A DNA stretch of 31,626 bases from Pyrinomonadaceae bacterium (GTDB lineage Bacteria; Acidobacteriota; Blastocatellia; Pyrinomonadales; Pyrinomonadaceae). Below are positions 1 through 31,626 of the stretch, one piece after another. The notes below the pieces were generated by a model. That model was not told where the DNA came from. It searched no databases and worked only from the letters and a program-made list of their open reading frames with translations. Within the stretch, counting starts at the first letter, position 1; every line of letters begins with the position of its first letter. The stretch covers positions 1-31,626 of the forward strand of contig JBJMGO010000135.1 in the NCBI GenBank assembly GCA_045807825.1. The letters run 5' to 3'. A program made the translations under genes and the position numbers.

Positions 1-518
1 CCGTCCGTGTCGTTCCAGATCTCCGGCCCGGTCGTGCGGTAGTGTGCGGCGGGGTTCGCCGGATGCTCGTATTGATCGGGATAAAACGAATTCGGCGTCT
101 GCTCATGTATCCGCCGCGCAGTCTCGTGGTAGTGTTCCGGCGTTCCCGGCTTTGCTGCGGCGGGGACGACAATCACATCGGCACCCATCGCTTTGAGATA
201 ACGCACCTTCTCAACCGAGACCTTATCCGTTAAAACAAAGATGCACTTGTACCCGCGAACCGCCGCCGTCAGCGCAAGACCGATTCCTGTGTTGCCGCTG
301 GTCGCCTCAACGATGGTCCCGCCGGGCTTGAGAACGCCCTTCTCCTCGGCCCAGTCGATCATGGAAACGCCGATCCTATCCTTGACCGAGTAGCCGGGAT
401 TCAGGCTCTCCATCTTGGCGTAGATCCGCGCCTTGATCTTAAGTTCCTTTGTGATGTTGCTGATCCTCACCATCGGCGTGTTGCCGATCAAACCGAGGAC
501 GTTTTCGTGAAATCTCAT
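1..518 (-). CDS. PLP-dependent cysteine synthase / cystathionine beta-synthase family protein (3' end runs off the window)
   Basis: Not in the ORF track. Manual translation from ATG at 518 gives [19 protein letters not shown]...[16 protein letters not shown] (PLP-lysine motif)...[12 protein letters not shown]; the frame is open to the window edge. Confidence 0.92.
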
Positions 519-581
519 TTACTTCGAGAGTTTATTCGACCTGAGACGTGTGGGCAAGATAGAGGCGGTCGTGGAGCAGTC

Positions 582-1082
582 TCAATACTCGTAAACCTCG
601 ACCCGCTTGAATTTACCCTTTCGGATCTTCACGACGTAGATCACGCCGTACTCAGTGTCAGGCATTTTTACAAAGACCTCTTTGCCCATCAATGCATTGA
701 CCAGCATCGGGATCGTATTACTGTGTCCCGCGATCAGGAAGTGCTGGGTCTTGCTCTTCAAAATGAGGTCGACAAGCTCGGCCTGCTTTACCGGGTCGTA
801 GGTTTGAATCTGCTTGTGCCGCTCCTCGGCGATCGGCTGCACGGTCTCCTGCACTCGCTTATAAGCCGTCGCGTAGATCTCGTGCGGCTTGTACTTTTTG
901 ACCAGTTTCACCAAGCGTTTTGCACGGGCCTGCCCCTCCGGTGAGAGATCGGGATCCCCCGTCTTGTCCATTGCGGTCTCACCTGCTTTCTCCGCATGGC
1001 GGACGAGGACGATCGTCTTATTCTGCGCCACCGCCGACCCGCACAAGACGAGGGACAAAACGAATAAGTACACGAGCTTCAT
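582..1082 (-). CDS. Secreted histidine phosphatase / phosphoglycerate mutase family protein
   Basis: Signal peptide MKLVYLFVLSLVLCGSAVA, LVRHAEK catalytic-His motif and IAGHSNT second His. Start moved from 1187 to ATG 1082 so the signal peptide is N-terminal and the divergent gene is not overlapped. Confidence 0.85.
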   Translation of the reverse strand: MKLVYLFVLSLVLCGSAVAQNKTIVLVRHAEKAGETAMDKTGDPDLSPEGQARAKRLVKLVKKYKPHEIYATAYKRVQETVQPIAEERHKQIQTYDPVKQAELVDLILKSKTQHFLIAGHSNTIPMLVNALMGKEVFVKMPDTEYGVIYVVKIRKGKFKRVEVYEY

Positions 1083-1174
1083 AGCGATACAGCTAATCCT
1101 AGCAGATTTAGTCGCGGCGTAATTCTCTGCTAAACTCACACAAAATCGACAGCCTGCTCCCCTCGGACAAACAT

Positions 1175-2686
1175 ATGAAACTGCCAAAGGTCTCGCTCAC
1201 CTGGAAGATCATGCTCGGCCTCGCTCTCGGCATTTTTCTCGGGTGGGCGATCCACGAGGCCGACATCGCCTCGCCGGATCATCATGTGCTTGGGATCGAG
1301 ACCGCAACGCTCCTGGCATTCATTAGGTCGCTGTCGACCCTCTTTCTCAATCTCATCAAATCGATCATCGCCCCGTTGATATTTGCGACTCTCGTCGTCG
1401 GTATCGCGGGCACGGGCGACATAAAGCAGGTCGGCCGAATGGGCGCAAAATCGCTGCTCTACTTTGAGATCGTCACGACTCTTGCCCTCGTGATCGGCCT
1501 CGCGGCGGTGAATATCGTACAGCCCGGAAAGGGCGTCTCGCTCGCCGGCGTCTCAAAAACCGACGACAAGGCGACGCTTGGCAAGAAAGCACAGGACGCC
1601 TCAAAGGAAGCCTCTACGGCAGCGGCAAAGGCCGAGGAGCTGCGTGCTAAAAGCGACCCTGCGTCACTTGCCGAGGGTGAGAAGTACGCGGCGACGGCGA
1701 TCCAAAAATCGACAGAGGCCTCCGACGCCGCCTCAAGAGCCCTCACCGCTCCCGACCCGCCCGCAAAGCCAAAAGCTTTTGCCGATATCATCGGGCATCT
1801 CTCGCCGACATCGATCATCCAGGCGATGGCGGAAGGCGACGTCCTCGGAATAGTGATCTTCTCCGTCATTTTTGCGCTCGCGTGTACTGCGATCGGCAAA
1901 AAGGCGAAGCCCGTACTCGACTGGTGCCAATCGCTAGCGGACGTAATGTTTCGCTTTACGGAATACGTGATGAAGTTCGCTCCCGTCGGCGTCGGTGCGG
2001 CGATGGCGTACACGGTCGCGCATAACGAGAAAGGATTGGGCGTACTCACGAACCTCGGTGCGCTCGTGCTCACGCTTTATGGGGCATTGATCGTGTTCGC
2101 TCTCCTCGTCCTGCTCCCCATAGCGCTGATCTTCCGCGTGCCGCTCAGGGACTTTTTCAATGCGGTTAAAACGCCTGCGACGATCGCGTTTGCCACCACC
2201 TCATCGGAGTCCGCGCTTCCACGTGCGATGGAGAATCTCGCCCGTCTCGGCGTGCCGCGACGAATTGTCGGATTTGTCCTGCCGACCGGCTACAGCTTTA
2301 ACCTCGACGGCACCACTCTGTATCTCTCGCTGGCGTCGATCTTTGTCGCACAGGCCGCGGGGGTCGAGTTGTCATGGACCCAACAGATCGTCATGCTCGC
2401 GACCCTGATGCTTACGTCGAAAGGCGTCGCCGGCGTCCCGCGTGCGTCGCTCGTGATCCTGCTCGGCACGCTTGCGTCATTCGCCCTGCCGGTCGAGGGC
2501 GTCATTCTCATCCTGGGCGTCGACGAGCTGATGGATATGGCACGCACGATGATCAACGTTATCGGCAACTGCCTCGCCACCGTCGTCATCGCGAAGTGGG
2601 AAAATGCCTTTCGCAACGAAGAATGGGAACGCGAGGAACGCGAGCTCCAGGCCGTCACCGGTCAACCCGGCCTCGCCACTGCATAA
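1175..2686 (+). CDS. Dicarboxylate/amino acid:cation symporter (GltP/DctA, DAACS family)
   Basis: HP1 AFATTSSESALP, TM7 TGYSFNLDGT, HP2 TSKGVAGVP and TM8 DELMDMARTMINVIGN. The TM8 Arg fits acidic substrates; Asn in place of the Na1 Asp fits H+ coupling. Confidence 0.95.
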   Translation: MKLPKVSLTWKIMLGLALGIFLGWAIHEADIASPDHHVLGIETATLLAFIRSLSTLFLNLIKSIIAPLIFATLVVGIAGTGDIKQVGRMGAKSLLYFEIVTTLALVIGLAAVNIVQPGKGVSLAGVSKTDDKATLGKKAQDASKEASTAAAKAEELRAKSDPASLAEGEKYAATAIQKSTEASDAASRALTAPDPPAKPKAFADIIGHLSPTSIIQAMAEGDVLGIVIFSVIFALACTAIGKKAKPVLDWCQSLADVMFRFTEYVMKFAPVGVGAAMAYTVAHNEKGLGVLTNLGALVLTLYGALIVFALLVLLPIALIFRVPLRDFFNAVKTPATIAFATTSSESALPRAMENLARLGVPRRIVGFVLPTGYSFNLDGTTLYLSLASIFVAQAAGVELSWTQQIVMLATLMLTSKGVAGVPRASLVILLGTLASFALPVEGVILILGVDELMDMARTMINVIGNCLATVVIAKWENAFRNEEWEREERELQAVTGQPGLATA

Positions 2687-2727
2687 GTCTTTTTTTGAGG
2701 ACAGTTTGGCGTTAGAATAGACGCGTT

Positions 2728-3315
2728 ATGATGCGACCCGATCTGGTCACAACCCCGTCAATGCCTGAGCCACGACAACTGCGGTTCTCAGTCGATGATT
2801 TTTACAAGATGATCGAGATGGGGATGATCGACGACTACGAGCAGTCGGAGATCATCGATGGTCGCATGGTGAAGAAGATGACTATTGGAGACAGACACGG
2901 TTTCGTCGTCGACATGCTCGCGGAATTTTTCTTTTCCCTTTCCTTGGCGAATGTCCGGATTCGTATCCAAAACCCTCTCCGCGTTGACGACTTTGACGAA
3001 CCCGAGCCTGACATCGTTCTCGCGGACCTGACAAAGTACGACGGACGACGTCATCCCACACCGGCCGAGACAATTCTAGTTATCGAGGTTGCGGATGCGA
3101 GTCTAAAATACGACCGCGATACTAAGCTGGCCCTCTATGCCTCTGCCGAGATCCCTGAGGTTTGGATAGTTAACCTGCCAAACGACCTGATCGAGGTGCA
3201 TCACCAACCGGCAGCGGGCATCTACCAGCGGGCAGACATTTTCAGGAGCGGCGACACACTGCGATCCTCGGTGCTGCCTGAGCTATCACTGGCGGTCAGC
3301 GACATTCTCGTGTAA
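2728..3315 (+). CDS. Uma2 family (DUF820) putative endonuclease-fold protein
   Basis: FSVDDFYKM...EIIDG N-terminus, EPEPDIV, LVIEVADASLKYDRDTKLALYA and IPEVWIVNL are typical Uma2 motifs. Confidence 0.92.
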   Translation: MMRPDLVTTPSMPEPRQLRFSVDDFYKMIEMGMIDDYEQSEIIDGRMVKKMTIGDRHGFVVDMLAEFFFSLSLANVRIRIQNPLRVDDFDEPEPDIVLADLTKYDGRRHPTPAETILVIEVADASLKYDRDTKLALYASAEIPEVWIVNLPNDLIEVHHQPAAGIYQRADIFRSGDTLRSSVLPELSLAVSDILV

Positions 3316-3324
3316 GCACAACCT

Positions 3325-4581
3325 CTAAGGCTGCTTGTAGACCGTACCGCCTTTCATCACAAACCTCACCTTTCCGAGCGAAGAGATGTCGTGCGTCGGA
3401 TCGCCCTCGACCGCGATGAGGTCCGCGAATAGGCCATTCTTTACCTGACCGATCCTGTCCTCCTGCCGCAGAACTTTGGCATCGACCGATGTGGCGGAGC
3501 GAAGAGCGTCGAGCAGCGGCATTCCCCAGCTCACCATCGCCTCGATCTCACGTGCGTTGTCCCCGTGGGCAAAAACACCGACGTCGCTGCCGCTCGCTAT
3601 GATGACGCCTGACTTGAGAGCATCTGCGAAGACCACTTTCTTCTTCTCGATGCTAGGTCCCGAGGCGACAGCTAGCGTCGGGCACAGAGCTGTCCCGCGG
3701 TCCTTCATCATCTGAAAAAGCTCGAGCGTGCCGCCGTCGCCGTGCTCGATCGTGTCCACACCCGCGAGAATGGCGCGTCGCATTCCCTCGGTGCTCGTCG
3801 CGTGTGCTGCGACCGGGACACCGGCGCTGTGTGCGATCTGGACTGCAACATTTAATTCCTCTTGCGTGAATGTCGCGTGCGCCGCACCGCCCGTACCAAA
3901 CCTGTAATCGGCATAAAGCTTCACCCAGTCGGCTCCCTTACCTATCTGGTCGCGTACAACGCGACTCATCTCCTCGACGCCCGACACCTCTTCGCCGCCC
4001 TGCGGCACGTCCCACTCGGGAGCGTAGCCTTTTGGGCCATAGGTGTGGCTCGCGACGATCGCACGCGTCACTACAAACATCCGGGGACCGGGAATGATGC
4101 CCTGATTCACCGCCTGTTTTAAACCGACGTCGCTGTAACCCGCGCCCTCCGTCCCGAGATCGCGAACGGTCGTAAACCCCGCCATCAGCGTGCTGCGAAG
4201 GTGATTCGTCGCCCTCGCGATCCTCAGTGCCATAGCCTCGTGCGCGACCTGATCGTTCCACGGCGTCTCCGAGTATGGATGAAGCAGCATGTGCGAATGC
4301 GCCTCGATCAGGCCCGGCATCAACGTAAGATTTGGCAGGTCGATCGTCGTGGCGTCCGCCGGAGCTTTTACGTCGCTCGCGGGGCCAACGGATTCGATCC
4401 TTTCGCCACGCACCACCAAGACCCAGCCGCGGTGCAGCTCGGCCGACGTGCCGTCAAAGATCGCCGCCGGCCTTAGCAGGTAGACCGTGTCGGGAGCCTT
4501 CGCCTGTTGAGCTTCGATAGATGTCATCGGGAAAGAGAAGCATGCCACGAGTACCACACCCGTCAAAATTGCTTTACGCAT
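3325..4581 (-). CDS. Secreted metal-dependent amidohydrolase (Xaa-Pro dipeptidase-like subgroup)
   Basis: Signal peptide; PGLIEAHSH (HxH), [27 protein letters not shown] and SGSDVG form the amidohydrolase metal-ligand set. Confidence 0.92.
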
Positions 4582-4647
4582 TCATCACACCTACCGAATT
4601 AAATTTGAGCGACTTTGTGTTTCAGAACACAGGTTACAACAAAAGGA

Positions 4648-7332
4648 TCACGGTTCAACCTCCGCGGGAAAGATCGCGGCCTTGTACTTGTTGTAGAGGA
4701 ATGAGACGAAGAGCAGCAGCAGTCCGAGCGAGACGAACAAGAGTGTCTTTGGAATGGTGCCGAGCTCGGTGATGTCGTAGAAAAATAGCTTTAGCAGCGT
4801 GACGGCGAGCAGGGCGATGCCGGCGATTCTGAGGTGCTTCTTCATCTTCCACATCCCAAGACTGATGAGGGCGAGAGCGAAGATGCCCCAGAGGATACTC
4901 AACCCGTATTTGTCTGCATCGTGCAGATGCATCTGGTCGGCGTCATTGATCAATTCACAGCTTGAGACGACCAGCAATGTCGGATAGAGCAGCGCGTCAA
5001 ATGCAAGCGATCGCCAGGTGCGTGCCGAAACACCGTCAAGCAAGCTATCACGCGTGTACTCGAACAAAACCACGAGCAGTGCCCCGATGAACGTGTACGT
5101 GACATATCGCGCCGCGATGTTCATTCCACTCGTCCCGAATAGCCCGAGCGTCTCTCCCGTAACGTAGCTCGCTCGCAGCTCTGCAGCGGCAAACATACCG
5201 ACCGTCGACACGATGCCGATCGTGAAGACTGAGAGCGCAATGTCGACAACGGCAACCTTGAGCGAGCGGACGAAGCGCAGAGCCACGATACCCATCAAGG
5301 TAAGGAAGAGTGCGGTGTAGTTCATTTGCGCCAGCGTGTCGAACCAGTTCAGGTCCATTCGCTGTACGCCCGATAGACCAGGCGTTTGACGAGCCAATCC
5401 GAAGTATGCCGCGATCTCGATCCGAAACGTGTTGTAGAATGCGAAAACCGCCACGCCGGCCAGTAACGTCGCGACCGCTCTTGAAAATTCAACCGGCAGT
5501 ACCGACAGGTCGCGCGAGCGCTTGTCGATCCGATAAAAAGCGGCTGCACACGCGACGAATACAAGACCCGTGATCACGTCGCCGTTGAGGAACGGCGTGC
5601 GGCCCGGCACATTCACGATCTCTCCCCAATTCGCCATGAGGCTGACCGCCGCGAGCGCCATCACGGGGTAGCCCAAATATTCAAAGAATCTCGCGCCGCG
5701 CAAACGCGCAAAATACAGGAGTGCGACGGCCTCTACGGACCAGACCAAAGTGATCGGCCGCCCGTCGAACTGTATCGGGATCGAGATCGTCGTAAAGGTG
5801 ACGATCAGAACAACGAGGCACTGCACGACGTCAACCGCGGCGGCACGCCAACGGCTGACGATCTGTACCACTAGCGAGTGAAAGACGGCATTCGCGGCCG
5901 TGTACAAACCTTCCCACTGCTGTAGCTCGGCCCGGCTGTCCATGATCGCGTAGCCGAATCCGTAAAAGACGAAGGAGTTCGTCATCAAGAAGGCCGTGCT
6001 CTCCGCCGTCCCGATCTCGTCCGTCACAAGCCGGTAGACGAGCGTCGAGACGTAGTAAATGAGAAAGAACGTCAGAGCCGCGACCCAGGCGATTGTGAAG
6101 TGCTCATCCGGCAAGTAGTGATTCGCAAACCACGCGCCGAATATGACCCACGTCATCGGAAACGTGACAAAAACGAGCACCCGTCCGTAAAAGTTGTATG
6201 ACGTCAGCAGTATCGCCAGCGCAAAGACGCCGATGAACGAGAAGTATGTCCAGTACTGCGATGTCGCGAGAGCAGGGTCGCCGATCGCCAACGCAAAAAT
6301 AAAAAAGATCACCGCCGTAGCGATGATCGAGACGATGTTCTCCCCGTCACTGAGCTCGCGGTGGATCATTCCATGCACGATCTTTGTCGAATAAAGGATC
6401 GCGAAGAATAACCCGAGAAACGTCAGCGCGAGCTCAAAGTGCGCGGGCGTGTATTTGAGCGCAAACCACGAGCCGAATATCAACCACGTAAATCCCGACG
6501 CCGTGTAAAAGATCGCTCTCCATGACTTTTTCAACGCGATGGCTAAGATGCCGACGTTGATGACAGCCATGTAGGTAAAAAGACCCGCATAGTTGCCCGC
6601 GTCCCTGCTCAACAGGAAAGGCACCGCATACGCGCCGACAAGACCTATGTGTGCGATCACCTGGCGCGAATACAAAAGTGCCGCCGCTACGGTAAACACC
6701 GTAAACATCGCCATCAAGCCAAACGCTACCGGTTGAGGCAGCAGCCCGTACGCTGTGTACGCGAAGTACGTGATGAAGTACATCGTCGCGAGCCCACCGC
6801 TCATCAGCACCGCGCTAAAGTTGTAATATTTCGACTTCAGACGCAGGGCGAATACGATCAGCGCAACGCCCGCGGCGTAGCCGAGAGCGATCCTCGCCAC
6901 CGGACTGATGAGATCGTTATCGACTGCGTATTTTGCAAAGATGCCAAAGCCGAGCACGAGGACGATGATCCCGATCTTGCTGATGAGATTCTCCCCGATG
7001 AACTTCTCGAGATCGGCTCTCGCCTTCTCGCTCGTGCGGTTGAGGTAATCGGAGACGAAGCTTGGTTTTGGTGTTTCGTGATCGGCCGTGCTGCCGGTAG
7101 ATGCTTCGCTGTAGCCGAACGACGGCGGAGGCGGAATGTGCACGTGCGGACGTGTCCCGCCCGGAGGCACGGGCGCCGTAGGTGTCGGCGGCGTGAGCGG
7201 ACGCGTTTGATTTCGCAGCCGGCTCAGCTCGTTCCGTATAGCACTGACCTCAGTTTGAAAACTGATCTGGGTGTGAATGAGACTCTCGAGCCTCATTTCC
7301 AGTTCGGCTATTTTTGCGTCGCTATCAGCCAT
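4648..7332 (-). CDS. DUF2339 domain-containing polytopic membrane protein
   Basis: N-terminal coiled coil and Pro-rich linker, then LEKFIGENLISKIGIIVL, many TM helices and a C-terminal KLFFYDI...FVSLGLLLL. ATG 7332 preferred over TTG 7338. Confidence 0.88.
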   Translation of the reverse strand: MADSDAKIAELEMRLESLIHTQISFQTEVSAIRNELSRLRNQTRPLTPPTPTAPVPPGGTRPHVHIPPPPSFGYSEASTGSTADHETPKPSFVSDYLNRTSEKARADLEKFIGENLISKIGIIVLVLGFGIFAKYAVDNDLISPVARIALGYAAGVALIVFALRLKSKYYNFSAVLMSGGLATMYFITYFAYTAYGLLPQPVAFGLMAMFTVFTVAAALLYSRQVIAHIGLVGAYAVPFLLSRDAGNYAGLFTYMAVINVGILAIALKKSWRAIFYTASGFTWLIFGSWFALKYTPAHFELALTFLGLFFAILYSTKIVHGMIHRELSDGENIVSIIATAVIFFIFALAIGDPALATSQYWTYFSFIGVFALAILLTSYNFYGRVLVFVTFPMTWVIFGAWFANHYLPDEHFTIAWVAALTFFLIYYVSTLVYRLVTDEIGTAESTAFLMTNSFVFYGFGYAIMDSRAELQQWEGLYTAANAVFHSLVVQIVSRWRAAAVDVVQCLVVLIVTFTTISIPIQFDGRPITLVWSVEAVALLYFARLRGARFFEYLGYPVMALAAVSLMANWGEIVNVPGRTPFLNGDVITGLVFVACAAAFYRIDKRSRDLSVLPVEFSRAVATLLAGVAVFAFYNTFRIEIAAYFGLARQTPGLSGVQRMDLNWFDTLAQMNYTALFLTLMGIVALRFVRSLKVAVVDIALSVFTIGIVSTVGMFAAAELRASYVTGETLGLFGTSGMNIAARYVTYTFIGALLVVLFEYTRDSLLDGVSARTWRSLAFDALLYPTLLVVSSCELINDADQMHLHDADKYGLSILWGIFALALISLGMWKMKKHLRIAGIALLAVTLLKLFFYDITELGTIPKTLLFVSLGLLLLFVSFLYNKYKAAIFPAEVEP

Positions 7333-7418
7333 ATTCAAGCAGCGGCTGCAAAAAGCCAGCCTGGGAAGTTGCCTGATTGTAGCTCAACTGCCTGAACCCC
7401 GGGAAAAAGAATGTCTGG

Positions 7419-7835
7419 CTACTTGTCGCTGCGGATGAAATGCAGGTAGTGCCCCTTTGCGTCCTTGATAGTGAGGGTGCTGCCTTTGACGTTGGCGGAT
7501 GCGGCGCTTTGGAGAGTGTTGAAGAAGTCTCTTTCAAAGGTGGTGGTCGGCTCGTCGCAAGCGCGCATGGTAGAGATGATATCGGTGATCGCGAGTTTGC
7601 CCTTCTCACCAGAGTAGCTGCCGCCGTACGCGTTGCAGCCTGTATTGCCGCCGAGATTCCCGTTCGGCTTAATCAGCAGAGTCGTCGCGACGCCCTTCAG
7701 CGGGTGCTCGGTTGTCGCTCCAAATTTGTATTCATCAAGCTGCCATTTGCCTGCTGGCAGAGATTGCGCGGCGGCCATGCCGGCCATGGCGCCCATAGCA
7801 GAGAGCAGCATCAGTACGGTTAACAAAATCCTCAT
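7419..7835 (-). CDS. META domain (HslJ-like) secreted protein
   Basis: Signal peptide, GGNTGCNAYGGSY and ISTMRAC (two conserved Cys); GGAGG Shine-Dalgarno upstream. Confidence 0.92.
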   Translation of the reverse strand: MRILLTVLMLLSAMGAMAGMAAAQSLPAGKWQLDEYKFGATTEHPLKGVATTLLIKPNGNLGGNTGCNAYGGSYSGEKGKLAITDIISTMRACDEPTTTFERDFFNTLQSAASANVKGSTLTIKDAKGHYLHFIRSDK

Positions 7836-7889
7836 CAGAGAACCTCCAGTTCATACTAAGAACGTCCGCGAAAAAGCGAACTTGCATGT

Positions 7890-8636
7890 TTATAGGCTGA
7901 TGCGAGTGACCGACGGGATCTTTACGCTGAAGGCAGTCTTAGCAGCTTTTTTCATCGCCGCCGTGCTGCCGGTGGTGAGGAATTCGTCCAGGCCGCGGCT
8001 GCGTGCGATCTTTTGACGTTTGAGAAGTTCGACCAGCTCCTCGGCTGGATCAATAAAACTTACGTTTGGCGCGTGCTGTCGGAGGACACCGAGGATCGCA
8101 GGATAATGCGTGCACGCGAGCAGCACGTGCGAGCATCCGCGAAGCGGCCGCAGGATGCGCCGCGCCTCTGAATGTAACTGGGCCGAGGAGACGTCACCCG
8201 ACTCGATCAACGCGGAAAGCGGTTGTGCGATCCGCTGGCGAATGCCAATTCCGCGTTTTGCAAAAGCGATGCGAATAACGCCCGAGACGACCGTTCGCCG
8301 CCCGCCGATGAGGCCAAGCTTTTGCGGACGAAGCTTCGCCGTCATCGCGACTGCAGGTTCGATAACTCCGATCACAGCGACGCCGTGGTCACTCAGATCA
8401 CCGATCGCCGTGCTGGCCGCGTTGCAGCCGATGACGACATGCGTCACACCTCGCGACTTTAGATATTCGATCACTGCGTCCAGCCGCAAAGCGAGCTGCA
8501 CACGCGACATCTTCCCATACGGTACAGCACCCGTGTCGGAAAAGTATGTCACCGGCACGCCGCGCATTCGGTCCTTGATCAACTTGTAAACGCTGATCCC
8601 ACCGATGCCCCAGTCGATTATTCCAATCCTAGACAT
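7890..8636 (-). CDS. murI: Glutamate racemase
   Basis: IGIIDWGIGG, YFSDTGAVPYG, VIGCNAAS and LACTHYP, with both catalytic Cys present. Start moved to ATG 8636 (MSRIGIID). Confidence 0.85.
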   Translation of the reverse strand: MSRIGIIDWGIGGISVYKLIKDRMRGVPVTYFSDTGAVPYGKMSRVQLALRLDAVIEYLKSRGVTHVVIGCNAASTAIGDLSDHGVAVIGVIEPAVAMTAKLRPQKLGLIGGRRTVVSGVIRIAFAKRGIGIRQRIAQPLSALIESGDVSSAQLHSEARRILRPLRGCSHVLLACTHYPAILGVLRQHAPNVSFIDPAEELVELLKRQKIARSRGLDEFLTTGSTAAMKKAAKTAFSVKIPSVTRISL

Positions 8637-8645
8637 AAGAAGAGT

Positions 8646-8723
8646 AACCACGAAACAACACGAAATCGCACAAAAAAGAAGCATCCGCTTTTGGTGTGCT
8701 TTCGTGCAATTCGGTTTTGCGGT
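8646..8723. repeat. REP-like imperfect palindrome built from CACGAAA / TTTCGTG units
   Basis: CACGAAA at 8649 and 8659 and CACAAAA at 8669 (10-nt period), mirrored by TTTGGTG, TTTCGTG (8700) and more degenerate copies. Confidence 0.6.
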
Positions 8724-8792
8724 GACAAGCGTGGGACAAAGCTAGGACAAGAATGGGTTCGAAACTTAGAAGCCCAGTATTGTCAATATTTA

Positions 8793-8830
8793 CCTGTCCC
8801 ATGCCAGGTAATGGCATGGCGTGGGACAGG
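8793..8830. other. Stem-loop downstream of the S9 peptidase gene
   Basis: CCTGTCCCA (8793-8801) pairs with TGGGACAGG (8822-8830); inner TGCCA/TGGCA stem. Confidence 0.6.
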
Positions 8831-8844
8831 CGGATGCGACAACA

Positions 8845-11055
8845 CTAGCGAGTCGACCTCGGATCCGGATGAGACTGGAGCACATACTCCTTTGGCGGGT
8901 CGGCACCTAGCAGATACCTGACAAAATAATCCCAGCGGCGACGCATCATGTACGGCCCGGCGGCGGCGTAGCCGTGGTGGGCGTTGGGGATCATGACTAG
9001 GTCAAAATCTTTGTTGGCTTTGATGAGGGCATCGACGACAAGGTATGTGTTCGACGGTGGGACGTTATCGTCCATCGTGCCGTGAGCGAGCATGAGGTGG
9101 CCTTTGAGATTCTTGGCGAAGTTCTCATTCGCCTGGTCCTCATAATTCGACTTACCGCTCAAGTCCTTTGTCAGGAGGCCGATGTAGCGCTCGCCCCAGT
9201 CGTCCTCATAGTTGCGGTTATCGTGGTTGCCGCTCTCCGAGATGCCGACCTTAAAGAAATCGGGAAAGCGGAACATCGCCGCCGCGGTCGCAAAACCGCC
9301 GCCCGAGTGCCCCCAGATGCCCACTCGATCCGTGTCGATGAAAGGATACTGCTGGGCAAGCTGCTTGATGCCGGCGATCTGGTCCTCGAGCGTGTTGTCG
9401 GCCATGTTGCCGTAGCACGAGTCATGAAACGCCTTTGACCGCAGCGGATTGCACATACCGTCGAGCTGCATCACGACGAAACCCAATTCCGCCAGCGCCT
9501 CGTTGTCGCCTCGCGAAGGCGAGAAGTTACGTCCGCCGGGCCCGCCCGAGTTGATCGCACCGCCCTGCGGACCGGGGTAGATGTTATCGATGATGGGGTA
9601 CTTTTTGTTTTTGTCGAGCTTGGTGGGCAGGTACAGAAGGCCGTAGAGATAAGTGACGCCGTCGTGAGCTTTTGTGACGAATTGCACCGGCGGCTGCCAA
9701 CCGGCAGTTTTGAGACGCGAGACGTCGCCCTTCTCGAGCGTTATCACGAGCTTGCCCGTCGTGTCACGCAAAACTGCGGTCGTGGCAGTGTCAGGCGTCG
9801 AGAAATTGTCGACAAAGTACTTGCCGTCCGGCGAGAAAGTCACATTATGATTCGCGGCCTCGGGCGTCAGCATCTGAAATCCGCTGCCGTCAAAGTTCAC
9901 GCGAAACATCTGGCCAAAGTACGGATTTACGCCCTTGTCATGTCCTCCAGCGAGGCCGTAGACGACGCGATTCTGCTCATCGACTCGGATGACGTTCCAC
10001 ACCGCCCAATCGCCTTTCGTGATCTGGTTTTTCAGCTTGCCGGTTGCGAGGTCATAGAGATAAAGATGACCCCAGCCGTCCCGCTCGGTGAACCAGATGA
10101 ACTCATTCGATGCAGGTAGGTAACGCCAGCTCACGCCGCCCTGCCCGGACTCAAACTGCGTCTTTGTCGATTCCTCGTAAACGTCGCGGACCGCACCGGT
10201 AGTCGCGTCGGCTACGCGGAGCTTCTCGTCCTTGTGATCGCGTGTGGTCGAGAGGAACGCCAGCGTCTTACTGTCGGGTCCCCAATAAACATCACTCCAC
10301 GTGCCGTCGCACGAGATGTCGTCGCAATCGGACGAACGGTGCGGATCAGGCGCCACCTGCAGTCTGGTGACCTTTGCCGAGTCCACGTCTATGACGACGC
10401 GGCTGATCATCGGCACATTCGGATCGCCGGGAAGAGCGGACTTCCACGTTTCGAGCTTTGGGGCTCCGACAGTGACCGGGACGAGATAAACGTCTGAGAC
10501 GTTTCGCTCGTCATCCTGGAATGTCGCGATCTTTTTGCTGTCGGGCGACCAGGACACAAGTGCACGACCGCTGTGGGTCCAGCCGGCGTTGTCGGTGGCG
10601 TAGCCAAAATCCTTAACGCCGTCGGTTGTGAGCCGCGTCTCTTTGCCCGTAGCGGTGTCCTTGATCCAGAGGTTGTAGTCGCGGATAAAGGCCGCCTTCG
10701 TACCATCTGGCGCCGTCGCAGGGTCACCATTGCCACCGCGTCGGCCGACGCGGGTCGCATTGCCGCCGGTGCCGGTGACGCCGAGCTCGTTGAATGTCGC
10801 TGCAGACTTACGCGAACCGTCCGCGGGGTTAACGAGTACATATTCGCTGCCGGTCGGCGTAAGCACGCGGTACCAAAAGCGGCCGTCGGGGAGCCAGGTC
10901 GCCCGCACGCCATTCCGGTCGACGAGCGGGTCGGTGTTGTAGCCGAGCATCTTCTCGGCGCGGGCATAATCATCGGCTGTGAGTGCGGGACGCTGGGCGA
11001 CAATCGCAGCCGCACCAAGAGCCACGAGGGCGATAGAAACTAAGAGGTTCTTCAT
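8845..11055 (-). CDS. Secreted S9B dipeptidyl-peptidase IV family serine peptidase
   Basis: Signal peptide, beta-propeller region, IYPGP, GIWGHSGGG nucleophile elbow, AHGTMDDNV (Asp) and NAHHG (His). Confidence 0.95.
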   Translation of the reverse strand: MKNLLVSIALVALGAAAIVAQRPALTADDYARAEKMLGYNTDPLVDRNGVRATWLPDGRFWYRVLTPTGSEYVLVNPADGSRKSAATFNELGVTGTGGNATRVGRRGGNGDPATAPDGTKAAFIRDYNLWIKDTATGKETRLTTDGVKDFGYATDNAGWTHSGRALVSWSPDSKKIATFQDDERNVSDVYLVPVTVGAPKLETWKSALPGDPNVPMISRVVIDVDSAKVTRLQVAPDPHRSSDCDDISCDGTWSDVYWGPDSKTLAFLSTTRDHKDEKLRVADATTGAVRDVYEESTKTQFESGQGGVSWRYLPASNEFIWFTERDGWGHLYLYDLATGKLKNQITKGDWAVWNVIRVDEQNRVVYGLAGGHDKGVNPYFGQMFRVNFDGSGFQMLTPEAANHNVTFSPDGKYFVDNFSTPDTATTAVLRDTTGKLVITLEKGDVSRLKTAGWQPPVQFVTKAHDGVTYLYGLLYLPTKLDKNKKYPIIDNIYPGPQGGAINSGGPGGRNFSPSRGDNEALAELGFVVMQLDGMCNPLRSKAFHDSCYGNMADNTLEDQIAGIKQLAQQYPFIDTDRVGIWGHSGGGFATAAAMFRFPDFFKVGISESGNHDNRNYEDDWGERYIGLLTKDLSGKSNYEDQANENFAKNLKGHLMLAHGTMDDNVPPSNTYLVVDALIKANKDFDLVMIPNAHHGYAAAGPYMMRRRWDYFVRYLLGADPPKEYVLQSHPDPRSTR

Positions 11056-11139
11056 AGGTATCTTCTGAATCAGGTTACTACGACGAGTATGCCCGATTTG
11101 TTATCATCGAGGAAAATTGACCAACGGGTTCAAGGGGTT

Positions 11140-12992
11140 ATGAGAAGGTTTCAGTCTGTATATTCACGAGCGTTGCTCGTCTGCTTTGTCCTGTCGGCGG
11201 CGGTTGCGGCGGCCGCACAATCGCGAATTACGGTCGATGTAGATGCGTCCGAGGCGGCCCGCGGCATTATCCATGTCAACGAAAAGATGACGGTGACGCG
11301 GGGACGGTTCGCCATCTTTTATCCTAAGTGGATCCCCGGCGAGCATTCGCCGACAGGCACGATCAACAACCTGGTTGATCTGCACATCTCGGCAAACGGC
11401 AAGCCCATCACGTGGAACCGAGACAATGTCGAGATGTTCGCGTTTTGGTGCGACGTCCCAAAGGGTGTGACTCGCTCGACATCACGTTTGACGATGTCGA
11501 GGATTTTGGTACGACGCATTCGGCAAATCTCGCACGCATCAAGTGGAATCGCCTTGTTCTGTATCAACGAGGCGTCAATCAAAATAAGATCACGGTCACG
11601 GCCTCGCTCAAACCGCCCGCAGGGTGGCAGTATGCGACTGCGTTACCGGTCGAGAGCGAGAATGGCGGTATTGCACAGTTTGGAGCGGTGGATCTCGAGA
11701 CGTTCATCGACTCGCCGGCGAGCATCGGTAAGTTCTTTAAAAAGGTGCCGCTCACCGATTCCGGGACGCTGCATGAGATGGATATTGCGGCAGACACTGA
11801 GGACGCGCTTCAGTACTCGCCGGAGATGCTGACCGGGTGGAAAAATCTCGTTCGGCAGGCCCACCTGGCGTATAACGGCCAGCATTACAATAGCTACAGA
11901 TTTTTGCTGACGCTGAGCGATGTGGGCGGCAGCGAGGGACTCGAGCATCACCAGTCGAGCGAGGACGGCACGCGGCTGGATGCACTGAAAGGCGGCGAGC
12001 CTTCGCTCGATCTCGGTGACCTCCTGGGTCACGAATATACGCATTCATGGAACGGCAAATACCGCCGTCCGGCAGGCCTCGCGACGCCGGACTTTGAAAA
12101 GCCCCAGGAGGGTGAGCTGCTGTGGGTCTATGAAGGCCTCACCGAATACATGGGCTACGTCCTGCCGACGCGTGCGGGATTGTGGACGCCGGAGATTTTC
12201 AGGGAGACGATCGCGTCCGATGCCGCCCTCATGGCAAATCAAGGCGGCCGCAATTGGCGCCCCGTGGTCGATACGGCAAGGGCCGTGCAATTTACATACG
12301 GCGAACCCCGAGGCTGGCGGAATATCCGCCGCGGCGTGGACTACTATTACGAGGGCGATCTCGTCTGGCTTGAGGTCGACACGTTGATCCGCAAACAGAC
12401 GGGTGGGAAAAAGTCGCTCGATGACTTCTTACATGATTTCCACGGCGGCCAGACGGGGCCGCACGTCGTGCCGTACACCTTTAATGATGTTGTCGCCGCA
12501 CTCAATCGAGTGACGCCGTACGATTGGGCGACATTCCTCCGGCAGCGTATCTATGAGGTGAAGCCTGACGCGCCGACCGGCGGTATCACCAATGGCGGCT
12601 GGCGGCTGGAATATAGTTCGACGCCTAACATCCGTCTGGCAGGTCAGGAGCAGATCGCCGGATATCGTAATTACATGTACGGTATGGGGATGATGGTAAA
12701 CAACAACGGCACGATCATGGACGTACAGCCGGACAGTCCGGCATTCAAGGCCGGGCTCGCACCAGGGATGAAGGTCCTGGGGCGAAGCAATCAGTCATTC
12801 TCAAATGACGCTCTCGCACAAGTCATCACCGCCGCGGCGACCAGCACACTGCCGATCAGCCTGCAGGTTGATAACGCAGGCGTTGTGGGCAATTACAATA
12901 TGGATTATCACGGAGGGCTGCGGTACCCGCATCTCGTCCGCGTCGATGGTCAGCCCGACCTTATAACTCCCATTGGTTCAGCCAGACAATAG
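11140..12992 (+). pseudogene. M61 glycyl aminopeptidase with C-terminal PDZ domain, split across two frames (-1 shift near 11457-11472); either a pseudogene, an assembly error or recoding
   Basis: Frame A (ATG 11140, SD AAGGGG) gives the signal peptide and PKWIPGEHSPTG N-domain. Frame B carries EGLEH, HEYTHSWN (HExxH), WVYEGLTEY and the PDZ. The frames join at VPKG / SLDITFDD. Confidence 0.88.
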
Positions 12993-13005
12993 GAGAAAAA
13001 ACTAA

Positions 13006-13281
13006 ATGCCAAAATACATTATCGAACGCGAGATCGCGGGTGCAGGCGATATCCCAGCGAATGAGCTGCAGGGAATATCGCAGACGTCGTGCAGCGTGCT
13101 TCGCGAGCTCGGGCCGCAGATCCAGTGGGTGGAGAGCTTTGTGACGCCGGACAAGATCTATTGCGTTTATATAGCCCCGAATGAGGAGATGATCCGTGAG
13201 CACGCGACGCGCGGCGGCTTTCCGGCAAACAGCATCTCGGAGGTAAAGACGATGATCGACCCGACCACCGCCGAGGCCTAG
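13006..13281 (+). CDS. DUF4242 domain-containing protein
   Basis: MPKYIIER...IQWVESFV..DKIYCVYIAPNEEMIREHA..GGFPANSISEV is the typical family pattern; AGGAG SD upstream. Confidence 0.92.
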   Translation: MPKYIIEREIAGAGDIPANELQGISQTSCSVLRELGPQIQWVESFVTPDKIYCVYIAPNEEMIREHATRGGFPANSISEVKTMIDPTTAEA

Positions 13282-13304
13282 TGTCGGCACACGCCGGATC
13301 AACG

Positions 13305-13328
13305 AAAAAAGGCGGCCCGAGAGCCGCC
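13305..13328 (-). terminator. Rho-independent terminator for the heptad-repeat protein gene
   Basis: GGCGGC-N6-GCCGCC stem (13311-13328) next to A6 (13305-13310), which is the U-tract on the minus strand. Confidence 0.85.
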
Positions 13329-13351
13329 GATCTCCCTCCGGTGTAAACAGT

Positions 13352-13879
13352 TCAGCCTCGGCGGCGGTCGTGTCGAACGTCGCGTCGGTCATTTCTCAGA
13401 TCCCGACGATCACCGCGCGTGTCGCGCCGGTCGCCTTTTAGATCTCGAGAATCTTTGCGAATGTCCCGCCGGTCACTCTTCAGATCGTGTTCGTCCTTAA
13501 GGATGTCGCGATGATCGGAGCGAATGTCACCGCGGTCGCTGCGGATGTCCTTGCGGTCAGCCGCTAATTCAGCCGCCGATGCACCTTCCTTCTTGTCCTG
13601 GCGGTAGTCCTTTACGTCGGAGTTGACGTCGCGCCGGTCACTGCGAATGTCCCGTTTGTCGCCATTAAAATCGCGGCGGTCCTTGCGTGCGTCGGTGCGG
13701 TCGCTTCTCAGGTCCTTACGATCCGAGTTGATGTCCTTGCGGTCGCTGCGTATATCACGCCGGTCGTGCCTGATATCGCGTCCGTCTCTTTGAATGTCGG
13801 ATTGTGCCGATGCGGCAAACGCTCCGACGCAGAGTAGTACCGCGGTCAAGACCGCTATTCCAGTTGTTCTTATCCTCAT
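13352..13879 (-). CDS. Secreted Asp/Arg-rich heptad-repeat protein (19 x D-phi-x-x-D-R-R)
   Basis: Signal peptide ending ASA-QS, then 10+9 heptads such as DIRSDRR separated by a 13-aa linker; GGAGG SD upstream and its own terminator. Confidence 0.85.
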   Translation of the reverse strand: MRIRTTGIAVLTAVLLCVGAFAASAQSDIQRDGRDIRHDRRDIRSDRKDINSDRKDLRSDRTDARKDRRDFNGDKRDIRSDRRDVNSDVKDYRQDKKEGASAAELAADRKDIRSDRGDIRSDHRDILKDEHDLKSDRRDIRKDSRDLKGDRRDTRGDRRDLRNDRRDVRHDRRRG

Positions 13880-14078
13880 AACTTTTCTACACCTCCAAAG
13901 TGTTATTCAGTGATCTTTAAAAAAAGCTGATCACCGGCTGAGGAGAGCTCGGCGCCTGAGGAAGCACGGCTCACAACTTTGGCACTACCTTGGACGACGG
14001 TTGAACACGATTGGCCGAAAAATCGCGCTTCGGATTTTTTTCGGTTATTCTAAATATTTGTACGAGGCAGTAGGTTTT

Positions 14079-15902
14079 ATGAGCGTTGATGTCGTAATGC
14101 CGCAGATGGGCGAATCCATCACCGAGGGCACCGTATCAAAATGGCTAAAGCAGGCCGGCGACCGCATCGAGAAGGACGAGCCGATCCTCGAGATCTCGAC
14201 CGATAAGGTTGATGCCGAGGTCCCGTCGCCCGGTGCGGGAATTTTGCTCAAGATCAACGTCCCCGAAGGCGAGACCGTCGAGGTCGGCAGCGTTTTGGCC
14301 GTGATCGGAGCCGAAGGCGAGGAAGCAGCCGGCGGTGGGGAGCCGGCAGCTGGCAGTAACGCGTCCGCGGCCTCGGCATCTGCGACTTCTCAAACTCCTC
14401 AGCCAGTCGAAGAGCGTACAGATCAAGTGTCAGTACCGGCGGCGTTAGCGGGTGGCGGTGGGGCTGTCAGTGCTCCCGTACCGACCGGCGATGAAAAATC
14501 ATCGCAGAGCCCGGGCGGCACTCCGATCGTAATGCCCCAGATGGGTGAGTCGATCACGGAGGGCACCGTTTCCAAATGGCTCAAGAAGGTCGGTGACGAC
14601 ATCGCCAAAGACGAGCCGCTGCTCGAGATCTCGACCGACAAGGTCGATGCTGAGGTTCCTTCGCCGGCGGGCGGTAAGCTGCTCTCGATCAACGTGCCGG
14701 AGGGTGAGACCGTCGAGGTCGGAGCCGTCCTCGCCATGGTCGGTGCGGAAGGGAGCGGTCAGCCGCCAGCGGTCAGCGGTCAGCCTTCAGCAACTGCGCC
14801 AGCCTCAGTACAACCGAGTGGCTCTGCGGGCCCAGAAGCTACGCCGAAGACCCAAACCGCCGCTGCCTCTGCGCAGCCGCAACCAGCAGTACGCACTACA
14901 CAATCGAATGGCGGGGGTTCGAATGGTCACTCTGTGGATGAGCTTCGCCGTATCAAGTCGAGTCCGCTGGTGCGCAAGATCGCTGCTGAGCATGGGGTCG
15001 ATATCACAAGAATCCCGGGCTCCGGCATTTCGGGGCGTGTGACCAAGCAGGACATTCTGCACTTTATCGAGACCGGTGCTGCCCTCAGGCCGCAGGACCT
15101 GCTCGTTAAAGGTGCACCTGCATTTACGCCGACTACGACTGCCGCACCTGCAAGTTCAAAACGCTTTGTTCCGCCGCCTCCGTCGACCATCGGAATGGAG
15201 GACCGCGTCGAGAAGATGTCGGTCATGCGAAAGAAGATCGCGGACCACATGACCTTCTCAAAGCAGACGTCGGCACACGTGACGAGCGTTTACGAGATAG
15301 ATATGACGCACGTCGCACGGTTCCGGACGGCGAATCAGCAGGCATTTCAAGCTAAATATGGCACGAAGCTCACATTCATGCCGTTCATCTTTCAGGCCGT
15401 GACGGCGGCGATCCGCGAGCACCGCATCGTCAACTCACAGGTGGATGGCGAGAATATCGTTTATAAGGGTGATATCAACCTCGGAATGGCGGTCGCTCTC
15501 GATTGGGGCCTTATCGTGCCCGTGATCCGCAATGCCGACACGCTCTCGCTTGCGGAGCTTGCCAGAAACGCGAATGATCTAGCCGATCGTGCCCGCACAA
15601 AGAGGCTTAGCCCGGACGAAGTGCAGGGCGGCACCTTTACGATCACAAACCCGGGCGTTTTTGGTGGACTATTCGGCACGCCGATCATCAATCAGCCGCA
15701 GGTCGCGATACTTTGCGTCGGAACCATCGAGAAACGGCCAAAGGTGCTCACCTCAGCCGAGGGCGACGATTACATCGCTATTCGGCAGATGGCGTATTTC
15801 GCCCTTACCTACGATCATCGGATCGTTGACGGTGCGGATGCAGAGAAATTCCTCAGCTTTATGAAGAATTATCTTGAGCACGCGGATTTTTCGCTTGAGT
15901 AA
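14079..15902 (+). CDS. sucB: 2-oxoacid dehydrogenase E2 (dihydrolipoamide succinyl/acyltransferase) with two lipoyl domains
   Basis: Two MPQMGESITEGTV...STDKVDAEVPSP lipoyl domains, E3-binding SPLVRKIAAEHGVDITRIPGSGISGRVTKQD and catalytic DHRIVDG. Start moved to ATG 14079. Acyl specificity cannot be proved from sequence. Confidence 0.88.
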   Translation: MSVDVVMPQMGESITEGTVSKWLKQAGDRIEKDEPILEISTDKVDAEVPSPGAGILLKINVPEGETVEVGSVLAVIGAEGEEAAGGGEPAAGSNASAASASATSQTPQPVEERTDQVSVPAALAGGGGAVSAPVPTGDEKSSQSPGGTPIVMPQMGESITEGTVSKWLKKVGDDIAKDEPLLEISTDKVDAEVPSPAGGKLLSINVPEGETVEVGAVLAMVGAEGSGQPPAVSGQPSATAPASVQPSGSAGPEATPKTQTAAASAQPQPAVRTTQSNGGGSNGHSVDELRRIKSSPLVRKIAAEHGVDITRIPGSGISGRVTKQDILHFIETGAALRPQDLLVKGAPAFTPTTTAAPASSKRFVPPPPSTIGMEDRVEKMSVMRKKIADHMTFSKQTSAHVTSVYEIDMTHVARFRTANQQAFQAKYGTKLTFMPFIFQAVTAAIREHRIVNSQVDGENIVYKGDINLGMAVALDWGLIVPVIRNADTLSLAELARNANDLADRARTKRLSPDEVQGGTFTITNPGVFGGLFGTPIINQPQVAILCVGTIEKRPKVLTSAEGDDYIAIRQMAYFALTYDHRIVDGADAEKFLSFMKNYLEHADFSLE

Positions 15903-16120
15903 ATCGGTGCAACCCGAGCGGTTTTCGGGTACTCTCAAGTTATTGTTATTCCTCTCCCTTGGACGTCATCGCCGGCGTTATCCGGTTGAATGTTGGTCTC
16001 CCCCGGCGGAGTAAAGAATTGGACCGCCCGATCAGCAAATGTCGTATCGCGACAACGCGCGCTCCCTTTTGGAGCGTCTATCAAAGTAGTACTTAAATCA
16101 GCATCATCCAGGAGGCATCT

Positions 16121-17116
16121 ATGATCAAAAGGATCTCTATTATTTTCCTATCGATAGTTTTCGCGAGCCTGAGCCTCTATGCTCAGAACGGCACGCCAAA
16201 CGATAATTCCAACGCACGCGTACGCAACGTCGCCTCGGGCCAGAAGCTCAAGGTCCAGGGCGTCGTGGTCGCAAAAGAGAGCGACAACACCGTTATTCTC
16301 CGCGATGCGACCGGTAACGACACACGCGTGGTGATCGAGCCGAACGCCAGTATCCGGACGAACGGCGGCTTCCTGAGGAGCGGCGACAAGTATGCGTCCT
16401 CGTCCATCGTTCGCGGGCTGAACATGGAGGTCGAGGGCCGCGGCGACGCGAATGGCTCCCTTTCGGCGTCGAGGGTCCGTTTTGACAAGCAGAACCTCCA
16501 GGCTGCCCAGGCACTCGACACAAGAGTCACCCCAGTTGAGGAGCGTGTTACGGCAGCAGAGCAGAATGCACAGCGTCTCTCAGGCCAGATCGACGAACTG
16601 ATGGCGATCTCTAACGCCGCCAAGGGCGGTGCGAAGGCCGCTCAGCAAACCGCCGACGCGGCAGTTGCAGGCGTGAATGCCACCAACAAGCGCATCTCGG
16701 ATCTCGACGACTACACGGTCCAGACCACGGCTACGGTTAACTTTAAGGTTGCGAGTGCAGTCCTTTCGCCCGACGCAAAGACGCAGCTTGATCAGGTCGC
16801 GGCCTCGGCATCGACGCTGAAGGGTTACATGATCGAGGTCACCGGCTTCGCATCTGCGGAAGGCGGTGCCAAGATGAACAAGCAGCTCAGCGAGAGACGT
16901 GCACAGGCCGTTAAGGATTACCTCATCGAGCAGCACAACATCCCGCTGCGTCGGCTGACAACGTCTTACGGCTACGGTGCCTTGCAGCCAGTTGCGGATA
17001 ACACGAGCCGCGAGGGACGCGAGCAGAACCGCCGGGTTGAGGTCAAGCTCCTCGTGAGCCGCGGCATCAACCAGAACGTCGAGGTCAAGTCGTCGCAAGA
17101 CAACAACGAGCAGTAA
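16121..17116 (+). CDS. OmpA-family peptidoglycan-binding protein (no beta-barrel; N-terminal beta domain plus coiled coil)
   Basis: Signal peptide; C-terminal TGFAS..G...N..LSERRAQAVKDYL and GYG...PVADN...GREQNRRVEV; GGAGG SD. Confidence 0.93.
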   Translation: MIKRISIIFLSIVFASLSLYAQNGTPNDNSNARVRNVASGQKLKVQGVVVAKESDNTVILRDATGNDTRVVIEPNASIRTNGGFLRSGDKYASSSIVRGLNMEVEGRGDANGSLSASRVRFDKQNLQAAQALDTRVTPVEERVTAAEQNAQRLSGQIDELMAISNAAKGGAKAAQQTADAAVAGVNATNKRISDLDDYTVQTTATVNFKVASAVLSPDAKTQLDQVAASASTLKGYMIEVTGFASAEGGAKMNKQLSERRAQAVKDYLIEQHNIPLRRLTTSYGYGALQPVADNTSREGREQNRRVEVKLLVSRGINQNVEVKSSQDNNEQ

Positions 17117-17130
17117 CTTTTTGTCTCAGC

Positions 17131-17183
17131 AGGGCATCTCATAAGCCGCGAGTACTAAATCCTCTCGCTGCTTGAGGTGCCCT
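17131..17183 (+). terminator. Long 3' stem-loop after the OmpA-family gene (terminator or mRNA stabiliser)
   Basis: AGGGC-ATCTC..AAGC.GCGAG pairs with CTCGC.GCTT-GAGGT-GCCCT (about 19 bp), followed by CATAACTTTT. Confidence 0.6.
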
Positions 17184-17221
17184 CATAACTTTTAGTGTCC
17201 TGCCCGCCTCTTGTTCGCACT

Positions 17222-18337
17222 ATGTCCAAACGAAACCAAGTTCTACGAGTTTTCGGCCTCATTGTTGGACTGACGGCCATGTCCGCGTTTGGTCAAAAGC
17301 CGACGGGCACGCCGGTAAGGATAGATGATCCGAACGAGGTCATTAAGGTGAATTCCCGGCTTGTGGTCGTGCCGACATCGGTGACGGACGCGAGTGGAAA
17401 TCCCGTACCGGGACTAACGTCGAACGATTTCAAGATAAATGAAGAAGGGCGACCGCAGACGATCGAGAATGTGAGCCCCGGCGAAAAGGTCCCGCTTGAG
17501 ATCGCGTTGCTTTTCGATGTGTCGGCGAGCACGGATGCGATGTTCAGGTTTGAGCAGGACACAGCGGCAAAGTTTCTAAAGGACGTGATGAAGGTCGATG
17601 ACCGTGCGACGATCTACTCCATCGGGACGAAGCCGCACCTTATCATCGGCAGCGCAAATGCCGATCAGGCAGCGGCATCCGTGATCGGGCTATCGGCTAC
17701 AAAGGAGGCTACGGCTTTTTTTGACGCTGTCGCGGAAGCCTCGGACTATTTGAGGAAGAATGCTCCCGAGCGTTCGCGGCGCGTGATCATCGTGATCTCG
17801 GACGGCGATGACACCGCAAGCGAATCGACCCTGAGGGAATTCAGGCTTAGAGAACAGAAGATCGTTGCGGGTACCGACCCCGCTTATACCAAAACTGGCT
17901 CGATCCTGCTTCAGGCTCAGCAAGCGGCTAAGGTACGAGAGAGATCCGCAGTTACCAAGGCATTGCAGGATGCGGACACGGTCTTTTTCTCTATAAATCC
18001 AGGAGGCAGCTCATACCAGCTAAATACAATTAGTGTCTTTGGACAGGAGAATATGCAGGCCTTCGCCAATGATACGGGGGGCAGCGCATTCCTGCCAAAG
18101 TTTCTCCCGATAGATACAAAGCTCTCGTACGATAACGCGACAAATACGCGGCGAAATAACGAGACGCTCGATGGCATCTTTCGTCAGGTAGCCAGCGAGC
18201 TCCGTTCGCAGTATCTCGTGCAATACTACTCTGACAGCGAATACCCGAACGGTAAGTTTGTAAAACTAAACGTCGCAGTTCCCACACACGCGAACGTCAA
18301 GATCAGGGCGCGACAGGGATACTACGTGAAGAATTAG
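17222..18337 (+). CDS. VWA domain protein (acidobacterial VWFA-related type), secreted
   Basis: Signal peptide, EVIKVNSRLVVVPTSVTD, MIDAS LLFDVSAST, IVISDGDD, TGG, LRSQYLVQYYS and C-terminal RARQGYY. ATG 17222 preferred over GTG 17195. Confidence 0.92.
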   Translation: MSKRNQVLRVFGLIVGLTAMSAFGQKPTGTPVRIDDPNEVIKVNSRLVVVPTSVTDASGNPVPGLTSNDFKINEEGRPQTIENVSPGEKVPLEIALLFDVSASTDAMFRFEQDTAAKFLKDVMKVDDRATIYSIGTKPHLIIGSANADQAAASVIGLSATKEATAFFDAVAEASDYLRKNAPERSRRVIIVISDGDDTASESTLREFRLREQKIVAGTDPAYTKTGSILLQAQQAAKVRERSAVTKALQDADTVFFSINPGGSSYQLNTISVFGQENMQAFANDTGGSAFLPKFLPIDTKLSYDNATNTRRNNETLDGIFRQVASELRSQYLVQYYSDSEYPNGKFVKLNVAVPTHANVKIRARQGYYVKN

Positions 18338-18341
18338 GATT

Positions 18342-18439
18342 CTTTGCGTTCTCTGCGAGTTCTGTGCGGCCTCTGCGTAGAATGTACGCCACGAGTATTT
18401 AACGCGGCGGACGCGAGAGACACGCTGAGATCGCAGCGA
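18342..18439. repeat. REP-like palindrome of CTCTGCG / CGCAGAG-type units between convergent genes
   Basis: Four left units (18342, 18351, 18362, 18371) and four complementary right units (18403, 18412, 18423, 18432) with mirror 9/11/9 spacing. Confidence 0.75.
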
Positions 18440-18453
18440 TTCATTCAGGATCT

Positions 18454-18993
18454 TTAGTCACGGCCATTGTCGAGTATCTGCTGCCGGCCCTTGTCAAAGC
18501 TCTCGCTGTTGGTGTTTTTTTGCGGGCGAGGTGCCACCGCACCCATGGTGGGCTTGCCCATCGTGAAGTTTCCCATCATAGGCGTCGGTGTCGGACTTGG
18601 CGTTCGACCCGGCATCGCTATCTCACCCATTGTCATGGTCGCCGATTTTTTGAAAAGCGATACAAAGAATAGTCCCGTCATCAATGCCATGAGCATTGAG
18701 AGCGCGGCGGTCGCGTAGAGACGTGTCCGCTGCTTGATCTTGGCCCAGCCAACGGGGCAATCCTGCGTAATGACCGTGCCGTCCGCCCGCTTGTAAAACC
18801 GCACGCAAAGCCGCCCCTCGGCGTTCCTGACGAGCCGCTCGGCGTCCTCGCGGGTCATCCCCGAAAGGTTGTAGACGTTGAGCTTGCACTCCTTACAAAA
18901 GCGCTTTTGATCATCGCCGTACATCGCATCCCAATCTGCCGAGCACGGACTCGCGATCCTGACATTATCGAGCGGGCTATAAAAACGTGACAT
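18454..18993 (-). CDS. Hypothetical membrane protein with N-terminal Cys-rich domain (PCxxxW..M...RFCxxC)
   Basis: IASPCSADWDAM...RFCKECKLNVYNLS...LCVRF...DCP, one TM helix and a Met/Pro-rich tail. GGAGGG lies 7 nt before ATG 18993. Confidence 0.82.
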   Translation of the reverse strand: MSRFYSPLDNVRIASPCSADWDAMYGDDQKRFCKECKLNVYNLSGMTREDAERLVRNAEGRLCVRFYKRADGTVITQDCPVGWAKIKQRTRLYATAALSMLMALMTGLFFVSLFKKSATMTMGEIAMPGRTPSPTPTPMMGNFTMGKPTMGAVAPRPQKNTNSESFDKGRQQILDNGRD

Positions 18994-19061
18994 ATCCATT
19001 CCCTCCATTCAGCAACTGCTGATGTGAAGAGGAACGGAGATCACGGTCACGTCTTGCGGGT

Positions 19062-19748
19062 TTATTTGCTTATCTCGAATCTGGCAAGAACAACCGTCCG
19101 TACCTTCTCCGGTGCGAACGACAGCGGCCGTGTGTAGTTCGCGGCAGTCGCGGTATTGGACATGGCCATGTAGTTGTAATACCCGGACGGGCGATTCTCT
19201 TCATCGACTTCTTTCACGAAGATCGCGTCGCCAACTCGGCCGCCGATAGCCGCCATCATGTACTCCGCCTTCGCCTTTGCGGCCTTGATCGCCTCCATAC
19301 GCAGGTCACGTCTGATATCGCTAATATGCGTGTTTTCTGCTAAGACGAGATCCAGACTGGCGACATTGATACGGTCAGAGAGTTCCTGGAGCGGGGCTAC
19401 CTTATCGAGGTTTCGGACCACCAGCCGGTAATCTTGCGTGGCGAGAACGTCCCGACGCCGCCGGACATAGCGCGCAGAGATATCGTATATAGAAAGATCT
19501 TTCGCAAGATCGACGCCGATCTTCTCCAACTCCGTACGGAGCTGAGCTTCTTGCTGCTCGATAGTGACCTTTCCGCGCGTTCCCGTTCGCTCTGCAAGGC
19601 TGATCCGAAATGTAAGTTGATCCGGTACAACCATCTGCTCAGCGGTTCCGGTGACCTCGATCCCCCGGAGTGCGTCTACGATAGTTTGTCCGAATAGCGT
19701 AAGAGTCAACCCGCCGATGAGGGCGGCGATCAAAAGAATAGGTTTCAT
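19062..19748 (-). CDS. SIMPL (DUF541) domain periplasmic protein
   Basis: Signal peptide MKPILLIAALIGG, IEVTGTAE..VVPD and AIKAAKAKAEYM..AIG. Start moved to ATG 19748 (GAGG SD). Confidence 0.9.
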   Translation of the reverse strand: MKPILLIAALIGGLTLTLFGQTIVDALRGIEVTGTAEQMVVPDQLTFRISLAERTGTRGKVTIEQQEAQLRTELEKIGVDLAKDLSIYDISARYVRRRRDVLATQDYRLVVRNLDKVAPLQELSDRINVASLDLVLAENTHISDIRRDLRMEAIKAAKAKAEYMMAAIGGRVGDAIFVKEVDEENRPSGYYNYMAMSNTATAANYTRPLSFAPEKVRTVVLARFEISK

Positions 19749-19770
19749 GGATATACCTCGCCGAAGTATC

Positions 19771-21432
19771 TTAGCGCGGGTTACGCCGATACTTATGCGT
19801 GATCGGCCTCCTACGGCCAACTCCGATGGCGTTGCGAGAGATGATGATCGTCGGCGGGAGCTGCTGGCGTTTGAATTCATTTGCCGGGTGCTCGACCTTG
19901 TTGAGCAGGCTGTAGACAAGCTCGGGGTCATGACCTGCGGAGATGATCTCGGACGGTGCGGCCTTTAGCTCAAAGTACATCTTGAGCACCGGGTCCATCA
20001 GCTCGTACGGCGGCAGGGAATCCTGGTCGAACTGGTTTGGCGCAAGCTCGGCCGAGGGCTTTTTGTCGATGATCTTGTTTGGGATCAGCTCGCGGCCGGC
20101 TTGCCGGTTGACCTCGCGTCCGATCTCCCACACCTCGGTCTTTAGCACGTCACCTAAAACTGCAAGGCCGCCATTCGTGTCACCGTAGAGCGTGCAGTAT
20201 CCGACCGCCAGCTCGCTCTTATTACCGGTCGAGAGCAGCAGCCGTCCCTCGGCATTTGAAATAGCCATCAGGATGACGCCGCGAATACGTGACTGCATGT
20301 TCTCCGCAGCCAACGAGTCGCCGCTTTTCGTGGGCTCGTTGAGCTTCATCTGGTGGAGCAGCGTATTGAATGTGTCCGAGATCGGCTCGATGCGTCCGTC
20401 GCAGCCGAGATTGCGGATCAGCTCTTGGCTGTCCTTGATGCTGCCCTCGGACGAGAATGGCGACGGCATCATTACGCACAGCACGTTCTCCGGGCCTAAA
20501 GCCTCGCACGCGATCGCCACGACGAGAGCGGAATCGATACCTCCCGAGAGGCCGATGAGGGCCTTTTTGAAGCCATTCTTTCGAGCATAATCGCGCACGC
20601 CCAAAACAAGTGCCTGATGAATGGACTCACACTCGGCACCGCTAATGCCGCGAGCATCAGGCTTGCGGACATCGAGCTCGACCGTCTCGACGAACTCCTC
20701 AAATGCTGTCGCCTGTAGGATGATGTCCCCCTCTTCGTCAGCGATCAGGCTCGCCCCATCAAAGATGATGCCGTCATTCCCGCCGACGAGATTCACGAAG
20801 ACGATCGGTTTTTTTTGCAGCTTCGCACGGTGCGCGACCATGTCGCAGCGAAGCTTTATCTTGCCCTTGTTGTACGGCGAGGCATTGACGGAGACGATCA
20901 CGTCAGCGCCGAGGTCGATGACCTCATCGGTGGGATCGTATTCGTAAAGCCGCTCGCTCCAAAAGGTCTTGTCGTTCCAAAAATCTTCGCAGACGACTAC
21001 GCCGAGCTTTACACCGTTCACGTCGAATATTCGCCTCTCATCAGACGGCTCAAAATATCTGGGATCGTCAAAAACGTCATACTCCGGCAGCAGCGTCTTA
21101 TCTTCAAAGCCGAGCAGCTCCCCGTCATGTATGACGGCGGCGGAGTTGTACAGCTTTCGCCCCTCGTTGTCGCTGCGCTTGCGGATCGTGCCGAGCACGA
21201 CCGTCAGCCCTTTGGTCGCGGGAATGATCTCGCGAAGCGGTTCCTCGCAGTGCTCGATGATGTCGTGATCTTGAAACCAGTCCTGCGATGTATACCCGTG
21301 CGTCACGACCTCCGGAAACACGATCAGGTCCGAGCCGTCCGAGCGACCCTTCTCTATCGCCGCAAGTATTTTTTGGATATTGCCCTTGAGATCGCCGTTG
21401 GTCGTGTTGATCTGGGCGATAGTGACTCGCAT
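19771..21432 (-). CDS. nadE: Glutamine-dependent NAD+ synthetase
   Basis: Nitrilase triad (FPE, K-x-LLP-x-YDVFD, VCEDFW) plus synthetase GLSGGIDS, ENMQSRIRG, STGNKSE, GYCTLYGD and KKPSAEL. Confidence 0.97.
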   Translation of the reverse strand: MRVTIAQINTTNGDLKGNIQKILAAIEKGRSDGSDLIVFPEVVTHGYTSQDWFQDHDIIEHCEEPLREIIPATKGLTVVLGTIRKRSDNEGRKLYNSAAVIHDGELLGFEDKTLLPEYDVFDDPRYFEPSDERRIFDVNGVKLGVVVCEDFWNDKTFWSERLYEYDPTDEVIDLGADVIVSVNASPYNKGKIKLRCDMVAHRAKLQKKPIVFVNLVGGNDGIIFDGASLIADEEGDIILQATAFEEFVETVELDVRKPDARGISGAECESIHQALVLGVRDYARKNGFKKALIGLSGGIDSALVVAIACEALGPENVLCVMMPSPFSSEGSIKDSQELIRNLGCDGRIEPISDTFNTLLHQMKLNEPTKSGDSLAAENMQSRIRGVILMAISNAEGRLLLSTGNKSELAVGYCTLYGDTNGGLAVLGDVLKTEVWEIGREVNRQAGRELIPNKIIDKKPSAELAPNQFDQDSLPPYELMDPVLKMYFELKAAPSEIISAGHDPELVYSLLNKVEHPANEFKRQQLPPTIIISRNAIGVGRRRPITHKYRRNPR

Positions 21433-21441
21433 GCTGCCAGT

Positions 21442-21822
21442 TTATCGAATCAGGTGCACAGGACACACATCCAACGCAGCCCATGCTCGGTCTGCTGTAA
21501 CTACTGTCGCATTAGAAAGCATGGCAAGCGCCAGACAACTGCGGTCGCCCAACGACAGCCCCAGTCCTCTTGTAATAGGCCGAAGTTCTGCCGCCTTCCT
21601 CGCCTGATGAGAATCGTAGTCCACAACGTCAATTCGCAGTAGGCTGAAGGTTGCAAATGCGCTCTTGATGCTGTGGCCGGCCTCTACCGCCTTTGTCAGC
21701 ACCTCAGCCAAATTCACCGCACTGATCTCTGCCTCGGCGATCAGTGGGTGTACCTTGTCGGATCCTGGTTCCTGATTCAGGTACGCAATAACGGCGGAGG
21801 AGTCGAGCACATATCTACTCAT
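21442..21822 (-). CDS. vapC: PIN-domain toxin of a type II TA system
   Basis: VLDSSA, NLAE, LSLGDRSC and TADR give the D/E/D/D PIN tetrad; overlaps the antitoxin stop by 8 nt. Confidence 0.93.
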   Translation of the reverse strand: MSRYVLDSSAVIAYLNQEPGSDKVHPLIAEAEISAVNLAEVLTKAVEAGHSIKSAFATFSLLRIDVVDYDSHQARKAAELRPITRGLGLSLGDRSCLALAMLSNATVVTADRAWAALDVCPVHLIR

Positions 21823-22066
21823 CAGCGGCCTCGCGACGACGGTCCGCTATCAGCTCATCCACAAGATTGCGTCCCTCGGGCACATACTTGCGAAATAACT
21901 CTTGAGCTCTGCGCAGATCCCTCTCACGACTCGATATTTTAAGTTCATCGTCATCCGTGATCTCCCATCGGAGCGTCTCCCCGACTCTGAGGCCCAACCT
22001 TTTACGTGCCTCCGCGGGAATGACGACTCTGCCACCCTCAGTCATTTTTGTCGTGCCGCTGTTCAT
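21815..22066 (-). CDS. vapB: AbrB/MazE/SpoVT-family antitoxin
   Basis: TKMTEGGRVVIPAEARKRLGL..GE AbrB motif and C-terminal LVDELIADRRREA. Start moved to ATG 22066. Confidence 0.9.
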   Translation of the reverse strand: MNSGTTKMTEGGRVVIPAEARKRLGLRVGETLRWEITDDDELKISSRERDLRRAQELFRKYVPEGRNLVDELIADRRREAADE

Positions 22067-22067
22067 A

Positions 22068-22102
22068 TGACATATCGTAGCATATATGTCAGGGCTTGTA
22101 AA
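22068..22102 (-). promoter_or_regulatory. sigma70-type promoter and operator palindrome of vapBC
   Basis: TTTACA (22102-22097)-N17-TACGAT (22079-22074) with a TGn extension; the inverted repeat TGACATAT-N8-ATATGTCA (22068-22091) overlaps the -10. Confidence 0.75.
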
Positions 22103-22106
22103 TGTG

Positions 22107-22916
22107 TCAAGCTTCTCGACCCTCAAGCCGTTCAGCTTGAGGAGCTTTTTTGACCATCGTTAGCCGATTGCCGCGGTCGTTGTAGATGACCTCATCCATG
22201 ATGTTGTATATGAATAGGACGCCGCGGCCGCTGGTTTTGAAGAGGTTTTCCGGATCGAGCGGGTCGGGAATGTTGTTGACGTCAAAACCCTCGCCCTCGT
22301 CCTCGATCGTGAATCTAGCCTCAGCGGGGGAGACGTCGGCGGTGATGCGGATGAGCTTTTGCGCGTCAAACTTGTTCCCGTGCTTGACCGCGTTGACGAA
22401 AGCCTCGTCCAGGGCAACAAAAAGGTTTGACTGCTCGGGTTTGCAGACGCCGAGCTTCTCGACCCGCTTCATCAGGTACTCCAGCACGATGTGCATCAGC
22501 GAGAGCGTGGTCGGCAGTTGAAACTCGATATTCTCACGAATGCCGCTCACGAAGTTGGTCGTGTCGACATTGCGGATCTTGTAATCGAGGGTGGTGGCGA
22601 CGAGGGATTTGAGCTCCTCCTCATTAAGCCCGTCACGGCGATAATTTGCCGCGCTCAGTTTAAAGGCTTTTAGATGCTCCCCATTTGCCGCCTGCGGCAC
22701 ATCGGGCAAGCAGGTCGCGGTTGGATTTGAGGCACGCTCCTCAGCAGTAACATCGAGATCCGAGATGACAAGGTCGTACTTTTCGAGTCCATTCAGCCCG
22801 GCCGCATCTGACCTGCGTTCGAGGATACTGACCTCGTGCCCCTGGGTCCTAAAAACCTCTGAAAGGGCTGTAGCAAGATCGTCGTGGTCGTCGATGATGA
22901 GGATGTGTCGCTGCAT
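22107..22916 (-). CDS. Receiver-like domain fused to an RsbW-type anti-sigma factor / Ser kinase (HATPase_c_2)
   Basis: N-terminal ILIIDD...DLVISDLD; C-terminal ALDEAFVNAVKHGN, IEDEGEGFD and SGRGVLFI...MDEV. Confidence 0.88.
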   Translation of the reverse strand: MQRHILIIDDHDDLATALSEVFRTQGHEVSILERRSDAAGLNGLEKYDLVISDLDVTAEERASNPTATCLPDVPQAANGEHLKAFKLSAANYRRDGLNEEELKSLVATTLDYKIRNVDTTNFVSGIRENIEFQLPTTLSLMHIVLEYLMKRVEKLGVCKPEQSNLFVALDEAFVNAVKHGNKFDAQKLIRITADVSPAEARFTIEDEGEGFDVNNIPDPLDPENLFKTSGRGVLFIYNIMDEVIYNDRGNRLTMVKKAPQAERLEGREA

Positions 22917-22999
22917 CAATGAGGGGAGCTATCGGGTACGTACGACAAGCCGCAGGTACTTGTTGCAAAATGATAATGCAAACAGGGCGATAACCAACA

Positions 23000-23710
23000 A
23001 TGGCAGACGACGCAAGCCTAAAGCTATACCGCTTCGCGACGCTTGAGGAGTACAGCGCGAAGGAGCGTTTCCTCATTCGGCTGATAGGCGTCCTCATGTA
23101 CGCGGCGATAGGCTTTCTTGGCTGGTCCTTGCGGATGGACGACTCGGAAGCGAGCAAGATACCCGCTGCGGATGGGGACGAGAGGCCCATCTTCTGTTCC
23201 TGGCACGATAGGATACTGGCGGGAATGTATCAGTTTCGCGATCGAGGGTTATGTCTCATGTCATCGGTGAGCTTTGACGCCGAATACACGGCACGATGCC
23301 TGATACGCTTTGGCTACGGTGTAATAAAAGGATCATCGACGCGAGGCGGTGCGAGGGGAATGATCGAGATGGTACGGGCAATGCGGCAGGGCATCCCGAT
23401 GGCGTTCACCGTGGACGGCCCGCGCGGTCCGCGTTACGAAGCGAAGCCCGGTCCGGTCTACCTAGCAAAAAAGACGGGGAATCCGATCGTCGCATTCTCC
23501 GTCGAGACGAGCAGGTATTGGACGCTGAATTCTTGGGACAAGCAGCAGATACCGGTGCCGTTTTCGCGGGCGAAGTTGTTTGTCGCGGACCCGATCTATG
23601 TTCCCGCTCATGCGGATGGGACTCAAGTCGAGGCTAAGCTGCAAGAATTGCAGTCTGCTCTTGACGGCGCTGTCGAACGCGGGCGCGTTTGGCGCGAGAG
23701 CCTCAGCTAA
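23000..23710 (+). CDS. DUF374 / lysophospholipid acyltransferase family protein
   Basis: FCSWHDR, SVSFDAE, IKGSSTRGG, FTVDGPRGP and WDKQQIPVPFSR. Confidence 0.9.
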   Translation: MADDASLKLYRFATLEEYSAKERFLIRLIGVLMYAAIGFLGWSLRMDDSEASKIPAADGDERPIFCSWHDRILAGMYQFRDRGLCLMSSVSFDAEYTARCLIRFGYGVIKGSSTRGGARGMIEMVRAMRQGIPMAFTVDGPRGPRYEAKPGPVYLAKKTGNPIVAFSVETSRYWTLNSWDKQQIPVPFSRAKLFVADPIYVPAHADGTQVEAKLQELQSALDGAVERGRVWRESLS

Positions 23711-24635
23711 GCGGCTCCCGCGATAGGAAATTCGCCGTCATCATCACAAAGCTGATCCAGATCAGGTCGACGAGCAGCAGGTGCCCGAGCTGCATCACGA
23801 TCGGCGCGAGCATGAGCAGCGTCGCGGCCCCAAATAAAAGCTGTCCGAGGATGAAGAGCGAATGGACGTTTGCCCACCGCTTGGCTTTTGTGCCGATGCC
23901 GGCCTCTTTCCCAAGCGAGCCGGCGATGAATATAAGTGCGACTCCAGCGGCGATGGCGGTGATCGGGTGGAGCAGCCTAAGACGAACCAGCATGTTCGAC
24001 GTCGGGGAGAGATCGGCTGCGAGTCCCGCGGACAAGCTACCGGATGGGAAGATCATGCTCGCAAGAGCAGCCACCGAACCGGTGATGCCGACTATAAAGA
24101 CTGCGACTGCCCCTGCGACGATCGCGGCTTTGTACTTACTCGATATACTCCACCGCAGACGCTCTCCACCGCTCGCGTAGTAGCCGGTGAGCGTGAGAAA
24201 CGCTAGCAGGACGAAAGTGTTGATCAGATGGCCTGCCATCCAGAAGGGACGCGATGGGGTGAGGTTTTCCGCGGTGTTGCCGGTCAGGACGAGACCAGCT
24301 CCGACAAGCGCTTCCGTCAGAACGAAGATAAAAGAGAGGACGGCTGTCTTTCGTATTGGATCGCCCTTGCCGTACTTTTTGAAGGTCCAGATCAGCAGAC
24401 CGACGATACTCGCAAAAGCGAGGAAGCTCGTTATTCGATGCGAATACTCGATGATGGTCTTAAGCTGCGGGGCCGAAGGGATGACCTCGCCCTGACATGT
24501 GAGCCAGTGCTGTCCGCAGCCGTCGCCGGATTTTGAGGCGCGCAGGAATACGCCCCAGAGGATCACGAGCAGATTCCACCCGAGCGTCATCCATGTATAG
24601 CGTGCGTAGCCCGTGAGTTTTTGGGTGCGAGACAT
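23703..24635 (-). CDS. ctaA: Heme A synthase (COX15/CtaA family, type with Cys pair)
   Basis: SGDGCGQHWLTCQG, IEYSHR, GHL, LLHP and LGHL heme-ligand His residues; about 8 TM helices. Confidence 0.9.
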   Translation of the reverse strand: MSRTQKLTGYARYTWMTLGWNLLVILWGVFLRASKSGDGCGQHWLTCQGEVIPSAPQLKTIIEYSHRITSFLAFASIVGLLIWTFKKYGKGDPIRKTAVLSFIFVLTEALVGAGLVLTGNTAENLTPSRPFWMAGHLINTFVLLAFLTLTGYYASGGERLRWSISSKYKAAIVAGAVAVFIVGITGSVAALASMIFPSGSLSAGLAADLSPTSNMLVRLRLLHPITAIAAGVALIFIAGSLGKEAGIGTKAKRWANVHSLFILGQLLFGAATLLMLAPIVMQLGHLLLVDLIWISFVMMTANFLSREPLS

Positions 24636-24683
24636 CTACTTCAAGATTCTACGCTGAAGGGTGCGGTAATATGACGTGAGCAA

Positions 24684-25439
24684 ATGCCAAAGGAGCGGAT
24701 CGACAAACTTCTGACGGACCTCGGCCTCGCCTCTTCACGCACGAAGGCTCAGGCGATGGTGATGGCGGGCGTCGTGCTCGCGGACGAAAAGCGCGTCGAG
24801 AAAGCCTCCGAATCTTTCGATACTAACGCGTCCATCAGGATCAAAGGAGACTCGCCGGAGAATAAATACGTCAGTCGCGGCGGCCTAAAACTCGAGGCTG
24901 CGCTCGCCGCCTTTTCTATCGATCCGGCGGGGCTCAACTGCATCGACATCGGCTCGTCAACCGGCGGTTTTACCGATTGCCTGCTGCAGCACGGAGCGGC
25001 ACATGTCACCTGCATCGACTCCGGGACAAATCAACTCGACTGGCGGATACGTACGGACGAACGTGTGGACGTGCGTGAGAATACTAATGCGAGAGCTCTC
25101 ACGCCTGCAGATTTTACATATTTATTCGACCTCGCGGTCGTGGACGTGTCATTCATCTCCGTAACGAAGATCTTGCCGGCCCTCATCGAGCTGCTTGTGG
25201 CCGTCGGTCAACTGATAGTGCTGATCAAGCCGCAATTCGAGGTGGGGCGTGGCGACGTCGGGAAGGGCGGTATCGTGCGCGACCCTGAGAAGCACGAGCG
25301 GGTCGTCGGCGAAATTAATGGGTTTGTACAAGCTCTTGGGCTGCGGGTGCTTGGCGTTATCGACTCGCCCATTCTGGGAGCTGAGGGCAACAAGGAGTTC
25401 CTCGCCCATTACGCCAGGTTAGAGGAGAAAGATCGGTAG
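24684..25439 (+). CDS. tlyA: TlyA family rRNA 2'-O-methyltransferase (S4 + FtsJ domains)
   Basis: KERIDKLL, YVSRGGLKL, DIGSSTGGFTDCLLQHGA, DVSFIS, LIKPQFE and SPILGAEGNKEFL. Confidence 0.96.
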   Translation: MPKERIDKLLTDLGLASSRTKAQAMVMAGVVLADEKRVEKASESFDTNASIRIKGDSPENKYVSRGGLKLEAALAAFSIDPAGLNCIDIGSSTGGFTDCLLQHGAAHVTCIDSGTNQLDWRIRTDERVDVRENTNARALTPADFTYLFDLAVVDVSFISVTKILPALIELLVAVGQLIVLIKPQFEVGRGDVGKGGIVRDPEKHERVVGEINGFVQALGLRVLGVIDSPILGAEGNKEFLAHYARLEEKDR

Positions 25440-25871
25440 CTCCTCGCGAGATTCGTCGGATGAGTGCGACCTGTCTTCGTCCGCGGATTCCCGATCGTCA
25501 TAGCCTAACGGAGCGGCGCCAGTCTGCGGTTCCTGTTGGGCGATCCGTGGCTGAGACCTTGTTGTAGAAGCATTTGAGCCGTTTAGCTCACCCACAACGC
25601 ATTGAAATACCGATTCAGCGGATGAGTCCGCGAGATCCGCGAGGCCATAGTAGATCCATTTCCCGTCGCGAGTGGTGTCGACGAGACCGGCGTTTCGCAG
25701 GTAAGCGAGGTGGCGGGAGATCTTTGGCTGGCTTTCGCCCGTCTCGGACACGAGATACCCCACAGACACGGGTCCTACAGCCATGAGGCCGAGGAGCCGG
25801 AGGCGAGTTTTATCGGCAAGGCCAAGGAATAGCTTCTCGAGCGCGGCGACGTCAGGTAGCATGCTGCTCAT
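25419..25871 (-). CDS. ArsR/SmtB family transcriptional regulator (start may be ATG 25862)
   Basis: LADKTRLRLL, SQPKISRHLAYLRNAGLV...RDGKWIYY winged HTH. Confidence 0.92.
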   Translation of the reverse strand: MSSMLPDVAALEKLFLGLADKTRLRLLGLMAVGPVSVGYLVSETGESQPKISRHLAYLRNAGLVDTTRDGKWIYYGLADLADSSAESVFQCVVGELNGSNASTTRSQPRIAQQEPQTGAAPLGYDDRESADEDRSHSSDESREELPIFLL

Positions 25872-25899
25872 ATTACTTCACACGAATATGTTCGTGCAA
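25870..25899 (-). promoter_or_regulatory. Putative arsR promoter with operator palindrome
   Basis: TTGCAC (25899-25894)-N18-TAATAT (25875-25870); CACGAA-N4-TTCGTG palindrome (25881-25896) in the spacer. Confidence 0.55.
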
Positions 25900-25920
25900 C
25901 ATGATTCTTGCGGAAGGTAA

Positions 25921-25949
25921 TTGCGCCCATTCCAAAGCTCGTTTAGGAT
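25921..25949 (+). promoter_or_regulatory. sigma70-type promoter of the Cys/Met PLP enzyme gene
   Basis: TTGCGC (25921-25926)-N17-TAGGAT (25944-25949), 9 nt before ATG 25959; no SD. Confidence 0.65.
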
Positions 25950-25958
25950 TTACCGCGT

Positions 25959-27140
25959 ATGACGAAGTCGATATTTACCACGGCTGTTCACGCGGGCGAC
26001 GATCACACGCAGCATTTTGGGGCTGTTTCGGTGCCGATCTACCCGGCGTCGGTGTTTGCTTTCCAAAATGCTGACCAAGCGTCGGCGATCCACAATGAGG
26101 AAAAGCCGGGCTACTACTACGGCCGTCTTGGCAACCCGACTCAAACAGCATTAGAGGCCGCGATGGCCGAGCTTGAGAGCGGGGAAGCGGCCCTTGCCCT
26201 TGCCTCGGGAATGGCCGCGATCTCCGGCCTCGTTCTTTCGCTCGTGAAAAGCGGCGATCACATCGTCGCACCGGCGTCCGGATACCCTACGACGCAAAAT
26301 ATGCTGCGTCACATAGAGCGATTCGGCATCGAGACCACCTTTATCGACGCAACCGATCCCGAGGCTTACCGGGCCGCCATACGTCCGAATACACGGCTAT
26401 TCTGGATCGAGTCCCCGTCAAATCCGCTTCTACTTGTCACGGATCTTAGGGCTGTTGCAGCGATCGCTGCGGAGAATGGCATCAAGACAGTGGTCGACAA
26501 CACGTTTGCGACACCGTTCAATCAGCGGCCGCTGGAGTTTGGAATAGACGCTGTCGTCCACTCTGCGACCAAGTACCTGGGGGGGCACAGCGATCTGACA
26601 GCGGGCGTGATAATCGGAAGTGGCGAGATCATCAATGCAGTCAGGCATGCAGCTAATAAGTTTTACGGGGGGAATATCGCTCCTCAGGTCGCCTGGCTCG
26701 TACTGCGCGGTATCAAGACGCTGGCGCTGCGCATGGAACGGCATAACAGCAACGCATCCGCCATAGCGAATATGTTGTCTGCGCACAAGAACGTCAAGGC
26801 TGTGTTTTACCCTGGTCTGGAGTCGCATCCAAACCATGCAGCGGCTGCCAAGCAGATGTCGCCGGGCTTCGGCGGCATGATCGCTTTTGATGTCGGCACC
26901 GTGGAGGCGGGAAAGACACTCTGCAATAACGTGAAACTCTGCACTCTCGCAACCTCTCTCGGTGGCGTAGAGACCATACTCCAGCATTCAGCCTCAATGA
27001 CCCACGCCGCTGTCCCTGAGGAGGAGCGAGAGCGAGCAGGAATCACCGATGGGATGATCCGTCTCTCGGTAGGTATCGAGGACGTGAACGATCTGATGGC
27101 CGATCTCGATCAGGCGCTGGAGAGAATACATAAAATATAA
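25959..27140 (+). CDS. Cys/Met metabolism PLP-dependent enzyme (cystathionine gamma-synthase/lyase or methionine gamma-lyase family)
   Basis: YYGRLGNPT, LASGMAAI, IESPSNP, VDNTFATP, HSATKYLGGHSD (PLP Lys), SLGGVET and IRLSVGIED. Confidence 0.95.
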   Translation: MTKSIFTTAVHAGDDHTQHFGAVSVPIYPASVFAFQNADQASAIHNEEKPGYYYGRLGNPTQTALEAAMAELESGEAALALASGMAAISGLVLSLVKSGDHIVAPASGYPTTQNMLRHIERFGIETTFIDATDPEAYRAAIRPNTRLFWIESPSNPLLLVTDLRAVAAIAAENGIKTVVDNTFATPFNQRPLEFGIDAVVHSATKYLGGHSDLTAGVIIGSGEIINAVRHAANKFYGGNIAPQVAWLVLRGIKTLALRMERHNSNASAIANMLSAHKNVKAVFYPGLESHPNHAAAAKQMSPGFGGMIAFDVGTVEAGKTLCNNVKLCTLATSLGGVETILQHSASMTHAAVPEEERERAGITDGMIRLSVGIEDVNDLMADLDQALERIHKI

Positions 27141-27165
27141 AAAAAGGGAGCGCTGCCGCTCCCTT
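27139..27165 (-). terminator. Rho-independent terminator between convergent genes
   Basis: AAGGGAGCG-CTGC-CGCTCCCTT 9-bp stem with an A-run on the left, which is the U-tract for the minus-strand ATPase gene. Confidence 0.85.
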
Positions 27166-27187
27166 CAAGATCTGCTTAGATCGCGCT

Positions 27188-28402
27188 CTAGCCTTCGCGC
27201 GGGTCTTCGCCCTTGGATTTACTCATTTGCGGAGCTGCTGACGCAGTCGGCAGGGGCAGCCCGACGGCATCCGCACTCACGAGCGGCTCATCTTGACCGT
27301 CCTTATTATTCCCTGAATCCGAGACGATCATCTTGCCGGACTGCTTGGTAAAGATCAGCAAGTCCTTCTCAGCGTCAAAGTCCACCGTTACGAGATCGCC
27401 GGTCTCGACCTGCTCGGTGGCGACAAGATTCGAAAGTGGATATACGAGAAATCTCTCGATCGACCGCTTGAGATGACGAGCACCGTACTTGAGATCGATG
27501 CCCTCGCCGAGGAGAAACTCCTTCGCCGGGGTCGTACATTCAAAGATAAATTTCGTGCCGGCGGACTCGGTGATGCGGTCCTGCACGGATCTGAGCTCGA
27601 TATCGAGGATCAGCCTGAGGTGATGCTCCTTAAGACTGCGGAAGACCACGACCTTATCAATGCGGTTCATGAACTCGGGCGAGAATTTACGCTTCGCCGC
27701 CTCGAGCGCCGTGCGATAGATCTTTGTGTCGATCTCGTTGTCGGCCTTTGCCTGGTCTTTAGCCGACGGCGCAAAGCCGATGCCGCCGGAGATCATCTCG
27801 GACATCTCGCGTGCACCGAGATTCGACGTCATGATGACGACCGTCTTAGAGAAATCGACGCGTCTGTTGTCGCCGAGCGTCAGCGTCGCCTTGTCCAATA
27901 TTCCAAGCAGCAGCTGCCAGAGCGAATCCGATGCCTTCTCGATCTCGTCGAACAAAACGAATGTCAGCTTTGTGTCGTCCGTGTGCGATTTGTCGAGATT
28001 CTCCTGCGTGAGCATCGGCGACGTCTCTCGGTGACCGAGGTATCCCGGAGGCGAGCCGATCAACTTTGCGATCTCGTGCGAATGCTGAAACTCGGCACAG
28101 TCGATCTTCACCACCGCGTAAGCGTCCCCAAACAGCACCTCAGCAGCGGCCTCGACGACACGTGTTTTTCCCGAGCCCGTAGGTCCGAGGAACAGCATCG
28201 TGCCGAGCGGACGCGACGGGTTATTCATGCTGGCCAGATAGATCTGGAAGAGCCCGCTCATCCTGCGCACGGCTCGTTCCTGGCCAACGATCAGGCCGGA
28301 AAGCCGATCTTCGAACTCGGCAGCCCGCGGACTCTTGCGATCGGGATCGAGCAAGATGCCCTGTTCTTCATTTCTTTCTTTTTTGGCCGCTTCCTGTTTC
28401 AT
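27188..28402 (-). CDS. Single-module Clp/Hsp100-like AAA+ ATPase (D2 ring only)
   Basis: IVGQERAV, RPLGTMLFLGPTGSGKT (Walker A), GSPPGYLG pore loop, VLFDEIEKA (Walker B), TSNLG, GGIGF, FSPEFMNRID and YGARHLKRSIE; GAGGTG SD. Confidence 0.92.
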   Translation of the reverse strand: MKQEAAKKERNEEQGILLDPDRKSPRAAEFEDRLSGLIVGQERAVRRMSGLFQIYLASMNNPSRPLGTMLFLGPTGSGKTRVVEAAAEVLFGDAYAVVKIDCAEFQHSHEIAKLIGSPPGYLGHRETSPMLTQENLDKSHTDDTKLTFVLFDEIEKASDSLWQLLLGILDKATLTLGDNRRVDFSKTVVIMTSNLGAREMSEMISGGIGFAPSAKDQAKADNEIDTKIYRTALEAAKRKFSPEFMNRIDKVVVFRSLKEHHLRLILDIELRSVQDRITESAGTKFIFECTTPAKEFLLGEGIDLKYGARHLKRSIERFLVYPLSNLVATEQVETGDLVTVDFDAEKDLLIFTKQSGKMIVSDSGNNKDGQDEPLVSADAVGLPLPTASAAPQMSKSKGEDPREG

Positions 28403-28656
28403 CTCTTCACCTCAAAGCGCGAATGCGATGGTGCCGCTCGCCTCAACTCTAAGAACGACTTTTCAATTTGGACTTGCTCAGACTGCTCAATGCAGTCACA
28501 GCAAAGATGAATCCGCTGGTATGTTCGTTGGCTGAACTTCGATTTGTGGAAGGCGCGGGTATGAAGGCCCGCTCCCGATGCCTTACATTTAGCACAGGTA
28601 GCGCGCGGCTTGCAACAATAAAATGAATAACTTAGCGATATTGGTGCCACTTGCAT
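28399..28656 (-). CDS. Possible small zinc-finger protein (CxxC-x7-H...HLCxxC) overlapping the ATPase start
   Basis: Open frame with CAKC-KASGAGL-H...IHL-CCDC; TGA overlaps the ATPase ATG (ATGA). No SD and weak codon bias. Confidence 0.3.
   Translation of the reverse strand: MQVAPISLSYSFYCCKPRATCAKCKASGAGLHTRAFHKSKFSQRTYQRIHLCCDCIEQSEQVQIEKSFLELRRAAPSHSRFEVKR
28634..28649 (-). promoter_or_regulatory. Putative sigma54 (-24/-12) promoter for the AAA ATPase
   Basis: The minus strand reads TGGCACCAATATCGCT, with GG-N10-GC spacing and a TGGCAC core. Confidence 0.55.
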
Positions 28657-28711
28657 GCAACCAAAATAGCAAGGCTGAGAGATCGAGAATGTCAGTCGTA
28701 ATACGAAGTCT

Positions 28712-30436
28712 TCACTGGTCAAATGGATACCACTGGCCCAATGCGGAGCTGTGCAGATCGCCGGCAAAATATGATCGAGGTATCGAGTCGACTCCGTGCG
28801 CCTTTAGCAGCGATGGAGCGTAAGGGTAAACACGAGCGTCGTCCGGCACATTCATCAGGTCAAGGAGCGTCGCAAAAAGATTGTGGTGGGCGGCTTTATA
28901 TGATGTGTCAGCGGCGGCCATCCGCTGATCGCTGCCGATCATAAAGAGAGGAACAACGGCCTCACTTCGCGTGGTCGAGCAGTGGGATACGACGGCGCCA
29001 TTCTCACCCAATGTTTGCCCGTGATCGGATGTGTAAACGATCACGGTCGCGTCAGGAATATCCGGGTCGACAAGCGGCGAGAAGAACGACTGCATGTTGT
29101 ACAGCAGCGCGTTGTCGTAGCTATTCACAAGCTGGTCGTGATCCACGTTGCCGTAAAAACCAGTGTCGTCAGCTCCGTACAGAGCGGGCTGCCAGACATT
29201 GGAGTCTTTTGGATAGGCGCGTTCATACGGCTTGTGAGTTCCGCGCTTGTTGATCCAGATAAAGTTGCCGGTGCTCGACGCGACGATCTGGCGCACACGC
29301 AATGCGATCTCGTGATCGACCTCGTAGAGAGGCAGAGCGGTGAAATTCTTGGCGTTGATCCACTCGTAATCATCTAGGTCTGAGGCCTTGCCGTTCCAGA
29401 CGGTGGAGAGCTGCCCGTCGAAGTAGTAGTTCTTGTAACCCGCAGCCTTTGCGTACTGAAAGATCGTCGGCAGCTTGTACACGTCGAAGCTCGTGTCCGG
29501 CAGATCCTTGAGACCGGTCAAGAGAAGATTGTTGGACTCTATGCTGCACGTTGCGCCTGAGGAGGCGATACCCCAGTTCTTGAGTTTGCCTTCGCGGCTC
29601 AACTTCGCGAGCAGGGGCGTTGTGTCCCGCGCGTAACCGTCGATGCCGAGGTGATCGCCGCGAACTGATTCATCGACGACGAAGATGATGTTATTCACCG
29701 GCGGCGTCGCAGTGCGATATGTGATCGGCGTTCGCGTCGACGTGAAGAACATACTCTTTGGCGGCTGATAGATGCTGCCGACCTTCCAGCTCATGGGGAA
29801 CTCGGTTGCCGTTCGATAAAACGCCTGCAGCGATGTCGTGTAGTAGAGGTTGTGCGAAAAGTACGCCGTTGCGGCCGAGAATCCGATCAGCACAACGAGA
29901 ACGGACGCCAGCACGAGCCATCCACGGCGCGCGGTCGGACGGCAGGGAATTAGAACAACAATAAAGGCAACGATCGGAATAAGCGCGAGCGGATTCGTGT
30001 ACAGTCGCACCGCATCGGCGAGGATCATTCCGTCCGCGGCAAACGCCGCGTTTTCGGCGTCGACGAGTTGTGTGAAGCGGTGAAAAACGCCTTCGTAGCC
30101 ATACTCAACTGCGATGGCGACGGCGAAGAGAATTATATAAAAAACACGATAACCCCAGCGGCTCGCCGCCGCCGCCCACACGAATGCAAAGCTGACGAGA
30201 AGGGCAGCGATCCCCAAAGCGCAGTACGCGACGAGGCGAGCGTATTCGTGCCTTTGGATGTGCTTTACGACGATCAGGTATTCGCCGCTGACGCCAAAGA
30301 CGATCGCTTCAACGGCGATCCAAATAACGAAGAAGATCAGTGCGAAAAAGAGCGGGCGTCTAAACCGGCGGAAGCGAGCGCCAGCGGGAGCCGACCCATT
30401 CGTCGGCTCCGCGCTGGGCAATGCCTCATCAGTCAT
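28712..30436 (-). CDS. Membrane-anchored phosphoethanolamine-transferase-like (EptA / alkaline phosphatase-sulfatase superfamily) enzyme
   Basis: About 4-5 N-terminal TM helices, then IFVVDESVRGDH, SGATCSIES, RGTHKPY, YDNALLY, YTSDHGQ and HHNLFATLLDL. Confidence 0.85.
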   Translation of the reverse strand: MTDEALPSAEPTNGSAPAGARFRRFRRPLFFALIFFVIWIAVEAIVFGVSGEYLIVVKHIQRHEYARLVAYCALGIAALLVSFAFVWAAAASRWGYRVFYIILFAVAIAVEYGYEGVFHRFTQLVDAENAAFAADGMILADAVRLYTNPLALIPIVAFIVVLIPCRPTARRGWLVLASVLVVLIGFSAATAYFSHNLYYTTSLQAFYRTATEFPMSWKVGSIYQPPKSMFFTSTRTPITYRTATPPVNNIIFVVDESVRGDHLGIDGYARDTTPLLAKLSREGKLKNWGIASSGATCSIESNNLLLTGLKDLPDTSFDVYKLPTIFQYAKAAGYKNYYFDGQLSTVWNGKASDLDDYEWINAKNFTALPLYEVDHEIALRVRQIVASSTGNFIWINKRGTHKPYERAYPKDSNVWQPALYGADDTGFYGNVDHDQLVNSYDNALLYNMQSFFSPLVDPDIPDATVIVYTSDHGQTLGENGAVVSHCSTTRSEAVVPLFMIGSDQRMAAADTSYKAAHHNLFATLLDLMNVPDDARVYPYAPSLLKAHGVDSIPRSYFAGDLHSSALGQWYPFDQ

Positions 30437-31626
30437 AGTACTCGAGGCCGAGGTGGGTGATCATTTCTTCGCCCTGTAGGTAGCGAAGCGTATTTTTGAG
30501 CTTCATCAATTGGATGAAAAGATCATGCTCGGGATACAACCCCTCAGCGTGCTGCGGGGCCTTAAAGTAGAACGACAGCCATTCCTGAATACCCTTCATC
30601 CCGGCCCGCTGCGCGAGATCCATAAACAGTGCCAGATCGAGCGCGAGCGGCGCGGCGAGGATCGAATCGCGGCAGAGAAAATCCACCTTGATCTGCATCT
30701 TGTAGCCGAGCCAGCCAAAGATGTCGATGTTGTCCCAGCCCTCTTTGTTGTCGCCACGGGGCGGATAGTAGTTGATGCGCACAACGTGGCTAAAATCTTT
30801 GTATAGCTCCGGGTAAACGTCGGGCTGCAGAATGTGCTCCAGAACCGAGAGCTTTGACTCTTCTTTAGTCTTAAAATTCTCCGGATCGTCCAGCACTTCA
30901 CCATCGCGGTTGCCGAGAATGTTGGTCGAGTACCAGCCTTCGAGGCCGATCATTCGCGCCTTGAAGCCGGGTGCGAGGATCGTCTTCATCAACGTCTGGC
31001 CGGTCTTAAAATCCTTACCGCAAATTGGGACCTGACTGTCCTCGGCGAGCTTGAGGAGAGCGGGAATGTCGGCTGTAAGATTCGGTGCTCCATTCGCAAA
31101 CGGCACGCGCGATTTGATGGCCGCGTATGCGTAGATCATCGACGGGGAGATCTTTGGATCGCTGTCGTAGAGGCCTTTTTCAAACGCCTCGATCGTCTGG
31201 TGTACCTCGCTCGCCTCGAGAAATATCTCGGTCGACGCCGCCCACACCATCACGAGCCGCGAGCAGCCGTTGTCCGACTTGAATTTGGCAATGTCCGCGA
31301 TGAGCTGCTCGGCAAGCTCCATCTTGTTCTTGCCTGTCTTGACGTTCTCACCATGAATGCGCTTGACGTAGTTCTGCTCAAAAACGGCAGGCATCGGCTT
31401 GAGCGACGAGAGCTGCTCGGAGACCTGGTTAAGCAGGTCCTTGTCGAGGACTCCGGCATTCATAGCCGCCTCAAACGCCGTGTCATGGAAGATATCCCAC
31501 GCGCCAAACACTATGTCGTCGAGGTCGGCAAGCGGGACAAAATCCTTGATCTTCGGCACGCGATTGTCGGTGCGCTTGCCGAGACGGATAGTGCCCATCT
31601 GCGTGAGGCTGCCGATCGGGTCCGAA
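30429..31626 (-). CDS. ino1: myo-inositol-1-phosphate synthase (5' end outside the window)
   Basis: FGAWDI, PFANGAP, GKDFKTGQT, NILGNRDG, GDNKEGWD and CRDSILAAPL. The frame stays open to the window edge (SDPIGSLTQMG). Confidence 0.95.
   Translation of the reverse strand, partial: SDPIGSLTQMGTIRLGKRTDNRVPKIKDFVPLADLDDIVFGAWDIFHDTAFEAAMNAGVLDKDLLNQVSEQLSSLKPMPAVFEQNYVKRIHGENVKTGKNKMELAEQLIADIAKFKSDNGCSRLVMVWAASTEIFLEASEVHQTIEAFEKGLYDSDPKISPSMIYAYAAIKSRVPFANGAPNLTADIPALLKLAEDSQVPICGKDFKTGQTLMKTILAPGFKARMIGLEGWYSTNILGNRDGEVLDDPENFKTKEESKLSVLEHILQPDVYPELYKDFSHVVRINYYPPRGDNKEGWDNIDIFGWLGYKMQIKVDFLCRDSILAAPLALDLALFMDLAQRAGMKGIQEWLSFYFKAPQHAEGLYPEHDLFIQLMKLKNTLRYLQGEEMITHLGLEYYD

Follow-up and report, generated by a model that had tools for sequence, protein, structure and literature searches.

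What does an EptA-like enzyme do when its gene starts inside the end of an inositol phosphate synthase gene? The question is raised by one end of a 31,626-nt stretch of DNA (hereafter the window), which is the entire contig C135 of a Pyrinomonadaceae genome that is 85% complete. Membrane-anchored alkaline-phosphatase-fold enzymes move phosphoethanolamine (pEtN) and phosphoglycerol from lipids onto the envelope, and PptA moves phosphocholine. Polymyxin resistance (EptA, MCR), the synthesis of lipoteichoic acid and the modification of cellulose are based on such transfers. In the literature searched, we found no link between phosphoinositol and EptA-type enzymes, and none to inositol phosphate as a substituent of LPS or teichoic acids. 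The features of the locus are listed in Table 1.

Table 1. Features at the ino1/transferase end of the window, with positions, strand and the evidence for each.
Feature	Positions	Strand	Evidence
ino1 (myo-inositol-1-phosphate synthase), 3' 398 codons	30429..31626	-	PF07994 8e-91 and PF01658 8e-34
8-nt stop/start overlap of ino1 and transferase, ATGACTGA	30429..30436	-	direct reading of sequence
574-aa EptA/MCR-like phospho-head-group transferase (P0001)	28712..30436	-	PF00884 1.8e-31
N-terminal membrane domain, residues 1-220	29777..30436	-	model helices, hydropathy/charge, alignment to MCR-1/EptA membrane domains
Periplasmic alkaline-phosphatase-fold catalytic domain, residues 245-574	28715..29704	-	Pfam, profile and Foldseek matches
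D255-E256; E256 aligns with MCR-1 metal ligand E246	29669..29674	-	alignment; invariant in homologues
T296-C297-S298 motif	29543..29551	-	HMM alignment to MCR-1 T285; codons checked
H401, D471-H472, H485 (MCR-1 H395, D465-H466, H478)	28982..29236	-	alignment; codons checked
Small Cys-rich ORF in the 310-nt transferase/Clp-like spacer (context only)	28399..28656	-	sequence
404-aa ClpB-D2-like AAA+ ATPase	27188..28402	-	PF07724, PF10431; synteny
Terminator-like hairpin, 10-bp stem and T-run	27143..27166	-	terminator scan

With regard to ino1, the gene is truncated by the contig end: its minus-strand ORF within the window spans 30429..31598, with the frame open up to 31626, and the ATG at 31598 corresponds to Pfam profile position 47, i.e. 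the N-terminus is missing. The last 63 nt of C135 are identical to the end of contig C317 (L003), which carries the first 40 ino1 codons. The joined ORF begins at GGAGGAAATAATG and encodes a 438-aa MIPS that exhibits a GLGAVSTT Rossmann start and both the NAD-binding Rossmann and catalytic domains at full length. It aligns over residues 1-438 with the proteins of relatives, which are also 438 aa long (82-88% identity). The ino1 product matches the inositol-3-phosphate synthase of PDB code 7nwr, which we take to be the Bacteroides enzyme, with E=8e-151. A search for transcript evidence matched the window sequence in soil DNA runs only, and the contigs from these runs over the C317 end are pieces of 143-271 nt at 2-4x depth.

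The initial annotation supposed that the genes beyond 31626 could supply a CDP-alcohol phosphatidyltransferase and a phosphatase. This was not supported: upstream of ino1, C317 carries a divergent xth, a FitA/PIN toxin-antitoxin pair, a second xth and an SGL lactonase. The C135-C317 join shows no lipid genes, and the idea of a lipid cluster continuing upstream was rejected. No CDP-alcohol phosphatidyltransferase adjoins ino1, and none was found in any searched locus holding a transferase homologue. A PIP-synthase-like gene is present on a separate contig, C281, between greA and accC (NF045883, 152 bits, cut-off 170). It occurs in 30/31 relatives, and ino1 in all sampled genomes of the family (16/16) and of other families in the class (9/9). 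As both genes are core to the class, phosphatidylinositol (PI) is a plausible product of this bacterium, and the earlier premise of an inositol phospholipid holds insofar as the genes are present. PE is plausible too, since the source genome also encodes Pss and Psd. Within the class, PI has been reported for two genera, Arenimicrobium and Brevitalea, and Pyrinomonas has been reported with PE and PC only (PMC12816986). Neither DgkA (PF01219) nor LpxC was found in the 85%-complete source genome; as LpxC is present in 27/31 relatives, its absence is probably due to an assembly gap.

The identification of the overlapping gene as encoding a membrane-anchored EptA/MCR-like enzyme of the alkaline phosphatase superfamily, already made in the initial annotation, is supported by Pfam, profile, model and Foldseek results. 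The profile match extends over residues 30-527, with full-length MCR-1 (9nww_B, 8e-25) and EptA (5fgn, 1e-19), and a Foldseek search with the AF2 model (pLDDT 92.5, pTM 0.90) returned the same two structures as best matches, both full-length. In the Swiss-Prot model search, the matches ranked in the order EptA, MCR-1/2, YhbX, EptC/CptA, EptB and OpgE, followed by LtaS-like proteins at ranks 17-19; for all structural neighbours that have been characterised, the donor is PE or PG. Identity to known enzymes is only 14-18%. Many homologues of the transferase are labelled 'glucan phosphoethanolaminetransferase' by JGI, which is an automatic annotation and not evidence. The gene exhibits a dN/dS of 0.08-0.15 in relatives and is thus under purifying selection. 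Its GC and GC3 are those of the genome, and a foreign origin by composition was rejected.

The membrane domain comprises, in the AF2 model, approximately five transmembrane helices, short periplasmic helices and a bridging helix. The N-terminus is rich in arginine (RFRRFRR) and cytoplasmic by prediction. Residues 1-245 match no Pfam family at E<=0.01, EptA_B_N (PF08019) included. In the catalytic domain, the threonine nucleophile of the EptA/MCR type is absent, and the aligned position is occupied by Ser298, which is conserved across the family (at least 90% both within and beyond the ino1-linked clade described below). Serine is chemically equivalent to threonine, and both BcsG and alkaline phosphatase rely on it. 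In the model, S298 is located at the N-terminus of helix 298-307, which follows strand 285-292; this location and the alignment with the MCR-1 nucleophile T285 make it the candidate nucleophile. Among 60 homologues, no variation occurs at E256, H401, D471, H472 or H485. The positions specific to the linked clade (N196, P214, W217, Y218, G220, Y320, K350, E376, S407 and S450) name no head group.

As PF00884 is the sulfatase family, soluble sulfatases appear lower down the structural match lists, and alkaline-phosphatase-fold enzymes often hydrolyse their substrate without an acceptor, we considered that the protein might not be a transferase. It could instead be a hydrolase, such as a membrane-anchored phosphodiesterase, phosphatase or sulfatase of the superfamily, and might then trim PI phosphate or serve to scavenge inositol phosphates from outside the cell; another candidate role is that of a non-catalytic lipid binder resembling PbgA/YejM. 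We consider this very improbable. The formylglycine sulfatase motif C/S-x-P-x-R is not found, since the sequence reads S-G-A-T-C-S-I-E-S-N-N, with T-C-S-I-E-S in place of the motif, no proline at +2 and no arginine at +4. Both in its architecture over the full length and in its best matches, the protein agrees with lipid head-group transferases, and the catalytic residues are all kept, which argues against a PbgA-like pseudoenzyme. Moreover, PIP is made on the cytoplasmic side, opposite the predicted periplasmic location of the catalytic domain, and a PIP phosphatase would then be missing from those relatives in which ino1 and the PIP synthase occur without the transferase. Taken together, and by analogy with its structural neighbours, the protein is, on balance, probably an accessory enzyme that faces the periplasm and transfers phospholipid head groups in the manner of EptA, MCR and LtaS.

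The 8-nt overlap of the ino1 stop and the transferase start was confirmed at the position given by the initial annotation. The junction reads ...GAG TAC TAT GAC TGA, and the transferase ATG lies within ATGACTGA. This ATG sits in the conserved C-terminal codons of ino1 (Y-Y-D-stop, TAT GAy TGA), and ino1 itself thus supplies the start site. Among 15 linked loci, the identical 8-nt overlap is observed in nine and a 17-nt overlap in one, while gaps of 40-125 nt separate the two genes in the other five. The only minus-strand terminator-like hairpin from ino1 to the end of the Clp-like gene is the one downstream of the latter, and none is present between the transferase and the Clp-like gene; this arrangement suggests a single transcript comprising ino1, the transferase, possibly the small ORF, and the Clp-like gene. 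The longer frame of the small ORF (28399-28767) has no Pfam or NCBIfam match. The best explanation of the overlap, which we hold with a little more than even confidence, is that the transferase is co-transcribed with the core gene ino1 and translationally coupled to it.

On a transferase tree of 65 rows, all ino1-linked copies fall within one clade of 18 (SH-aLRT 93), of which 15 are linked, one is cut by a contig end, and two (L028 and L089) are unlinked. In the other clades, none of the 43 rows with known context is linked to ino1. The identified hosts of the clade of 18 are all Pyrinomonadaceae or other Blastocatellia, and the pair with ino1 occurs in about 15 related species. The coupling suggested in the initial annotation is real and is maintained throughout one enzyme clade; with regard to conservation, the linkage is kept in 15/18 clade members, but the transferase itself is missing from most relatives. 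With matches called at E<=1e-30, a family member is present in only 16 of 251 genomes of the Pyrinomonadaceae family, which makes the transferase accessory. Among genomes of the same genus, nine that were searched showed no match, and a tenth has an unlinked paralogue only. Relatives without the transferase conserve the Clp-like gene as the next gene downstream of ino1. In five same-genus genomes that were examined, the Clp-like gene comes after ino1 and the gap contains no transferase remnant, which indicates that ino1 has a role independent of the transferase.

This distribution can be explained without any shared function. The enzyme could be an ordinary pEtN or phosphocholine transferase acting on lipid A/LPS or an envelope glycan, and its adjacency to ino1 could be a matter of history: one landing in a permissive slot between conserved genes, followed by inheritance, loss and transfer among relatives through recombination anchored in ino1. 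The nearest characterised relatives are all pEtN transferases, PE is made by the source genome, and LpxC in 27/31 relatives makes lipid A available as an acceptor. The transferase is patchily distributed, and genomes with and without it are intermingled on the ino1 tree, which amounts to at least 3-5 gains or losses. The slot after ino1 is variable in relatives, being empty or occupied by a C39-like peptidase or PPK2, which fits an insertion hot spot. In L031, a duplicated 3' fragment of ino1 (residues 358-438, 92% identical to its own ino1) directly follows the transferase, which is the expected footprint of insertion via ino1 homology. In addition, unrelated neighbours (the Clp-like gene, a Cys/Met enzyme, arsR and tlyA) are likewise conserved in order, so that gene order is weak evidence in this family. 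As the linked cases all belong to one bacterial family, the linkage may be a single event, and independent events are few.

The other clades of the family also agree with this historical explanation, as they occur in glycan and ABC-transporter contexts without an inositol gene: their recurrent neighbours are an ABC-2 transporter, a PTPS_related membrane protein, sugar epimerases and glycosyltransferases, and no inositol genes were found beside them. The broader family extends to Chloroflexota, where MIPS is present in 13 of the 15 genomes with a family member, against a base rate of 228/251; as MIPS is near-universal in this phylum, the count is uninformative on co-occurrence. For this comparison PF01658 was used as the MIPS marker, since PF07994 misses the short MIPS type (0/5, and the control Corynebacterium was missed).

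Several observations, nevertheless, speak against an ordinary transferase in an accidental neighbourhood. The identical 8-nt overlap is found between transferase copies that are just 41-46% identical, identity inside the linked clade being as low as 41%. The pair outlasts the change of both flanks: upstream, the linked loci exhibit GH57/DUF4912, FG-GAP proteins or Fic, and downstream the Clp-like ATPase, a PBP or others. Separate acquisitions also ended again beside ino1: in two close relatives, ino1 is 98% identical (dS 0.34) and the transferase alleles only 68% (dS 1.66), and these divergent alleles lie at different spots, each adjoining ino1. Finally, the enzyme is distant from the curated pEtN-transferase models, with 83.5 bits against NF028537 (cut-off 500), all equivalogs likewise far under their cut-offs, and no PF08019. 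We therefore regard an ordinary transferase with a merely historical link to ino1 as a serious possibility that falls short of an even chance.

The reading that we prefer, with a probability of roughly 0.55, is that the coupling to ino1 is functional and that the transferase works on the inositol-lipid branch. Its adjacency to ino1 is the sole link of the transferase to inositol. By analogy with EptA and MCR-1, the five-helix membrane domain would offer a phospholipid from the outer leaflet of the inner membrane to the metal centre (E256, D471 and H472, with H401 and H485). Ser298 would then attack the phosphodiester, diacylglycerol would leave and a covalent phospho-alcohol enzyme would form, from which a hydroxyl or phosphate group on an acceptor in the envelope, perhaps lipid A/LPS or another glycan or glycolipid, would receive the phospho-alcohol. 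Inositol could enter this scheme in two ways. In the first, which is our leading specific guess, phosphoinositol would be taken from PI; each transfer would use up inositol phosphate, so ino1 would have to replace it. In the second, a head group such as pEtN would be put onto an inositol-containing glycolipid. The full form of the first option, in which PI is the donor, myo-inositol phosphate (+242 Da) is added to lipid A/LPS or another envelope polymer and ino1 replenishes the supply, is speculative and, taken on its own, rather unlikely.

If PI is the donor, the enzyme would be the first head-group transferase of the alkaline phosphatase superfamily to use it, and the family would gain a new head group. 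Bacterial PI would gain a second role besides membrane building, and the Pyrinomonadaceae, soil Acidobacteria that are abundant in dry soil and barely cultured, would carry an unknown surface decoration. If, instead, the enzyme is a plain pEtN transferase, the locus would provide a worked example of an overlapping, conserved gene pair kept through descent and recombination at an anchor gene rather than through shared function.

Compared with known systems, the transferase most resembles the lipid A pEtN transferases EptA (Neisseria, 5FGN) and MCR-1 (9NWW), which are its best profile and fold matches. They share the five-helix membrane domain and the periplasmic alkaline-phosphatase-fold domain, and their metal and catalytic residues align with those of the transferase. 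However, identity over the full-length fold alignments is only 16-18%, Thr285 of MCR-1 corresponds to Ser298, and the N-terminal domain of the transferase lacks PF08019. The literature searched describes no coupling of EptA or MCR to ino1. The pEtN transferases OpgE, EptB, EptC/CptA and YhbX of E. coli and Salmonella, which act on glucans, Kdo and heptose, exhibit the same architecture and fold and rank just under EptA, with 14-18% identity to the transferase. To our knowledge, Chloroflexota have no LPS, in which case the acceptor across the whole family need not be LPS.

The inositol lipid genes of Bacteroides thetaiotaomicron (MIPS, PIP synthase and PIP phosphatase) are clustered (PMC9246714), whereas those of the present genome are dispersed. 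The likeness lies in ino1, which is close to 7NWR, and in the presence of a PIP-synthase-like gene. The Bacteroides study names no partner with a sulfatase or alkaline-phosphatase fold (PMC9246714). LtaS, OpgB and GacH follow the same reaction logic as that proposed here with a different donor lipid, phosphatidylglycerol, from which they take phosphoglycerol; the head group is thus not fixed in the superfamily. They match less well than the pEtN enzymes do and have a different membrane domain and linker. The eukaryotic GPI ethanolamine-phosphate transferases (PIG-N/O/G and Mcd4) are membrane enzymes of the alkaline phosphatase superfamily as well, with many more membrane helices, and none of them is in the lists of structural and sequence matches to the transferase. 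As they transfer pEtN from PE to an inositol-anchored glycolipid, they provide a model for the option in which an inositol lipid would be the acceptor.

With regard to the 574-aa transferase that adjoins ino1, its assignment in the initial annotation as a membrane-anchored EptA-like enzyme was correct for both fold and chemistry, as judged from profile, model, Foldseek and aligned catalytic residues. Matches to the phosphoethanolamine-transferase models of NCBIfam are weak (best NF028537, 83.5 bits; cut-off 500), and no Pfam family matches the N-terminal 245 residues. A profile built from 60 homologues finds MCR-1 at full length (9nww_B, E=8e-25, residues 30-527) as well as EptA (5fgn, 1e-19). 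AlphaFold gives a high-confidence model (pLDDT 92.5, pTM 0.90) with some five transmembrane helices, short helices in the periplasm, a bridging helix and a domain with the alkaline-phosphatase fold. Full-length MCR-1 and EptA occupy the top Foldseek ranks, and among Swiss-Prot models EptA, MCR-1/2, YhbX, EptC/CptA, EptB and OpgE precede LtaS-like proteins. E256, H401, D471/H472 and H485, which are invariant in the family, align with E246, H395, D465/H466 and H478 of MCR-1. Ser298, in a T-C-S motif modelled at a helix N-terminus, is kept across the family, and the sulfatase motif C/S-x-P-x-R is absent from the sequence. The Arg-rich N-terminus and five helices predict a periplasmic catalytic domain. 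The transferase evolves at about four times the rate of ino1; its dN/dS of 0.08-0.15 indicates a working gene. A hydrolase or pseudoenzyme appears improbable.

Pfam identifies ino1 as a myo-inositol-1-phosphate synthase (MIPS). The ATG at 31598 matches position 47 of the Pfam profile, so the NAD-binding start is absent from the window and the gene is, from its sequence, truncated by the contig end. The whole of contig C135, from a soil-metagenome genome (2.83 Mb, 396 contigs, 85% complete), makes up the window; its final 63 nt recur without mismatch at the end of contig C317 in that genome. Since joining the two completes ino1, they are probably genome neighbours, and the overlap resembles a k-mer break made by the assembler where coverage is low; contigs from the public runs at the join measure 143-271 nt at 2-4x depth. 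The joined frame starts at GGAGGAAATAATG and encodes 438 aa with the N-terminus MAEKGVDIAPAEGKLGVLLVGLGAVSTT, the same length as in relatives, with 82-88% identity to them across residues 1-438. The closest solved structure is inositol-3-phosphate synthase 7NWR (E=8e-151). The expectation that lipid genes lie upstream of ino1 was not borne out, as the C317 genes there are divergent and unrelated to lipids: an exodeoxyribonuclease III, a FitA/PIN toxin-antitoxin pair, a second exodeoxyribonuclease III and an SGL-family lactonase. The two xth genes on either side of the toxin-antitoxin module appear to be duplicates. A second MIPS-like gene, shorter (about 395 aa) and 44-50% identical to ino1, lies elsewhere in 7/7 same-genus genomes of the phylum sample; it was not found in the incomplete assembly of the window's own genome.

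Coordinates of the features in the window, on contig C317 and at related loci
Feature	Location	Strand	Details
ino1	window 30429..31598	-	ORF, frame open as far as window end; PF07994 8e-91, PF01658 8e-34
Transferase	window 28712..30436	-	ORF, 574 aa; PF00884
ino1/transferase overlap	window 30429-30436		8 nt
ClpB-D2-only AAA+ ATPase	window 27188-28656		404 aa, small Cys-rich ORF ahead
Terminator-like hairpin	window 27143-27166		after Clp-like ATPase; sole one found
Contig-end identity	window 31564-31626 = C317 (L003) 3764-3826		63 nt
Two exodeoxyribonuclease III genes	C317 (L003) 1091-3499		279 and 260 aa, around FitA-like/PIN pair
Second MIPS-like gene (examples)	G241:C19:190033-191019; G181:C5:174216-175178; G113:C7:729490-730485		same-genus genomes
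C39-like papain-fold cysteine peptidase	L010 5866-6384; also L011, L012		172 aa, between ino1 and Clp-like gene; PF03412 1e-6
Duplicate of ino1 3' end	L031 5086-5331		246 nt (residues 358-438 + stop), between transferase and PPK2 gene
Split ino1-transferase pair	L060 3643-6645		Blastocatellia; frame breaks at ino1 residue 394 and near transferase residue 410

The linkage to ino1 was sought at loci from three sources: GTDB species genomes (58), the family sample (15) and metagenome contigs (four). At 15 transferase loci, all from Pyrinomonadaceae or unclassified Blastocatellia/Acidobacteriota, ino1 lies directly upstream on the same strand; several further loci end at a contig edge yet share the downstream Clp-like gene. 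In a maximum-likelihood tree built on 65 proteins, the linked copies group in a single clade of 18 (SH-aLRT 93), which also holds one copy of unknown context and two unlinked ones (L028, L089), so that the arrangement seen in the window is kept in 15/18 of this clade and in 0/43 rows of known context elsewhere. N196, P214, W217, Y218, G220, Y320, K350, E376, S407 and S450 are conserved in, and particular to, the clade. Its transferases are 41-51% identical to the window's protein and its ino1 products 82-88%. The pair stays joined amid changing flanks, with GH57/DUF4912, FG-GAP proteins or Fic upstream and a Clp-like ATPase, a penicillin-binding protein or other genes downstream. Because this coupling outlasts deep enzyme divergence and changes of both flanks, and recurs after separate acquisitions, we favour a functional tie of the transferase to the inositol-lipid branch, with a probability of roughly 55%.

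At one Blastocatellia locus (L060), frame breaks split both genes, and either the pair is decaying or the breaks are indel errors of a long-read assembly. Pyrinomonadaceae also hold a paralogous transferase clade unlinked to ino1 (L048, L052, L055, L065, L091-L099), which keeps its own neighbourhood of an ABC-2 transporter (ATPase and permease), a PTPS_related membrane protein, a TPR protein and PriA. Neighbours in other transferase clades (ABC-2 transporter, PTPS_related membrane protein, sugar epimerases, glycosyltransferases) suggest envelope glycan work and are uninformative on inositol.

Several observations weaken a purely functional reading. The 8-nt overlap of the ino1 stop and transferase start was exact as first described (GAG TAC TAT GAC TGA), and the TATGAyTGA form is identical in nine of the 15 linked loci, with a 17-nt overlap in one and gaps of 40-125 nt in five. 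However, its ATG belongs to the conserved Y-Y-D-stop codons of ino1, so any gene inserted there would gain a coupled start free of cost. In five same-genus genomes, ino1 is followed by the Clp-like gene, its conserved downstream neighbour throughout the genus, and the transferase is absent, without remnants in the gap. A C39-like peptidase fills this gap in three of them (L010, L011, L012) and it is empty in two (L009, L013); the site after ino1 is thus a variable spot. On the ino1 tree, transferase carriers and non-carriers intermingle, a pattern that takes no fewer than 3-5 gains or losses. Gene order in Pyrinomonadaceae is likewise kept for unrelated neighbours (Clp-like, Cys/Met enzyme, arsR, tlyA). 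Between L031 and its sister genome L080, ino1 is 98% identical in amino acids (dS 0.34), whereas the transferases are 68% identical (dS 1.66), and the order ino1-transferase-[ino1 fragment]-PPK2 in L031 is ino1-PPK2-transferase in L080. The fragment matches the intact gene at 92% identity and resembles the footprint of an insertion, as expected from one crossover between homologous ino1 sequences. Together with this contrast, it indicates that the transferase moves among relatives, and ino1 may serve as a recombination anchor that repeatedly returns it to the same place. These features fit the main rival, which we consider plausible at clearly under even odds: the enzyme would simply transfer phosphoethanolamine or phosphocholine, and its place beside ino1 would be passed on by descent and restored by recombination through that gene.

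An accessory head-group transferase of the EptA/MCR-like kind is the best description of the enzyme. In the proposed reaction, Ser298 attacks a phospholipid of the membrane with loss of diacylglycerol, and the phospho-alcohol is then handed on to an envelope acceptor. The genome encodes three CDP-alcohol phosphatidyltransferases: a PgsA-like protein, PssA (with Psd, leading to PE) and a 213-aa protein on contig C281 that scores best against the phosphatidylinositol-phosphate synthase model (NF045883, 152 bits; cut-off 170) and occurs in 30/31 relatives. For two genera of the class, PI is reported among the polar lipids, and Pyrinomonas is given with PE and PC (PMC12816986). LpxC in 27/31 relatives indicates that the lineage makes lipid A; neither the LpxC nor the DgkA family turned up in the window's 85% complete genome, probably owing to an assembly gap. 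PI, PE and PC are therefore possible donors and LPS a possible acceptor. If the functional tie holds, PI as donor is the leading guess, though a doubtful one, followed by an inositol glycolipid as acceptor.

By the names on database matches and GTDB records, the closest homologues of the transferase belong to Pyrinomonadaceae and other Blastocatellia (Acidobacteriota), and remoter ones to Chloroflexota and, rarely, Bacteroidota, Myxococcota, Planctomycetota and others. The transferase is rare in its own lineage, matching at 1e-40 in 3/301 phylum genomes and at 1e-30 in 16/251 family genomes, where most matches are the unlinked paralogue. By comparison, ino1 is present in 139/301 phylum genomes, 16/16 sampled family genomes and 9/9 sampled from other families of the class. 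The 139/301 tally includes the unpublished genome G024 and the 16/251 tally the unpublished G514, for which locus L086 repeats the public record that underlies L030; neither enters any other claim. In Chloroflexota, MIPS occurs in 13/15 genomes with the transferase family and likewise in 228/251 sampled genomes.

In the literature searched, no report joined phosphoinositol with the EptA/MCR-like family, and a new chemistry for the transferase is our hypothesis. The data establish a divergent clade, so far without a name, within a known kind of enzyme, with ino1 as its new conserved genomic partner. Compared with EptA and MCR-1, the transferase is a distant branch, with 16-18% identity over full-length fold alignments and 14-18% to the phosphoethanolamine transferases of Swiss-Prot, and its Ser298 occupies the site of the MCR-1 nucleophile T285.
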